From a virus, in the IMG/VR virus record IMGVR_UViG_3300008113_000012, positions 32,001 to 96,000 of that record: a stretch of 64,000 bases of DNA; one strand, given 5' to 3'. Position numbers and translations under genes: made by a program. The notes under the pieces were generated by a model. It searched no databases. It saw only the letters and a program-made list of their open reading frames with translations, and was not told the DNA's origin. Shown here one piece after another: positions 1 through 64,000 of this stretch (position 1 is the first letter of the stretch; each line of letters begins with the position of its first letter).

Positions 1-2
1 AA

Positions 3-1136
3 AAAATACAAGTAAGTATTACTGGTTTAGAAACTAGGCAATCAGCCTGGTATGCTCAACAGAAGACAGACTGTGCAAAAATTGAACAGAGCATTGCAGA
101 ACTGCAAAGTGTTGATATTGAAAAAGAGCTTGTGCAACATGCTAAGTTAAAACAATATGACGAACATGCGGCTAAGATTAAAAGCCTTAACAAAGAAAAG
201 GCCACACTAGAAACTGCTGTTATACAAGCTGACAAGACTGTAGCAAAATATACTAAAGAAGTAGAGCAGTTAAAAAATAAAACTTGTCCTGCGTGTGAGC
301 AAGGGTTACATAGCCACAAGCACGAAGAAATGACTACCGGTGCTGAAAAGAACTTAGCAGATGCTGTTGCATATTTAGAAAGTATTAGTGATAGCTATGC
401 AACTGTGCTTCAAGAGTTAGAGACTATAGGTGATATCAACGGCAGACCGCAGACTTACTACGACACTGTCGAAGAAGCATTAAAGCATCAAAACAATCTA
501 ACAAGTCTAGAAGAAGCATTGACTAGGAGACATACAGAAACTGATCCTTATCAAGAACAAATTGATGATCTTAAGCATACTGCTATGCAAGATATCTCAT
601 GGGATAATGTTAATTTGTTGAATAGTATGAAGGATCATCAAGAGTTCTTGTTAAAATTACTAACAAACAAAGATAGTTTTATCCGTAAAAAGATCATAGA
701 TCAGAACCTTGCCTATTTGAATAACAGGCTTACGTACTATCTTGACAAGATGGGATTACCGCATCAAGTTAGTTTCTTAAACGACTTAAACGTTGAGATT
801 ACACAGTTAGGACAGGATCTAGATTTTGATAACTTGTCTCGTGGCGAACGCAATCGTTTAATCTTAGGATTAAGCTGGGCGTTCCGTGATGTGTGGGAAA
901 GTCTGTATCAAAGCATTAACTTATTGTTTGTTGACGAGCTTATCGACAACGGATTAGATGCAAACGGTGTAGAAAATGCGTTAGGTGTACTTAAGAAGAT
1001 GGCACGTGAACGTAAGAAGAACATTTTCTTAATCTCACACAAAGATGAATTGATTGGTCGTGTTAATAATGTACTTAAAGTTGTTAAGGAAAACGGCTTT
1101 ACCAGCTATGCAAACGATATTGAGGTTACAGAATAA
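3..1136 (+). CDS. gp46: Rad50/SbcC-like recombination endonuclease ATPase subunit (T4 gp46-like), 5'-truncated by the window edge
   Basis: Frame is open from position 3, upstream of the 132 start in the track. Zinc hook CPAC, coiled coil, ABC signature LSRGE, Walker B LLFVDE, H-loop ISH. Confidence 0.93.
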   Translation, partial: KIQVSITGLETRQSAWYAQQKTDCAKIEQSIAELQSVDIEKELVQHAKLKQYDEHAAKIKSLNKEKATLETAVIQADKTVAKYTKEVEQLKNKTCPACEQGLHSHKHEEMTTGAEKNLADAVAYLESISDSYATVLQELETIGDINGRPQTYYDTVEEALKHQNNLTSLEEALTRRHTETDPYQEQIDDLKHTAMQDISWDNVNLLNSMKDHQEFLLKLLTNKDSFIRKKIIDQNLAYLNNRLTYYLDKMGLPHQVSFLNDLNVEITQLGQDLDFDNLSRGERNRLILGLSWAFRDVWESLYQSINLLFVDELIDNGLDANGVENALGVLKKMARERKKNIFLISHKDELIGRVNNVLKVVKENGFTSYANDIEVTE

Positions 1137-1409
1137 ATGAGCGAGAGTCTGCATGATCAGTTAATGAAAGAGTTTCGAAAGTATTTTGAAAATTATCAAG
1201 ACTGGGCTATGAATCAGACTCACGCAGCAGGCATGAGAACTAGGGCAAACTTATTAGAAATTAGACGACTTTCTAGAGAACTTAGAATAGATATTCTAGA
1301 AACTCGCAGAACGTTTCCAAAAATTAAATCACCAAAATATAGAGAAGCAAAGTTAAAAGAACAGCTCGCTCAAAAACAACAGGCACAAGGCGACAGCGGC
1401 ACTAACTAA
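1137..1409 (+). CDS. Small basic protein, histone H1-like (Hc1-type) helical hairpin
   Basis: AAGMRTRANLLEIRRLSRELR resembles the AAGxRARKxxxExxKxxKExR motif of Hc1-like proteins; basic tail; abuts gp46. Confidence 0.55.
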   Translation: MSESLHDQLMKEFRKYFENYQDWAMNQTHAAGMRTRANLLEIRRLSRELRIDILETRRTFPKIKSPKYREAKLKEQLAQKQQAQGDSGTN

Positions 1410-1413
1410 GTGC

Positions 1414-1851
1414 ATGTCATGGTATTATCAAGGAACTTTAATCGAAGCTTTACCCGAAGAGTGTATTGGCTTTGTTTATTGCATCACTAATAACATAACT
1501 GGTCGCAAATATATAGGCAAGAAATTAGCAAAATTCTCTAAAACAACTTATAAAACAGTAAAACTCAAAAACGGCAACAAGAAGAAAAAGAAGATTCGTT
1601 CTAAAATTGATTCTGACTGGCGTGAATACTATGGCTCAAGCGACCATCTAACAAAAGATATAGAAACTCTAGGCGCAGAGAATTTCAAAAGAGAAATACT
1701 TTACTACTGCACATCAAAGGCTGAATGTTCATACATCGAGGCAAGAGAACAATTTACAAGACGTGTTCTCGAAAGTGACGACTACTACAACGGACACATT
1801 GCTGTTCGTGTACACGGAAGTCATATCAAAGGCAAACAACTAAACGGTTAA
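1414..1851 (+). CDS. Stand-alone GIY-YIG family endonuclease
   Basis: GFVYCITNNITGRKYIGKK motif, YYGSS, NFKREIL, conserved E, YYN near the C-terminus; Lys-rich insert. Confidence 0.88.
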   Translation: MSWYYQGTLIEALPEECIGFVYCITNNITGRKYIGKKLAKFSKTTYKTVKLKNGNKKKKKIRSKIDSDWREYYGSSDHLTKDIETLGAENFKREILYYCTSKAECSYIEAREQFTRRVLESDDYYNGHIAVRVHGSHIKGKQLNG

Positions 1852-2292
1852 AGCTCGCACAGGCTAATTTCGTGTGCCGAACAGTAGAAACCTGGACTCA
1901 GTGTCGCAGGGATCCGTAGACTCTTGCCGTTAAGAGCACTCAATCAGTATCCTTTACAGGACCAGGATCGCAAAGCTGCCGCGGTTTGATTGTTTTAAGG
2001 AAATAAAGGCAAAAAGAGGGGAAATAAGCCCCACGTTTGCATGTATGTTAGCGTATGCATGTAGGCCGCCGTCATAATAAAGACACAGCTCGAGGTACCG
2101 GATGACCGCCTCTGTAACTGCTGTAACGCTAAGTGGATTGTGCAACTCAGATAATGTTCAATTTTCTTTGCCCGCAAGGGCAAAGTGTGACTGAACAATC
2201 TAGATAATATTTAAACTGCTTCGCAGCAATTAATAAAAGAAAAATAGTTCGAGCTGAAAAGCGAAGAACTGATGTACGCAAGTACATCATTA
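1852..2292 (+). ncRNA. Candidate large structured non-coding RNA of unknown class
   Basis: No credible ORF. More than 10 helices, GNRA-capped stems (GCAA twice, GAAA) and two long-range pseudoknot pairings (1941-1947/1986-1992; 2048-2054/2126-2132). Confidence 0.65.
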
Positions 2293-2293
2293 A

Positions 2294-2299
2294 TAAATA
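2294..2299 (+). promoter_or_regulatory. Late promoter motif TAAATA
   Basis: Core of the T4 late promoter TATAAATA; 7 nt before the ATG at 2307. Confidence 0.65.
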
Positions 2300-2306
2300 C
2301 ACTACT

Positions 2307-3383
2307 ATGAAAATATATGAAATTGTTACTGAAGATCGTGCTAATGAAGGGATAGCTGACATTGCTAAAGGGGCAGCTACGGGTATAGCTAAAGGGGCTA
2401 AATGGGCTAAAGATGCTATTACCGGAACTAAAGCAGGTGCTGAAGTAGCTAAGGATGCTGGAAAAGCAAAGAAAGGTGTTGAAGTAGCTAAAGATGTGGC
2501 AAAAAATGCTGACAAGCTAAAGGTATCTGCAGAAGCAATGTCCAAAGTTAAGTCATTTGGCAGTGCTTTCATGTCTATATTAAGTGCGCTAGGTATAACA
2601 TACTTTGTCTATGAGTACTGGACTGAGATATTAAAACTTGAAGCAGAGTGGACTGAGTATAATAATGCAATTAAATCAAAGACTCAAGTGCCGTCAACTA
2701 ATAAATTTGCTGGCAAAGATTACGAAACAGCACTAAACGAAGCAGAGAACATGCGTTCGGACCTATTAGGTAAAGCAGTTGCTGGATGTTTAACGTCTGC
2801 AGGAATATTTGGAAAAGTAGTGCAAGTGTTTGGAACATTATTTAAAGCACTTCCTGTATTTGGTCCGCTAATAGGATCAACTATTGTAGGCGCAGGCTGG
2901 ATTATATCTAAAATAGAAATTGCACGAGCACCGTTTTTAATTTGGTTAGAAACTACTGACTCTGGTAAAGAGTTTATGAAGAATGTTTTTGTAGTGCTTA
3001 TTCTCGGCGGAACTGGCAAAGTTGCCGCCGATGCGGTTGATGCTCTTATGAAGTTAGCTGATATTGCAGTTGAGTTTATTAACGAAAAGTTTGGAACTAA
3101 CATTAAGAAACCTTCTGATACAGGTTTAGGTACAAAAATTAAACCAGATGCAGAAGCAGAAAAAGAAATAGATGCAAATATAAAAACTATTGACGGTGTT
3201 CCTGCTACTACAGCTGATGGTTACTTAAGATCTGATAGACCGTTCTGGGTACACAATAAAGTCAAATGGGAAATTGAAAAGCAAATGAATAAAGGACAGC
3301 CTAATCCTTTAGATAGTATCCCTAAGAATCCAAAATTAACTTATCCAACTGACTTGTTTAGAAATCTAAACTATGCAGGTTAA
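2307..3383 (+). CDS. Hypothetical protein with hydrophobic segments; candidate internal head (ejected) protein
   Basis: 358 aa. N-terminal MKIYEIVTE, Ala/Lys-rich stretch, several hydrophobic helices. Confidence 0.6.
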   Translation: MKIYEIVTEDRANEGIADIAKGAATGIAKGAKWAKDAITGTKAGAEVAKDAGKAKKGVEVAKDVAKNADKLKVSAEAMSKVKSFGSAFMSILSALGITYFVYEYWTEILKLEAEWTEYNNAIKSKTQVPSTNKFAGKDYETALNEAENMRSDLLGKAVAGCLTSAGIFGKVVQVFGTLFKALPVFGPLIGSTIVGAGWIISKIEIARAPFLIWLETTDSGKEFMKNVFVVLILGGTGKVAADAVDALMKLADIAVEFINEKFGTNIKKPSDTGLGTKIKPDAEAEKEIDANIKTIDGVPATTADGYLRSDRPFWVHNKVKWEIEKQMNKGQPNPLDSIPKNPKLTYPTDLFRNLNYAG

Positions 3384-3610
3384 ATTAAGTTAATGCCGCT
3401 TTTCTTAGTGGCTTCGATATTTTCTTTAATTATTTCGTTTATAATTGTGCGATCTTCATACGAGTATGTATGAAACAGTAATTCGCTACTAACACCACCT
3501 CGCATATACCAACTTATGCGAAATATCTCGTCTTTTATACTTTTTATTTCGAATTCTAAGCCCTTAACAAATCCCTCAATCTCAGAGTTTGAGAGACGTA
3601 AGAGCTTCAT
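3380..3610 (-). CDS. Baseplate hub assembly protein (gp51-like) / GT-like C-terminal extension
   Basis: 76 aa. ATGA overlap with the upstream gp26-like gene; SYEDRTIINEIIKE resembles gp51-like proteins of T4-like phages. Confidence 0.6.
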   Translation of the reverse strand: MKLLRLSNSEIEGFVKGLEFEIKSIKDEIFRISWYMRGGVSSELLFHTYSYEDRTIINEIIKENIEATKKSGINLI

Positions 3611-4431
3611 ACGAAAAAATTTGCTTGGTCCAATGTGATAGTAATAGAGTTTTCAGCACTGCAACTAGAGCATAGAACAGGCTGCGGCGGCATACCCCAA
3701 GCTTCTTTGTTTTCTTCTAATTTGTTCTTAATTAATTTATAAGTATCTCGCTCAGTGTTGCGCAACCATTCTTCGATATGCACTTTTTCAGTTACTAGTA
3801 TACCTTCAACTTGAACGCTTTCGATTGCAGTTAAAAACAATTGCAATTGCAACTCCGATAAATCTTTATAAATTTGATCTACTTGTTGTTGTCTATTGTC
3901 ATCAGTTAAATCGGCAGTTTGAAACAATGTCTTTTGTAATTTAAAGTTCTCAATACTAAAATAACTCATTTCTTCATACTGTAACGGACGTATTCTAATA
4001 GTTAACGTATCAGAAACGGCAATTGCATTAACAAATTTTAAATTATTAAAGTGATCTAACAGTTTACCTAACTCAATCTCATATTCATTTTCTGATTCAC
4101 ATTTTTGACAAGTCTGTGTAACAGTCATTTTTTCGCCAAAGGTAGCAATACGTATAGCAATTAACAGTGCATCAATATCAATACTAGGCATTGTTTTTGC
4201 ATTTTTAATATATGGACAGCAACTTTCAATTACTTTAGCAGTAGCTTCTCCAGTAAATAATGCGTCTGGAGTTTTCATAATGATTTCGTCCATGCCGCTC
4301 ATAGCAAACACGGGAACATTGTTATAATCGCCGATTAACGAACCAGGTTCATAGTATAAACCCTTGCTAGGCAACGAAACATAGACTTTTGGCTGTCTAA
4401 AAAACTTTTGTAATGGATTTGGCTGGCTCAT
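3607..4431 (-). CDS. Baseplate hub subunit / tail assembly chaperone (T4 gp26-like)
   Basis: LPSKGLYY, D..ALLIAIRIATFGE, two CxxC pairs, C-terminal NFF; adjacent to the tape-measure-like gene. Confidence 0.75.
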   Translation of the reverse strand: MSQPNPLQKFFRQPKVYVSLPSKGLYYEPGSLIGDYNNVPVFAMSGMDEIIMKTPDALFTGEATAKVIESCCPYIKNAKTMPSIDIDALLIAIRIATFGEKMTVTQTCQKCESENEYEIELGKLLDHFNNLKFVNAIAVSDTLTIRIRPLQYEEMSYFSIENFKLQKTLFQTADLTDDNRQQQVDQIYKDLSELQLQLFLTAIESVQVEGILVTEKVHIEEWLRNTERDTYKLIKNKLEENKEAWGMPPQPVLCSSCSAENSITITLDQANFFV

Positions 4432-4442
4432 GATTAGTTCCG

Positions 4443-4466
4443 ATAAATATATTAACCGTATTTATA
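4443..4466. promoter_or_regulatory. Face-to-face late promoters (ATAAATA on +, TATAAATA on -)
   Basis: ATAAATA at 4443-4449 (+) and TATAAATA at 4466-4459 (-) in the gap between divergent genes. Confidence 0.65.
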
Positions 4467-4491
4467 TACGCAGATTTCACCTGGAAAAATA

Positions 4492-7374
4492 ATGGCAGAA
4501 CGAAATTTTACTGACGGAGACGTTAAAGCACTAGGCAAAGAAATTGCCAGCGCCATCCGTGGCGGGGGTGGCGGAGGGGGTGGCTCTGGTGGAGGGGGTG
4601 GCGGAAAGGCAGATACAACACCTTCAAAAGAAGCAGCTACTACGTTTAATTCCATGATGAAAGACTCTGCTGATGCCGCTAATAAAGTCACAGCAGCGTA
4701 TAACAAAGTAGCTCCCGGTATTGAAATAGGTCTTAACACTTGGAGAGATCTAAGTAAAGTTGGCGCAGGATTTAGCAATGACATTGTAGGAATGACAGCG
4801 GCGGCTGCTGGAACACGCATGCCGTTAGGTGAATTTGCAGGCGTTATTAAAGAAAACGCTGCAAACTTGTCTGGATTTGGTGGAAATGTTACTCGAGGTG
4901 GAGAAGAATTTGCTAGATTGAGCAAGCGAATGTTTGATGATTATGCACCAAACACTGATCAACTGCGTCAAATGGGCCTTACTAACAAGGACCTTAACGA
5001 ACTTCTAATGATACAGAGCGTATCTACTCGTGCTAAAATGAAAGACGGGGACGAAAAAGATAAGAAACTAATTGAAAACGCAATGGCATTAGGTACAGAA
5101 ATGGATCTAATGGCCAAGCTAACTGGTAAGAGTCGAGAAGCTCAAATGGAGCAACAGCGTAAGAATCAACAAGACATGGCGTTTGAAGCTGCTATCCGTA
5201 GAAAAACTATTGGGATGAGTGCAGACGAAGCTATGGAGTTTGAGAAAAATGCACGTAATCAACTTCGTGATGCCCAACTGCGTGGACAAGAAGCAGTTTT
5301 CAAAGATGTATTTTCGACAGGAACTATTAAAAGTAAAGAAGCAGCAGCACAAGCAAGTATAAATCAAGAACAAGCCGCTGCTACAATGAAGCAAGCACAA
5401 GTATCCGCTGATAAAACAATGGATTCTAAAGAAAGAGAACGTCAAGCTAACGTTGCTGCTGCTGAAGGTCGTAGAGCATTTGATAAAGACATGCAAAACG
5501 ATACCAAGTTGATGTATGCATCTCTAGGAGAACAAGGCGGCACAGTAGGCAAAGTCATGCGTGACAGCATGGGCGCCAACATTGAATACCAACGCAACTT
5601 AGAAGCTACTGCAACTAAAATGAACATCGTCATGAAAACTGACGAAGACCGTGCTAAAGTGCAAAAACAAATGGAAGAAGATGCTAAATCAGCAGCCGCG
5701 GGCAAGAAAGCTGACGGTACACAAGCTGATGCATCAACAAAAGCTCTAGTCAATCTTGGAGCAAGAGCAGGCGATGTAGAAAGTGCCTTTATGAATAAGA
5801 TAGTTAAACCTTTAAATGAAAAAGTTAACCCGGCATTTGAAAAACTAGCAGAGGGCGCATTAGGTGCAACTAAGAAAGGTGCTACTGAAACTAGAGTCAA
5901 CGCAGCAGAACGTGAGTTAGCAGAAGGAGCAGCAGGAAAAACTACTACCGGATTAAACAAAGTAGGTGCAGTCGTTAACGAAACTGGTGACATAGTTAAT
6001 CAACTAGCTGGAGTTAAAAATCCTCCTAAGCCAGCGCCTACAAAATCAATTCCACAAAAAGCTCTTGGAGGCCCAGTTGAAGAAGGTGAACCGTATATTG
6101 TAGGTGACGGTGGCGAAGAAGAAATATTCGTACCTAAGACAGCTGGAGAGATCATTCCTAAGAGTATGCTATCACCAAAAGGATTAGGTAGCCGTTCTCA
6201 AAATATGGATGGTGCTTATAAGTCAATGCAGTCAATGAATCCTGCTAAAATGTTTGAAGAACTTAAAGCTAAAACTAGCGGTGGTGGATTAAATCTTAAC
6301 GAGATTTCTAAAGACATTAGTACAACAGTCAGTGGCGGCGGCTCGAGCACTGTAAAAGTTCCAGACATGGCAGAGATGACTAAGAAGTTTGAAACTTCCT
6401 TTGCTGAGTTTGATAAAGTTGCTATAAAAAATATCAAGTTTGATGACTTATCAAGTTCTTTTAAAACTTCGTTTGATGATTTTGGATCTGAAATATCAAA
6501 CTATGCAGATCTTAACGATCTAATGTCTCCGTTTGAAGAATCGTTTAGCAGTTTCAATAACGATTTTGAAAGTATGATTGTATCCTCAAGTGAGGATATT
6601 GCTGATGCAATGGGCGGCTCAAAAGCATCGGCTGCACAAGCAAAGATTGACGATGCAATTGCAGAAAAACAGAAAGCACTAGATAAAATAACCTACATGT
6701 TAAATGAAGTATCTGACGAAGATTTTGATCAATCTGCATGGGATGAAGCTATTGCAGAACGTGATGCGGCTCAAGAAAAGTTAGACAAAGTTATTGAAGA
6801 GTCGATAAGTGATCTAGCAGGAGGATTTGACGATTTTAGTGATAACTGGGAAGAATCATTAGATAAAGTTAGTGCAGATATTACAGATGCTATCCCGTAT
6901 GACGAATTTGGCGGACTCGATGAAGCTATTGCACGAAATCAAGCAGACGATAAACAAAGAGCAAAAGCAACTAGTGGTGCAATGCAAGAAGTTGTTACTG
7001 GCTCTAGCCCTGCAAAGTTAGATCGAGGTATCACTACAGACAGCTTTACTTTAGGACCAAACGGATTACCTATTGCGAAACCAAAATCAACAGCAGCCGC
7101 TGTTCCAGAAAAGAAAAATGAAGGAAAAACTGCCGAAGAACAAGTTAAAGAACGAGAAGAACAAGCCAAAGCTGACATGGCAAAAGGTGACAAAGGCGAA
7201 AAATCTATTAAGAAAGAAGGCAGTGACAGCAAAGGCGCTACTCTAGATGACCTACTTAAGAGCATGAATGCGTTAAATACTAAGGTAGGTCAACTGATTT
7301 CTGTTAATGAAGATGGTCATAAAGCCTCAGCCAAAGCTGCAAAAAGCAATAATGCTAACCTATATACGAGATAA
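4492..7374 (+). CDS. Tape-measure-like protein
   Basis: 960 aa, helical and Ala/Gln/Lys-rich; contains KALGGPVEEGEPYIVGDGGEEEIFVPKTAGEIIP, a motif typical of tape-measure C-terminal regions. Confidence 0.75.
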   Translation: MAERNFTDGDVKALGKEIASAIRGGGGGGGGSGGGGGGKADTTPSKEAATTFNSMMKDSADAANKVTAAYNKVAPGIEIGLNTWRDLSKVGAGFSNDIVGMTAAAAGTRMPLGEFAGVIKENAANLSGFGGNVTRGGEEFARLSKRMFDDYAPNTDQLRQMGLTNKDLNELLMIQSVSTRAKMKDGDEKDKKLIENAMALGTEMDLMAKLTGKSREAQMEQQRKNQQDMAFEAAIRRKTIGMSADEAMEFEKNARNQLRDAQLRGQEAVFKDVFSTGTIKSKEAAAQASINQEQAAATMKQAQVSADKTMDSKERERQANVAAAEGRRAFDKDMQNDTKLMYASLGEQGGTVGKVMRDSMGANIEYQRNLEATATKMNIVMKTDEDRAKVQKQMEEDAKSAAAGKKADGTQADASTKALVNLGARAGDVESAFMNKIVKPLNEKVNPAFEKLAEGALGATKKGATETRVNAAERELAEGAAGKTTTGLNKVGAVVNETGDIVNQLAGVKNPPKPAPTKSIPQKALGGPVEEGEPYIVGDGGEEEIFVPKTAGEIIPKSMLSPKGLGSRSQNMDGAYKSMQSMNPAKMFEELKAKTSGGGLNLNEISKDISTTVSGGGSSTVKVPDMAEMTKKFETSFAEFDKVAIKNIKFDDLSSSFKTSFDDFGSEISNYADLNDLMSPFEESFSSFNNDFESMIVSSSEDIADAMGGSKASAAQAKIDDAIAEKQKALDKITYMLNEVSDEDFDQSAWDEAIAERDAAQEKLDKVIEESISDLAGGFDDFSDNWEESLDKVSADITDAIPYDEFGGLDEAIARNQADDKQRAKATSGAMQEVVTGSSPAKLDRGITTDSFTLGPNGLPIAKPKSTAAAVPEKKNEGKTAEEQVKEREEQAKADMAKGDKGEKSIKKEGSDSKGATLDDLLKSMNALNTKVGQLISVNEDGHKASAKAAKSNNANLYTR

Positions 7375-7377
7375 TAA

Positions 7378-9093
7378 ATGAGCTGGAAAAAATATTTTAC
7401 ACCTGTGCAAGTAGACGCAACGTCTAGTAGCTATAGTCCAATGGGCAATGGCGCATCTCGTCCAGGACCAGCTCGAGCAAACTATTCTAGTTTTTTACCT
7501 GATGTCTATACTGGTGCTCCTAATCGTGTTGACCGTTATTTGCAGTATGATACAATGGATATGGACAGTGAAGTCAATGCTGCCTTAGATATTATTGCAG
7601 AGTTTACTAGCCAAAAAAATAGAGAAAACCACACTCCTTTTAACTTATTCTACAGAAATAAAGCCACTAACAGCGAGATTACTATCCTTCGCGAGTACCT
7701 ACAGCAGTGGTGTAAACTACAAAAATTTGAAACTAGAATCTTCCGTATTGTGCGTAACGTGTTCAAATACGGTGATGCGTTCTTTGTTCGCGATCCTGAA
7801 ACTAAAAAATGGGTCTACATTGATCCAGGTAAGATTACTAAAATTATTGTAAATGAAAGTGACGGCAAGCGTCCTGAGCAGTATGTTATCCGTGATTTAA
7901 ATCCTAACTTTCAAGATTTAATTGTTACAGCTATTAATCCTAACACTACTAACACAAACAATCGTGGCACTGCCTATGTAGCTGGCGGAGCAGCAGCTAG
8001 AGGACAAGCTGGTGCATACCCTGCTAGTAACGGTACACGTTTTAGCAATAATCAAAACGAAGTAGCAATTGATGCTAAACACGTTATACATTTGTCATTA
8101 TCAGAAGGTTTAGACAATAATTTTCCGTTTGGAAACAGCTTGTTAGAAAACATTTTTAAAGTTTTTAAACAAAAAGAATTGTTAGAAGACGCTATTATTA
8201 TCTATCGTGTACAACGTGCTCCTGAGCGTCGAGTGTTCTACGTTGACGTGGGTAACATGCCAAGTCACTTGGCTATGAGCTTTGTTGAAAGAGTTAAAAA
8301 CGAAATACATCAACGTAGACTTCCAAGTGCTACTGGCGGTGGTACTAATGTTATTGACAGTGCGTACAATCCATTAAGTATCAATGAAGACTACTTCTTT
8401 CCGCAGACAGCAGAAGGTCGCGGAAGTAAAGTTGAAACTTTACCAGGCGGCACTAATCTAGGTGAAATTGACGACTTGAAGTATTTTACCAACAAGTTAT
8501 TCCGCGGGTTACGTATTCCGTCAAGCTACTTACCAACAGGTGCAGATGACAGCGCATCTCAATATAACGACGGGCGTGTGGGTACTGCGTACATTCAAGA
8601 ACTGCGTTTCAATAACTATTGCCAACGACTACAAAGTCTAATGCAAGATGTATTTGATCAAGAATTTAAATTGTATTTGTATGATCGCGGAGTTAACATT
8701 GACTCTAGTTTGTTTGAAGTACAGTTCCAACCGCCACAAAACTTTGCTACATACCGTCAAGCAGAACTAGATGGACAACGTGTGCCACAGTTCCAAACTA
8801 TGAGTCAGATCCCGTTTATGAGCAAACGATTTGCTATGAAACGTTTCTTAGGCATGACAGACGAAGAGTTAGCAGAAAACGAACGTATGTGGGCAGAAGA
8901 AAACGGCAAAGGTAAATCCACGCCAACTGATAGCTCAGGCGAACTTCGAGGTGCTGGCATTAGTTCAGCAGGTATTGAAAGTGATCTAAGTGACTTATCA
9001 GATGAAACTGCTTCTCCAGAAGCCGGCGGAATGCCTGGCGCTGAAGGAACAGCACCTCCTCCAACCGCAGCAACACCAGCACCTGCTGCATAA
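7378..9093 (+). CDS. gp20: Portal vertex protein
   Basis: LLEDAIIIYRVQRAPERRVFYVDVGNMP, EDYFFP, VETLPGGTNLGEIDDLKYF are T4 gp20 family motifs. Confidence 0.96.
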   Translation: MSWKKYFTPVQVDATSSSYSPMGNGASRPGPARANYSSFLPDVYTGAPNRVDRYLQYDTMDMDSEVNAALDIIAEFTSQKNRENHTPFNLFYRNKATNSEITILREYLQQWCKLQKFETRIFRIVRNVFKYGDAFFVRDPETKKWVYIDPGKITKIIVNESDGKRPEQYVIRDLNPNFQDLIVTAINPNTTNTNNRGTAYVAGGAAARGQAGAYPASNGTRFSNNQNEVAIDAKHVIHLSLSEGLDNNFPFGNSLLENIFKVFKQKELLEDAIIIYRVQRAPERRVFYVDVGNMPSHLAMSFVERVKNEIHQRRLPSATGGGTNVIDSAYNPLSINEDYFFPQTAEGRGSKVETLPGGTNLGEIDDLKYFTNKLFRGLRIPSSYLPTGADDSASQYNDGRVGTAYIQELRFNNYCQRLQSLMQDVFDQEFKLYLYDRGVNIDSSLFEVQFQPPQNFATYRQAELDGQRVPQFQTMSQIPFMSKRFAMKRFLGMTDEELAENERMWAEENGKGKSTPTDSSGELRGAGISSAGIESDLSDLSDETASPEAGGMPGAEGTAPPPTAATPAPAA

Positions 9094-9101
9094 ATACTCA
9101 T

Positions 9102-9341
9102 ATGATTTTAAGAGAATTGTTTTACGCTGATAAAGATTTAAAAAGTGTTTCTAACGACATGCAATATTCTGCAGGTCGTGATAGCAGTGCTATGAAACGT
9201 AAAGATACACGTAAAACGAGATTAACATTACGTCAAATTAATGAGCTCCGTAAGGCTAGCGAAGCTCACATTCTTGAACAAGAAAAAGATTTAGAGTTAG
9301 TGTCTGCAATGTATATGACACCGGCAGCACCTGCTGTATAA
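9102..9341 (+). CDS. Small head-module protein (possible prohead core protein)
   Basis: 79 aa between portal and scaffold; TAAATA at 9091-9096. Confidence 0.6.
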   Translation: MILRELFYADKDLKSVSNDMQYSAGRDSSAMKRKDTRKTRLTLRQINELRKASEAHILEQEKDLELVSAMYMTPAAPAV

Positions 9342-9462
9342 TAAATAACTCGATGACGATTTTTTTACAAAATTGTCAAAAAATCCACCATTATACGGTA
9401 TATATTACAATTAAGTGTAAATATATTTGACAGCCTTGCAATATAACATATAGGAGATAAAC

Positions 9463-10347
9463 ATGACTGATCGAAATAAGTTCGAACAGATGCTCGAGCA
9501 TCTAATTAATGAAGATAGTGACAAAGCCAAAGAGCTTTTCCACCAACTAGTAGTTGAAAAATCTCGTGAAATTTACGAGAACATTTTAGCTGAAGACTTT
9601 ACTGTTGAAGGTGAAGAAGAGGAAGAAATGGACGAAGCAGCTGAAGGCGACGACGAAGAACAAGTCGACGAAGCAGCTGAAGACGACGAAGACATGGACG
9701 AGAGTTTTGGTTTTGCCGAAGGCGGAGATGAAGAAGATTCAGGCGACATTGGCGGCGACGCTAGTGATGACTTTATTGATGACATCGATGCAGAAGGCGG
9801 CGACGAAGGTGACGAAGAAGGCATGGGCGGCGAAGGCGATATTGAAGATCGCGTAGTTGACCTAGAAGATGCTCTTGATGACCTACGTGCTGAATTTGAA
9901 GCATTAATGGGTGACGACATGGGTGGTGACGACATGGGCGGAATGGAGGACATGGGTGATGACGACATGGGCGGAATGGACGGCATGGAAAAAATGCCAG
10001 AAGATGCTTTCATGCGTGAATACGTAGAGAAAGTTGGTAACCCAAAGCATGGTGACAATGGTGCAAACGCCAAGTCAGTCATGGCAAAAGCAAACAATAT
10101 GGGCGGTACAACTGCTAATATCGTAAAAGGTGGAGAAAGCACAACAGGCGGCACAAAAGGCGGTTTGTTAAATCCATCGACTAAAGAAGAAAACTTTGGT
10201 AACGTTAATGTCCCAGGCGGCAACGCAGGTAAGACAGCGTTTAAGAAGAAAGAACCTGGACACGGCGCAGAAAAGAAAGCAACTGGCGACAATGGCGACA
10301 GAAGTGCTGACAGCCCGTTAAATGGCGCTCCTAAAAGAGCAAAGTAA
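9463..10347 (+). CDS. Highly acidic prohead core/scaffold protein
   Basis: AGGAG RBS; Asp/Glu-rich with DDMGG repeats; directly before the protease. Confidence 0.7.
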   Translation: MTDRNKFEQMLEHLINEDSDKAKELFHQLVVEKSREIYENILAEDFTVEGEEEEEMDEAAEGDDEEQVDEAAEDDEDMDESFGFAEGGDEEDSGDIGGDASDDFIDDIDAEGGDEGDEEGMGGEGDIEDRVVDLEDALDDLRAEFEALMGDDMGGDDMGGMEDMGDDDMGGMDGMEKMPEDAFMREYVEKVGNPKHGDNGANAKSVMAKANNMGGTTANIVKGGESTTGGTKGGLLNPSTKEENFGNVNVPGGNAGKTAFKKKEPGHGAEKKATGDNGDRSADSPLNGAPKRAK

Positions 10348-10351
10348 GTAA

Positions 10352-10984
10352 ATGACGATGAACTATCTTCGTGAAAACCTGAGTTTCGACCAAGCAAAAG
10401 TGGTCGTTGAATCCGATGGCGAGAACGGAAAGAACCTTTATATGAAGGGAATTTTCATTCAAGGCGACAAGAGGAATCAGAATCAGCGAGTTTATCCTGG
10501 AAGAGAGATTGCCAGGGCTGTCAAGACCCTGAACGATCAAATTGCAGGTGGCTATTCAGTTTTAGGCGAAGTAGATCATCCAGACGACTTAAGAATCAAC
10601 CTTGACCGTGTAAGCCATATGATCACAGAAATGTGGATGGATGGTGCAGACGGTTATGGAAAATTAAAAATCCTTCCAACACCCATGGGACAACTAGTGA
10701 AAACTATGTTAGAAGCTGGAGTGAAGTTAGGAGTATCAAGCCGCGGATCCGGAAATGTCAGCGATGGCAGTTCCGGTGAAGTATCAGATTTTGAGATTAT
10801 CACAGTAGATGTGGTAGCTCAACCTAGTGCCCCTGGCGCATATCCTACACCAATTTATGAACACCTGATTAATAGTCGTGGTGGTTATAATGCCTTACGC
10901 ATAGCGCAAGAGGTTAAAGATGACCCTAAAGCACAAAAATATCTCAAAGAGAGCTTATTAGGTATAATAAGCAAACTCCAATAA
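10352..10984 (+). CDS. gp21: Prohead core protein protease
   Basis: NQNQRVYP, LGEVDHP, GVSSRGSG, DVVAQPSAPGAYP. Confidence 0.95.
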   Translation: MTMNYLRENLSFDQAKVVVESDGENGKNLYMKGIFIQGDKRNQNQRVYPGREIARAVKTLNDQIAGGYSVLGEVDHPDDLRINLDRVSHMITEMWMDGADGYGKLKILPTPMGQLVKTMLEAGVKLGVSSRGSGNVSDGSSGEVSDFEIITVDVVAQPSAPGAYPTPIYEHLINSRGGYNALRIAQEVKDDPKAQKYLKESLLGIISKLQ

Positions 10985-10997
10985 GAAGGAGAATCAC

Positions 10998-12095
10998 ATG
11001 TTGGACGCACTTAAAAATTTGTTTGAAAACAACGTGGTTTCGGAAGAGATCAAAGCTGACATTGAGGCTGCTTGGGAAACTCGTATCAACGAGAATCGTA
11101 CACAAGTAACTCAACAACTACGTGAAGAATTTGCACAACGCTACGAGCATGACAAACAAGTTATGGTTGAAGCGATTGATCGCATGTTGGGCGACCAACT
11201 ACGCGAAGAAATTCAACAGTTTGTAGAAGATCGTCAACAGTTGGCTGAAATGAAAGCCAAGTATGCTGTTAAAATGCAAAGCAACACAAAACTAATGCAA
11301 GAGTTTGTAACTCGTCAATTAGCTAGTGAAGTTAAAGAATTGCATGAAGATCAAGTACAAATGTCCGCCAAGTTTAAAACACTTGAGCGTTTCGTAGTAG
11401 AAGCTCTGGCTCAAGAAATTGCAGAGTTCCACACAGATAAGCAAGACATTGCAAACGCTAAGGTACGTTTAGTTCGCGAAGGCCGTGAGGCTTTAGCTAG
11501 TATGAAAGAACAATTCATCAAACGTGCTGCTAAACTTGTCGAATCTACAGTTGAAAAGACTCTTACCAAAGAGATCGGTCAATTGAAAGAAGACATTGAA
11601 GTAGCTCGTAGAAACGACTTCGGTCGTAAGTTGTTCGAAGCATACGCTAGCGAATATCAAAACAGTTATCTTAACGAAAAATCAGAAACAGCTAAATTGC
11701 TCAAAGTCATAGACAAGAAAGATTTCGAGGTTGCAGAGGCTAAACACGCTGTAGCACAAGCAACAAAAATCTTAGAAAGCAAAGAAGCAGAAGTAAAATC
11801 TCTAATGGAGAGCAAAGACCGTCAAGAAATTATGAACGAACTAGTAGCACCTTTGGCTAATACCCAGAAAGCTATTATGATCGAATTACTTGAGAGTGTA
11901 CAGACTGCAAAACTACGCGGTAGTTTTGACAAGTACCTTCCAGCAGTTATCGCTGGCGAAGCTCCTCAGAAGAAAAAACAGGCATTATTAGAGGCAAAAG
12001 AAGTAACAGGCAACAAGGAAACCAACAGCGTAAGTAGAAGCGAGCACGAGCACAATATTTTTGATATGCGTCGTCTTGCTGGAATTAAACATTAA
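10998..12095 (+). CDS. gp22: Prohead scaffolding protein
   Basis: Long coiled coil between protease and major capsid gene; AGGAG RBS. Confidence 0.85.
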   Translation: MLDALKNLFENNVVSEEIKADIEAAWETRINENRTQVTQQLREEFAQRYEHDKQVMVEAIDRMLGDQLREEIQQFVEDRQQLAEMKAKYAVKMQSNTKLMQEFVTRQLASEVKELHEDQVQMSAKFKTLERFVVEALAQEIAEFHTDKQDIANAKVRLVREGREALASMKEQFIKRAAKLVESTVEKTLTKEIGQLKEDIEVARRNDFGRKLFEAYASEYQNSYLNEKSETAKLLKVIDKKDFEVAEAKHAVAQATKILESKEAEVKSLMESKDRQEIMNELVAPLANTQKAIMIELLESVQTAKLRGSFDKYLPAVIAGEAPQKKKQALLEAKEVTGNKETNSVSRSEHEHNIFDMRRLAGIKH

Positions 12096-12109
12096 TTAGG
12101 AGAAAATAA

Positions 12110-13279
12110 ATGTCGGAACTACTAACAGGCCGTTGGGCAGAAACAAAAGAAGCACTTCTTGAAGGTCTATCAGGCACCAAGAAATCCGTAATGGCATCAA
12201 CACTAGAGAACACTCGTAAGTATCTAGCTGAAAGTGCTAGCGTGGGTGCCACTTCTGCCGGCAACGTCGCAACATTAAATCGTGTGATCCTTCCAGTGAT
12301 CAGACGTGTCATGCCAACAGTTATCGCTAACGAGTTGGTCGGTGTACAACCAATGACTGGTCCAGTTGGACAAATCCATACTCTACGTGTTCGCTACAGC
12401 GATACAAACGGTAGCGGTACAGGTGATGCTACAGCTGGTGAAGAGGCACTAAGCCCATTCAAGATTGCAGAAAGCTATTCTGGTGCTGCTGGCACTGGTA
12501 AGGCAGCTTCTACAGCCGCTCTAGAAGGTGCAGCTGGTAAGCGTCTAAGCATTCAAATCTTGAAGCAAACTGTAGAAGCTAAGACTCGTAAGTTATCAGC
12601 TCGCTGGACTTTCGAATCTGCACAAGATGCACAAGCCCAACAAGGTATTGACATCGAAGCAGAAATCATGGCTGCTCTTGCACAAGAAATCACAGCAGAA
12701 ATTGATCAAGAAATTATTTCTTCATTAACAACTCTAGCTGGTACACAGAACCAACAGGCTTATAACCAAGCTGCTGTTTCTGGTACTGCTACTTTCGTTG
12801 GTGACGAACATGCTGCTTTAGCAGTTATGATCAACCGTGTTGCTAACACAATCGCCCAACGTACACGTCGTGGCGCTGGTAACTGGGCAGTTGTAAGCCC
12901 AACAGCATTGACAATTCTACAATCTGCTACTACAAGCGCATTTGCTCGTACAACAGAAGGTACATTCGAAGCACCTACAAACACTAAGTTTGTTGGTACA
13001 TTGAACAATGCTATGAAAGTTTATGTTAACACATATGCATCCAACGATACAATTCTTGTTGGTTACAAAGGTGCTAACGAGAGCGATGCAGCAGCATTCT
13101 ATTGCCCATACATTCCATTGATGAGCAGTGGTGTTGTTCTTGACCCATCAACATTCGAGCCAGTCGTATCATTCATGACACGTTATGGTTATGTTGAGTT
13201 GTCAAACACAGCTAGTTCTCTAGGTAACGCAGCTGATTACCTAGGTACAGTTACTATCAGTAACGCTGTATTCAGCTAA
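12110..13279 (+). CDS. gp23: Major capsid protein
   Basis: VGVQPMTGPVGQI, AKTRKLSARWTFE, EITAEIDQEII, FYCPYIPL, FMTRYG. Confidence 0.97.
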   Translation: MSELLTGRWAETKEALLEGLSGTKKSVMASTLENTRKYLAESASVGATSAGNVATLNRVILPVIRRVMPTVIANELVGVQPMTGPVGQIHTLRVRYSDTNGSGTGDATAGEEALSPFKIAESYSGAAGTGKAASTAALEGAAGKRLSIQILKQTVEAKTRKLSARWTFESAQDAQAQQGIDIEAEIMAALAQEITAEIDQEIISSLTTLAGTQNQQAYNQAAVSGTATFVGDEHAALAVMINRVANTIAQRTRRGAGNWAVVSPTALTILQSATTSAFARTTEGTFEAPTNTKFVGTLNNAMKVYVNTYASNDTILVGYKGANESDAAAFYCPYIPLMSSGVVLDPSTFEPVVSFMTRYGYVELSNTASSLGNAADYLGTVTISNAVFS

Positions 13280-13307
13280 TCAACTTACCGCAAGGTACGT
13301 TAATTAT

Positions 13308-13332
13308 AAAGGGCTCTTCGGAGCCCTTTCTT
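13308..13332 (+). terminator. Intrinsic terminator after the major capsid gene
   Basis: AAAGGGCTC-TTCG-GAGCCCTTT followed by CTT; C(UUCG)G loop. Confidence 0.85.
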
Positions 13333-13341
13333 ACGAACGGA

Positions 13342-13434
13342 TAAATATATTGTATGATTCACACAGGGTGAATTTTATGCGGAAATCCAACCGCGTATGG
13401 CCTAGAACGCCATGTTTCTTAAGGAGAAAATAAA
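13342..13434 (+). promoter_or_regulatory. Late promoter plus multi-hairpin 5' leader
   Basis: TAAATA at 13342-13347; stems 13357-13373, 13376-13397, 13397-13413 and an RBS-overlapping stem 13415-13429. Confidence 0.55.
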
Positions 13435-14145
13435 ATGGGACGTCCTTTACATAAAAAATATTTTGGTAATACAATTACCCCGTTCAACAACTATGCACAA
13501 GGTGGCAACACTGGTGTAGGCGGAGAAGGCGTTGCTAGTGTAACAATCGCAGCACCAATCACGGCAGATCTAACAGGAACAATTACTGTTACATTTTCAG
13601 CTCCTCAAATTTCAGGCGGCATTACTGCAACAGGTACTGCACAAGTTAACGGCAGCAATGACCTAACAGGTATTTTGATTACTAATGCTGGTTCTGGTTA
13701 TACTTCAGTTCCAACATTCACAGTTGCCGACGGTAACGAGACTGCAACTTATACTAGTGGTTCAGGCGGCGTTACAGTTGCATTGACTAGCGGTGCAAGT
13801 GCTCGTCAAAACGCAATTAAATTTGAAGCACAAATTGGTTCAGGTACTGAAGTTACTACAGGTGACATTATCAAACAAGTTGGAAATCACAGATTTAGAG
13901 TTAGAACAAGTGATGGTACAGAAACATGTAAACTAGTTGCTAGTGCAAATCTTGGTGTAAACGAAATGAGCATTACTGCTACTGACTCAGCAACTAACAC
14001 TTATTTTGTAACTAAAATAACTGCCCGCCGTGTACAGCTAACTCAGATTGCAGGCGGTTCAAACTATGTATACGCAACCGGTGAAAGTGCTCCTTGGAAG
14101 TTTGATGCAGCCGCTGGTATCTACGTACAGATTGAAAATCAGTAA
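13435..14145 (+). CDS. Virion structural protein (head decoration/appendage candidate)
   Basis: Gly/Thr-rich beta-type sequence with an ITNAGSGYTSVPT module; strong RBS; follows the capsid gene. Confidence 0.65.
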   Translation: MGRPLHKKYFGNTITPFNNYAQGGNTGVGGEGVASVTIAAPITADLTGTITVTFSAPQISGGITATGTAQVNGSNDLTGILITNAGSGYTSVPTFTVADGNETATYTSGSGGVTVALTSGASARQNAIKFEAQIGSGTEVTTGDIIKQVGNHRFRVRTSDGTETCKLVASANLGVNEMSITATDSATNTYFVTKITARRVQLTQIAGGSNYVYATGESAPWKFDAAAGIYVQIENQ

Positions 14146-14150
14146 TTAAC

Positions 14151-14173
14151 ATAGGGACTACGGTCTCTATTTA
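14151..14173 (+). terminator. UNCG-capped hairpin (terminator or mRNA stabiliser)
   Basis: ATAGGGAC-TACG-GTCTCTAT followed by a short T run. Confidence 0.55.
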
Positions 14174-14182
14174 GGAAAATAA

Positions 14183-15232
14183 ATGAAAGTAGTTAATGTA
14201 TCCAATGGCGATTATAAACTGATTGTGCAAAGCGGTGGCGAGATCACTTTTAACACTGGCAGTCAAACGGGTTTAGTTCGCATCACTGGTGACTTGCTAG
14301 TTGAAGGTAATACTACGACTGTACAGTCAGAAACAATGACTGTTAGAGACAACATTATTGTTGTCAACGCAGGCGAAACTGGTAACGGTGTTTCATTAAC
14401 TACTTCTGGTATTACTGTTGACAGAGGAAATTTTTCTGATGCATCATTATTGTTCGACGAAAGTGTGTCGCACCGCAATGCAGCAGGTAGTGCAACAAAT
14501 GGTACATTTACATTTGTAAATGATTTAAACGCACTAGTTGGAATTCAGACCTGTAGTATTAATACCAGAGGTGACAACTTATATTTGATTAATGCGCCAG
14601 GATCAGGTTATGTGACTGTTACTGGTACAACAAATTACGAAACTAATATGTTAAGTTATGCTGCATATTGGCCTACATACCCAACAGGTTCTCCAACTTA
14701 CAGTGGTCCTATTACTATCGTAGAGGATGATACTATTCCAAACATGAAGGCAGTGGCAGATTACTTAACTTCTGGATTATACTTCTTTGACGACTGGAGA
14801 ATTATTGAAGCTAACACTAGTGTGTCAGTTTATGATAGTGCTGGTGGAAATACATACAGACCAACAGGTTACACACCACCTGTTACTAGTAACATTAGTT
14901 TTACTGTTGACGGAAATGAAAGAGGAAAATTTACTCCTTTAGGATTAGATGTTGATAATATTAACGTTTATACAAATACTATCAATAACGCAACTGCTAA
15001 TTTAGTACTAACATCAACTGCAACTGATAATATTGTTCAAGTTGATGCAGTCTTACAATTAGACGACACTGGGTTAAGTCCAACTGCTGTTACAGGATCA
15101 ACAAAGATTTATACAGTGAATTCAAATACAACTCCTGCTCCGGGAAAAACCGGTATATATTTTACCAACCAAGGTAACTCAGACGAACTAGTTGCTAAGA
15201 ATAGAGCACTATTGTTTAGCGTACTATTTTAA
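14183..15232 (+). CDS. Fibre-like structural protein
   Basis: ITGDLLVEGNTTTVQSETMTVRDNIIVVN fibre motif; hydrophobic C-terminus LLFSVLF. Confidence 0.7.
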   Translation: MKVVNVSNGDYKLIVQSGGEITFNTGSQTGLVRITGDLLVEGNTTTVQSETMTVRDNIIVVNAGETGNGVSLTTSGITVDRGNFSDASLLFDESVSHRNAAGSATNGTFTFVNDLNALVGIQTCSINTRGDNLYLINAPGSGYVTVTGTTNYETNMLSYAAYWPTYPTGSPTYSGPITIVEDDTIPNMKAVADYLTSGLYFFDDWRIIEANTSVSVYDSAGGNTYRPTGYTPPVTSNISFTVDGNERGKFTPLGLDVDNINVYTNTINNATANLVLTSTATDNIVQVDAVLQLDDTGLSPTAVTGSTKIYTVNSNTTPAPGKTGIYFTNQGNSDELVAKNRALLFSVLF

Positions 15233-15241
15233 GGAAAGAAC

Positions 15242-15574
15242 ATGGCAATTAAGAATACAGCAATTCCAGCAACAACAGATACATCAATTTATACTAGTAG
15301 TGGTGTTAACGCTATTACAACTATTATTGTATGCAACACTAATACAACTCCTAGTACTGGAGATAGAACACTAACTTTATATGCAGTAGAAAACAATGCA
15401 GGTGCTGTAGGTACTCCTGCTACTGGAAATATGATTGTACAAACACTAACAATTCCTGCCGGAGATACAATTAGTTTTGATCAAGAAAAAATGGTGTTAA
15501 TTAATAACGATGCTATTTTTGCCTATACTAGCGGAACCGGATTAACAGCAACAGTAAGCACATTACCGGTATAA
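15242..15574 (+). CDS. Small (~110 aa) beta-sandwich-like structural/adaptor protein, paralog 1
   Basis: Similar to 25542-25871 and 44965-45291 (IIVCN...IPAGDT...EKMVL). Confidence 0.7.
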   Translation: MAIKNTAIPATTDTSIYTSSGVNAITTIIVCNTNTTPSTGDRTLTLYAVENNAGAVGTPATGNMIVQTLTIPAGDTISFDQEKMVLINNDAIFAYTSGTGLTATVSTLPV

Positions 15575-15579
15575 TACAC

Positions 15580-16311
15580 ATGAGATTTCTAAAAACACTA
15601 ACGCTTAATCGTAGAGCAATTTATGATGACAGACTTGCAATTGATACTGCAAGTGGTGTTATAATGAATACTCCTAATAATCTTTTAATTCCTAAAGGAT
15701 CTACTGCTGACAGACCAGTTAGTCCTGTTAACGGGATGATTCGTTACAATACTACATTAAACGAGATACCCGGATCACCAGGAACGTATTACGGCGATTT
15801 TGAAGTATACCAAGGAAGTTCTTGGAGAGTCGTTAGATTTAAAGAATCTAACGGAGTTACTCTTCAGGACGCTGGCACCGGAAATGATGTATGGACAACG
15901 TTTGGTCCTCTAACTCCTGATCCTTTTGATAATAATTATCAAGCTGAAGTTACATGGAACGCAGCTCAGATTGCAAAAAATATAACAGTTATTGTAGAAA
16001 ACGTTTATCAAATAGGTACAGTAAACTTTGAAATTGTACAAAACCCAACCACTACTGGCACAGGTGCTGAGATTACAACAGGTGCATTTGTAGAAGGAAC
16101 TCAGTATATAATTACCAACGTAGGCGATACTGATTTTACAACATTAGGTGCAAGTGCCAATACTGTTGGAGTTGTGTTTACTATTCCTGTAGCAGGAGGC
16201 ACTGGCAACGGCACTACAGGTAAAGTAAGAAAAACAGGAACTTATCTAGAGTTTTACACTTTTGTTCCTGACACAAAGAAAGTATACGTTCTCCAAAAGT
16301 TTGATCAGTAA
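15580..16311 (+). CDS. Fibre-associated structural protein
   Basis: IPKGSTADRP...GMIRYNTT...FEVYQGSSW module, also present in the large fibres. Confidence 0.7.
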   Translation: MRFLKTLTLNRRAIYDDRLAIDTASGVIMNTPNNLLIPKGSTADRPVSPVNGMIRYNTTLNEIPGSPGTYYGDFEVYQGSSWRVVRFKESNGVTLQDAGTGNDVWTTFGPLTPDPFDNNYQAEVTWNAAQIAKNITVIVENVYQIGTVNFEIVQNPTTTGTGAEITTGAFVEGTQYIITNVGDTDFTTLGASANTVGVVFTIPVAGGTGNGTTGKVRKTGTYLEFYTFVPDTKKVYVLQKFDQ

Positions 16312-16342
16312 AACCTCGCTAAATAGTGTAATGGAGCACTAA

Positions 16343-19300
16343 ATGGCAAATGCATTAGGTAGAATTTCTGGTCAACTTTTAAAAGATAATCTAACCCGCA
16401 GCGGCAATGATTTAAAGTTTGACGAGTTTGGATCAACTGATCCGTTACTAAACCTTAATGTTACTGGACGTTATATTAGTGTCAACTCAGACACTACATT
16501 TAGACCGCTGTTTGTTAACGGCAAAACATTTACATCTAATTTAATATCTTTAGACGGACTGCAAGGCTCTTCAAATTTAAAATTAAGTGTCAACGGAAAT
16601 ACAATTGTATCAATACAAGATTTAAATCTTTTTGCAGCTACGCAAGTAAATGCAAACATTATTGATACTGATAACATTCGTATCGACGGCAATGTTATAT
16701 CAACTAAGACTCTTAATACAGTATTAGATATCACCCCAGCTGGCTCATTAGACATTTACAACAAGCTAAATGTTACAGGTAATCTATGGGCAAAAGAAAC
16801 AGCTCCAGGTAACGGTACAGGTAGAATTACTCTAGATGGTAATATTACTTTTGGAAGTGATGGCGCAGATACTATAAGTTTTGCCGCTGATATTAATACA
16901 GATATTAATCCAAATGTAGACGAATTATATAGTATAGGATCTACATCTCAAAAATGGGAAGGACTATATACAGCATTAATCAACGGCCAGCAAGTTTCAT
17001 CTACTAGCATTGCATCTGGCGGAATTGATTTAGCATCTAGACAAGGTAAAATTTGGTACGTAGCTTCCAATGGATTAGACACTAATGTTGGCGATCATCA
17101 GAACGGTGCATTTGCCACCATCAGAGAAGCACTATTAAACGCAACTGCTGGCGATACCGTTTATATCTATCCAGGCACTTATACTGAGATAACCCCGTTA
17201 ACTATTCCTGTAGGAGTTACAGTTAAAGGTACAGGCATTAGATCAGTCACAGTAGTTCCAGATGCAACAACTGACACTGAAACAGTATTTTTAATAAACG
17301 GTGAGTCAACTATTAGCGACTTAACTGTTAAAGATTTTTATGCACCAGGTTATGCATTTGCATTTGCTCCGGGATTTACAGTAACAAGTCGCAGCCCGTA
17401 TGTACAAAACATAACTGTAATTACCAAAGGTAGTGTAATATCACCAAGTGATCCAAGAGGTTTTGATGAAGGAGATGCTGGTGGCGGTGCCCGTGTTGAT
17501 GGTAGTCTAGCAACAGCATCTAGCAAAGAAGCTAGTATGTTATTCCACAGCGTGACATTTATTACACCAGGTGTAGATGCGCTGGTAATGACTAACGGTG
17601 TACGTGTTGAATGGCTTAACTCTTTTAGTTACTTTGCTAACAGAGGAATATATGCTACACAAGGCACACTTGGACTTGCAAGTTTAGGTGTTAGATTTGG
17701 TGCTGAAATTCGAAGCATTGGATCTGCTAACGTATATGGTAACTACGGAGCCGAAGCTAACGGCGCAAGTACATTAATGTATTTGATACAGCACAACTTT
17801 GCCTATATTGGTGCAGGCAAAGATGTTACTAATGATCCAAGTTTAAATATTGCTGCTAATGAAACAGTTGAACTTGCAGCAGGTAAAATCTATTATCAAA
17901 GTTTAGACAACAAGGGTAATTTTAAAGTTGGAGATGCTTTTGGAGTTAGTTTTGATACTGGGCGTGTTACTATTAGCGGAGTGTCTGTCTCAGCTGGCGG
18001 AGTAACATCAATTAATTTTGCCGCAGGAACTGACGAAACTGTTATCGACGCTACACAAGTAACTGTTAACAATGTTACATTTAGCGATAATCTTATATCA
18101 ACACTATCAGGTCCTGTTAATTTAGATAGCGGTACTGGTGAAATTAAATTAAATGCCAATACAGATGTAACAGACAATTTAATTATTGATGGTAATTTTA
18201 ATATAGATGGACAATTAACAATCGGTAATGCGTACATTGATATCGTTAGATTTGAAGCACCTGTTGAATTTGATCTACGCCCAGTAACAGATGATGACTA
18301 CACACTCGGCGGTCCTACAAACAAAAGTTGGGATTTTGTTTATCTTGATACATCGTATATTGGCAGCTACAAGTTAGAAAATGCAACTATTTCTACACTG
18401 CCTACTAATGCAGATGTTGAACTAAGAGCAGATACTACTGGTAAGATTTATGTTCCTACTAATAATGTAGAGTTCGATAATGACTTAACAGTTGATACTA
18501 CTACTGCTTTAAAACTTACAATAGTTACAGGCGAGATAACGCAATACGGCGACTACTACCAAACTGGAAATACTCTACAAACCGGCAATCGTGAAATAAC
18601 TAACACTCTAGATGTAACAAATAACATTTATTTTGACAATATAAACATTGTTGATAATAGAATTTTTACAACTAATTTAAATGATAGTCTAGAGCTAAGA
18701 GCGGCTGGCACAACTGGCAAAGTTATCTTCAATGAAATAACAGAGTTTAGCCAAAATGCACTATTTGGAACATTAGAATCTAATGGTTTAGGCAACTCTG
18801 GTACTATTACTTCTGATATATTCTCAGACAGTGATATAGAAATTAACGACAACTATATTACCACTACAGTTGGTAATAACGATCTTAGACTAGTTCCTAA
18901 CGGCATTGGAAAATTATTGTTGCCTTTAGATCCTTTAGCAATTGATCAAGCATTAACAGTAGAAGATACATCTACGCTAAAGAGCGTTAACATGAACGGG
19001 AATTTAGTGCATGTTGGCACTACTAGTCAAACAGGAAATGTAACACAGACTGGTAATTTTGATTTATCTAATGACCTAACAGTAACAGGTACTAATGCGT
19101 TCTTTACTGATGTTCGTATAATTAACAATAGTATTGCTACTTCAACAGGTAATAATAATTTAGAGTTACGTGCTAACGGAACTGGTATTATTAACATTAC
19201 AGATTTTGCTGCATTTGGTCAAACATTAACAGTTAACGGTATAACTTCTACTACTACTCTTAGTACAGTAACTGGTACTATTACTTCAGATATTTTTACC

Positions 19301-20149
19301 GACAGCGATATTGAAATTAATGACAACTATATTACCACTACAGTTGGTAATAATAATTTAATACTAACTGCAAACGGAACAGGCGGCCTAAGGTTAGAAA
19401 AACTTAAATTCAATGCAGGAACACTCAGTACAGAAAGCAATAATGACAGTATTATTTTATCAATACCTGCAGGCAATTTACTAATTGACAGTGCAACTGC
19501 ATTAAAAATTCCTGTTGGAACTACTGTAAATCGTCCTACGCTAACACAAGGTGAATTGAGATTTGACACGACTGATAATTTGTTTAGAGGATACAGTGCA
19601 TCTACAGTTACCTTTGCAGGTGTGTATTCTGCAGATAGATTAACAAAAGTTTTGGCTCATCCAACTAATAACACTATAGGATTTACTACTAATAATAGTA
19701 CATCAATGACTGTTAGCTCTACTGGATTTAATATTAATGCCTTAGCTGTAGATAACTTGTTATTTAACAACAGTACAATTTCTTCAACAGCTACAAACAC
19801 AAACATTACTTTAAATTCAAACGGCACTGGCTATGTTAAAATTGGAGATATAGCATTAGAAACAAACGAGTTTCTAAACTTAAATGCAACTAATCCATTA
19901 ATATTACAAAATACTGGAGCAGGTTATATCAAATTTGCTGGCACATATGGACTAGCAATTCCTTCAGGTGATATTAATTCTAGACCACTATCACCTGAAA
20001 CAGGAGACTTACGTTGGAACACTGAACTAAGTGAAGCAGAAGTGTTTAACGGAGTAAACTATCAAGCTCTGTCAGGTAGTGGTGGAGATCTTCTTAGCGC
20101 AGAAGAAGTACAAGAAGCAACTAATCTTTGGGCCCTTGTACTAGGCTAA
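16343..20149 (+). CDS. Large fibre protein with pectin-lyase-like beta-helix and repeated shaft modules
   Basis: 1268 aa. WYVASNGLD...FATIREAL...GDTVYIYPGTYTE beta-helix start; L.L.ANGTG repeats; TAAATA at 16320-16325. Confidence 0.8.
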   Translation: MANALGRISGQLLKDNLTRSGNDLKFDEFGSTDPLLNLNVTGRYISVNSDTTFRPLFVNGKTFTSNLISLDGLQGSSNLKLSVNGNTIVSIQDLNLFAATQVNANIIDTDNIRIDGNVISTKTLNTVLDITPAGSLDIYNKLNVTGNLWAKETAPGNGTGRITLDGNITFGSDGADTISFAADINTDINPNVDELYSIGSTSQKWEGLYTALINGQQVSSTSIASGGIDLASRQGKIWYVASNGLDTNVGDHQNGAFATIREALLNATAGDTVYIYPGTYTEITPLTIPVGVTVKGTGIRSVTVVPDATTDTETVFLINGESTISDLTVKDFYAPGYAFAFAPGFTVTSRSPYVQNITVITKGSVISPSDPRGFDEGDAGGGARVDGSLATASSKEASMLFHSVTFITPGVDALVMTNGVRVEWLNSFSYFANRGIYATQGTLGLASLGVRFGAEIRSIGSANVYGNYGAEANGASTLMYLIQHNFAYIGAGKDVTNDPSLNIAANETVELAAGKIYYQSLDNKGNFKVGDAFGVSFDTGRVTISGVSVSAGGVTSINFAAGTDETVIDATQVTVNNVTFSDNLISTLSGPVNLDSGTGEIKLNANTDVTDNLIIDGNFNIDGQLTIGNAYIDIVRFEAPVEFDLRPVTDDDYTLGGPTNKSWDFVYLDTSYIGSYKLENATISTLPTNADVELRADTTGKIYVPTNNVEFDNDLTVDTTTALKLTIVTGEITQYGDYYQTGNTLQTGNREITNTLDVTNNIYFDNINIVDNRIFTTNLNDSLELRAAGTTGKVIFNEITEFSQNALFGTLESNGLGNSGTITSDIFSDSDIEINDNYITTTVGNNDLRLVPNGIGKLLLPLDPLAIDQALTVEDTSTLKSVNMNGNLVHVGTTSQTGNVTQTGNFDLSNDLTVTGTNAFFTDVRIINNSIATSTGNNNLELRANGTGIINITDFAAFGQTLTVNGITSTTTLSTVTGTITSDIFTDSDIEINDNYITTTVGNNNLILTANGTGGLRLEKLKFNAGTLSTESNNDSIILSIPAGNLLIDSATALKIPVGTTVNRPTLTQGELRFDTTDNLFRGYSASTVTFAGVYSADRLTKVLAHPTNNTIGFTTNNSTSMTVSSTGFNINALAVDNLLFNNSTISSTATNTNITLNSNGTGYVKIGDIALETNEFLNLNATNPLILQNTGAGYIKFAGTYGLAIPSGDINSRPLSPETGDLRWNTELSEAEVFNGVNYQALSGSGGDLLSAEEVQEATNLWALVLG
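18798..19353 (+). repeat. 82-nt near-identical intragenic direct repeat (18798-18879 and 19272-19353)
   Basis: Both copies encode GTITSDIF(S/T)DSDIEINDNYITTTVGNN; differences are mostly at third codon positions. Confidence 0.85.
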
Positions 20150-20162
20150 AACTCAAAACGGC

Positions 20163-20295
20163 TAAATACTACTGATTACAAGAAATGGCATTTCTTGTAT
20201 GGTTAAACTGTGGTAAACCAGCAAAGAGCCCTCAGGGATGCAGACTCAAGTCTAAACTAGGTTAACCGTGAAACACGGGGTCTAAAGGAGCGCAC
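20163..20295 (+). promoter_or_regulatory. Late promoter plus structured ~125-nt 5' leader (candidate cis-regulatory RNA)
   Basis: TAAATA at 20163-20168; 10-bp stem TACAAGAAAT/ATTTCTTGTA; short stems TGG/CCA, CCC/GGG, AGAC/GTCT, CCGTG/CACGG before AAGGAG. Confidence 0.55.
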
Positions 20296-23200
20296 ATGAG
20301 CCAGCTTGGTCGAATTTCCGGTCAACTTTTAAAAGATAACCTAACCCGCAACGGCCATGACTTAACGTTTGATGCAACTGATGCACACCCAGAAGGCTTA
20401 CTCCATTTAGACGTTAATAATCGTAGAGTTGGTATTAAAACACTTACTCCTGATCACGAACTAGACGTAAACGGTACAACAAGAACAACAGATTTAGAAG
20501 TTACAAATCAAGCAGTGCTTGATGACTTAACATTTTCTACAGACACTATTACTAGCGGTACAGGCACGTTAAATTTAACCAACGGTACAGGCGATCAAAT
20601 TAACTATCAAGCAAAACTAGTAGTTGACAATGTTGAACTTGAAAACAACGTAATTAGAACTAATAGTGCTGCAAATTTAGAACTCCGTCCAAACGGCACA
20701 GGAACTGTTGATGTCTACGCAGATACAAACATCTACGGTGATGTTTACGTATCTGGTAATATTCGTGCGGATGGTAATATTACAGTTGGTGATGCTAATA
20801 CAGACAATATTACAATTAATGCAGATGTTGCAAGTGATATTATTCCAAATACCGATATTACATACAAGCTAGGTAACGGCGGAACTAGTTATATAGAAGG
20901 TGTAGAATTTACACTAGGTGATGTTACTTTAACTGTTAGCGGAACAGGAACAACTGTTGTGTTGTCTATACCAGCAGCTGGTCCAACTTGGATTAATACA
21001 TTAGTTGCACATACTACCGGTAAATCATATCAAATAGTTTTAGACAACGAGCCAGGCAGCTATTCTCTAGTTACATTAGGATCGTGGACTGGAACTAATC
21101 CACAAACAGTATCAACTAGTAACGACGGATTAATAGATGGCGTTTACAATGTTGCGTCAATTAGATTTGATCAAAAACGTTGGTTAGACTTATGGGTTAA
21201 AAATGTTTATACAGATGCAGTAGTATCTGGAGACATTACCATTGACGGAATCAATTTAAATTCTACACAGGGTAAAATTTATTATGTTGCTACAAACGGT
21301 TCAGATTCTAATGCAGGCGAACATCAAAATGATCCGTTTGCCACAGTTAAGAAAGCTCTAAGTGTAGCAACTAGTGACGATGCTGTTTACATTTATCCAG
21401 GAACCTATACCGAAATATTTCCGTTAACTGTTCCTGTAGGAGTAGATCTTAGAGGCGCTGGAATACGTTCAGTAAAGATTACTCCAACTACTGCAACTCG
21501 CTATAACGATGCGTTTTTAATTAATGGCGAATCAACAGTTGAAGACATTACCATTGCTGATTTCTTCAGCGGCGGAAATTATTTTACAGTAACAGCAGCT
21601 AGTCTAAACTCAACAACAGTTAATGTTGGAACAGCACCATACGCTCACACATATGTAAGTGGCGGAACTATTAACATTGGCGGAACAGATTACACAATTA
21701 CAAATGCTGTTTACACACATACAACTGGAGTTTTAGTACTAACTCATACTGGCGGTACAGCAACTCCGACTACTACAGTATTTTTATCTAATCTAACATT
21801 CAGCTGCAATGGTGGCGAAAGAGTATTTCCAGACAACGGATATGCATTCCGCTTTGCAACAGACTTTGCAGTTACAAGTCGTAGTCCATACATTAGAAAC
21901 ATAACTGTATTAACTAAGGGTAGTGTTACTAGCTTATCAGATCCATTAGGCTACAACGAAGGTGATGCTGGTAAAGGTGCGTACATTGACGGTGCTTATG
22001 CAACTGCATTGAGTAAAGAAGCGTCAATGCTATTCCACAGTGTGACATTCATCTGTCCGGGTGTTGATGTAATTGTTGCTACTAACGGCACTCGAGTAGA
22101 ATGGCTAAACTCGTTCACTTACTATGCAAATCGCAGTATGTATTTGTACAGCAGCAACGATGGATTTGCTGGCGCAGGTTTAACTAGATTAAAACTACCA
22201 GTAGCTACTCGAACAGGCACCTGGGCAGTAGGCAATACTGTTAGCTATTATGATACCAATGGAACTACCGTATTAACTTCAGGTACTGTTACTAGCGTTG
22301 ACGGTGACTGGGTTAACTTAACAGGAAGAGTACAAGGATTTTTAATTCCAGATGATCGTGCTCCTAAGACTGTAACACTAAACGGTGATGCAAAATTAAG
22401 CACTGCACAGAAAAAGTTTGGTACAGCAAGTCTTGTATTAGATGGCACTGGTGATTTTATCACATTAAGCAGTCAAGTTGACTTCGGCTACGGAACTGGT
22501 GATTTTACTATTGAGTTTTTCTGGAGACCTACTGCCATTGGAGTAGCTCAAGTTTTATTAGATTGTAGAACAGCAACTAACGATACTGCATTGTACTTGG
22601 AAATGAATGCTGCTGGCAATGTTAGATTATTTGTTAGCAATGCATATCGAATAACATCATCTGTAGTTTGTACAGCAGGAACATTTAATCACATAGCGTT
22701 ATTCAGAACTGGAGGCACTACTAAGTTAGCAGTTAACGGAACTATCACTCCAACAACATTTGCTGATGCTACAGACTATCCAGCAAGACCATTTAGACTA
22801 GGAGCCACTTGGGTAGGAACTGCTCCATGCACAGGATATTTTGACGAACTGCGTGTAGTAAAAGGTGTAACCAAATATACTACTACCGTTACTGTTCCTA
22901 CAATACCATTCTTAGCTGACACATCAACAGTTCTATTATTGCACTTTAACGGATTAAACAACAGTACAAACGTTGTTGACGACGGTGTTACGTTTGTTGA
23001 TATCCGCAGTTCAGCAGGCGGCGCAACTACAGACCTAGCTGTCGCAGACTATTCAGACTTTGGTGTTGAACTACGCTCAATTGGTTCAGCTGCTGTCTAC
23101 GGTAACTACGGTATCTACGGTGACGGTGCTGGTGTTATTGCTTACCTAATTGGACAAAACTTAGCCTACATTGGTAACGGCAAAGAGACTACAAACGATC

Positions 23201-25536
23201 CTACTACTGTTATACAAGCTAACGAAGTTGTTGAACTTGATAATGCCAAGATTTTCTATAACAGTGTGGACCACAAAGGTGATTTCCGTATCGGAGATTT
23301 ATTCTACGTTAATCAAGCTACAGGTGAAGTTAGCTTTACAAACTCGGCAGTTAGTATTGGCACAAGCCTGACATTTGACGACGGCGGCGGCAACATTACT
23401 TACATCGATGCTACTAAAATTGAAACCGGTGATTTTAGAATCAGCGATAACACAATTGAAACATTAAGTTTAGATTTCAATGTTGATTCTGCGACTAATC
23501 AAATTAACCTACAGAGTAATGTTACTGTAACTGGCAACTTAGATGTTACAGGCGATGTTACCGTTGGCGGCAATGTTACAATTGGTAACGAGTCAACTGA
23601 CACTGTGCAATTTGTTGCCGGAGTTGACAGTGATATTTTACCTGCATTACCTAGTACATATGATTTAGGTACCCCTACAGAACGTTGGAGTACATTATAT
23701 TCTACAACGTTAATTAATGCTAACATTCAAATTAGCACTAATGTTATTACAACTACTGATTCTAATTTAGATTTAACTTTACAAGCTAACGGCACAGGAC
23801 GCATCTATGTACCTGCTAACAATGTTGAAATTACTAACAATCTAACAGTCAACGGAACTACAAATCTAGCAACAACCAACATTGGTGTAGTTGGTACCCC
23901 TGCGACTGTTACACACGTAGGCGGAGTAACTCAAACTGGAGACTTGTTCCAAACTGGTAACACTGAAATTACTGGAACATTAACTGTTGGGTCAACTGCA
24001 CAGTTTGAAGACATACAAATAGATAATAATATTATTACTACTACAATTGGTAATAATAATTTAGTATTAGAAGCTGCTGGTACAGGTAAGATTATTGTTC
24101 CTTTAGATAATGCTGAGGTAACAGGCACACTTACAGTAACAGGAACAACTAGTACTACTACAATTAACAACTCTGGTACTGTTACTTCTACTATTTTTAC
24201 TACTGGTAATTTAAGAATTACCACAAATAATATTACCACAACTGTAGCTGATACTGATCTAGTTTTAGAAGCAAGTGGTACCGGACGTATATATGTTCCA
24301 AGTAATGATGTTACACTAGGTAAAACACTAACTGTCACAGGCTTAACAACTCTAGTTGATACTGGTATTACTGGAACACTAACACATATTGGTGCAACTA
24401 CACGAACAGGCGACGTTAATCAAACTGGCAACTATGTATTAACTGGAAACTTAACAGTATCAAACATTGCACAGTTCAAAGATGTTAACATTACCAACAA
24501 TGTAATCACAACAACTTTAACTAACAGCAATTTATTATTAGGTGCAGCCGGAACTGGAATTATTTCTGTACCTACTAACAACGTTACAATTGATAACAAT
24601 CTAACCGTTACAGGAACAACATTCACAGCCAATATTAATAACAGCGGAACAGTTACAGCTGGAACATTCAGCACTGGCAATATTAGTATAAATGGTAATA
24701 CTATCCAGACTACTTCTACTAATAGTAATTTACAATTGCAAGCCGCTGGCACTGGATTTATTGAACTTGAACAATTTGATGTACAAGAAAATGAATTAAG
24801 AATTAACAGCGGCACTGATATGACTATTGCGCCAAACGGCACAGGTATAGTTAATATCAATTCTACACAGAGTATTAAGTTACCAGTTGGTGCTACAGGA
24901 GATCGCCCTACACCAGTAACTGGTATGATTCGTTTCAATAATTCATTGAATAGATACGAAGGATACGATGGTGCTAATTGGATTAGACTAGACGGTGTTA
25001 GTGACAGTGACGGTAATACCTATATTACAGCTGAACTAACACCTGGTGCAAACGATAACACTATTAGATTCGTCATCGATGGAACACAGGTTGCAGATTT
25101 AACATCAACAAGATTAGATGTTATTAACGTAGATGTTGATAGTATTAACATTAATAATAATACTATTTCTACAACTACTACAAACACTGATTTGATCATA
25201 GCACCTAACGGTACCGGTGCACTAAGAATTGGGAACTTTGCCTTTCGTAGTAACTTGATCACAAATACTGTAAATAACAGTATCACATCATTTAATCAGA
25301 CCGGTGACGGTTACGTTAAAATTAACAGCACTGGTGGATTTGTTATTCCTGTTGGTGAAACAGGACAACGCCCTGCACTATTTGAAGTTGGTATGATGCG
25401 CTACAACACAACAGATCAACGTGTTGAAATTTGGGACGGCGCTTTATGGGTAGGCGCAGGACAAGGCGCAGGCGGCGGAGTAACAGCTAACGAAGCACAA
25501 GACATTGGTATTGTTAGTGCAATTATATTTGGATAA
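20296..25536 (+). CDS. Large fibre protein, paralog of 16343-20149, with beta-helix and inserted LamG/ConA-like lectin domain
   Basis: 1746 aa. Shared LGRISGQLLKDNLTR start; KFGTASLVLDGTGDF...GTGDFTIEFFWRP...GYFDELRVVKG LamG-like signature. Confidence 0.82.
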   Translation: MSQLGRISGQLLKDNLTRNGHDLTFDATDAHPEGLLHLDVNNRRVGIKTLTPDHELDVNGTTRTTDLEVTNQAVLDDLTFSTDTITSGTGTLNLTNGTGDQINYQAKLVVDNVELENNVIRTNSAANLELRPNGTGTVDVYADTNIYGDVYVSGNIRADGNITVGDANTDNITINADVASDIIPNTDITYKLGNGGTSYIEGVEFTLGDVTLTVSGTGTTVVLSIPAAGPTWINTLVAHTTGKSYQIVLDNEPGSYSLVTLGSWTGTNPQTVSTSNDGLIDGVYNVASIRFDQKRWLDLWVKNVYTDAVVSGDITIDGINLNSTQGKIYYVATNGSDSNAGEHQNDPFATVKKALSVATSDDAVYIYPGTYTEIFPLTVPVGVDLRGAGIRSVKITPTTATRYNDAFLINGESTVEDITIADFFSGGNYFTVTAASLNSTTVNVGTAPYAHTYVSGGTINIGGTDYTITNAVYTHTTGVLVLTHTGGTATPTTTVFLSNLTFSCNGGERVFPDNGYAFRFATDFAVTSRSPYIRNITVLTKGSVTSLSDPLGYNEGDAGKGAYIDGAYATALSKEASMLFHSVTFICPGVDVIVATNGTRVEWLNSFTYYANRSMYLYSSNDGFAGAGLTRLKLPVATRTGTWAVGNTVSYYDTNGTTVLTSGTVTSVDGDWVNLTGRVQGFLIPDDRAPKTVTLNGDAKLSTAQKKFGTASLVLDGTGDFITLSSQVDFGYGTGDFTIEFFWRPTAIGVAQVLLDCRTATNDTALYLEMNAAGNVRLFVSNAYRITSSVVCTAGTFNHIALFRTGGTTKLAVNGTITPTTFADATDYPARPFRLGATWVGTAPCTGYFDELRVVKGVTKYTTTVTVPTIPFLADTSTVLLLHFNGLNNSTNVVDDGVTFVDIRSSAGGATTDLAVADYSDFGVELRSIGSAAVYGNYGIYGDGAGVIAYLIGQNLAYIGNGKETTNDPTTVIQANEVVELDNAKIFYNSVDHKGDFRIGDLFYVNQATGEVSFTNSAVSIGTSLTFDDGGGNITYIDATKIETGDFRISDNTIETLSLDFNVDSATNQINLQSNVTVTGNLDVTGDVTVGGNVTIGNESTDTVQFVAGVDSDILPALPSTYDLGTPTERWSTLYSTTLINANIQISTNVITTTDSNLDLTLQANGTGRIYVPANNVEITNNLTVNGTTNLATTNIGVVGTPATVTHVGGVTQTGDLFQTGNTEITGTLTVGSTAQFEDIQIDNNIITTTIGNNNLVLEAAGTGKIIVPLDNAEVTGTLTVTGTTSTTTINNSGTVTSTIFTTGNLRITTNNITTTVADTDLVLEASGTGRIYVPSNDVTLGKTLTVTGLTTLVDTGITGTLTHIGATTRTGDVNQTGNYVLTGNLTVSNIAQFKDVNITNNVITTTLTNSNLLLGAAGTGIISVPTNNVTIDNNLTVTGTTFTANINNSGTVTAGTFSTGNISINGNTIQTTSTNSNLQLQAAGTGFIELEQFDVQENELRINSGTDMTIAPNGTGIVNINSTQSIKLPVGATGDRPTPVTGMIRFNNSLNRYEGYDGANWIRLDGVSDSDGNTYITAELTPGANDNTIRFVIDGTQVADLTSTRLDVINVDVDSININNNTISTTTTNTDLIIAPNGTGALRIGNFAFRSNLITNTVNNSITSFNQTGDGYVKINSTGGFVIPVGETGQRPALFEVGMMRYNTTDQRVEIWDGALWVGAGQGAGGGVTANEAQDIGIVSAIIFG

Positions 25537-25541
25537 AGAAC

Positions 25542-25871
25542 ATGGCATCATTTTTTAGAAATAAGGTATTGAAGGATGTGGGCGTGACCCCAGTAACTGC
25601 ACTAACAACGGCAGCAAATACTCGTATGACTATCATCGGTATGAGTTTTGCTAACTTAACAGAAAGTATTGTACTGCTTGATGTAAAACTTACAGATGCT
25701 ACACCTACTACAGGTTACTATGCTAAACAAGTTTTAATACCTCCTAACTCTAGTTTAAGATTAGTAAATGGTGGTGAGAAATTAATTCTTGCAGAAAGTA
25801 ATTCATTAATTGTTAATGCAAATGTAGCAGCAGGATTAGATGTTATTATCAGCTACGTTGAATTAGTATAA
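25542..25871 (+). CDS. Small (~110 aa) structural/adaptor protein, paralog 2
   Basis: IIGMSFAN...IPPNSSL...GEKLIL; follows a fibre gene ending AIIFG. Confidence 0.7.
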   Translation: MASFFRNKVLKDVGVTPVTALTTAANTRMTIIGMSFANLTESIVLLDVKLTDATPTTGYYAKQVLIPPNSSLRLVNGGEKLILAESNSLIVNANVAAGLDVIISYVELV

Positions 25872-25881
25872 GGAACATATC

Positions 25882-26256
25882 ATGGCATATTACGTTGGAC
25901 AAAATAACAATTTAAATGAGATATTAGGGGAAGGAAATGCAAGATATTTTTATGCTTTGCGTAGAGACGACGATGGATTACTTTTCTTTGCAAAAATTGA
26001 TCAATTAATTGATGAAGATACTATTACTATTAACAATTCTGGACTAACAGAAGATGATTATACTGAATTTGAATACGGTGTTGACTTTTTTGACGGACGA
26101 TTAGAAGAAGACCACAGCAGACCCTATGCAAATTTGCAATGGGATCAATTTAGATGGGACAGCAAGAATGTGTATTATTATATAAACACTTCTGGAGAAC
26201 TAATTGTAAGAATAAATCAAGCGTACACTTATCCACCTGAATTAATTGTAAGCTAA
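25882..26256 (+). CDS. Hypothetical protein in the fibre operon
   Basis: 124 aa, AAGGA RBS, acidic/aromatic composition. Confidence 0.65.
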   Translation: MAYYVGQNNNLNEILGEGNARYFYALRRDDDGLLFFAKIDQLIDEDTITINNSGLTEDDYTEFEYGVDFFDGRLEEDHSRPYANLQWDQFRWDSKNVYYYINTSGELIVRINQAYTYPPELIVS

Positions 26257-26277
26257 AAGACATAAGGAAAATTTAAA

Positions 26278-29200
26278 ATGGCAGCAGAATTTAAAATTGG
26301 CAGATTGCGTTACACATGGAAAGGCGCTTGGGGAACAGCAACTTTTTATAATAGAGATGCGGTTGCATCATTTGACGGTAAAACTTATGTTTGTTTAGTA
26401 CCTCACACATCTAGTCAGTTTTACAGCGATTACAATTACGTCGATCCAGTAAACGGTAGTGCTCCTCGCTGGACATTAATGTTAGATGGAACTTCTTGGA
26501 AGGGTGAATGGCAACCTCTTACATCATATACACTAGGTGCTATTGTTCTTTATGGCGGAAGTTTATATAAGCGTATTGTTAATGCACCTAGCGGCCCAAC
26601 ATTTAATACTGCTAATTGGGAAATTTACATCGATGTAAACAGTAATTGGGCAGGAGAGTGGATCACAGCTACGCTATACAAATTAGGTGATATTGTAAAA
26701 TATGGCGCAACTACTTACAGATGTATAGTTCAACATACTTCTGCACTCCTTCTTGAAACTAATTTAGCAAATTGGGAAATTGTAGAAGCTGGTATCGAAT
26801 TTAAAGGCACATGGAATCCTAGCGCAGTGCGCTATAAAGTTAACGACATAGTTAAATACGGCCCAGACTTGTGGATTGCTAACGTAGGCCATACTTCAGC
26901 ACTGCCATTTAATGCCAGCACTGACATTGAGAATACATTACTGTCATGGCGCCTATGGCTTCCAGGCGCAGAGTATACAACATCGTGGAGTTCGACTACA
27001 ATTTATCAACCGGGCGAAGTTGTAATGTATGGAGGTTATTCATACGTTAACTTAACTATTAATAATCAAAACATTTTACCAACTGCTCCGGGTAGTGATT
27101 GGGAAGTAGTCACTACTGGATATAGTTTTCAAAATGATTGGTTAGTAGGAACAGCATATAAAATTGGTTCAGTTGTTAGACGCGGCGGCAATTTGTTCGA
27201 AGCAATAATAGATACTCAAGGTGAAGATCCTACAGAGGCCACTGTTACCGTAAATTATACCGCTGCCGGCAGTAGCGGAACTACATTAGTAGTTAATGAT
27301 ACAACTGGAATATACCCAGGCATGATAATTTCTGGAGACGGATTCGGATTAGGACAATTTGTTACGGAAGTAGTCGACGGAACTACACTAGCTATTAGCC
27401 TCGCACCAGACAATACAATTATTGACAATTACCCATTATCGCTAACAGGAGTTAACGGAACAGACTGGAAATTAATTACACCTGGAATTAGATGGAGAAA
27501 TAGATGGCTAGCTGGCAGCACTTACGTAGTTGGTGATATTGCAATATGGAATAATGCAACATATAAGTGTGTTAAGACAAATGTAGCAAGTACACCTAAT
27601 AGACCAGATAATAATATAACAAATGATATTTGGATTCTACATCTCCCACATGACCAGTACAACGTTTTAAATCTACCTGGAGATATGGTTGTTAATACAG
27701 ATGGTACTAATGAAGCATTGTCTATCGGCCCTGAAGGTTTCTTATTAAAATCAATCAACGGTATTCCAACATGGTCAAACGTATTCCAAACCCCAGCAGT
27801 ATATTATGTCACTCCAGACGGAACTGATTTACCAGGCAGTGGCAGGACTTGGGACAACCCGTACAAGTCTATAAAATATGCATGTGATCAGATTAATACA
27901 GGTATTTTTAATCTTTTTGCTAAAACTAGATTATTAAATAACAAAGAATTTTTAGTAGAAGAAGTAGTGCAATGGCAAATCTATCAAGTTGCTCAAGGTA
28001 ATGCACCCTTTACTATTAATGTATTTCCAGACGAATTTAAAACTAGACGAGATACTGGGTATCTAATTGATGCAATTATATTTGATTTATCTCGCGGAGG
28101 TAATAGTCAAACTGTTGCATTTGTTTTATCATTTTTTGATAGAGAATCAGATAACAAGTTTGTCACTGACGAAGTAGCAGACGAAATTGATACATTTATT
28201 GCAACTTTAAATCATTTATTTGATATTATTCTTGATGTATTAAACGGGGTAACAGTCACTCCTTCATACATTGATCTTAACAACGTTGTTACAGATCTAG
28301 TACAAGTTATTGGCGCTCCAGTCGAAGTATTAGTCATTAATCTTGTAAATGATTATAGATCAATAATCATTACACCACTAGTTGATGCTAACACTAATAA
28401 CGTTCCTCCTGAAAATCAAGGATTAACATCAACCGTTATGGTTAAAACTGGCGCTTTCTTTGAAGACCTTCCTATTGTTGTTCCATCAAATACTGCATTA
28501 GTTGGCGATGAGTTACGAGGAACAGTAGTTTCTCCAAAAGTAACAATTAACACAATTATTACTAGAACTTTGGCCAGCACTAACGTTTTTGTAACAGTAT
28601 CTACAGTAGGAATGGTTGAAGGAATGGGAGTACAATTTGTATCATCAAATCCTGTAGACGACAAAACTACAATTTTTGGCGGAGTGACTGCAGGACAGAC
28701 ATATTATATTGTTGGAGAAATTACAGCTACTCAATTTCAAGTTAGTGAAACAGTAGGCGGTTCTCCAATAACAGTTACAAATAATATAGGTGTTATGAAA
28801 ATTTACGGAGGCGATGCACTAAAAGATATGTTTTATGTGCAAAACGCTACAGGTATTCGCAATATGACACTTACAGGATTGTTAGGTACGTTGACAGATG
28901 TAAATGATTTTAATACACGTAGACCAACAGGCGGCGCATATGTTAGTTTAGATCCAGGTTCTGGACCAGATGATACTAGTGCATGGATTATTAAACGAAG
29001 TCCTTATATACAGAACGTAACAACATTTGGCATTGGCTGTGTTGGGTTGAAAGTAGATGGAACACTTCACTTAGGTGGAAATAAATCAGTAGTTGCTAAC
29101 GATTTTACGCAAATTTTAAGCGACGGCATAGGTGCGTGGATCACTGGACCAGATGCGTTATCAGAACTTGTTTCAGTATTCAGTTACTATAACTATGCTG

Positions 29201-32200
29201 GATATTTTGCTGAAGATGGAGGACGTATCCGTGCTACTAACGGTAACAGCTCATATGGAACATTTGGTGTTATTGCTGAAGGATTTAATGAAGACGAAGA
29301 CCCTATTTTGGGAAATATTTTCAATAGGTACTTTGAAGCAACAGCTGAACCGTTTAGCTCATTAGGTTCAAACGCAGAAATTTTAAAATTACAATATAGT
29401 CACGCAGGAGAAATGTATGTAGTTCCCACTACTAATCTGTTAAACTATAGTAATTTATTTACTAACTGGTCGAGTGACGGTGGTGTTACATTAATCCAAT
29501 CTATAGTTTCACCGTTTGGAATATCTAACGCATGGTTATCTATCGGAAATACGTCAGCAGCAGATGCTAATTTATTTTATCAAGATATTACGATAACTCC
29601 ATCTGGGGCACAATACACAGAAGTTGAAGGTACAAACGTACCTGGTGAAGGTTCAGGATCAGGCGCTAAATTTAATATTACAGTAACTAGTACTGAATAT
29701 CTTATTGCCGTATTTGATGGAGGTACTGGTTATGTTGCTACTAACAAGATTAGAATCCTTGGCTCACAGTTAGGAGGAGTTGACGGAGAAAATGATCTAG
29801 TCATTACTGTTACTGGACTTCTTGGTACTGCCATTTCAACCGTAAGCATTACGCCAACGGGCGAATATCCAAACACTGTGCAAGTAGGAAGCATACAACC
29901 TTACACATTTAGTATCTACTGTAAAAAGGGTACTGCGACATTATTTGAAGTAATAGCAACCTTTAGCGGATATTCTACAGCATCAAGTGGAATTACTTTT
30001 AATTTTAATACATTAGAAGTAACGCCTTTTGCATTAACAGGCGGCCTTACACCTACAGTGTATTCTGCTATTCCTGTATCTGGAGCCGAAGGATGGTATA
30101 GATTGTCTTTTAGATTCAACGATGTATCTGCACTTAACAGCTCGTTAAGAATAACCATATATCCAAGATCAAGAAATGGTAGTAGTAGCTATACATTATT
30201 ATATGGATCACAATTAGAACTTGGAAATACTATAGGATTCTATCTAGATACTACTACAAATAAATTTACTTCATATGCAAATTTTGAAATTACAGGCGCA
30301 GGCACTGGAGTTAGTGTAGTAGGAGACGAAATTAGAACTAAGAGTGTATATCAGACTCGATTGTTAGAAGTTAACTCAGTTACTGGCGGTCAAAACTATT
30401 TGGTATCTACTAACAATGGACAAGCTGGTACTTTTGCTACCTTCACTATTGCGGCTTCTGACCAAGCTGGAGAAAAAGAATACTTAGGAATGCGACTATT
30501 CATTAATAGCGGAACAGGAGCAGGACAATACGGTACTATTTCATTCTTTGACACACTACTTAAAACAGCGTCGATAGTAAAAGAATCTTTTATTCCAGTT
30601 GAAATCACATCAACAGAGACTACAACAGATACGTTTACACTAAGCGGTCCAAGTGATGTAAATTCTCTATATGTTGGACAAATAGTTCAATTTGTTCCTA
30701 CTACATACAATGTATCTGTAGGTATTGTTTCTCAAAGTAGTGTTAGCGCAACAGCAACAACAGGTGGCACTGTAAATACTATCACAGTTACTAGTACTTC
30801 AAGCCTAACAGTAGATATGCCTATAGTATTTACAGGAGTAACTTTTGGTGGAGTAACTTCAAATTTTACATACTATGTGTTGACAATTATTGACGATACT
30901 AACATTCAAGTGTCTACTTTAATAGGCGGCGCAGTAGTATTATTAACAACAGTTTCACCTGGGTTAATGCAATTAAATTATCCTAATAACACCAGTTACC
31001 TGCAAGGTATTACTACAAATATGCAAGTAAATTTACCAATTTACTTTACAGGAAATCCGTTATCATCTATAGTTGCAGGAACTACTTATTTTATTAATGA
31101 GATTTATGACGGAACTAATTTTACGATCTCTCCCTCATTAATTACACTAACTGCAACCAATACTACAACAGTTAGCAATACAATAACAGTGAATGACACT
31201 ACTGGGTTAAAGTCATTAACTCCAGTAATATTTACAGGAACTTCATTTGGAGGAGTGTTAGCTAATACCAAGTATTATATTAATCATGTAGTTGATGCAA
31301 GTAAAATTACTATCTCTGCATCTGTAACAACAACTACAATTACTTCTACAAAGATAACAAGTAATTTAATCACAGCAACATCTACAACAGGATTTATAAT
31401 TGGAAACCCAATTGTATTTACAGGTACAACATTTGGAGGTATTGTCAATGATCAAACTTATTTTATATTGTATGTTGCAAACAGCACAAAGTTTACCGTA
31501 AGTAATACCTCAGTTGCATTGAATATTGCAGTATCTGAAACAACAGTATCTACAGATCCAACACGACCAAATGAACTTACTGTAGCATCGTCTAACAACC
31601 TAACGCCGCTAAATCCAATTGTATTTACAGGTACAACATTTGGAGGTATAACTGCAAACATAACATATTTTGTAAACAGAATTATTGATGCACAACATAT
31701 AACTGTTTCACCTAGTATTATTAGTGCAACGGCAACAGAAACTGAAGCAGTTTCTAATCTTATTACAGTAAATGATACCACTGGCTTTGTTCCTAATAAT
31801 CCTGTAATATTTTCAGGTGATACTTTTGGTGGTCTTGTATCTGGAACCGTGTATTATGTTTCGGCTGTAAACTCCATAACATCATTTACTGTTAGTACAG
31901 TTCCTTCAGGTTCGGCAGTTACATTAACTGATGGATTTGGTATTATAACAGTAAGAACTACTTCTGCAAATGTAACATTAACTTCAGCAACAGGTTCTTT
32001 TGCAGGTACTACCCGTTTAGGTGGAGCACCAGTATCTTTGACAACTGCAACAGGTAATTGTATTACTAGAACAACTGGTGCATCTGTAGCACTAACAACT
32101 GCAACTGGAACATTAACAGCTACTACTACATCTGCAAAAGAAGTATTGTCTAATGATTTTGGATCTATGAATGGTATTTTTGAAGTTCCGTTGATTGGAG

Positions 32201-34449
32201 GTGTTGTACGCGGAGACCATTATTATGTAAAATCAATTCTACCTGGATCAACAAACACATTTACTATTAGTGCAATTAGTCCAACTGGTACTACATTTAA
32301 TTTGACAAATAATTCAGGGTCAATGCAAATGGTTGAAGAAGGATGGGATCATGTCAATCCAGGAACTGAGCTTGTTCCGGCATTCGATGCATCGACTATC
32401 TATAGTATTGAACCAAGAATTACATATAGTGCTCCACCGTTTTCTACAGGCGGCGCCACAATTATTTCTCAACCACCAGGTGCAGCATATGCAGACATTG
32501 CATACGGTAATGGTAGATACGCTGCTATTCCTAATACTGGTAATGTTTTAGTTAACTCAGTAAACGGATTAGATTGGGATCAAATTATTTTGCCTGCTTC
32601 TAGAGTATGGTCGAGTATTGCATACGGTAACAAGTATTGGGTAATTATATCTAGCAACAGCTCGGTAACTGGGTCAACAGTATTATATTCTAATAGCAAT
32701 CTAGCAACTTGGAAATCAACTAGTTTACCAGCAGCGGGTACTATAGAGAGTCCCGTAACATGGAGTAAAGTAGTATACGGCAATGGAAGATTTATTGCCA
32801 TTACTTCAAACAGCAATGTTACTGCATATAGTACAAACTACGGTGCTAACTGGACTAACGGCGGAGTATTAGCTGCCGCTTTATGGAGCGATATAGCCTA
32901 CGGCGATAATAAATTTGTTGTAATTACTTCAAACGGAACAGCAGCAGCGTATAGCACAAATGGAATCTCATGGACTCCTACAGTTCTACCTACTAATACT
33001 ACTTGGGCTAGTGTTTCATACGGCAATGGTAGATTTGTTGCGGTTGCATCAGCGCCTGGTAAAGCCGCTTACAGCTTAGACGGAATTAATTGGGTAAGTT
33101 CTTTATATGACATATTTGCAACTAACATTGCATACGGCAACGGAGTCTTTGTTGCAACAGGGCACGAACCTTCACCGTCATCTGCTCTAGCATATATTAG
33201 CGAAGACGGCAATCGCTGGACTACTAGAGATTCTCAACTTAATATGGGGCATGTAACGTTTGGATTAACTGACACGTATGACGGGTTGTTTGTTAGTGTA
33301 AAAGGACAAAGTTTTGCTAATATAATAGAAGCAGGCTCGGTAACTAAATCAAGGCCTGTTATTAATAGTGGAGTTATTATTGGTATTAACGAATGGGAAC
33401 CAGGCGGCAATTACAGTACAGCTCCAACAGTTACAATCACAGATTCTAATGCAACACTAGTAGCATCAGTTCTTCCACTACTGGGTAACGGTGTATTAGC
33501 AAGCCCTACATTTATAAACAACGGTGTAGGTTATAATACCAATACAACTGTAATTAATATTACTGGACTAGGTTACGCAGATAGTTTTCAAATTGGTAGT
33601 AGTTTAATTATAATAGACTTGGATAGATTGCCGAGTTCTGGAGACAACTTAGCCATTGCAGATAATTCTACTATCTATAAGGTAACTAGTGCAGAATTAT
33701 TAGACGGCACACTAGCACCAAATATTACAGCACGAGTAAATATTGATCCTCCTATGACTGTAGGATTGTCCCCTACTAACGGAAGACTTGTAAGTGTTCG
33801 TACAAAATATAGTCAGGTTCGATTGACAAATCACGATCTATTAAACATAGGCTTTGGTAACTTTGAGCAATCTAACTATCCAAGATTACCTGAAACAACT
33901 GTATTATCTCCGCAAAACGAAGCAATTGAAAGCAATTTTGGTCGAGTGTTTTACAGTTCAACAGATCAAGACGGTAACTTCCGTGTAGGTAAATTGTTTG
34001 CCGTAGAGCAAGCTACTGGTATTGTTACACTAAGTGCTAGTCAATTTGGATTAAGCGGACTAAGCGAGTTAAAACTTGGAGGTATTGCTGTTGGAGGCAA
34101 CAGTGTTATTATTACACAATTTAGCACAGACAGTACATTCGTAGCAAATAGTAACAATATTATTGCAACACAAAAAGCAATTAAAGCATACTTAGGTGCA
34201 AGATTAAGTCAAGGTGGATCTAATACATTTACTGGCGAATTAACTGCTGGAACAGTCAAGGTTGGTGGTCCAGACAAAATTCAAAGTACTGTTTCTGAAG
34301 GCAATGACGGGTCTGTAGTTAATATGACAAGTTTAACAAATATTCGCGGTGTAGGTGACGGAGTCGATGCTGCGTACGGTGCATGGGACGGTGATGGTAT
34401 GGCAATGTTCTTCTTCCAGAAGAGTTTTGCCTCAGGAACAGCAATATAA
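26278..34449 (+). CDS. Giant modular virion fibre/appendage protein (2723 aa)
   Basis: N-terminal W...Y..GD.V.YGG..Y.C repeats (CBM5/12-like), beta-helix, one helical RDTGY domain, PIVFTGTTFGG repeats, W..IAYGNG.FV propeller-like repeats. Confidence 0.82.
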   Translation: MAAEFKIGRLRYTWKGAWGTATFYNRDAVASFDGKTYVCLVPHTSSQFYSDYNYVDPVNGSAPRWTLMLDGTSWKGEWQPLTSYTLGAIVLYGGSLYKRIVNAPSGPTFNTANWEIYIDVNSNWAGEWITATLYKLGDIVKYGATTYRCIVQHTSALLLETNLANWEIVEAGIEFKGTWNPSAVRYKVNDIVKYGPDLWIANVGHTSALPFNASTDIENTLLSWRLWLPGAEYTTSWSSTTIYQPGEVVMYGGYSYVNLTINNQNILPTAPGSDWEVVTTGYSFQNDWLVGTAYKIGSVVRRGGNLFEAIIDTQGEDPTEATVTVNYTAAGSSGTTLVVNDTTGIYPGMIISGDGFGLGQFVTEVVDGTTLAISLAPDNTIIDNYPLSLTGVNGTDWKLITPGIRWRNRWLAGSTYVVGDIAIWNNATYKCVKTNVASTPNRPDNNITNDIWILHLPHDQYNVLNLPGDMVVNTDGTNEALSIGPEGFLLKSINGIPTWSNVFQTPAVYYVTPDGTDLPGSGRTWDNPYKSIKYACDQINTGIFNLFAKTRLLNNKEFLVEEVVQWQIYQVAQGNAPFTINVFPDEFKTRRDTGYLIDAIIFDLSRGGNSQTVAFVLSFFDRESDNKFVTDEVADEIDTFIATLNHLFDIILDVLNGVTVTPSYIDLNNVVTDLVQVIGAPVEVLVINLVNDYRSIIITPLVDANTNNVPPENQGLTSTVMVKTGAFFEDLPIVVPSNTALVGDELRGTVVSPKVTINTIITRTLASTNVFVTVSTVGMVEGMGVQFVSSNPVDDKTTIFGGVTAGQTYYIVGEITATQFQVSETVGGSPITVTNNIGVMKIYGGDALKDMFYVQNATGIRNMTLTGLLGTLTDVNDFNTRRPTGGAYVSLDPGSGPDDTSAWIIKRSPYIQNVTTFGIGCVGLKVDGTLHLGGNKSVVANDFTQILSDGIGAWITGPDALSELVSVFSYYNYAGYFAEDGGRIRATNGNSSYGTFGVIAEGFNEDEDPILGNIFNRYFEATAEPFSSLGSNAEILKLQYSHAGEMYVVPTTNLLNYSNLFTNWSSDGGVTLIQSIVSPFGISNAWLSIGNTSAADANLFYQDITITPSGAQYTEVEGTNVPGEGSGSGAKFNITVTSTEYLIAVFDGGTGYVATNKIRILGSQLGGVDGENDLVITVTGLLGTAISTVSITPTGEYPNTVQVGSIQPYTFSIYCKKGTATLFEVIATFSGYSTASSGITFNFNTLEVTPFALTGGLTPTVYSAIPVSGAEGWYRLSFRFNDVSALNSSLRITIYPRSRNGSSSYTLLYGSQLELGNTIGFYLDTTTNKFTSYANFEITGAGTGVSVVGDEIRTKSVYQTRLLEVNSVTGGQNYLVSTNNGQAGTFATFTIAASDQAGEKEYLGMRLFINSGTGAGQYGTISFFDTLLKTASIVKESFIPVEITSTETTTDTFTLSGPSDVNSLYVGQIVQFVPTTYNVSVGIVSQSSVSATATTGGTVNTITVTSTSSLTVDMPIVFTGVTFGGVTSNFTYYVLTIIDDTNIQVSTLIGGAVVLLTTVSPGLMQLNYPNNTSYLQGITTNMQVNLPIYFTGNPLSSIVAGTTYFINEIYDGTNFTISPSLITLTATNTTTVSNTITVNDTTGLKSLTPVIFTGTSFGGVLANTKYYINHVVDASKITISASVTTTTITSTKITSNLITATSTTGFIIGNPIVFTGTTFGGIVNDQTYFILYVANSTKFTVSNTSVALNIAVSETTVSTDPTRPNELTVASSNNLTPLNPIVFTGTTFGGITANITYFVNRIIDAQHITVSPSIISATATETEAVSNLITVNDTTGFVPNNPVIFSGDTFGGLVSGTVYYVSAVNSITSFTVSTVPSGSAVTLTDGFGIITVRTTSANVTLTSATGSFAGTTRLGGAPVSLTTATGNCITRTTGASVALTTATGTLTATTTSAKEVLSNDFGSMNGIFEVPLIGGVVRGDHYYVKSILPGSTNTFTISAISPTGTTFNLTNNSGSMQMVEEGWDHVNPGTELVPAFDASTIYSIEPRITYSAPPFSTGGATIISQPPGAAYADIAYGNGRYAAIPNTGNVLVNSVNGLDWDQIILPASRVWSSIAYGNKYWVIISSNSSVTGSTVLYSNSNLATWKSTSLPAAGTIESPVTWSKVVYGNGRFIAITSNSNVTAYSTNYGANWTNGGVLAAALWSDIAYGDNKFVVITSNGTAAAYSTNGISWTPTVLPTNTTWASVSYGNGRFVAVASAPGKAAYSLDGINWVSSLYDIFATNIAYGNGVFVATGHEPSPSSALAYISEDGNRWTTRDSQLNMGHVTFGLTDTYDGLFVSVKGQSFANIIEAGSVTKSRPVINSGVIIGINEWEPGGNYSTAPTVTITDSNATLVASVLPLLGNGVLASPTFINNGVGYNTNTTVINITGLGYADSFQIGSSLIIIDLDRLPSSGDNLAIADNSTIYKVTSAELLDGTLAPNITARVNIDPPMTVGLSPTNGRLVSVRTKYSQVRLTNHDLLNIGFGNFEQSNYPRLPETTVLSPQNEAIESNFGRVFYSSTDQDGNFRVGKLFAVEQATGIVTLSASQFGLSGLSELKLGGIAVGGNSVIITQFSTDSTFVANSNNIIATQKAIKAYLGARLSQGGSNTFTGELTAGTVKVGGPDKIQSTVSEGNDGSVVNMTSLTNIRGVGDGVDAAYGAWDGDGMAMFFFQKSFASGTAI
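31408..31649 (+). repeat. Exact 35-nt intragenic direct repeat (31408-31442 and 31615-31649)
   Basis: CCAATTGTATTTACAGGTACAACATTTGGAGGTAT occurs twice within tandem PIVFTGTTFGG domains. Confidence 0.9.
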
Positions 34450-34477
34450 TGATGTTCTTACAGAGAAAGGTAATAGA

Positions 34478-34505
34478 AAGTGTAAGATTTACACTTAGAT
34501 AAATA
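34478..34505 (+). promoter_or_regulatory. Hairpin followed by late promoter TAAATA
   Basis: AAGTGTAA-GAT-TTACACTT, then TAAATA at 34500-34505. Confidence 0.55.
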
Positions 34506-34527
34506 TAATGTAAAAGGATGAAAGCAA

Positions 34528-37500
34528 ATGGCTGAATTTAAACTAGGTAGAATTAGATTTGTATGGAAAGGTCAATGGACTGTAGGAACGCCATATCTAA
34601 TTGATGACGTCGTGAGTAACGGCGGAAAAAGTTATATTTGTGTTGTAAATCATACAGCATCTAGTTTATTCGATACAGACTTAGATTTTACACCAACAAA
34701 GTGGAATATTGTAGCTGACGGAACACAATGGAATGGTGACTGGGCTTCAGGAACATATTATAATCCAGGTGCCGTTGTTAAGTATGGTGCAGTAGTTTAT
34801 ATTTGTGCAACAGGACATACTTCAGCCACCTATATTGCCCCAACATATTTAGGTTTAGAAGACGACTTAGAAAAGTGGGAAGTATTTGCAACATCATTCG
34901 AATGGAAAAGCAACTGGGCAACTTCTACAAGATATAAGCTAAATGATTTTGTAGTATATGGCGGGACTACTTATGTTTGCACAGAAGGCCACGTTAGTGC
35001 TGCTACTGCAACACTAGGATTAGAGGATGATTCCGACAAGTGGGATATTTTTAATCAAGGTGTTACCTATCTTGGTGACTGGAATGATGCAAGTATACGC
35101 TATAAGGAAAATGACGTAGTTAAATACGGAGCAAATTTATGGATTTGCGTCGATTATCATACAAGTGAAGACCCGTTCGATGAAACAAAGTGGGATATAT
35201 TTGTAAACGGTTTTGAATTTGAAAGCTCATGGAATAATAGTACAGAGTACCAACAAGGAGATGTTGTAACATATGGCGGTTATTCATATATTGCTAAAAC
35301 AATTAACATTAATAAACAACCTACAAGTAATCTAGCAGACTGGAGTGTTTACACTACAGGATTTAGTTTTACAGGAGAGTGGGATGTTGCTACAAATTAT
35401 AAAATTGGATCAGTTATTAGGTATGGTGCATACACTTACGTATCAAAAGTTGATAATCTAGGACAGACTCCAACCAACACTACCTATTGGGATTTATTAA
35501 ACAACGGTTTTAGATGGACATCGACACCTGAGACATATCTAGCAGTAGCATCTGTTGGTGCAACTGGTTTAGGACAAGGTGCAAAATTTGATGTTACTCG
35601 TTCAAATACAGTATACACTGTAACAATTGCAAGTGGATTCCCAGGAACTGATTATGCAGTCGGTGATAAAGTTAAAATATTAGGATCACTAGTCGGTGGC
35701 ACTACACAAGCTAATGATATTACACTTACAGTTACTGGCATTACTGGCGGCGGTTCTACAGGACCGTTATCAACATTTACATGGACTGGCGCAGCAATTT
35801 CTTGGGCAGTTGATGTTAGTTATTTGTTAGGCGACATTGTATCGTTTAGTGCTAATTCATACATATGTATTGACCCCCACCTTTCAAGTTTATTAAACAG
35901 ACCTGACGCGGACACAGTTGGAGACTATTGGAATTTATTAACTGCTGGAGCAGAATATAACGTTCTATTAGAAACTGGTGATTTGGTATACTACGGTGCA
36001 AACGGTCCGACTAGACTACCAGTCGGTATTAACGGTCAAGTTTTGCGAAGCCAAGACGGATTCCCAATTTGGGCAAATTACGGTCTTATCAACAACTTAG
36101 TATACGTTGGACCACTAGGACGAGATGTAGCGTATCCAGCCGCTGGTGCAACAATCGATCAGCCATGGAAAACTGTAAAATTTGCAACAAAACAAATTGA
36201 GGAAGGATACTTATATCCTAATGCAAGAACACTGTTGGCAAAAAATAAACAGTTTATTATGAAAGAAATTACCAATTGGGTAATCTATACATATACAGTT
36301 GATATTACTGAGTCAACTGCTCTTACTGATGTGTTTACTTGTGCAAGCACTGCTAACCTAACAGCAAATATGCCAATTGAGTTCTCTGGAACACTTGGCG
36401 GAGTTACAGCAGGACAAAAATATTATGTAAAAACTGTTGTAAGCAGTACAACATTTACAATTTCAGAAGCATTAGGTGGAACATTAAAACAATTAACTGA
36501 TGCTACAGGTTCAATGACCGGTACACTATCATACGATAGTGATTTCTGTGAACGTGATGTTGGATTAATTGTTGAAGCATTAAAACACGATATTGCACAT
36601 GGAGGAAATAGTAAGATTACTCTTGCCGCCAAGGCATATTACACACCGGCAGGCAATGCATATATTAACAGTAATTTTGGAACACAAAAAATTCAAACTA
36701 TTGCTGCATATAACTACTTAACTACTCTAGTAGTTAACGTTCTTAATAACGAGCCGTGGAGAAATTATCAAGCATTCAACGGTATTACTAATGGTATAAC
36801 ACAAGTTGTTGACGAATCATTACCTGTTGAAGCAGGAGTAACTACTACAGTTGGTGCACTGATGTCTATTATCACAACAGGTATCAATGTAGGTAATGCA
36901 ACAGCAATCCCTGCACCAATTTATCCCAACACAACTATATCTGTCAAGACAGGTACTTTTGCAGAAGTGTTGCCAATGGTTATTTCTCCATTTACTGCGG
37001 TGGTAGGAGACGAATTAAGAAGTACCGTAATTCAACCAGCACTAGCAAACGACTTGCTAGTGAACGACAAACCAAAAGCTACATCAGCACTAACTCGTAT
37101 TAGTAATATTGTTAGCGATGTAATTCAAAATGTTGAGATAACCCCAACATCTGGCAACACTGAAACACAACTATATGTTGGCGGATACGCAGGCAACAGT
37201 ACAACTACTACCGCAGTTGGAACCAAGACTGCAATTGTTTCAGCTATCTTATCAGGTGGACTTGGATCTGTTCCAAGTACAGTCTTAATAGACCCAACAG
37301 GGTATGATGCTGGATTTGAAAATGCTCGTAGACTAATTGTTTTAAACAAGGCATTCTTACAAGCTGAAATCGCTGCATACATGACAGTGAACTATAACAC
37401 ATTATGGAACACTACACTAACTGCTCCACAACGTGCAGCATGGTCTACTGAAGTTGGTTATCTTGTTGATGCACTAGCATATGATTTAACTTATGGCGGA

Positions 37501-40500
37501 AACTTAGAGAGTATAGTTACTGCACGTTTATATTATCCTTCAGGAGTATTTGCTGCACACTTAGGTGTAAAAGCCGCAGCAATTGCAATCTACTCACGTT
37601 TAGTAGCAATTATAAACTTCATTGCTGTAGGTGATAATAGTCCTAGCAGCTGGACTAAGTCTGTAGGTAATGCACTTAACCAAGACGACTCTCTGCCACA
37701 CGGTTCTGTAAATGCAGGAGTATTTGCAGAAGATAGGGTTCAAGAAATTTATACTTCAATTGATACAGAAGATCTTCCATTAACTGTTGAGCCTAGTATT
37801 ACTTGGGTAACTGGTGGTCTAGTTGATGCTAAGAATGCAATTCAATCGTTAAAGGCAGGTATACAAGCGGGCGCCATTGAATATATTAACACAAATTATC
37901 CAACTTTAGTTTACGATACTGCCGCACATGCTATTGACGTTGGTTATCTAGTTGATGCAGTTGCGTATGATATAATGTTTGGTGCTAACTTCCGCTCTAT
38001 TAGAGTAGGTATGTTGTATTTCAGAGGAACTGCAAGTACTGAATTAAGTGTATCCACAGATTTACCAGAATTACTAGATACTGTCACGTATGTTGACATT
38101 GCTATCAAACAAATTACCAACGGACAAGTAGGTTCAGTAGGTAGCGAACTAGCAGTATCAAGAGCCATAGCTAGTGCAGATGTAATTTATGATATTGTTG
38201 CTAGCGGATTAGGTGCAGTACCGTCATTAGTATTACCAGACCCAGTAGGTTATGATATTAATTATTCAAGAGCAAGAGCACAGATTGTACAAAATTATGC
38301 TTTTATTAAAGCTGAGATTGCAGCATTCTTAAATCTAAACTACAACGCAGTTTGGGTTAGCCTTGGAGCAACAGGACAAGCAGGATGTGCTAGAGATATT
38401 GGTTACATCTTAGACGGTGTACGTTATGATATTACCTATGGTGGCAATACACAATCATTAATTGTAGGCAGTGCTTACTATTCGAATTATGATTCAACTA
38501 TTGATCTTGGTGAGATTGCAGCAACAGTTGCAGCCTACGCTAGAATTAAAACAATTATTGGACAAATTGCACAAGCACAGGCAGTGACAATTACTCCCGG
38601 TAATGCAGTTTCTCAAGTTGGTGTAGGTGTTAGTGGCGGCAACGCTGCATCTGCGACATTTGCACAAGATCGTGTACAAGATGTTATTGACTGGATCAAT
38701 AATGGCGACGCTAATGCAACCATTGCACCTGATACTACATGGGCAACTTCGGCAATAGAAACAGCATTTGCTGCCTTGCAAGATAAGAAAACAGAAATTG
38801 TTGCAGATGTAACATGGTGGGTCTACAAGAACTATCAAGATGTAAACTTTAACGAAGAACTATGTGCTAGAGATACTGGCTATATGGTTGATGCAATAAG
38901 CTATGATGTAGCATTTGGCAGTAACTTTGCTGCTATTACAGCAGGTAGAGCACTACAACGTGCTACTGTTTCTGCTACGGTTGTTACAACAACTCAACGT
39001 CAAGCTGAACTAGGTGCTATTAATTTCTTAAAATACAAAGCTAAGACAGTGGCAGCTACAGGTGCAGTTGCACAGACTAAAGCTATTATATCTGATGTAA
39101 TTGCAACTATTAATGGTGGATCAATTCCTCGACTACAGTGGAACAATCCTTCAACAATCACTAGTGCGTATGCTGCCGCAACAGTATTGCTAAGAGATAA
39201 TAAGGCATTTATTCAAGCAGAAATCACCGCATGGATTGATGTACAAATTGGTTTAGGTACTAGTGGATTTGTTGGTTTAGAATTCAGCAGAGCAGCATGT
39301 GAACGAGATGTTGGCTTAATTGTTGAAGCACTGGTATATGACTTAACATACGGCTACGGTGTTGGTAACATTGGTAAAATTGCTACACTGATTGCAGGTA
39401 AAGCATATTATTCTGCATTAACTGGCGCCCTTGAAATTGACTCAGGTGACACAACTGCTACTGTTGCAGCTTACAATAGATTAAAATCTGTTGCACAAAG
39501 TGTAGTACAAGATAATGCAGTAACACCAAGTGCAGGCAACACAGTTTCTCAAGTAAGAGCAGCATCTGGACAAACAGTTGGGTCAGGTGCAACAGCTACC
39601 TCAGTCGGAACTTTAGTTGATGTTATTACTAATATAATCACAAACGGATTAACAACAGGTGTTCCTACTATAACAATTACCGCAGTAGCCGGAGGCACTA
39701 CATTTACTAGCGGAACACATAATCTTGCAGTAGGAGATGTTGTTATTCCACAAGCGACAGGTAACGGTTTAGTTAGTGGAACAAGATATTATGTTGCATC
39801 TACTCCTTTAGGCACAACATTTACGTTGGCTGCATATCAAGGTGGCGCAGCAATTACTACATTTACTAACGGTACTGGTTTAACTATTCTTGCTGAAATC
39901 AACAATTTGCCAAGTACAAGTTGGGTTATTGCAGGTCTAGTAACACAAAGAAATAATCTACAAGCAACTAAAGCCACAATTAAAAATCAGATTACAGCGT
40001 ATATTGAAACTAATTTTCCAACATTGTCATATGACTCAGCAACTTGCGAAAGAGACATTGGGCTAATTATTGATTACATTGCCTATGATATGATGTTTGA
40101 CAGCAACTATCTAACAATAACATCAGCTAGAAGTTATTTTAGAGCACAGGCTGAACTAGTGTTAGGCGGGCAAAAAGAAGCAACAGTTGCATCGTTTAGA
40201 TATCTTAAAACTCTATTGTTAACAGCAGTAGACGGTGATACTACTGCCACTCGTAGATTAAAAGTATTAATGGATATTATTATTGATACAATGGTTAACG
40301 GAACAGGATCAACTGCTGAAGTAGTAGGTACTGTTACTTACAAAAATGATGTAGGAATGTTTACTGGAGCAGAAGTTTTAAGATTAAATAAAAACTTCCT
40401 TGCAGAAGAAGCAACAGCATGGATTAAGCAAAACTTCAGCGGTACTGTAACTAGTGTAACTGCGTCATCTGACTTATACACTTCAAGTGCAGCACACAAC

Positions 40501-43500
40501 TTAAAAGTTGGCGACCCCGTTGTATTCTCAGGAACAGCAATTGCCGGTAGCGGAATTACTGTTGGAACAACGTACTTTGTATTGACTACTCCAAGTGCTA
40601 CTACTTTAACAATTACTAATGCGCAAAACGGCACAACTCCCGTTAATGTAACAGCTGACGGTACCGGCTCAATGATTGTTAGATACTCATTTGATGAAGT
40701 ATTGTTTGCCAAAGATATAGAAGAATACATTGAAGGTATTGTATATGATTTAGGGTATACTGGAAATTACAAAACTTTACGTGTTGCTGAATTATATAAT
40801 AACACAGTATCTGGATCACAAACAGCTAACATGTTCTATGTTAGTAACGGTACTGGTTTAAGAAACTGCACACTAGCGGGCTTAAGCGGAACATTAACCG
40901 AAAGTAACGACTTTGGAACTAAGCGTCCAACTGCTGGTGCTTACGTAGCTTTAAATCCAGGCTTTGGTCCTAACGACTCGAACGTATGGGTACAACAACG
41001 TTCACATTATTCTCAGAACGTTACTATGTTCGGCGTTGGCTGTTCTGGTGCCAAGATTGATGGCGCTATACATGCTGGCGGTAATCGCTCAATGGTTAAG
41101 AACGACTTTACAACTATTATCAGCGATGGTTTTGGTGTATGGTGTACAGGCGCTAACTCATTAACAGAACTTGTTTCAGTGTTTAACTACTATGGTTATG
41201 CGGGTTACATGGCAGAACTAGGCGGACGTATACGTGCTACTAACGGTAACAGCTCTTACGGTTCATTCGGTGTTATTGCTGAAGGTACTGATACATACGA
41301 GCAACCAATTTTTGCAGTAGTTGACAACGCAGGACAGCAGGCAGTTATTACTGAAACAGTCGTTAACAGTATTGCAGGAACTGTTTCACGCCTTGAATTC
41401 AGCAATGCAGGTACTAACTACACTAACGTAGATATTGGTGTTAGTGGTGACGGTATTAATGCAACTGCCATTGGGGATGAATTCCGTGACGGGGCTATCT
41501 TTGAAACAAGAATTATCGACTTAGATGACGGACAAGGTTTTGGCGGTACTAACTATATCAATGCAATTAACGCTGCTCAAAGTGGCGATACTGCAAGTAT
41601 TACAATTGCCAACTCTGATGTTGCATTATCAACTGCGTACCCTTCAATGCGTATTCAAATTACAGGCGGCTCTGGTATTGGACAATATGCAAATATTTTA
41701 ACATATAATAACGGTACTAAAGTTGCACAGGTTATTAAAGATAGTTTTACAGCATTAACTGTGACCACTACTACAATTACCAATAACTTGTTAACTGTAG
41801 CAAGCACAGCAACTATAACTCCTGGACAACAGATTTATCTAGGCGGAACTGCTAACGGAGTTACGGCAAATGTATTGTACTATGTAAGAACTGCTAACTT
41901 CTCAGCTACACAGTTCTCTGTAAGTCTAACAGGCGCAGCCGGTACAGCAGTAACTATTTCAGCGAACGGGGCAGTAAGTATTCCGTTGTATGCTGCTGGG
42001 TGGGATCATGTAATTCCAGGAACTACTATTGTTGCTGGTTTAGATTTAACATCTTCATATATTATTGAACCTAGAATTAGTTATACAGCTCCAGGTTATA
42101 CTGCTACATCACGTACTATCCCAAGTGCTGCTTACAAAGCTGTTGCATATGGTACAGGTAGATATGTTGCAGTAGGATCAAGTGGAACAACTACTGCATA
42201 CAGCTTAAATGGAAAAGCATGGACAGCAGGCGGTGCACTTGGTGCTAGTGCATCATGGACTGACATAGTGTTTGGTGGTGGACAAGGTGCAGTAGCCACT
42301 GCTCAAGTAGGTGGCTTAGGTGGCGCTGGCGCAGTGTTATCTGTAACAATGGGCGCCGTTAACAGTGTTGGAGATCCTGGTATAGATCAAGTAGTATCAG
42401 TCCAAATTGTCGATGGTGGTTATAACTATACAACACCACCGTCAATTATATTTACAGGTACTGGTCTAGGTGCTGCTGCTACGTGTACTGTACTGAATGG
42501 AAAAATTGATTCTGTAACTATTGTTACTAACGGCTCAGGATATACTGTTGCACCAACAGCAACAGCAGTATCGTCTAGAATTACCAAAATGGATATTAGC
42601 ACATGGGGTCGTGGCTATACTGCTGCTCCAAGCGTGTCTCTAACTGCACCGTTTACAGCAACAGCTTGGACGTCAGGCGGCGCTGCTACAGCAGGCACAT
42701 ACTATTCGTATGTAAACACAGTTGGTTTAGATAATATTACAAATTTCTATCTTGCTGGTGCAAGCGGAACCTTTAGTGCAGCCGCCCCAACATTCCAAAC
42801 TGGAACTGGTGCAAGCGGAATATATGGTGTTGCATTAACTTATGTAGGAACACAGGCTAGAGGTACAGCAGTTTTAAGCAATACTGGTGTAAGCAGTATT
42901 ACTATTAACGATCCAGGATTTGGTTATACAACAACGCCAACAATTACCATTATTGATCCTTTGGCCAAGTTTGTTGCTATTGCAACCGGATCAACAACTA
43001 GTTCTTACTTACCAGCTAGCTCAGCAGTTGGCGCAGCCTGGATTGCAGGCGGCGCACTACCAACTAGTACTATGGTTAGCCTAGCCTACGGCAATGGCTT
43101 CTACGTTACAGTTGGTGGAACATCAAGCGCATCATCGAGTACTACAGGAACAAGTTGGGTACCAAGAACATTACCTACACTAGGAGCAGGCACTTATTCA
43201 TCTGTAGCCTACGGTAACGGATATTTTGTTGCAATCAGTACTGGCAGCAATGCAACAGCAGTCAGTTCTAGTGGCACAACATGGGCAGCAGGCGGCAATT
43301 TACCTTCTAGTACAACATGGACAAGTGTTGCCTACGGTAACGGACGTTTTGTTGCTATTGCAAACGGACCAAGTAGAACAGTTGCCTACAGCATAAACAA
43401 CGGTACAACATGGGCAGCAGCAAGTCCAGGACTACCGTCAAGCCAAGCATGGAGCAAAATTAGCTATGCTCAAGGATTATTTGTAGCAGTTGCTACAGGT

Positions 43501-44949
43501 AGTACAGTGTGTGCAACCAGCCAAGATGGTATCAATTGGGTAGAAAGAACAATGCCTGGCGCATCTTCTAATTGGAGTGGACTAGCATTTGGTAACACTA
43601 GCAGCAATCCGTTGTGGGTAGCAGTAACTACAACTTCAGGAACAGTGGCAGCTTCTCTAAATACTGGAGCAAGAGCACTGGCTCGTATGAGAGTAGTTAA
43701 CGGTACAATTTTCGAAGTTAGAATGGTTGAACCGGGTAGTGCATATCCAAAAGGAACTGTGACTGCTACTACGGCTACTACTAACATTATCAGTGTTGAT
43801 AACACAGAAAATCTAGTGGCTAATCAACCAGTTATCTTCTCAAGTTGCGACACTGGCGGGCTAGTAACTGAAAAACTATATTACGTGATTGGTGCTAGTA
43901 TTGTAACTAATACCAGCTTTCAAGTCAGCCTTGTTGCTGGCAGCGGAACTCCAGTTGTGCTAGTAACTACTACGGGACTAACTGGCAAGTATAGAGCAGG
44001 TGCAATAACTACACAATTTGATCCTAACAAGGTTGTTACAGCAGCATTGAATCCAAGAGCAGGTGACGGCGCCCTAGCTAATCCAAGTTTTAGCAGTAGA
44101 GGTACTGCGTACACTGTTGGTACAACAGTTGCTAACGGTGATGGCTCTGCTAACTTATATCAACCAAGTACATTTATTGCAGTCAGAAACTTATATGCAG
44201 TTCCTCAAGCAGGATCAAACGTGGTGTTTGGATCAATTCCAGGTGTATGGTATAAGCTAGTAGCTGTTACTAATGTGCTCGGTGATCCAGGTGACTATAC
44301 CGGTACATTCCAGATTAGTCCTGCAATCAGTGTGCTACAAGCACCTATTGACGGAGACAGTATAACTACTACAATCAAGTACAGTCAAGTTCGTTTAACT
44401 GGACACGATTTCTTGTATATAGGTACTGGTAATCAAGCAGACACTAACTACCCATTTGTTAATCCAGCAAACGCTGATATTAACAAGCAAACAGTTGCTA
44501 GTGGTGGCGGACGAGTGTTCTTTACATCAACTGACCAAGACGGTAACTTTAACGTTGGCGGATTGTTTGGAGTACAACAGTCAACTGGTACTGCTACACT
44601 AAACGCTGATGCGTTTAACTTGTCAGGATTGCAGAGCTTGCAGTTAGGATCGTTAAATATTGGTACAGGAAGTGCAATTATTAATCAGTTTAGTACAGAC
44701 CCGTTCTTTACTGCTGATAGCGATAACATTGTTCCTACACAAAGGGCAATTAAAGCATATATTACAGCACAAATTGGTGGCGGTCAGAGCTCATTAAACG
44801 TAAATACACTAACGGCAGGTGTTGTGTATATTGCGAATAACTCAATCTCAACTACATCAGGCGGACAGTTAAATATAAAGTCAAAGATGAATTTCACAGG
44901 TGGTATTGACGGGGCACCCGTTGCACTTGGATTCTTCTTCCAAAGATAA
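34528..44949 (+). CDS. Giant modular virion fibre/appendage protein (3473 aa), paralog of 26278-34449, with eight phycobiliprotein-like helical repeats
   Basis: Same AEFK(L/I)GR start, CBM-like repeats, beta-helix, YGNG repeats and C-terminal STDQDGNF.VG.LF.V.Q.TG; central C-x-R-D-x-G repeats. Confidence 0.82.
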   Translation: MAEFKLGRIRFVWKGQWTVGTPYLIDDVVSNGGKSYICVVNHTASSLFDTDLDFTPTKWNIVADGTQWNGDWASGTYYNPGAVVKYGAVVYICATGHTSATYIAPTYLGLEDDLEKWEVFATSFEWKSNWATSTRYKLNDFVVYGGTTYVCTEGHVSAATATLGLEDDSDKWDIFNQGVTYLGDWNDASIRYKENDVVKYGANLWICVDYHTSEDPFDETKWDIFVNGFEFESSWNNSTEYQQGDVVTYGGYSYIAKTININKQPTSNLADWSVYTTGFSFTGEWDVATNYKIGSVIRYGAYTYVSKVDNLGQTPTNTTYWDLLNNGFRWTSTPETYLAVASVGATGLGQGAKFDVTRSNTVYTVTIASGFPGTDYAVGDKVKILGSLVGGTTQANDITLTVTGITGGGSTGPLSTFTWTGAAISWAVDVSYLLGDIVSFSANSYICIDPHLSSLLNRPDADTVGDYWNLLTAGAEYNVLLETGDLVYYGANGPTRLPVGINGQVLRSQDGFPIWANYGLINNLVYVGPLGRDVAYPAAGATIDQPWKTVKFATKQIEEGYLYPNARTLLAKNKQFIMKEITNWVIYTYTVDITESTALTDVFTCASTANLTANMPIEFSGTLGGVTAGQKYYVKTVVSSTTFTISEALGGTLKQLTDATGSMTGTLSYDSDFCERDVGLIVEALKHDIAHGGNSKITLAAKAYYTPAGNAYINSNFGTQKIQTIAAYNYLTTLVVNVLNNEPWRNYQAFNGITNGITQVVDESLPVEAGVTTTVGALMSIITTGINVGNATAIPAPIYPNTTISVKTGTFAEVLPMVISPFTAVVGDELRSTVIQPALANDLLVNDKPKATSALTRISNIVSDVIQNVEITPTSGNTETQLYVGGYAGNSTTTTAVGTKTAIVSAILSGGLGSVPSTVLIDPTGYDAGFENARRLIVLNKAFLQAEIAAYMTVNYNTLWNTTLTAPQRAAWSTEVGYLVDALAYDLTYGGNLESIVTARLYYPSGVFAAHLGVKAAAIAIYSRLVAIINFIAVGDNSPSSWTKSVGNALNQDDSLPHGSVNAGVFAEDRVQEIYTSIDTEDLPLTVEPSITWVTGGLVDAKNAIQSLKAGIQAGAIEYINTNYPTLVYDTAAHAIDVGYLVDAVAYDIMFGANFRSIRVGMLYFRGTASTELSVSTDLPELLDTVTYVDIAIKQITNGQVGSVGSELAVSRAIASADVIYDIVASGLGAVPSLVLPDPVGYDINYSRARAQIVQNYAFIKAEIAAFLNLNYNAVWVSLGATGQAGCARDIGYILDGVRYDITYGGNTQSLIVGSAYYSNYDSTIDLGEIAATVAAYARIKTIIGQIAQAQAVTITPGNAVSQVGVGVSGGNAASATFAQDRVQDVIDWINNGDANATIAPDTTWATSAIETAFAALQDKKTEIVADVTWWVYKNYQDVNFNEELCARDTGYMVDAISYDVAFGSNFAAITAGRALQRATVSATVVTTTQRQAELGAINFLKYKAKTVAATGAVAQTKAIISDVIATINGGSIPRLQWNNPSTITSAYAAATVLLRDNKAFIQAEITAWIDVQIGLGTSGFVGLEFSRAACERDVGLIVEALVYDLTYGYGVGNIGKIATLIAGKAYYSALTGALEIDSGDTTATVAAYNRLKSVAQSVVQDNAVTPSAGNTVSQVRAASGQTVGSGATATSVGTLVDVITNIITNGLTTGVPTITITAVAGGTTFTSGTHNLAVGDVVIPQATGNGLVSGTRYYVASTPLGTTFTLAAYQGGAAITTFTNGTGLTILAEINNLPSTSWVIAGLVTQRNNLQATKATIKNQITAYIETNFPTLSYDSATCERDIGLIIDYIAYDMMFDSNYLTITSARSYFRAQAELVLGGQKEATVASFRYLKTLLLTAVDGDTTATRRLKVLMDIIIDTMVNGTGSTAEVVGTVTYKNDVGMFTGAEVLRLNKNFLAEEATAWIKQNFSGTVTSVTASSDLYTSSAAHNLKVGDPVVFSGTAIAGSGITVGTTYFVLTTPSATTLTITNAQNGTTPVNVTADGTGSMIVRYSFDEVLFAKDIEEYIEGIVYDLGYTGNYKTLRVAELYNNTVSGSQTANMFYVSNGTGLRNCTLAGLSGTLTESNDFGTKRPTAGAYVALNPGFGPNDSNVWVQQRSHYSQNVTMFGVGCSGAKIDGAIHAGGNRSMVKNDFTTIISDGFGVWCTGANSLTELVSVFNYYGYAGYMAELGGRIRATNGNSSYGSFGVIAEGTDTYEQPIFAVVDNAGQQAVITETVVNSIAGTVSRLEFSNAGTNYTNVDIGVSGDGINATAIGDEFRDGAIFETRIIDLDDGQGFGGTNYINAINAAQSGDTASITIANSDVALSTAYPSMRIQITGGSGIGQYANILTYNNGTKVAQVIKDSFTALTVTTTTITNNLLTVASTATITPGQQIYLGGTANGVTANVLYYVRTANFSATQFSVSLTGAAGTAVTISANGAVSIPLYAAGWDHVIPGTTIVAGLDLTSSYIIEPRISYTAPGYTATSRTIPSAAYKAVAYGTGRYVAVGSSGTTTAYSLNGKAWTAGGALGASASWTDIVFGGGQGAVATAQVGGLGGAGAVLSVTMGAVNSVGDPGIDQVVSVQIVDGGYNYTTPPSIIFTGTGLGAAATCTVLNGKIDSVTIVTNGSGYTVAPTATAVSSRITKMDISTWGRGYTAAPSVSLTAPFTATAWTSGGAATAGTYYSYVNTVGLDNITNFYLAGASGTFSAAAPTFQTGTGASGIYGVALTYVGTQARGTAVLSNTGVSSITINDPGFGYTTTPTITIIDPLAKFVAIATGSTTSSYLPASSAVGAAWIAGGALPTSTMVSLAYGNGFYVTVGGTSSASSSTTGTSWVPRTLPTLGAGTYSSVAYGNGYFVAISTGSNATAVSSSGTTWAAGGNLPSSTTWTSVAYGNGRFVAIANGPSRTVAYSINNGTTWAAASPGLPSSQAWSKISYAQGLFVAVATGSTVCATSQDGINWVERTMPGASSNWSGLAFGNTSSNPLWVAVTTTSGTVAASLNTGARALARMRVVNGTIFEVRMVEPGSAYPKGTVTATTATTNIISVDNTENLVANQPVIFSSCDTGGLVTEKLYYVIGASIVTNTSFQVSLVAGSGTPVVLVTTTGLTGKYRAGAITTQFDPNKVVTAALNPRAGDGALANPSFSSRGTAYTVGTTVANGDGSANLYQPSTFIAVRNLYAVPQAGSNVVFGSIPGVWYKLVAVTNVLGDPGDYTGTFQISPAISVLQAPIDGDSITTTIKYSQVRLTGHDFLYIGTGNQADTNYPFVNPANADINKQTVASGGGRVFFTSTDQDGNFNVGGLFGVQQSTGTATLNADAFNLSGLQSLQLGSLNIGTGSAIINQFSTDPFFTADSDNIVPTQRAIKAYITAQIGGGQSSLNVNTLTAGVVYIANNSISTTSGGQLNIKSKMNFTGGIDGAPVALGFFFQR

Positions 44950-44964
44950 TTCGGAGAAATAAAA

Positions 44965-45291
44965 ATGGCATCAGGAAGATTAGGAAACGTAGCAATTTTA
45001 GCGGTACAAAGTCCGCCACAAACAGTGTATACTACTCCAACAGGATTTTACACAGTATGTAATGTGACTATTGTCAATAGAAATACCACTGCTGTGAGAA
45101 TTCGATTGGCAATGGCGTCGGCAGGCACACCAACTGTGCAGGAGTGGATAGAATACGATACAATTATCATCCCAAACGGTGTATTTGAGCGTACTGGACT
45201 TGTACTACAAGCCGGACTAAATATAGTAGTATATTCGGACACAGCCAACTTAGGTTGCACAGTGTACGGAATTGAAACTTCAACAACCTAA
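44965..45291 (+). CDS. Small (~110 aa) structural/adaptor protein, paralog 3
   Basis: TVYTTP...VTIVNRN...IIPNGVFERTGLVL. Confidence 0.7.
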   Translation: MASGRLGNVAILAVQSPPQTVYTTPTGFYTVCNVTIVNRNTTAVRIRLAMASAGTPTVQEWIEYDTIIIPNGVFERTGLVLQAGLNIVVYSDTANLGCTVYGIETSTT

Positions 45292-45307
45292 TTAGTAGAG
45301 ATAACAG

Positions 45308-46003
45308 ATGGCACGTTTTAATAGTAAACAATCGATTATATCAGTAACCGGCACAACTACGTTAACCTACGTTCTTGACGGGGCAGCAATAGTGATGACA
45401 GGAAGTTCTGGTTATGCGTTAACCTTAGCAGGTCCTGCCGCGTTTTCAGGCACAACACAAACTATCTGGAACAACACTGCCAGCGGCGATGTTACTATAA
45501 CTACCGCATCCGGCCAATTTGTCGGATACGGAGCAAGTGCTTCATTATCAATAACACTGCCGTTGAATAATGTTATTAGAATAATTTCAGACGGTACAAA
45601 TTATTTTATTGCTAAAAGTTCATATGTTGACGACATACAGACATTAAAAACTACCTTTAACTTGGCTAACGCAACTGCTACTACTATTAACTTTGGTGGC
45701 GCAGCAACTTCTGTTCGTATTGGTGCAAGCACTGGTACTTCAGTTGTTAAAAATCAATTGATTGTTGTAGGAAGACAAACAAACATAACTGCTACAAGAG
45801 CATCGGGCGATTACACGTATGACGGTACTGGCAAGATAACTAATTTTGTATTTGGTAACAAAACAACCAGTGCTATTACCTATGACGGACTGGGTAGAAT
45901 TAGCGGATTTACAGAAACAATCGTAGACGCAAATGGTAGTGGTACATATACTGTAACAAGAACTGTTACATATACTGCTCGTAATGATCCTATCATAGCT
46001 TAA
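45308..46003 (+). CDS. Fibre-like protein with C-terminal YD-like repeats
   Basis: ISDGTNYF, ATTINFGGAAT fibre motifs; YTYDGTGKIT and ITYDGLGRIS. Confidence 0.6.
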   Translation: MARFNSKQSIISVTGTTTLTYVLDGAAIVMTGSSGYALTLAGPAAFSGTTQTIWNNTASGDVTITTASGQFVGYGASASLSITLPLNNVIRIISDGTNYFIAKSSYVDDIQTLKTTFNLANATATTINFGGAATSVRIGASTGTSVVKNQLIVVGRQTNITATRASGDYTYDGTGKITNFVFGNKTTSAITYDGLGRISGFTETIVDANGSGTYTVTRTVTYTARNDPIIA

Positions 46004-46022
46004 TGAATAAAGAGGAAGATAA

Positions 46023-46925
46023 ATGGATGTCTTAACAAATAATCGAATACAAGTTGCAAACTGTAATATTGCAGGACTAACAACGTGTATAGGAAATACA
46101 AATACATGTGTAGGTAACGTACTTACATGTGTACAAGGTACTAACACCAGTCTTAGTAATACTAACACCTGTGTTGGTAACGTGCTAGGTTGCGTACAAA
46201 GTGCTAACAGTAATATTGGCGGATTGCAAACATGTATTCAAAATACCAACACTTGCAATAGTAATCAGCAAACATGTTTAACTAACATTTGGACCTGCGC
46301 CAACTCTCTGTGCGCATGTTTAGCAGGTAAATCAACAGGTACACTAGGCTACGAACTAATTTCTGGTTGCTCTGGTAACTATGGTTGTATGTGTGTTGCA
46401 AGGCCAGGCAAATTCCAGCACTATGTAATTATGGGATCAGCATGTTGCTGGACACATTATTGCTCGCACATGACTATTGGATTTTACGGAGCCTGCAGTC
46501 AAGGCTGTTCAGCTAATAACGCAGGTAGTTGGTGCTGTAATCAGTGCTCATGCGGTATTATTTACAATTCAAAATGTAACAACGGTTCATATCAATACGG
46601 TTGTGCAGGAAACTTAGCATGGATTTTTGGATGTACTGGCGGATGTTATACTGCCTGTTCAGGCTGTAACTTTACATGGGTTATGGAAGTGATGCCTAAT
46701 AATATTTGTGCATATGATAGAGCATTTAGATACCACATGAAAAGATCACAAGGCGGCGGGAACTATATGTGCTGTACTGGTATTGAAAATGCAGGACATT
46801 CACAGAACTGTTGCGGTGCTGACCCAACTTGTATGCAATACATATGCTTCTCTAACCCAAGTGCTGTATGTTCTTTGGGATGTGCAAATATTGCTATATT
46901 TGGTGTACATCGTCTTGCTTGTTAA
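46023..46925 (+). CDS. Cysteine-rich fibre tip / receptor-binding protein candidate
   Basis: 40 Cys in 300 aa (hand count); N-terminal heptad TCxxNxx repeats; C-terminus (QYICF...NIAIFGV) resembles phage fibre-tip domains. Confidence 0.6.
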   Translation: MDVLTNNRIQVANCNIAGLTTCIGNTNTCVGNVLTCVQGTNTSLSNTNTCVGNVLGCVQSANSNIGGLQTCIQNTNTCNSNQQTCLTNIWTCANSLCACLAGKSTGTLGYELISGCSGNYGCMCVARPGKFQHYVIMGSACCWTHYCSHMTIGFYGACSQGCSANNAGSWCCNQCSCGIIYNSKCNNGSYQYGCAGNLAWIFGCTGGCYTACSGCNFTWVMEVMPNNICAYDRAFRYHMKRSQGGGNYMCCTGIENAGHSQNCCGADPTCMQYICFSNPSAVCSLGCANIAIFGVHRLAC

Positions 46926-46943
46926 TTAATATCGGAAATTAAA

Positions 46944-47417
46944 ATGGATAAATCAGAATTTTATAAACTTTGGCACACTAGGCAAGAAGGTGCCGTGCTT
47001 AACGAGTACGGGTTCCCTCCAGTGTTATGGCTAGCACAACCAATAACAACTGAAGAACAATGGACTGATTTTCTCAATCTAGAAATGGAGCCAGTAGAGT
47101 TTGCAAAGTTAGATAAAGATGCTGCTGACATGCTTGGAATACCGTTTGTTCTTCCTCACGTGTTAGTAAGAAAATATCCTGAACCAACAGATCAACTTGA
47201 CGGGATTTACAAAGCATTATTAGCAATTAAAGAATCTGGAATTGATATAGGCACAGCTGGAACTGAATATTTAGATAGCATAACTGCTGTTAAAACGTCA
47301 GTTCCTAAAACTTATGCACTTCCAGAGGCACCAGATCCTACTATGGGGGTTGAAACTGAAGTACTTCCAGAAGAGACTTTACCAGAATTTCCACCGGACT
47401 ATGAGCCACCAGCATAA
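46944..47417 (+). CDS. Tail fibre assembly chaperone-like protein
   Basis: R..YP...DQLD.IY...I..VK...PK motif typical of small proteins downstream of fibre tips. Confidence 0.55.
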   Translation: MDKSEFYKLWHTRQEGAVLNEYGFPPVLWLAQPITTEEQWTDFLNLEMEPVEFAKLDKDAADMLGIPFVLPHVLVRKYPEPTDQLDGIYKALLAIKESGIDIGTAGTEYLDSITAVKTSVPKTYALPEAPDPTMGVETEVLPEETLPEFPPDYEPPA

Positions 47418-47442
47418 TATCACAATTATATTAGACTAATTT

Positions 47443-47482
47443 GTACCCACATAAATAGAAGCAAGAACTATTATGTGGGTAC
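47443..47482 (+). promoter_or_regulatory. Inverted repeat containing a late promoter and covering the translation-initiation region
   Basis: GTACCCACATAA (47443-47454) / TTATGTGGGTAC (47471-47482); TAAATA at 47452-47457; ATG at 47486. Confidence 0.7.
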
Positions 47483-47485
47483 TTT

Positions 47486-48574
47486 ATGAATAAACCAACC
47501 AAAAAAGCATTTGTTATAAACGGAGGAGTCGGCCGCGTTCTTTGCGCTATTCCTGCATTAGAACACTATGCAAAGCTAAACAATAATGAATTAATTGTTG
47601 TAGCAGAAGCCTGGTCAGAGTTATTTCTATCAAGTAAAATTTTAAGAGACAAAGTTTATCTATTAACTGATAAAAATCTTTTTAATATTTTAAAAGATTA
47701 CGAAATTATTTCTCCCGAACCGTATCGACTTAACGCATACTTTACTCAGAAAGTAAATTTAATACAAGCATTTGACATGCTAATTAATTACGATACTCCT
47801 CCTGAAAAAATTCCTGAAACTAAAAAATTCGATTTAGACATTGGAAAGTCAGATCAAATATTCGGATATACTTCAGTAGAAGAAGTAAAGAAATTATACA
47901 AAAAAGACAAAGTTATTGTATTTCAGCCTTTTGGTAGCGGAATAAAACAAAATGGATCATTTCTATATGATGAAACTGGCAGGTCATTTGAGCCAAATGA
48001 CGTTTACCAAATAATTAAAGAATTATCTAAAAATTATGCTATAATAATGTTTAGTAATTTTAATCCCTTTCCTGAAGGAGAACTTCCAGTAGTTGTACCT
48101 ACTACTGTAAATCTTTTGCAATGGATGGGAGTTGTTAATGCAGCAGACTATTTTCTAGGTTGTGACTCAGTGGGACAACATTATGCCAATGCGCTAAACA
48201 AACCATCAACTGTTGTTATTGGATCTACTTATCCAGAGAATATTTCATATCCAGATAATTCAAGATTTAAAATATTTGATCTAGGTAAAGATAGACGAAA
48301 GTATTCTCCTCTTAGAATAACTAATGATTTTGCAGTAGAACGCAATAATGAATCTTTAATGGTTTTAGATAAAGATCAGTTAAAATCAATTATTAAAAGT
48401 ATTCAACATGTACTAGGTACAAAAAATAATTTTGTAGCAACACCGGAAACTAACATATCTATACCTAATAATGCCTGCTGCCCGCCAAATACTCCAGAGT
48501 TCATGAAACCATCATTGCCAGCAACACCGGCACCATTAATAACAAATAATACACTAACTGAAATAAAAAAATAA
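47486..48574 (+). CDS. Glycosyltransferase, GT-B fold, GT9 (heptosyltransferase)-like
   Basis: GGVGRVLCAIPAL, IVFQPFGS, AADYFLGCDSVGQHYANALNKPSTVVIGST, compared with the GT9 G.DSG..HLA.A motif. Confidence 0.75.
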   Translation: MNKPTKKAFVINGGVGRVLCAIPALEHYAKLNNNELIVVAEAWSELFLSSKILRDKVYLLTDKNLFNILKDYEIISPEPYRLNAYFTQKVNLIQAFDMLINYDTPPEKIPETKKFDLDIGKSDQIFGYTSVEEVKKLYKKDKVIVFQPFGSGIKQNGSFLYDETGRSFEPNDVYQIIKELSKNYAIIMFSNFNPFPEGELPVVVPTTVNLLQWMGVVNAADYFLGCDSVGQHYANALNKPSTVVIGSTYPENISYPDNSRFKIFDLGKDRRKYSPLRITNDFAVERNNESLMVLDKDQLKSIIKSIQHVLGTKNNFVATPETNISIPNNACCPPNTPEFMKPSLPATPAPLITNNTLTEIKK

Positions 48575-48584
48575 AGGAAGTACA

Positions 48585-50387
48585 ATGAATCAAACAAAAA
48601 CAGGTTATATTTTAGGTATTTCTCGAGGACACAATGCTGGTGTTTGTCTTTTGAAAGACGGCGAAATAGTGTTCAGTATCGAGGAAGAAAGACTTAGTAG
48701 ATTTAAGTATGACGGAAGTCCTCTAGCTAGTATGAGGAAAGTTTTAGATTATACTGATAAAATTGACTACTTAGTAGTTGCACATACTCAGCCACTTAAA
48801 GGATGTCCGCAAATTGAATATTCAGGCGACGATATGTATACCGGCATGGCAAGAAAGTTAGGATTAATCGACAGAAAAGAAAATATTTGGAATCATCCTC
48901 AAGTAATTGATGTAAGTAATCAACATCATAAAATTCATGCAGCTTGTGCATTTTATAATTCAGGATTTAAAAATGCAGTTGCAGTAGTAGTTGACGGCGC
49001 TGGCTCTGAATTTACATATAAAGGTAAAGAAAAAGAACACGCTTTATGGGAAGTAGAATCAATTTTTAACTGTTCTTACGATACTGGAATAACTACAAAA
49101 TTTAAACATTTCGGTTGTAGAGACCCTATTCCAAATTCATATAGCACTACTATGAATTTTGAGTATTTTGATGAGCCTGAGTCTCAATTTGAATGCATTA
49201 TTACTGACCATGCAGGCATAGTAAAATGTTATGAAGCAGTTACAGAATATTGCGGATTCGATGCTATCGAAGCAGGAAAGACTATGGGATTATTCCCTTA
49301 CGGTAAACCAATCGATAACTTGCCTCCCTTGTTTCAGCAAGATATGAAATTTCCAATTTCTAATAGAAACATTGTTATTCCTACATATCCAAATAGTGCA
49401 ATACTCAACTCTGCAATGTACGGAGCTTTAGAACAATGGTTTTCTGAAGGAGTTGATCCTACTACACTAGATAATAGAAGAGATGCTGCATATTGGGTTC
49501 AAACTCAAACTCAACAAGCAGTTCTTAATTTTATTATTAAAGCTGCTACACAGACTGGAAATAACAACGTTGTTCTTAGTGGAGGTTACGGTTTAAATTG
49601 TGTTGCTAACTATTTTTATCTTACTAAATTAAATGAATTAGGTATTAATTTATATGTTGAACCCGTATCAAATGATAGCGGAACCGCAGTTGGAGCAGCA
49701 TTATTCTGGTACTATATTTCATCGGGTGATACTGCTCTTAGAAATAAAGCTAATACATTATATCTTGGACCTCATTATAATTACACCGCAGAATATATTA
49801 CAAATGCAGCAGCAAAAGTTGAAGCTGAGATTACAGATTGCACAGAAGACGATATTGTAGATTTATTATCTCGCAAACACATTGTAGCCATGTTTCAAGG
49901 TCGCAGTGAAAATGGTCCTCGTGCATTAGGAAATCGTTCAATTTTATTCGATCCAAGATATAAAGACGGAAAGGCATATGTAAATCGTGTTAAAAATAGA
50001 GAATATTTTAGACCTTTTGCAGGTAGCATTTTAGCAGAACATGCACACGAATGGTTTGATTTGCGAGGTATGGAAGATAGTCCGCATATGATGTATGCTG
50101 TAAACTGTCAAGAAGGTGTAGCTGAAAAAATACCATCAGTTATTCATGAAGACGGAACTTGCAGAATTCAAACAGTAACAAAAGAGAATAACGAAAATTT
50201 TTATGCGCTAATTAATGCTTTCTACAAAAAAACTGGCATGCCAATTTTGTTTAATACAAGTTTCAACTTAGGCGGAGAACCTTTAGTAGAAACTCTTGAA
50301 GATGCATTATGGACTCTAGAAAATTCGTTAATTGAATACTTATACTTGCCTGAATGCAAAAAACTTATTATATTAAAAAATGGCTAA
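48585..50387 (+). CDS. O-carbamoyltransferase, NodU/CmcH family
   Basis: EEERLSRFK, HH..HAACAF, VVDGAG, GKTMGL, LSGGYGLNCVAN, ENGPRALGNRSIL, KNREYFRPFA, HEDGTCRIQTV, NTSFNLGGEPLVET. Confidence 0.95.
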   Translation: MNQTKTGYILGISRGHNAGVCLLKDGEIVFSIEEERLSRFKYDGSPLASMRKVLDYTDKIDYLVVAHTQPLKGCPQIEYSGDDMYTGMARKLGLIDRKENIWNHPQVIDVSNQHHKIHAACAFYNSGFKNAVAVVVDGAGSEFTYKGKEKEHALWEVESIFNCSYDTGITTKFKHFGCRDPIPNSYSTTMNFEYFDEPESQFECIITDHAGIVKCYEAVTEYCGFDAIEAGKTMGLFPYGKPIDNLPPLFQQDMKFPISNRNIVIPTYPNSAILNSAMYGALEQWFSEGVDPTTLDNRRDAAYWVQTQTQQAVLNFIIKAATQTGNNNVVLSGGYGLNCVANYFYLTKLNELGINLYVEPVSNDSGTAVGAALFWYYISSGDTALRNKANTLYLGPHYNYTAEYITNAAAKVEAEITDCTEDDIVDLLSRKHIVAMFQGRSENGPRALGNRSILFDPRYKDGKAYVNRVKNREYFRPFAGSILAEHAHEWFDLRGMEDSPHMMYAVNCQEGVAEKIPSVIHEDGTCRIQTVTKENNENFYALINAFYKKTGMPILFNTSFNLGGEPLVETLEDALWTLENSLIEYLYLPECKKLIILKNG

Positions 50388-51129
50388 TATAAAGCAATTT
50401 GTTTGTCTTGGCGGTTTGCCTAGGACAGGATCCACTTTACTTTCTGCGATTCTTTCGCAAAATCCTGAGATACATGCAGAGGGCAATTCTGCTGTTTGTC
50501 AAATAATGTCCGATATATTGGTTACTTGCGAAACTCTTGCAAAAGAACAACTCACGGCAAATAATAGAGAACATACTAAAATAGATTTAATTAAAGAAAT
50601 TCCTAACATCTATTATAAAGATGTAACTGCTTCTGTTATTGTTGACAAGTGTAGATCTTGGCCAACTAAGGATAATCAACTTTTATATAGACAACTCACT
50701 GCAAATCCTAAAACAATAATATTAACAAGACCTCTAGAAGAAATTGTTAAATCATTTATAAATCTATTTGAAGAAAACGGATACACTGGCAATCTTGAAA
50801 AACGTTTTTCAGAGATATGGTCCGCAGCTATTACACATGCAATCGAAGGTATTAAATGGGCTAAACAGAATAATACTGGAGAGTTTTTGTTTGTGTCGTA
50901 CGATGAACTAACAACTGATACAGAAGCAACTATTAAAAAAATATATTCGTTTTGCGAATGGAAGAGTTTTAATCATAACTTTAATTCTATAGTAAACATG
51001 CATCCGGAAAATGACGATGTATATCAATTAAAAGGCATGCATGACATTAGAAGTAGTGTATCAAAAAGAAAATTAACTACACAACTATCTCCTGCAATGT
51101 TAAAACAATGCAGAGCATTAGACATTTAA
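50380..51129 (+). CDS. PAPS-dependent sulfotransferase
   Basis: GGLPRTGSTLLSAILSQNP (5'-PSB loop), DKCRSW, R...EIVKS (3'-PB), VSYDEL. Confidence 0.88.
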   Translation: MANIKQFVCLGGLPRTGSTLLSAILSQNPEIHAEGNSAVCQIMSDILVTCETLAKEQLTANNREHTKIDLIKEIPNIYYKDVTASVIVDKCRSWPTKDNQLLYRQLTANPKTIILTRPLEEIVKSFINLFEENGYTGNLEKRFSEIWSAAITHAIEGIKWAKQNNTGEFLFVSYDELTTDTEATIKKIYSFCEWKSFNHNFNSIVNMHPENDDVYQLKGMHDIRSSVSKRKLTTQLSPAMLKQCRALDI

Positions 51130-51575
51130 ATTAAATCAATAATTTCAAATACTGTTTGTAATTTAGTCTTAATAGTCTTATTAGAAAAACTTACTCTTAG
51201 TCCTTGATGTAAAGGTTTAGGAGGATTTTCAATCGTTGCCCAAGCCCATCCAATATGCTCTTCACTTAATATTGGAACAAATTCATTATCTACTAGGCAT
51301 AGATATGTATGAAAATTAAATCCAGCATCATTACTAACAAACGTTTCGATAGGAATTGTTTTTAAGATAGTAAAATTACTACCAACTTCTTCAGCAATTT
51401 CTCTCTGTAGTCCTTGCCAAGGATTTTCACCTTCGTTGTTAGTGCCTCCAACAAGCCCCCATGTACCGGAATGCTTGCCTTCTGCTTTTTGTAACAATAA
51501 AAATCTGCGAGTATTTTTGGCGTAAATTAATGCACCACTGCATACTATCTTGTCAGTTATAGAGCTATTCTCCAT
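51126..51575 (-). CDS. NUDIX hydrolase
   Basis: Nudix box GG.NNEGENPWQGLQREIAEEVG. Confidence 0.9.
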   Translation of the reverse strand: MENSSITDKIVCSGALIYAKNTRRFLLLQKAEGKHSGTWGLVGGTNNEGENPWQGLQREIAEEVGSNFTILKTIPIETFVSNDAGFNFHTYLCLVDNEFVPILSEEHIGWAWATIENPPKPLHQGLRVSFSNKTIKTKLQTVFEIIDLI

Positions 51576-53437
51576 TGTCCTTTCTTATACTCGCCTTCAA
51601 ATGTTTTTGCCCACTCAACTCCGTTCCATCTATATTGAGTCTCAGTATAGAAATTTGTTTGATGAACTAAAGTCTCTGTATTTTCTTGTGCTGAAAATAC
51701 TGTTATCCAATTGTCTCCGTCCCACTCAATAATATCATTTACTTCTGCAACAGTATCAGTACCGTCACTGTTCTTCCATGCATCAGGACCGTCGTAGTTT
51801 AGATTTAATTCATATGTGACTTCATCATCTGTTTGTATTTCTATATTTGAAACAATTACAAATTCTTTATCAGCACTTTGACCACCAACTCTAAACGTAC
51901 TAATACTACCTTGCGGACTATTTACACCAGTAACAGTTATGATGCAATCGTTTGTGACATTTATTCCGCCTAGCTTGTTACCTCTAACTCTAATTCTGTC
52001 ACCTTCTGCGTATCCTGTTCCTGCACTATTCCCAATAACGGCAGAATACATACCAGTTGACAATAATTGTGTAACATTAAAAGTTGCACCACTACCGCTT
52101 CCTGAAATAGTTGTACTTATAGTATTATAAAAAACAGGATTAGCCAAAGGCGATGACACTACTTCTACCCCATTAACTAATAATTTATGATCGTTAACTT
52201 TTTTATGTAGTATATTAGTATAAACATAATAAGATTTAGCAGCAGCAATAAATGTATCTCTAATGGTGCCACCTATACTATCAACAATTAAATATCTAAC
52301 GCCAGTTTCAATTAGTTGATCTGTCCTTTCTTTATTAGGACGTTTAGGGTTGAAAGAAGTCGGGTCAACGATAGCGTCAAAGTAGCCCCATCGTCCTTCT
52401 ATCCTAGCAGGTCCTTCTATAAGTGTATTAGAAGGAAATGTATCACTATCCCATGATGTAACTAACAGTGTAAAATCGGTTGGATGAACACTAATAGTAC
52501 CAACTACTTCGGTGCCATCAGGCTGTCTTAGAAAGATTTTACTTAACCCTGAAGTTATTTTGCCCGGAAACTGACGTAGTGCCATGTCCCAAGATAACCA
52601 AGTACCGGGACTAACTTCGTTGCTACGCATACGAATAATATTAGATTCTACAACAATGTCAAAATTACCTATTGTAACTCTAGTTTCAAATAATGCTCCG
52701 ACTGGGTCAACTTGTCCAGTTGCAGTATCAACTCCTAGTCCTTCGATATAGTCTTGGACAGCATCGCTTTTACCGCCATATATGTTATTAACAATGCTAG
52801 TAACAATACCTAATTTCTTAACTTTAACTGGCGGGCTTAGCCATACTGGAGTTTTTAAAGTTAATGTAGCAATATCAATTGCACTGTTTGTTCCTACAGG
52901 AACACTTCGTGAACTAAACACTACATCGCCTAATTCAACAACGCTTAAACTAGTCCAGTCAATGTAATTATCTGTAGTTTGTATTTCTAAACTTGGGTTA
53001 AACAATGTTAGTAGTTGTTCAAGTATTTGTAATTTTTGATCAGTACTTGTACTCCATATGTCAACTTTAAGACTAAGATCAAACGGAGTTGGCATTAAAC
53101 GCTCAACAGTATATTGACCGCCTTGTGTATATTCATATGCACCAGTTTCTTCATTAATTGCACGTTCTCGTATGTGTAACTTACCTACATAAGTAGAGTC
53201 ACCCATCCTGTCTCTGGCTAGATCTAAATCGCTAACATATACCGCAATACGAGGAGCACTAGCTACAGCATTTTCGCTGTTTTGATTAATGATACTGGCA
53301 GCTTGTCTATCTTGATCTCCATACATAACAGGAACACGAACTAAGGTTCCGTCACTATACTTGACTACAAAGTTAGATACTAGTCTAACTACCTGTGTAA
53401 TATATCGTCTTAATTGGCCGTCATAAAAATGTTGCAT
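51557..53437 (-). CDS. gp15: Tail terminator / sheath stabiliser (T4 gp15-like) with C-terminal extensions
   Basis: HFYDGQLRRYI, RVPVMYG, PRIAV, QKLQILEQLLTLFNP; adjacent to gp14/gp13. Confidence 0.82.
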   Translation of the reverse strand: MQHFYDGQLRRYITQVVRLVSNFVVKYSDGTLVRVPVMYGDQDRQAASIINQNSENAVASAPRIAVYVSDLDLARDRMGDSTYVGKLHIRERAINEETGAYEYTQGGQYTVERLMPTPFDLSLKVDIWSTSTDQKLQILEQLLTLFNPSLEIQTTDNYIDWTSLSVVELGDVVFSSRSVPVGTNSAIDIATLTLKTPVWLSPPVKVKKLGIVTSIVNNIYGGKSDAVQDYIEGLGVDTATGQVDPVGALFETRVTIGNFDIVVESNIIRMRSNEVSPGTWLSWDMALRQFPGKITSGLSKIFLRQPDGTEVVGTISVHPTDFTLLVTSWDSDTFPSNTLIEGPARIEGRWGYFDAIVDPTSFNPKRPNKERTDQLIETGVRYLIVDSIGGTIRDTFIAAAKSYYVYTNILHKKVNDHKLLVNGVEVVSSPLANPVFYNTISTTISGSGSGATFNVTQLLSTGMYSAVIGNSAGTGYAEGDRIRVRGNKLGGINVTNDCIITVTGVNSPQGSISTFRVGGQSADKEFVIVSNIEIQTDDEVTYELNLNYDGPDAWKNSDGTDTVAEVNDIIEWDGDNWITVFSAQENTETLVHQTNFYTETQYRWNGVEWAKTFEGEYKKGQWRIAL

Positions 53438-55020
53438 TAGAAATCTGCCTTAGGTCTAAGAGCTTTACTGATACTCTGTCTTTCTGATTCTCGCTTATTG
53501 TATAATGTAACAGTCCATTGTCCAGGCAACGGTAATTTAACTCCATCAGGTAAAGTAATTCTAATAAAATTAGTTGTATTACCTACTACATTATACGATG
53601 TGATTATATTTTCATTCTCACTAACAACATAATCAAACTCTATAACAGACTGTTCAATTACAACATACAACGCTGTGTTGTACAAATCATAATCTATTAA
53701 TGTATTGATAGTGTTACCTGTATTAGGCTGATTATCAATAAACGTCTGCCCAAATGTAACAACATCATCAGCAACTGACATAGTGTAAGTATATTTTTTA
53801 TTGTTAATAAATCCAAGTCTGTGAGTTTTTCTACTATCAGTGTTAGTCATAGTATGACGTACAGCATCTTCTATCTTAATCCAACGTTGCCCGTCATATC
53901 TAAACAGTCTATTTGGCATCATATCGTTGCGCAAAAAGTAGTCATCAGCTTGTGCTCCTGCAGGGAAAGCAATACCAAACCCAAAATCTGCACCATTCGG
54001 TGGAACACCATCTCCGATCAAATATCCTGCATATCCAGCACGTTTAGGTTTTGCTGCCATTGCATCTGCACTAAGAGTAGTAGTGCTTGCATCTGGCGGA
54101 GTTGATGAATCATCTGCTGTATATAACTTAGGTTGTCCTTTTTCATCAACTGCTAATGTATATAAATGTCTAGTTTCATATCCACTGTTCGGAGCATCTG
54201 CCTCAGCTTGTGCAATAATTGCATCATTAATTTGTAAATTTTTACTATTAGTACTGAGAATATCTTGTAGACTCTGACCACCATATGCACTAAAGAAACT
54301 AGAATTTGGAGGCGGAGTGTTGACAGGCGTGCTAGCTGTAACAGTATACAATGTACCTTGATAGCGAACAATTTGTCCTGTAGTATATGTTTGTGTAGGA
54401 TCATAATCTCCTACAAAGTTAGCATTGGTGTCTACTGGTTTAGTTAGAATATCAGCAAACTGTTGACTATCAACTATCTTTTTAAGTTTTAATCTGTATA
54501 AATGCGGATACCAAGTTTTACTAAATCCTTCAGCAGCACGACCTATATCATCAATTACAAAATAACGAGGCATCGCAACGTCAAACTCATTAAGTGCAAA
54601 TTCGTCACGTAGATGAGGTAGTTCTAATACGTCTCCGCTTAGTGGTTTACGCCCTACTGTACTAACAAAATCATTAATATGCACAGTCATAAAAACTGTA
54701 TCTTGATCAATAAACAATCCAAACTGACTTAAATTAAAATCAATATCTTGTACATTATAAATGCCACGTAGTGTAAAGATAGAACTATCATATTTTCTAT
54801 CACGATTTTCTAAAAATAGCAAGTCTTGTATGTTTGTTTCTTTAACTGCATCATACATAGGTTGATCTGCTGTAGATTCTCCTTCGAGTGGATTTTTAGG
54901 TCCTAAGTATTTGTGCAAGTATATATCAGTACCGCCCACCTGAAACATTTCAGATATGTTGCGATCTAGGAACTTGTAATCGTTGCCCTTTTCGGGTTTG
55001 TAAAGTGATAAACGTGGCAT
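53437..55020 (-). CDS. gp14: Neck/head-completion protein (T4 gp14-like) with insertions
   Basis: Start reassigned to MPRLSLYKPE at 55020, downstream of a TAAATA motif. LSQFGL, PLSGDVLELPH, YRLKLK. Confidence 0.75.
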   Translation of the reverse strand: MPRLSLYKPEKGNDYKFLDRNISEMFQVGGTDIYLHKYLGPKNPLEGESTADQPMYDAVKETNIQDLLFLENRDRKYDSSIFTLRGIYNVQDIDFNLSQFGLFIDQDTVFMTVHINDFVSTVGRKPLSGDVLELPHLRDEFALNEFDVAMPRYFVIDDIGRAAEGFSKTWYPHLYRLKLKKIVDSQQFADILTKPVDTNANFVGDYDPTQTYTTGQIVRYQGTLYTVTASTPVNTPPPNSSFFSAYGGQSLQDILSTNSKNLQINDAIIAQAEADAPNSGYETRHLYTLAVDEKGQPKLYTADDSSTPPDASTTTLSADAMAAKPKRAGYAGYLIGDGVPPNGADFGFGIAFPAGAQADDYFLRNDMMPNRLFRYDGQRWIKIEDAVRHTMTNTDSRKTHRLGFINNKKYTYTMSVADDVVTFGQTFIDNQPNTGNTINTLIDYDLYNTALYVVIEQSVIEFDYVVSENENIITSYNVVGNTTNFIRITLPDGVKLPLPGQWTVTLYNKRESERQSISKALRPKADF

Positions 55021-55027
55021 AGTAGTA

Positions 55028-55044
55028 TATTTAGCGCATAAATA
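55028..55044. promoter_or_regulatory. Back-to-back late promoters
   Basis: TATTTA-GCGCA-TAAATA gives TAAATA on both strands between divergent gp14 and gp13. Confidence 0.7.
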
Positions 55045-55059
55045 ATACGGGAGATACAA

Positions 55060-55821
55060 ATGTCAGACAATCCACAAGCAGTTAAACAACAAGTTTTTGA
55101 TTATTGCCGCACTATGCTAGGTGACGGTATGATTGACGTTGAACTCGATCCAATTCACTATGAAACAGCACTGGACAAGGCTCTAGTACGTTTTAGACAA
55201 CGAAGCCCTAATGCAGTAGAAGAAAGCTACATGTTTTTAGAATTAAAAAAGGATCAAAATGATTACATATTGCCTAGAGAAGTTATTAATGTGCAATCAG
55301 TATTTCGTAGAACTTTGGGATCAAGAACTGGTGGAGGAACTGGTACAAACTTTGAACCTTTCAATCTTGCGTACACTAATACGTATTTGTTAAACAGCAC
55401 CATGCTGGGCGGCATAGCTACCTACTATATGTTTGCCAGTTATCAAGAAATGATTGGTAAAATTTTTGGTAGTTTTATTGAATTTCAATGGATTCCTACA
55501 AGCCGCATACTAAGAATATTACAACGTCCATTTAGTGAAGGCGAAACACTATTACTACGCTGCCAGAACTTTAGACCAGATTACACAATTATTGAAGACA
55601 TTTATGCTAAACAGTGGATACGTGACTATAGTCTAGCTAACTGTAAAATTATGTTAGGTGAAGCCCGTAGCAAGTTTGCTAGTATTGCTGGCCCGCAAGG
55701 TGGCGGCAGTCTAAATGGTGGGGATCTAAAGAGTGACGGTAAAGCAGATTTAGAAAAGTTAGATAAAGAATTAGAAACACTTGTTAGTGGTGGTACAGGT
55801 TATACATTTATCATAGGTTAA
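55060..55821 (+). CDS. gp13: Neck protein (T4 gp13-like)
   Basis: YCRTMLG...IDVELD, WIRDYSLANCK..LGEARSKF...GPQGG..LNG. Confidence 0.88.
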   Translation: MSDNPQAVKQQVFDYCRTMLGDGMIDVELDPIHYETALDKALVRFRQRSPNAVEESYMFLELKKDQNDYILPREVINVQSVFRRTLGSRTGGGTGTNFEPFNLAYTNTYLLNSTMLGGIATYYMFASYQEMIGKIFGSFIEFQWIPTSRILRILQRPFSEGETLLLRCQNFRPDYTIIEDIYAKQWIRDYSLANCKIMLGEARSKFASIAGPQGGGSLNGGDLKSDGKADLEKLDKELETLVSGGTGYTFIIG

Positions 55822-55823
55822 AG

Positions 55824-56201
55824 ATGAAAGTTTACGATATTATTACAGAAGTTCGACAGCCCAAGCCAACTAAAAGACAAGCACAGTCTACTAAGGGCAT
55901 GGATATCTACGGTGATAAAGAAAGATCCGACAGCACCTATGTAGCGTTTAAGCTAGGGCAAGCTATGGCCTGTACAGACGGCAAATCAAAACCAGATATG
56001 GATGGGAAAAGCTGGTATGGTAAAAAGAAAACTATCCATCCTTATACTAAAGAAGAACACGACATGTTTGTTCAAGCTGCTAAAGTAGTAGGCGCAGATT
56101 ACGAAGATTTAAATCACGGTGACATGCGTAGTTTAGAACTAGACACTACTAATAAAACAAGTCCAGTAGCTAAACCAAAGCGCAACAAATACGGTATATA
56201 A
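55824..56201 (+). CDS. Hypothetical protein, candidate internal head protein
   Basis: N-terminal MKVYDIITE resembles the start of the 2307 ORF; basic C-terminus. Confidence 0.6.
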   Translation: MKVYDIITEVRQPKPTKRQAQSTKGMDIYGDKERSDSTYVAFKLGQAMACTDGKSKPDMDGKSWYGKKKTIHPYTKEEHDMFVQAAKVVGADYEDLNHGDMRSLELDTTNKTSPVAKPKRNKYGI

Positions 56202-56254
56202 ATTTTTAACTAGTTAGGAGAAGTACTATATAATAGTAAATCTCTACACTGGAT

Positions 56255-57097
56255 ATGAAAAATAAAATATCAACTCTATACATTACCGGCGACAGTTTTA
56301 GTCAAATAATTCCCGACGATGTAAACGACCAACTTTGGCCGATACAGTTAGCTAGGGTTATCAATGCTAAACTACAAAACACTAGTTGTTACGGAGTTTC
56401 ACAAGACTGGAATTGGTCTATTTTAGAAGAATGGTCAGATAAAATAACTTCAGACGATCAGCTAATTGTAGTACTCACTGATCCGGGAAGATTTTGGTTC
56501 ATTGAAGATAAACCTGAACTTTCAAATTCATGGATAGTAGAATCAGAATTTGAAAAATTAATAGGTAATAGTGAAATCAAAAAAGCAATCGAGTATTATA
56601 TCCAATATATACAGCGACCTAAGATAGATTGTAGATTTTTAATGCATCGATTAGGCTGGCTTAATAATCTTGTAAGAATAAACAATTGGAAGAAGCCGTT
56701 AATACTACTAGCATTTGATCAATTCGTACCAAATCCTCAGCACTATCCTGATCTAACAATTGTGCCCGGCAATTTAATGCATGTTTCCCATGCTGAAACA
56801 GATATCAATGATCCCATTGATTATAAATTTGTTGACACCCGACATAATCATTTTACATTATCTAACCATACTATTTTAGCTACTAAAATAGGAAAGTTTC
56901 TAACAACTGGCGAAGAGATTGACTTAAAATCAGGTTTTATCAAAAACGTGTATACGCAGACAGCAATTAATAATCCTGACTTTGTCAAGAATGAGTTGTC
57001 ATTGGCAAATTTTGAAAGATATAAATTATACAAGTCAACACAGCCTGGAGACCATATTTCAATTATGAATCGCATTCGTGCTATGCAAAGAAAATAA
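56255..57097 (+). CDS. Hypothetical protein, SGNH/GDSL-like N-terminal block
   Basis: LYITGDSFS...WP..LA...N....G.S pattern and C-terminal NH; AT-rich. Confidence 0.55.
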   Translation: MKNKISTLYITGDSFSQIIPDDVNDQLWPIQLARVINAKLQNTSCYGVSQDWNWSILEEWSDKITSDDQLIVVLTDPGRFWFIEDKPELSNSWIVESEFEKLIGNSEIKKAIEYYIQYIQRPKIDCRFLMHRLGWLNNLVRINNWKKPLILLAFDQFVPNPQHYPDLTIVPGNLMHVSHAETDINDPIDYKFVDTRHNHFTLSNHTILATKIGKFLTTGEEIDLKSGFIKNVYTQTAINNPDFVKNELSLANFERYKLYKSTQPGDHISIMNRIRAMQRK

Positions 57098-57117
57098 TCA
57101 ATCGGCAAAAAAATTTA

Positions 57118-57146
57118 TTGACAATTATATCTAATTATAGTACATT
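57118..57146 (+). promoter_or_regulatory. Sigma70-type (early) promoter
   Basis: TTGACA-17 nt-TACATT with an upstream A-tract, before the dNMP kinase. Confidence 0.55.
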
Positions 57147-57167
57147 ATACTATTACATGGGGGCAAT

Positions 57168-57863
57168 ATGATTATAGGTGTATGCGGGTTTATTGGTTCT
57201 GGCAAAGATACTGTTGCTGACTATCTTACAAATTTTCACGGATTTAGACGAGAATCATTTGCCAATAGTTTGAAAGATGCAGTAGCACATGTATTTGGTT
57301 GGGACAGAACAATGCTCGAAGGGCGTACAAAACAGGCCCGTGAATGGCGTGAACAAGTAGATCCTTGGTGGGCAGACCGACTCGGCATTCCAACTCTTAC
57401 TCCTCGTTGGGTCTTACAATATTGGGGAACAGAAGTGTGCCGTCGAGCATTTCACGATGACATTTGGATTGCCAGCCTTGAAAATAAACTCCGAAACAGC
57501 CGAGACGACATTGTTATTAGTGACTGTCGCTTCCCTAACGAAATTAAATCAATTAAAGATGCAGGTGGCATTGTAGTACGTGTAGTTCGAGGACCTGAGC
57601 CAGACTGGTATCAAGATGCTATAGATATGAATGCAGGTGACCGTTGTATAACTTATATGACTGCTAAAGTACGTATGCAAAAATTGGGAATACATGCTAG
57701 TGAAACTGCATGGGTTGGAACTAAGTTTGACTTAGTTCTAGATAACAATGCCACTATTGATGACTTGTTTGCACAAGTTAAAAGTCTGGTTTTAGAGACC
57801 CCTGCTTCCATTGAAAACCCTCCTTATGGAGAGTCCTTTGGCAGTTTGCACACACTGTCTTAA
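57168..57863 (+). CDS. gp1: Deoxynucleoside monophosphate kinase
   Basis: IIGVCGFIGSGKDTVA P-loop, FANSLKDA, TPRWVLQYWGTE, ISDCRFPNE, HASE. Confidence 0.93.
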   Translation: MIIGVCGFIGSGKDTVADYLTNFHGFRRESFANSLKDAVAHVFGWDRTMLEGRTKQAREWREQVDPWWADRLGIPTLTPRWVLQYWGTEVCRRAFHDDIWIASLENKLRNSRDDIVISDCRFPNEIKSIKDAGGIVVRVVRGPEPDWYQDAIDMNAGDRCITYMTAKVRMQKLGIHASETAWVGTKFDLVLDNNATIDDLFAQVKSLVLETPASIENPPYGESFGSLHTLS

Positions 57864-58119
57864 GATTTGCAGGACGGGAGTTATTTAGATTCCCGTCTAC
57901 GTGGAACACATTAAACTGTTCCTTATACTTGCTTTTATAGCCACACTTATCGCATTCTGACTTCATGCGATATCCATCTTGATACCACTTGGGCATACCT
58001 TTGCCTATTCCCCCATATCGAGCGCACACTTCGCATTTAGAGCGATAGAATACTCTACCTTCTTTACGATAGTTAATAGCAGCTGGTCTTAGCCCGCATC
58101 CGCATAGTGGTCTTATCAT
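57778..58119 (-). CDS. HNH-like zinc-binding protein (degenerate catalytic motif)
   Basis: CGC, CEVC, CDKCG, HVDGNLNNSRPANLKTVCANC. Confidence 0.75.
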   Translation of the reverse strand: MIRPLCGCGLRPAAINYRKEGRVFYRSKCEVCARYGGIGKGMPKWYQDGYRMKSECDKCGYKSKYKEQFNVFHVDGNLNNSRPANLKTVCANCQRTLHKEGFQWKQGSLKPDF

Positions 58120-58227
58120 AGTGTATTTAGCTGCCCTTTTCGACGCCTTTTTGGTGGGTTATAACAAGCCAATTTTTGTTTTTATCAATAAATACTAGTA
58201 GAACAAAAACCTTAGGAGATTCCAAAG

Positions 58228-61200
58228 ATGGCATTAAGTTCACCAGGCGTAGAAGTCAAAGTAATTGACGAATCATTTTATACACCAGCAGCACCAGGTA
58301 CAGTACCTTTAATTATTGTAGCTTCTGCTGAAAATAAAGCAAACAGCGGAGCTACCGGAACCGCCCCGGGTACACTTAAAGCTAACGCTGGAGAAGTTTA
58401 TCTTCTAACAAGTCAGAGAGATCTCGGAGACACATTTGGTGATCCAATCTTCAAAACTGATGCAAGCAATAATCCAGTTCATGCCGGTGAGCAAAACGAA
58501 TACGGTCTACAAGCCGCATACAGTTTACTAGGTGTTAGCAATCGTGCATTTGTTGTACGTGCTGACTTAGATCTAGCACAATTAGATGCCCAAGCAACTG
58601 AACCAGATGCAACACCTGCAAATGGTACGCACTGGTTAGATACACAAATTACAGCATTTGGTATCTTTGAATGGAATGGAGCAAGTGCTATTACTAGAGG
58701 TGGACAAAAGTTTACTAATAAAATTCCACGTGTAATTACAGATCCAACTCAAGTAGTTGACACAGATTATGGTCTAGCACCATTATCTTCAATTGGTTCA
58801 ATCGGTGATTATGCCGTTGTTATGACTGATGCAGACTCAAATACTCCAGCACTAACAACATCAGTTCCAGGTACAGTATGGTATAAGAGCCGCGGTGTAG
58901 CTCCTGGTCAAACTCCAGGACAGTGGGTTAAAGTGGGAACTGATGAATGGTTTAAAGCATGGCCAACTATTACTGGTTCTGCTGTAAATCCTACAGCAAC
59001 AGCAGGTAATACATTAACAATTACTGCTGACGGTGTTACTAGTGCAGGCATCGCATTTGGTGCATCTTTACAAGAATTAGTTGATAACATTAACGATGTC
59101 ATGGACGGAACTGGCATTACTGCTGCTCGTGTTAACGGTAAACTAGAAATTTACTGCGACGGAACAGTTGGTGGAGATCCGACAGACAGTGCAACTAGTA
59201 ATGCAATTACTATTGCAGCCGGAACAACTGCTGCAGAAACTGCTCCTCTAGTTGGAGCATCGGCTTCAGTTAGTGCGTTAGGTATTAAAACAGGAACATA
59301 CTATGCTCCAAGATTGCAAATTACTCCGCACACACAACCACCACAATACAAGAGTACTGCTGCTGGACCTCGTCCAACAGGTAGTATATGGTTAAAAACA
59401 ACTGAGCCTAATCTAGGTGCTCGTTTCCGTGTTAAGCGTTGGAACGAAACTACCCTAGCATGGGAAACAGTTAATTCTCCTGTTTATCTAACTGGCCAGG
59501 AAGCAATTTATAATCTTGATAAATCCGGTGGCGGCAAGAACTTAGCAGTTGGCCAACTATATGTTCAGGCTAATTACACTGAACAAAACGGTACAGATGA
59601 TACTCCAAGAATTGCAGAATGGAAAGTTTGGAGACGAAGCGGAACTAGTGCAATGACACAGATTAGATCAGTAGCTAATCCAGCAGGTGTTGGAACTGGT
59701 ACTGTTTCTAGAACAATTAAAATTGCAGAAAGCGTATTAGATAGTACAGTACTTGGTGACTACGATGGCGATGGCACTTACAGCAACAAGACTGTTACAT
59801 GGACTACTACAGGCACACAAGGTGATGCAGCAGCTTTAGCTACTGCAATTAACGCAGCAAATTTTAGTAATATCGAAGCATCTGTTGATAGCCAATTCCG
59901 AATTACTATTAGTCATCGTTTAGGTGGCGAATTTAGAATTATTAACGGTTCTGCAAAAGGCGATGTTGCTAATCCTTTAACCTTATACGGATTTGCTGCA
60001 TACAACTACGAACCGGGCGCCTCGAATGCAGGCGCTACTGAATATTTGCAAAATGCACCAAGTGGCGATTTAGTTCATGACTTAATTGCTAGTAACTGGG
60101 TGCCGTTAGTTTATTCTGCAAGCAATGATGCTCCAAGTCGTATCCCAGCAGAAGGTAGACTATGGTATAGTTCAGTAATCGACGAAGTCGATCTTATGGT
60201 ACATGATGGCGATAACTGGGTAGGTTATCAAAACTTTGATGAGTATACTGGTACAGATCCAGAAGGTCCAATTGTTAGTGCAACTGCTCCAGAAACACAA
60301 AGTGATGGTACAGCATTAGTTACAGGTGACTTATGGGTTAGCACAGCTGACATAGAGAACTTCCCACAAATTTACAAGTTCAATTTTGATCTAGAAAATG
60401 TACCTATTGCAAAAAGATGGATTTTATTAGACACAACAGATCAAACATCTGAAGATGGTGTTTTATTTGCTGATGCACGATATAACACTAGTGGTATAAA
60501 CAGCTACGAAGCTGGTTCTATTGTATCATTATTGACTAGCGATTACCTAGACCCAGACGCTCCGGACCCAGCATTATATCCACGTGGTATGTTGCTATGG
60601 AACCTACGTCGAAGCGGGTTCAATGTAAAAGAATTCAAACGTGACTATATTGACACAGCTGAAGACAACGTTCGTTATGACCCATCAAATACTGGTGGCG
60701 AGTCGCAAGCCGATTACTGGCCACACCGTTGGGTGACTGCATCTGGCAATCAAGCCGATGGCTCAGGTAGTTTTGGTCGTAAGTCACAACGTGCAGTAGT
60801 TGTTAAAGCTCTACAGGCTACAGCTAATAGCAATCAACAAATCCGTGACGAAGACGGACGTATTTTTAACTTGATCGCTTGCCCAGGATATCCTGAACTA
60901 ATTGGCGAAATGGTTAACTTAAACTATGATCGTGGATTAACAGCGTTTGTAGTTGGTGATACTCCAGCTCGTCTAACTCCAGATGCAACTTCATTGCTTG
61001 CATGGGGTAATAACGCAGACGGTGCATTAGAAGACAACGATATTGGCGCAGCTAGTTTCGATGAATATATGGCTATGTTCTATCCATGGGGCTTCACAAG
61101 TGATAACGCTGGCAATAACATTGCAGTTCCTCCAAGTCACATGATTTTAAGAACTATTGCTCTAAGCGACCAAGTTAGCTATCCATGGTTTGCGCCAGCT

Positions 61201-61716
61201 GGTGTACGTCGTGGTGGTATTACTAACGCAACAGCAGTTGGTTATATCAGTTCAGAAGGTGAATTCAAGTCAGTTGCATTGAACAACGGACAACGTGATA
61301 CACTATATGAAACAAAAGTTAACCCGATCACATTCTTTACTGGAACAGGATTAGTTAACTACGGACAAAAGACACGTGCTCGCGCAGCCAGTGCTTTAGA
61401 TCGTATTAACGTAGCACGTTTAGTAATTTACTTACGTAGACAACTAAGCATCCTAGCTAAGCCATACATTTTTGAACCTAATGATAAAATCACTAGAGAC
61501 GAAGTTAAAGGCGCAGTCGAAAGTCTGTTGTTAGAGCTAGTCGGACAACGTGCTCTATATGACTATTTGGTAGTTTGTGATGAAAGTAACAATACTCCAA
61601 ACAGAATCGATAGAAACGAGCTATGGATTGACATTGCAATTGAACCAGTCAAAGCAGTTGAATTTATCTACATTCCACTACGTTTGAAGAATACTGGCGA
61701 AATCGCAGGTCTATAA
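58228..61716 (+). CDS. gp18: Tail sheath protein with large central insertion
   Basis: LSSPGVEVKVIDES, WFAPAG..RG, RDTLYE..VNPI, RINVARL, FEPND..TR, VCDESNNTP..IDRNEL, IEP.KAVEFIY; TAAATA at 58190-58195. Confidence 0.95.
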   Translation: MALSSPGVEVKVIDESFYTPAAPGTVPLIIVASAENKANSGATGTAPGTLKANAGEVYLLTSQRDLGDTFGDPIFKTDASNNPVHAGEQNEYGLQAAYSLLGVSNRAFVVRADLDLAQLDAQATEPDATPANGTHWLDTQITAFGIFEWNGASAITRGGQKFTNKIPRVITDPTQVVDTDYGLAPLSSIGSIGDYAVVMTDADSNTPALTTSVPGTVWYKSRGVAPGQTPGQWVKVGTDEWFKAWPTITGSAVNPTATAGNTLTITADGVTSAGIAFGASLQELVDNINDVMDGTGITAARVNGKLEIYCDGTVGGDPTDSATSNAITIAAGTTAAETAPLVGASASVSALGIKTGTYYAPRLQITPHTQPPQYKSTAAGPRPTGSIWLKTTEPNLGARFRVKRWNETTLAWETVNSPVYLTGQEAIYNLDKSGGGKNLAVGQLYVQANYTEQNGTDDTPRIAEWKVWRRSGTSAMTQIRSVANPAGVGTGTVSRTIKIAESVLDSTVLGDYDGDGTYSNKTVTWTTTGTQGDAAALATAINAANFSNIEASVDSQFRITISHRLGGEFRIINGSAKGDVANPLTLYGFAAYNYEPGASNAGATEYLQNAPSGDLVHDLIASNWVPLVYSASNDAPSRIPAEGRLWYSSVIDEVDLMVHDGDNWVGYQNFDEYTGTDPEGPIVSATAPETQSDGTALVTGDLWVSTADIENFPQIYKFNFDLENVPIAKRWILLDTTDQTSEDGVLFADARYNTSGINSYEAGSIVSLLTSDYLDPDAPDPALYPRGMLLWNLRRSGFNVKEFKRDYIDTAEDNVRYDPSNTGGESQADYWPHRWVTASGNQADGSGSFGRKSQRAVVVKALQATANSNQQIRDEDGRIFNLIACPGYPELIGEMVNLNYDRGLTAFVVGDTPARLTPDATSLLAWGNNADGALEDNDIGAASFDEYMAMFYPWGFTSDNAGNNIAVPPSHMILRTIALSDQVSYPWFAPAGVRRGGITNATAVGYISSEGEFKSVALNNGQRDTLYETKVNPITFFTGTGLVNYGQKTRARAASALDRINVARLVIYLRRQLSILAKPYIFEPNDKITRDEVKGAVESLLLELVGQRALYDYLVVCDESNNTPNRIDRNELWIDIAIEPVKAVEFIYIPLRLKNTGEIAGL

Positions 61717-61733
61717 TATAAAGGAAGAATAAC

Positions 61734-62360
61734 ATGGCAATCGCAACATTATCAAGATTTACAGTGCCCCTAGCTAGCGATCAATCTGCTAGCACACAAG
61801 GCATGTTGATGCCAAAGTTGAAATATCGCTTTAGAGTGATGTTTGAAAACTTTGGTGTATCAACACCGACTACAGAACTTACTAAACAGGTCATTACTGC
61901 TGTTAAGCCAAACGTACAGTTTGCAAACCAAGTAATTGAAATTTACAACAGTAAAATCAACTATGCTGGTAAGCACACATGGCAACCGATGGCAATCAGT
62001 TTACGTGATGACGTAACCGGTCAAGTTAGTAAACTAGTAGGCGAACAGATGCAAAAGCAGTTTGACTTCTTTGAACAAGCATCAGCAGCTAGTGCAGTTG
62101 ACTATAAGTTTACATTACGTATTGAAGTACTTGACGGCGGCAACGGCGCAAGCACACCAAACGTTTTAGAAACATGGGAATGCTACGGATGCTACATTGT
62201 AACTGCTAACTACCAGAACTTGAGTTATGCTGAACAAGGTCCAATGCAAATTGACTTGTCAATTCAGCCAGATAACTGTTTACAAATTCCGACTGGTGCA
62301 GGTATTGGTGCTACTGTAGCACGTACTACTGGCACAAACGCAACAGGCGGCGGTGTTTAA
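61734..62360 (+). CDS. gp19: Tail tube protein
   Basis: PKLKYRFRV, YAGKHTWQPMAISLRDD, ETWECYGC; directly follows the sheath gene. Confidence 0.88.
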   Translation: MAIATLSRFTVPLASDQSASTQGMLMPKLKYRFRVMFENFGVSTPTTELTKQVITAVKPNVQFANQVIEIYNSKINYAGKHTWQPMAISLRDDVTGQVSKLVGEQMQKQFDFFEQASAASAVDYKFTLRIEVLDGGNGASTPNVLETWECYGCYIVTANYQNLSYAEQGPMQIDLSIQPDNCLQIPTGAGIGATVARTTGTNATGGGV

Positions 62361-62371
62361 ATAACTTCAAG

Positions 62372-62396
62372 AAAAGCAGCTTAGGCTGCTTTTTTT
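62372..62396 (+). terminator. Intrinsic terminator after the tail tube gene
   Basis: AAAAGCAGC-TTAG-GCTGCTTTTTTT. Confidence 0.88.
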
Positions 62397-62443
62397 GTGA
62401 TTTTTATTATCTACCCAGTTAATAGGGATGGATAAATATTACT

Positions 62444-63487
62444 ATGCCAAGTTACGCTAATAGACAATTCATCAGTTCAGGTCCTGCATTACGCGACTTT
62501 CAACATGCCGCACGAGCATTTGTTGACGGCGATTTTGCACTAGCTCCGAGGCTAAAGTTTCAACACCATGTTGTATTCAGTACACTTGGAGGTTCAAATG
62601 CTCAACTAAGTTTGTTAGCAAAAACTGCTGACACTCCTAAGTTTGCAGTAACAACTGAAACTGCTAATCAGTATAATAAAAAAAATGTCATTATGACCGG
62701 TATTACATACAGTCCTATAACATTTAAATTGTATGATGACAACTCAGGCGTTGCTAGAAAATTGTGGGAAAGTTACTATGCTTACACATTTGGCGACCAC
62801 GGTGCAGCAAAAGCAGGGTTGTATGGAAAAAGTTTAGGACCTAATTTTACTAGTTATGGTTTAGAAAATCAACCTATAGTACCGTTTTTAAATTACATTA
62901 AAGTGCATACCTTTGCAAAACGCAGTTGGTCCGGTTATACATTAATTAATCCAGTTATTACTGCATGGTCAAGTGATAACTTTGATTGGACAAGTTCATC
63001 ACCTGCAGAGCACACGTTAACGGTGGCGTATGATGCTGTAACATTTGACGGTGGCAGCGCAGGTGCTGGCAGTCCTCCTAACTTTGGTAACCAGGGATAT
63101 GACTCAACACCTAGTCCTTTGCGTACAGCAGGTGGAGGCTCATCACCTGTTTCTGGAGTTCCTAACGGACAAAAGAACGGTGCAGCACAAGTGTTTGGTA
63201 CTGAGACTAGAAAAACTGACCCGTCATCTACCTTTAAAACATTACCAGCTAATAACGCATCAATTAATACATACAACAATGTAGTAGGATTAACACCTCA
63301 AGGTTCCGCAAATTCTACAAAAAACATTGTGCTTGGAGCGGCAATAGGAGCGGCAATAGGAGCGGCTGTCGGCGCAGCAATAGGAGCAGCAGCCGGCAAC
63401 GGCGCATTTAATAATACATCATTTCCATTAAGCGATAGAGATAATAAAACATCTGCTACTGCAAGACGAGTAGTAAATAAGGCATAA
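62444..63487 (+). CDS. Tube-fold baseplate protein (gp48/gp54-like tube initiator)
   Basis: LLAKTADTPKF...NQYN...ITYSPITFKLYDD...YTLINPVI...LTVAYD is a tube-like pattern; C-terminal GAAI repeats. Confidence 0.7.
   Translation: MPSYANRQFISSGPALRDFQHAARAFVDGDFALAPRLKFQHHVVFSTLGGSNAQLSLLAKTADTPKFAVTTETANQYNKKNVIMTGITYSPITFKLYDDNSGVARKLWESYYAYTFGDHGAAKAGLYGKSLGPNFTSYGLENQPIVPFLNYIKVHTFAKRSWSGYTLINPVITAWSSDNFDWTSSSPAEHTLTVAYDAVTFDGGSAGAGSPPNFGNQGYDSTPSPLRTAGGGSSPVSGVPNGQKNGAAQVFGTETRKTDPSSTFKTLPANNASINTYNNVVGLTPQGSANSTKNIVLGAAIGAAIGAAVGAAIGAAAGNGAFNNTSFPLSDRDNKTSATARRVVNKA
63335..63394 (+). repeat. Five 12-nt tandem repeats encoding a GAA(I/V/A) glycine zipper
   Basis: GGAGCGGCAATA twice, then three degenerate copies. 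Confidence 0.85.
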
Positions 63488-63488
63488 A

Positions 63489-63869
63489 ATGGCAGTTGAA
63501 CAAACAAGTAATTTACCTAAACGTACTTCAGCAGATAGTAGTGATGAAGTTAGAAATTTCTTTGACAAATATTTCTTACATCAAATTACATTTCCAACAA
63601 ATCAAATTGATGCAATTGTTGGATTCTTTTTAAAAAGAGGATTTGACGACAGTGCTGCTCGAAGCACATCAATTGTATTGTTAAATCAATCTAGATTAGA
63701 AAATGTAAATCCTTTTGAATTGCTTGACACATTAAAAGGGTTAAGCGAAGCGCAATTAAGTAAGGTAGTAACAGAAGTACTTAACGTTTATAGAGACAGG
63801 CGATCTGCTCTAGGATATAAATTAACTAGTGTTGAAGAAACTGTTGAGAGTCGAAATATTATACAGTAA
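63489..63869 (+). CDS. Hypothetical protein
   Basis: 126 aa, coupled to both neighbouring genes. Confidence 0.7.
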   Translation: MAVEQTSNLPKRTSADSSDEVRNFFDKYFLHQITFPTNQIDAIVGFFLKRGFDDSAARSTSIVLLNQSRLENVNPFELLDTLKGLSEAQLSKVVTEVLNVYRDRRSALGYKLTSVEETVESRNIIQ

Positions 63870-64000
63870 TGGCTCGCTTTGCACAAGGAAAATACACACT
63901 AGTTAACCCAGACAAGTATGTAGGAAACAAAACTCCAACATATCGTAGCTCTTGGGAATGGCACTTTATGCGATTCTGTGACTCAGATGCTCGCATACTA
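63869..64000 (+). CDS. gp4: Head completion nuclease (T4 gp4-like / TnsA N-terminal fold), 3'-truncated
   Basis: TAATG overlap; translates as MARFAQGKYTLVNPDKYVGNKTPTYRSSWEWHFMRFCD, with the NP.KY.G and YRSSWE motifs. Not in the ORF track. Confidence 0.85.
   Translation, partial: MARFAQGKYTLVNPDKYVGNKTPTYRSSWEWHFMRFCDSDARIL

What the first reader, a model, noticed from the sequence alone, without database searches (positions are those of the whole stretch)
1414..2292. GIY-YIG nuclease followed immediately by a ~440-nt double-pseudoknotted RNA: candidate new ribonucleoprotein or ribozyme system
Seen: this is the longest intergenic stretch in a densely coded window, and it is almost entirely paired. 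Helices: GCACA/TGTGC (1857-1877); CCTGGAC/GTC-G-CAGG (1891-1910); GATCC/GGATC (1911-1915/1965-1969) enclosing CTCTT/AAGAG and TCCT/AGGA; GGGG/CCCC (2018-2032); an 11-bp G-U-rich stem 2036-2065; ACAGC/GCTGT with GAGG/CCTC (2085-2124); TGTTCA/TGAACA enclosing CTTTGCCC-GCAA-GGGCAAAG; AGTTC/GAACT with GCT-GAAA-AGC; TGATGTAC-GCAA-GTACATCA. Pseudoknot 1: CAATCAG (1941-1947) with TTGATTG (1986-1992). Pseudoknot 2: loop TTAGCGT (2048-2054) with ACGCTAA (2126-2132). G-U pairs and GNRA loops favour + strand RNA. The nuclease has no separate DNA-recognition domain but has a Lys-rich insert (KTVKLKNGNKKKKKIRSK). Inference: the RNA is co-transcribed with and bound by the nuclease, by analogy to IscB/TnpB with omega-RNA, or it is an unknown large ribozyme or scaffold. 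I could not match it to tmRNA, RNase P or group I/II intron cores.
Basis: partly seen in the sequence, partly recalled or inferred. Interest (0 to 1): 0.88.

Follow-up and report, generated by a model that had tools for sequence, protein, structure and literature searches.

The report
Full-length twin-box Polynucleobacter-1 phage RNA
The gene-free 440 bases behind a small nuclease gene of this uncultured freshwater T4-like giant phage encode a real, multiply knotted non-coding RNA whose first third is the catalogued but unexplained Polynucleobacter-1 motif; the same RNA also sits in mobile islands of lake bacteria without the nuclease, so the nuclease is a neighbour rather than a proven partner, and the RNA's job is still unknown.

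Summary
Window 1852-2292 (+) is a conserved, structured RNA. A model of 103 pairs in 20 helices, with three pseudoknots, is 87% paired across 51 relatives, and its covariation is far above both controls.

Bases 1852-1995 are a full-length match to Rfam RF01718, Polynucleobacter-1 (83.5 bits). That motif's link to the upstream gene family was already noted in 2010. The other 300 nt are uncatalogued.

Their core is two 12-nt 'twin boxes' (2144-2155 and 2197-2208). Their variable 7-mers are identical to each other in every phage copy read, across at least 9 haplotypes. No partner was found.

- The RNA follows the GIY-YIG gene in almost all of about 200 phage loci.
- It also follows a PD-(D/E)XK nuclease in one phage.
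- It lies in tRNA-Phe islands of Polynucleobacter and other Burkholderiales beside a 188-aa tyrosine recombinase, with no GIY-YIG gene.
- The GIY-YIG family occurs in three inspected cultured phages without the RNA.

Most likely this is an autonomous RNA of mobile elements that displays two matched address boxes. Its function is unknown. The scan found this RNA before on other DNA.

The parts
1414..1851 (+). 145-aa GIY-YIG nuclease, catalytic domain only, with a conserved Lys-rich beta-hairpin insert (residues about 40-66)
   Evidence: PF19835, E 2.8e-33. The GIY..YIG, R, E and N motifs and the insert are at least 90% conserved in 65 relatives. AF2 pLDDT 82.5; best fold I-TevI 1ln0, prob 0.97. 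37% identical to P-SSM2 PSSM2_218.
1852..2292 (+). Whole structured RNA (about 440 nt)
   Evidence: Conserved end to end in more than 120 unique phage copies. Structure statistics. G-U pairs and UUCG/GNRA loops fit the + strand only.
1852..1995 (+). Domain 1 = Rfam RF01718 Polynucleobacter-1. It holds PK0 (1852-55/1862-65), P1 (1857-61/1873-77), P2 (1892-97/1903-09), P3 (1919-25/1932-37), P4 (1941-46/1987-92), P5 (1947-52/1959-63) and P6 (1966-71/1981-86).
   Evidence: 83.5 bits against a gathering score of 37, model positions 1-141. Helices 1-8 are 68-99% paired, mostly with changes on both sides.
1993..2017 (+). Conserved single-stranded joiner (UUUKAA...AAAGGCAAAAAGA)
   Evidence: Conservation lines. 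GUUUGAA does not change with box haplotype.
2018..2136 (+). Central domain: P7 (2018-21/2029-32), P8 (2037-46/2055-64), PK2 (loop 2048-54 with 2126-32), GCCGCC, PK3 (2071-75 with 2102-06), P9a (2086-89/2120-23), P9b (2092-95/2109-12) and the invariant GGUA..G....ACCGCC.
   Evidence: MI covariation. Helices 9-14: PK2 96% paired, PK3 96.5%. Weak, sub-threshold likeness to cow-rumen-2 RF02947 (19 bits against 66).
2137..2162 (+). Hairpin H-R1 (2137-43/2156-62). Its 12-nt loop is twin box R1 (2144-2155, AACUC-AGAUAAU; variable 7-mer 2149-2155).
   Evidence: Stem complementarity beats permuted partners (3.90 against 3.44 +/- 0.07). Box identity.
2166..2191 (+). Hairpin P10 (2166-73/2178-85, GCAA loop) plus the invariant GUGUGAC
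   Evidence: Helix 16 is 98% paired. Invariant columns.
2197..2208 (+). Twin box R2 (AAUCU-AGAUAAU; variable 7-mer 2202-2208)
   Evidence: Identical to the R1 7-mer in 126 of 126 unique phage copies, at least 9 haplotypes. This also holds in types B and C, in L197 and in 14 of 15 bacterial copies read.
2216..2289 (+). 3' hairpins: P11 (2216-19/2223-26, UUCG), P12 (2247-50/2266-69 with 2253-55/2260-62, GAAA) and P13 (2270-77/2282-89, GCAA). P13 is the likely 3' end or terminator.
   Evidence: Helices 17-20; P13 is 96% paired and 7 of its 8 pairs change on both sides. No canonical U-tract terminator.
2292..2299 (+). AATAAATA box, like a T4-type late promoter, for the next gene (ATG 2307). Not part of the RNA.
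   Evidence: The TAAATA block is conserved in A1 where a + strand ORF follows. The reading as a late promoter rests on established T4 knowledge.

Best explanation
Window 1852-2292 is the full-length form of the orphan 'Polynucleobacter-1' RNA class. It is an autonomous, trans-acting, roughly 440-nt non-coding RNA carried by mobile elements of freshwater Burkholderiales: T4-like giant phages (here) and tRNA-Phe genomic islands.

**Shown**
- In this phage the RNA starts one base after the stop codon of the gp46-like / GIY-YIG operon and ends at hairpin P13.
- It folds into a pseudoknotted scaffold (three pseudoknots, about 20 helices).
- It carries two copies of one 7-nt 'address': one in the 12-nt loop of hairpin H-R1, the other in a single-stranded stretch 53 nt downstream.
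- The RNA has fewer internal Watson-Crick complements to its own boxes than to other haplotypes' boxes.

**Inferred**
- It is transcribed as the tail of that operon.
- The two boxes act together by base pairing. They pair either with two copies of a matching sequence or with one partner in two states. This would explain why both boxes always carry the same letters while the letters differ between lineages.
- The GIY-YIG nuclease is an operon neighbour, a conserved small nuclease of T4-like phages. It is not the RNA's obligate partner.

**Unknown**
- The partner and the cellular effect.
For: - **Family:** RF01718 at 83.5 bits over the full model.
- **Structure:** 103 pairs, 87% paired, covariation 0.366 against 0.161 in shuffles and 0.06-0.085 for slid partners. 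RNAalifold finds 37 pairs with compensatory changes.
- **Twin boxes:** identical in 126 of 126 copies with at least 9 haplotypes. On an ML tree the two boxes always change together (8-38 events).
- **Against simple gene conversion:** the fixed differences ACUC/AUCU lie inside the concerted tract.
- **Boxes look unpaired in cis:** no partner column inside the RNA. Watson-Crick complements of the RNA's own box are depleted (1 of 74 against 10% in controls).
- **Same box architecture in other forms:** phage types B and C with different 5' domains, L197, and the bacterial RNAs. The phage profile matches the bacterial RNAs over both the 5' domain and the 3' module.
- **Independence from GIY-YIG:** there is no GIY-YIG gene in 29 bacterial loci. 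There the cassette is DUF6641 | RNA | 188-aa tyrosine recombinase.
- **Accessory distribution:** the RNA is present in 9 of 101 Polynucleobacter species genomes. It lies in ~10-kb tRNA-Phe islands.
- **GIY-YIG without the RNA:** GIY-YIG homologues in three inspected cultured phages lack the RNA.
- **No co-evolution:** no GIY-YIG residue tracks the box haplotype.
- **Expression:** contigs from RNA libraries of four studies lie on 1416-2233, and one bridges 1579-1924. This is weak evidence because they are contigs and DNA carry-over is possible.
Against: - No partner sequence was found in the RNA, in +/-5-10 kb flanks of 85 loci, in the 108-kb own record, or in three complete 350-kb relatives.
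- If the partner tolerated G-U pairs, mixed A/G states of the two boxes should be seen. None is seen in phages and only one in bacteria (L235).
- In phages the RNA-nuclease linkage is almost perfect. In every context the neighbouring gene is a DNA-cutting or DNA-joining enzyme consisting of little more than a catalytic domain. That pattern would also fit a protein partner.
- Neither the transcript ends nor the strand have been measured.
Confidence: 0.55

Rival explanations
1. The RNA is the nucleic-acid-recognition subunit (guide or scaffold) of the neighbouring enzyme. That enzyme is the GIY-YIG nuclease here, a PD-(D/E)XK nuclease in L197, and the small tyrosine recombinase in bacteria. The twin boxes would be paired guides.
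For: - The RNA lies directly downstream of, and on the same strand as, GIY-YIG in almost all of about 200 phage loci.
- In L197 a non-homologous nuclease, PF24608, takes the same place.
- The bacterial neighbour is a 188-aa recombinase that is only a PF00589 catalytic domain.
- GIY-YIG lacks the C-terminal DNA-binding domain and has a conserved basic beta-hairpin.
- The boxes are variable, as guides are.
Against: - The GIY-YIG family matches in 574 cultured-phage records. The three I inspected lack the RNA.
- In phages an ORF can sit between GIY-YIG and the RNA (L029, L076, L024, L107). In bacteria an ORF can separate the RNA from the recombinase (L239).
- Two islands with different boxes both sit at tRNA-Phe.
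- No target for the boxes was found.
- No protein-RNA co-variation.
Confidence: 0.12
2. The RNA is a ribozyme or a self-processing RNA. The conserved core would cut or join the chain at the two identical boxes, releasing or circularising the 53-nt hairpin segment.
For: It has the size, the pseudoknots and the many invariant unpaired bases typical of large ribozymes. Two identical sites flank a conserved hairpin.
Against: No match to any ribozyme family in Rfam at E up to 10. No contig from an RNA library showed a joint from box 1 to box 2; the only joint nearby, 2117 to 2195, is a single low-depth contig.
Confidence: 0.1
3. It is a cis-acting 3' UTR element (terminator, stabiliser or insulator) of the early operon and has no trans function.
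For: It lies at the end of the + strand operon, often facing convergent genes. It ends in stable tetraloop hairpins.
Against: A 440-560-nt structure with three pseudoknots and concerted boxes far exceeds what termination needs. In bacteria it stands alone between divergent genes. No canonical terminator was found.
Confidence: 0.08
4. It is a template RNA with realignment boxes. By analogy with telomerase RNA, coronavirus TRS and DRT2 RNA (from my own knowledge), a polymerase would copy the segment between the boxes and jump between the identical boxes.
For: Such a mechanism demands exact identity of two short direct repeats that flank a structured segment.
Against: Pfam, PHROGs and PADLOC found no reverse transcriptase among the ORFs I scanned beside the RNA in the window, in L197 or in the island. 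The spacing varies (about 49-78 nt).
Confidence: 0.05
5. It is a DNA-level element. The boxes would be protein-binding or crossover sites, for example for a tyrosine recombinase, which needs identical overlap regions. Alternatively it is a single-stranded-DNA origin.
For: Overlap-region identity is a known requirement of tyrosine recombinases (established knowledge), and such a gene neighbours the bacterial RNA.
Against: No tyrosine recombinase in three complete phage relatives. The boxes are direct repeats only 49-78 bp apart with no helical phasing. The helices covary with G-U pairs and carry RNA tetraloops. The motif is not repeated elsewhere in the genome.
Confidence: 0.04

Closest known systems
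Polynucleobacter-1 RNA motif (Rfam RF01718; Weinberg et al. 2010, Genome Biol 11:R31, PMC2864571)
   Same: Bases 1852-1995 match the whole 141-position model at 83.5 bits, and the model's helices covary here. As the 2010 supplement noted, the RNA lies downstream of the GOS11034 / PSSM2_218-like gene, which I identify as this GIY-YIG family.
   Different: - The catalogued motif is only the first third.
- The remaining roughly 300 nt are not in Rfam: PK2, PK3, the ACCGCC core, the twin-box module and the 3' hairpins.
- The 2010 authors found it in no purified phage. Here it lies in roughly 350-kb T4-like phage genomes from metagenomes.
Large orphan structured RNAs of phages and mobile elements (GOLLD, ROOL, HEARO, OLE; from my own knowledge of the literature)
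   Same: Several hundred nucleotides, many pseudoknots and invariant bases, carried by phages or islands, function not evident from context.
   Different: No sequence or structure match to any of them in Rfam. None is known to carry two concerted identical boxes.
IscB/TnpB omega-RNA and IS110 bridge RNA (RNA-guided nucleases and recombinases; from my own knowledge)
   Same: A structured RNA encoded next to a compact DNA enzyme, with short variable segments inside a conserved scaffold.
   Different: - The enzyme families differ (GIY-YIG, PD-(D/E)XK, tyrosine recombinase).
- The linkage is not obligatory.
- The variable segments are two identical internal boxes, not an end guide or two different loops.
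- No matching target was found, and there are no transposon ends.
T4 SegE and I-TevI-type GIY-YIG homing endonucleases
   Same: GIY-YIG catalytic domain with intact motifs (PF19835; fold nearest to I-TevI 1ln0).
   Different: Only 145 aa with no C-terminal DNA-binding domain. It is present at the same place in all relatives rather than sporadically, and it is more conserved than its neighbours (57-96% against 46-93% for gp46). It does not behave like a selfish homing gene.
cow-rumen-2 RNA (Rfam RF02947)
   Same: 2035-2132 aligns over the whole model and shares the UUAGC loop, GCCGCC and GGAUGACC.
   Different: 19.1 bits against a gathering score of 66, E 0.72. This is a lead only.

Membership tests
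Polynucleobacter-1 RNA (RF01718) | Covariance-model score at or above the gathering score (37 bits) over the full model | tested here: met
   83.5 bits, E 3e-16, model positions 1-141 of 141 at 1852-1995 (+).
Polynucleobacter-1 RNA (RF01718) | The model's helices are kept by compensatory changes in relatives | tested here: met
   P1, P3, P4, P5 and P6 are 90-99% paired and P2 about 70%. Most pairs change on both sides.
Polynucleobacter-1 RNA (RF01718) | Lies downstream of a GOS11034 / PSSM2_218-like gene (2010 description) | tested here: met
   The upstream ORF hits P-SSM2 176732-177112, which is PSSM2_218 (37% identity).
Omega-RNA / guide RNA of IscB-TnpB-like systems | The RNA is obligatorily linked to its nuclease gene | tested here: not met
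   The bacterial copies lack GIY-YIG. L197 has a PD-(D/E)XK gene instead. GIY-YIG homologues in three inspected cultured phages lack the RNA.
Omega-RNA / guide RNA of IscB-TnpB-like systems | A variable guide matches a target next to the element or elsewhere | tested here: inconclusive
   The variable boxes are internal and duplicated. No complement was found in flanks or whole phage genomes beyond chance. Host genomes were not searched.
Omega-RNA / guide RNA of IscB-TnpB-like systems | The protein binds the RNA and needs it for cleavage | not testable with these tools
   No tool for protein-RNA complexes was available. No co-variation between GIY-YIG residues and boxes.
Group I/II introns, RNase P RNA, tmRNA, known self-cleaving ribozymes | Match to the family's covariance model or detection by ARAGORN | tested here: not met
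   No hit at E up to 10 in 1700-2450. ARAGORN finds no tRNA or tmRNA in the window.
SegE-like GIY-YIG nucleases (PF19835) | GIY-YIG domain with catalytic residues | tested here: met
   E 2.8e-33. GFVY..YIG, the W-R/Y-YGS region, the E of SYIEAREQF and the N of YYNG are invariant or nearly so. The fold is nearest to I-TevI.
SegE-like GIY-YIG nucleases (PF19835) | Separate C-terminal DNA-binding domain and sporadic (homing) distribution, as in T4 SegE | tested here: not met
   145 aa, with the domain covering residues 3-129. The gene is present in essentially all relatives at the same place.
cow-rumen-2 RNA (RF02947) | Score at or above the gathering score (66 bits) | tested here: not met
   19.1 bits, E 0.72.

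The most novel reading that the evidence does not exclude
The RNA is a programmable addressing subunit shared by several unrelated compact DNA enzymes: the GIY-YIG nuclease, a PD-(D/E)XK nuclease and a catalytic-domain-only tyrosine recombinase. Its two identical boxes would pair with two DNA sites of the same sequence and bring the enzyme to them. That would make it a new class of RNA-guided DNA cutting or joining in phages and islands.
Probability: 0.08. Interest if true: 0.95.

Novelty: new variant of a known kind. Interest (0 to 1): 0.6.

Why it matters
Large, intricately folded RNAs with no known job are rare, and several earlier ones turned out to be new biochemistry.

- **What this adds.** This one was catalogued only as a 141-nt fragment. 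Its true extent is about 440 nt in phages and about 560 nt in bacteria. It has three pseudoknots and a conserved module of two boxes that always carry the same letters, although the letters differ between lineages. That pattern points to a matched-address or realignment mechanism not described for any bacterial RNA I know of.
- **Why it is tractable.** The island form matches at the coordinates that the 2010 Stockholm file gives for the cultured strain Polynucleobacter sp. QLW-P1DMWA-1 (NC_009379). The question can therefore be tested at the bench.

Tried and rejected
- **Promoter reading of the boxes.** AAYYYAGATAAT occurs only at the two boxes in the 108-kb record. The 9-mer is not clearly enriched. 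A third ATCCAGATAAT lies inside an ORF.
- **Cis partner.** No column of the RNA covaries with the box positions except the other box. The U/G-rich 1990-1995 can wobble-pair with most haplotypes, but it is invariant and partly inside P4.
- **Trans partner.**
  - Nothing syntenic in the flanks of 85 loci. Two recurrent hits lie in coding sequence of the convergent gene and are lineage-specific.
  - Complete relatives show chance-level counts.
- **GIY-YIG as the specificity partner.** Highest MI 0.38 of 1.0, which is phylogenetic background.
- **Ribosomal bypass like T4 gene 60** (matched codon plus stop plus hairpin plus a ~50-nt gap). No ORF or start codon reads into box 1, and the stop is absent in some haplotypes.
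- **Boxes as guides for island integration.** Two islands with different boxes share tRNA-Phe.
- **Tyrosine recombinase or DUF6641 in phages.** Neither was found in the own record, and no tyrosine recombinase in five related records, three of them complete.
- **Rfam on type B and C loci.** No hit.
- **Searches that returned nothing.**
  - The downstream 358-aa protein has no relatives by the search for related loci.
  - No blastn match of 1100-3400 in cultured phages.
  - The bacterial-type core is absent from viral contigs.
- **Read laying.** RNA-library contigs gave no cover on 1154-1423 or beyond 2233. A single low-depth joint runs from 2117 to 2195. Neither is usable as evidence.
- **Tree count of box changes.** Up to 38 joint changes. 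This is an upper estimate, because the closest pairs with different haplotypes already differ at 76 or more columns.
- **PDB search by sequence.** Only a weak hit, 3r3p.
- **Not run.** Complex prediction, because it takes no RNA.
Full report
**What is there.** The window is part of a 108-kb IMG/VR virus record that CheckV rates 29% complete. Complete relatives are 345-355 kb. Gene order is a gp46/SbcC-like gene, a 90-aa basic protein, a 145-aa ORF (1414-1851), an ORF-free stretch (1852-2306), and then a variable 358-aa gene. Two convergent genes and a tape-measure-like gene follow.

The 145-aa ORF is a GIY-YIG nuclease:
- Pfam PF19835, E 2.8e-33.
- Catalytic motifs are invariant in relatives.
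- The AF2 model has pLDDT 82.5, and its nearest solved fold is the I-TevI catalytic domain.
- The Lys-rich insert is a conserved beta-hairpin.
- There is no further domain.

**The RNA is real.** The + strand folds better than shuffles (z -3.8). The decisive evidence is comparative.

- In about 55 of the 80 loci fetched, the whole 455 nt is conserved right behind the stop codon at 68-94% identity.
- A second scan used only an RNA motif (GGTA..G....ACCGCC ... GTGTGAC). It gave 120 more loci.
- 126 unique full-length copies were aligned. Mutual information picks out Watson-Crick covariation for every helix.

On the 51-sequence alignment A1 my model has 103 pairs in 20 helices. The figures are in this table:

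| Measure | Model | Shuffled | Slid partners |
|---|---|---|---|
| Cells paired | 87.2% | 74.5% | 36-41% |
| Covariation score | 0.366 | 0.161 (0 of 500 reach it) | 0.06-0.085 |

75 of the 103 pairs change on both sides. Frequent G-U pairs and UUCG/GNRA loops fit the + strand only.

- Most of the listed helices hold.
- 'Pseudoknot 2' (2048-54 with 2126-32) is strongly supported.
- 'Pseudoknot 1' (CAATCAG/TTGATTG) is a real helix, but it is nested. The GATCC/GGATC helix that would make it a knot has no support. The covarying helix there is GATCGC/GCGGTT.
- TGTTCA/TGAACA is also unsupported. Instead, 2137-43 pairs with 2156-62.
- Two further pseudoknots exist: 1852-55 with the P1 loop 1862-65, and GUCAU 2071-75 with AUGAC 2102-06 inside the P9 loop.

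**It is partly known.**
- Bases 1852-1995 match Rfam RF01718 (Polynucleobacter-1) over the whole model at 83.5 bits.
- The 2010 supplement says that most such RNAs lie downstream of genes of family GOS11034, with possible homology to PSSM2_218 of cyanophage P-SSM2. It also says that none was seen in a purified phage and that the 3' half is not always detected.
- The window's GIY-YIG protein hits exactly PSSM2_218. So the 'nuclease followed by RNA' linkage is the one noted in 2010, now with the gene identified.
- The other roughly 300 nt are in no Rfam family. The only nearby score is a sub-threshold likeness of 2035-2132 to cow-rumen-2 (19 bits against 66).
- Earlier agents of this scan reached the same reading on other genomes.

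**The twin boxes.** The most conserved architecture lies in the 3' part, in this order:
- hairpin H-R1, whose 12-nt loop reads AACUC-AGAUAAU (2144-2155);
- hairpin P10;
- the invariant GUGUGAC;
- AAUCU-AGAUAAU (2197-2208).

The seven letters after ACUC/AUCU vary between lineages: AGAUAAU, GGAUAAU, GCAUAAU, GAAUAAU, GGAUGAU, GGAUGAA, AGAUGAA, AGAUGAU and GAAUGAU. They are the same in both boxes in 126 of 126 copies.

The rule also holds in more distant forms:
- Type B and type C phage RNAs have unrelated 5' domains and no Rfam hit. They add the haplotypes AGACGAA and ACAUGAA.
- In L197 the shared word is AGGAAAUAGUUAA.
- In bacterial copies the words are AGCGAAAG, GGAGAAAG, ACCAAAAG, AUCAAAAG and AGAGAAAG. 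There is one exception among 15 read.

On an ML tree built without the boxes, the two boxes always change together. The count is between 8 and about 38 events. The upper figure is inflated, because copies with different haplotypes are always fairly diverged.

The fixed differences ACUC against AUCU lie inside the concerted tract, which argues against simple gene conversion.

Nothing else explains the boxes:
- No other column of the RNA covaries with them.
- The RNA avoids Watson-Crick complements of its own box: 1 of 74 copies has one, against 10% for other haplotypes' boxes.
- The box is not a genome-wide motif.

**Nuclease: partner or neighbour?**

For a link:
- GIY-YIG directly precedes the RNA in nearly every phage locus that has enough upstream DNA.
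- In L197 an unrelated PD-(D/E)XK endonuclease (PF24608) takes its place.

Against an obligate pair:
- GIY-YIG homologues match in 574 cultured-phage records. In the three I inspected (Melnitz-3, P-SSM2, ACP17) no such RNA follows the gene.
- In some relatives an ORF separates GIY-YIG and the RNA.
- No GIY-YIG residue follows the box haplotype.
- A scan of bacterial genomes found 29 loci with the homologous ~560-nt RNA and no GIY-YIG gene. They include cultured Polynucleobacter isolates, Limnohabitans and an Oxalobacteraceae chromosome.

The bacterial context is different. There the conserved cassette is DUF6641 (divergent), then the RNA, then a 188-aa tyrosine recombinase that is only a catalytic domain, then a 249-aa protein. 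The RNA is present in 9 of 101 Polynucleobacter species genomes. It lies in ~10-kb islands at tRNA-Phe, together with a full-size integrase and an AAA ATPase. Two islands with different boxes share the same tRNA-Phe site, so the boxes do not choose the integration site. No tyrosine recombinase is found in three complete phage relatives.

**Expression.** Contigs from RNA libraries of four studies lie on 1416-2233. In one run the 3' module has the highest depth. A 350-nt contig bridges the ORF and the RNA. These are contigs from runs chosen with this sequence, so this is only weak support for transcription and co-transcription.

**How it most likely works.**

Shown:
- a conserved, pseudoknotted RNA-type fold on the + strand;
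- it starts at the stop codon and ends at hairpin P13, just before a late-promoter-like AATAAATA box for the next gene;
- it belongs to mobile elements of two kinds.

Inferred: the scaffold presents two matched 7-nt addresses that must remain identical. That is most simply explained if both pair with the same kind of partner, or with one partner alternately.

I put 0.55 on 'autonomous trans-acting RNA with a matched-address module, nuclease as neighbour'. The rivals are:

| Rival | Confidence |
|---|---|
| RNP with the neighbouring enzyme | 0.12 |
| Ribozyme or self-processing at the boxes | 0.10 |
| Cis 3' UTR element | 0.08 |
| Template with realignment boxes | 0.05 |
| DNA-level sites | 0.04 |

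**Novelty and verdict.** The family is known but was catalogued as a fragment. I found none of the following described in the papers I could search:
- the full extent of the RNA;
- the extra pseudoknots;
- the modular 5' domains;
- the twin-box rule;
- the dual phage/island habitat.

The function remains open, and the island form can be tested in a cultured Polynucleobacter strain. I rate it a new variant of a known kind, interest 0.6.

Noticed in passing
window 13357-13437 (+): A second Rfam hit above threshold: freshwater-2 RNA (RF02980, 72.2 bits against 49.9). It lies in a 155-nt ORF-free gap, 13280-13434.
   Followed up: no
window 57864-58227: The second-longest stretch without a + strand ORF (364 nt). 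The + strand folds with z -3.5, and the stretch ends in an AAUAAAUA late-promoter-like box before a 1162-aa ORF. A 113-aa minus-strand ORF (57778-58119) overlaps it, so it may be coding.
   Followed up: partly
GenBank phage records hit (for example AY939844.2 176711-177148): Homologues of this GIY-YIG protein are widely annotated as 'NAD synthetase' in cyanophage and other T4-like phage records, and PHROG 447 carries the same name. Pfam and the predicted fold say GIY-YIG nuclease, so the name looks like a propagated mis-annotation.
   Followed up: partly
L049, L067, L069, L072, L048, L055, L071, L029 (type B); L023, L059 (type C): Relatives carry roughly 190-330-nt 5' domains unrelated to Polynucleobacter-1, fused to the same twin-box 3' module. 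None matches Rfam. These are uncatalogued structured-RNA variants.
   Followed up: partly
L239 8331-18982 (Polynucleobacter genome G039) and L240: A roughly 10.6-kb island at tRNA-Phe, bounded by a 49-nt repeat of the tRNA. It carries the RNA, DUF6641, a 188-aa and a 423-aa integrase, an AAA/clamp-loader-like ATPase and several proteins with no family. No known defence system was detected.
   Followed up: partly
window 1137-1409 (+): The 90-aa basic protein between gp46 and GIY-YIG has a weak likeness to histone H1-like Hc1 (PF07432, E 1.8e-4, below the cut-off). It is present only in the closer relatives.
   Followed up: no
window 4492-7374 (+): The 960-aa tape-measure-like protein has a run of glycines near its N-terminus (GGGGGGGSGGGGGG).
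   Followed up: no
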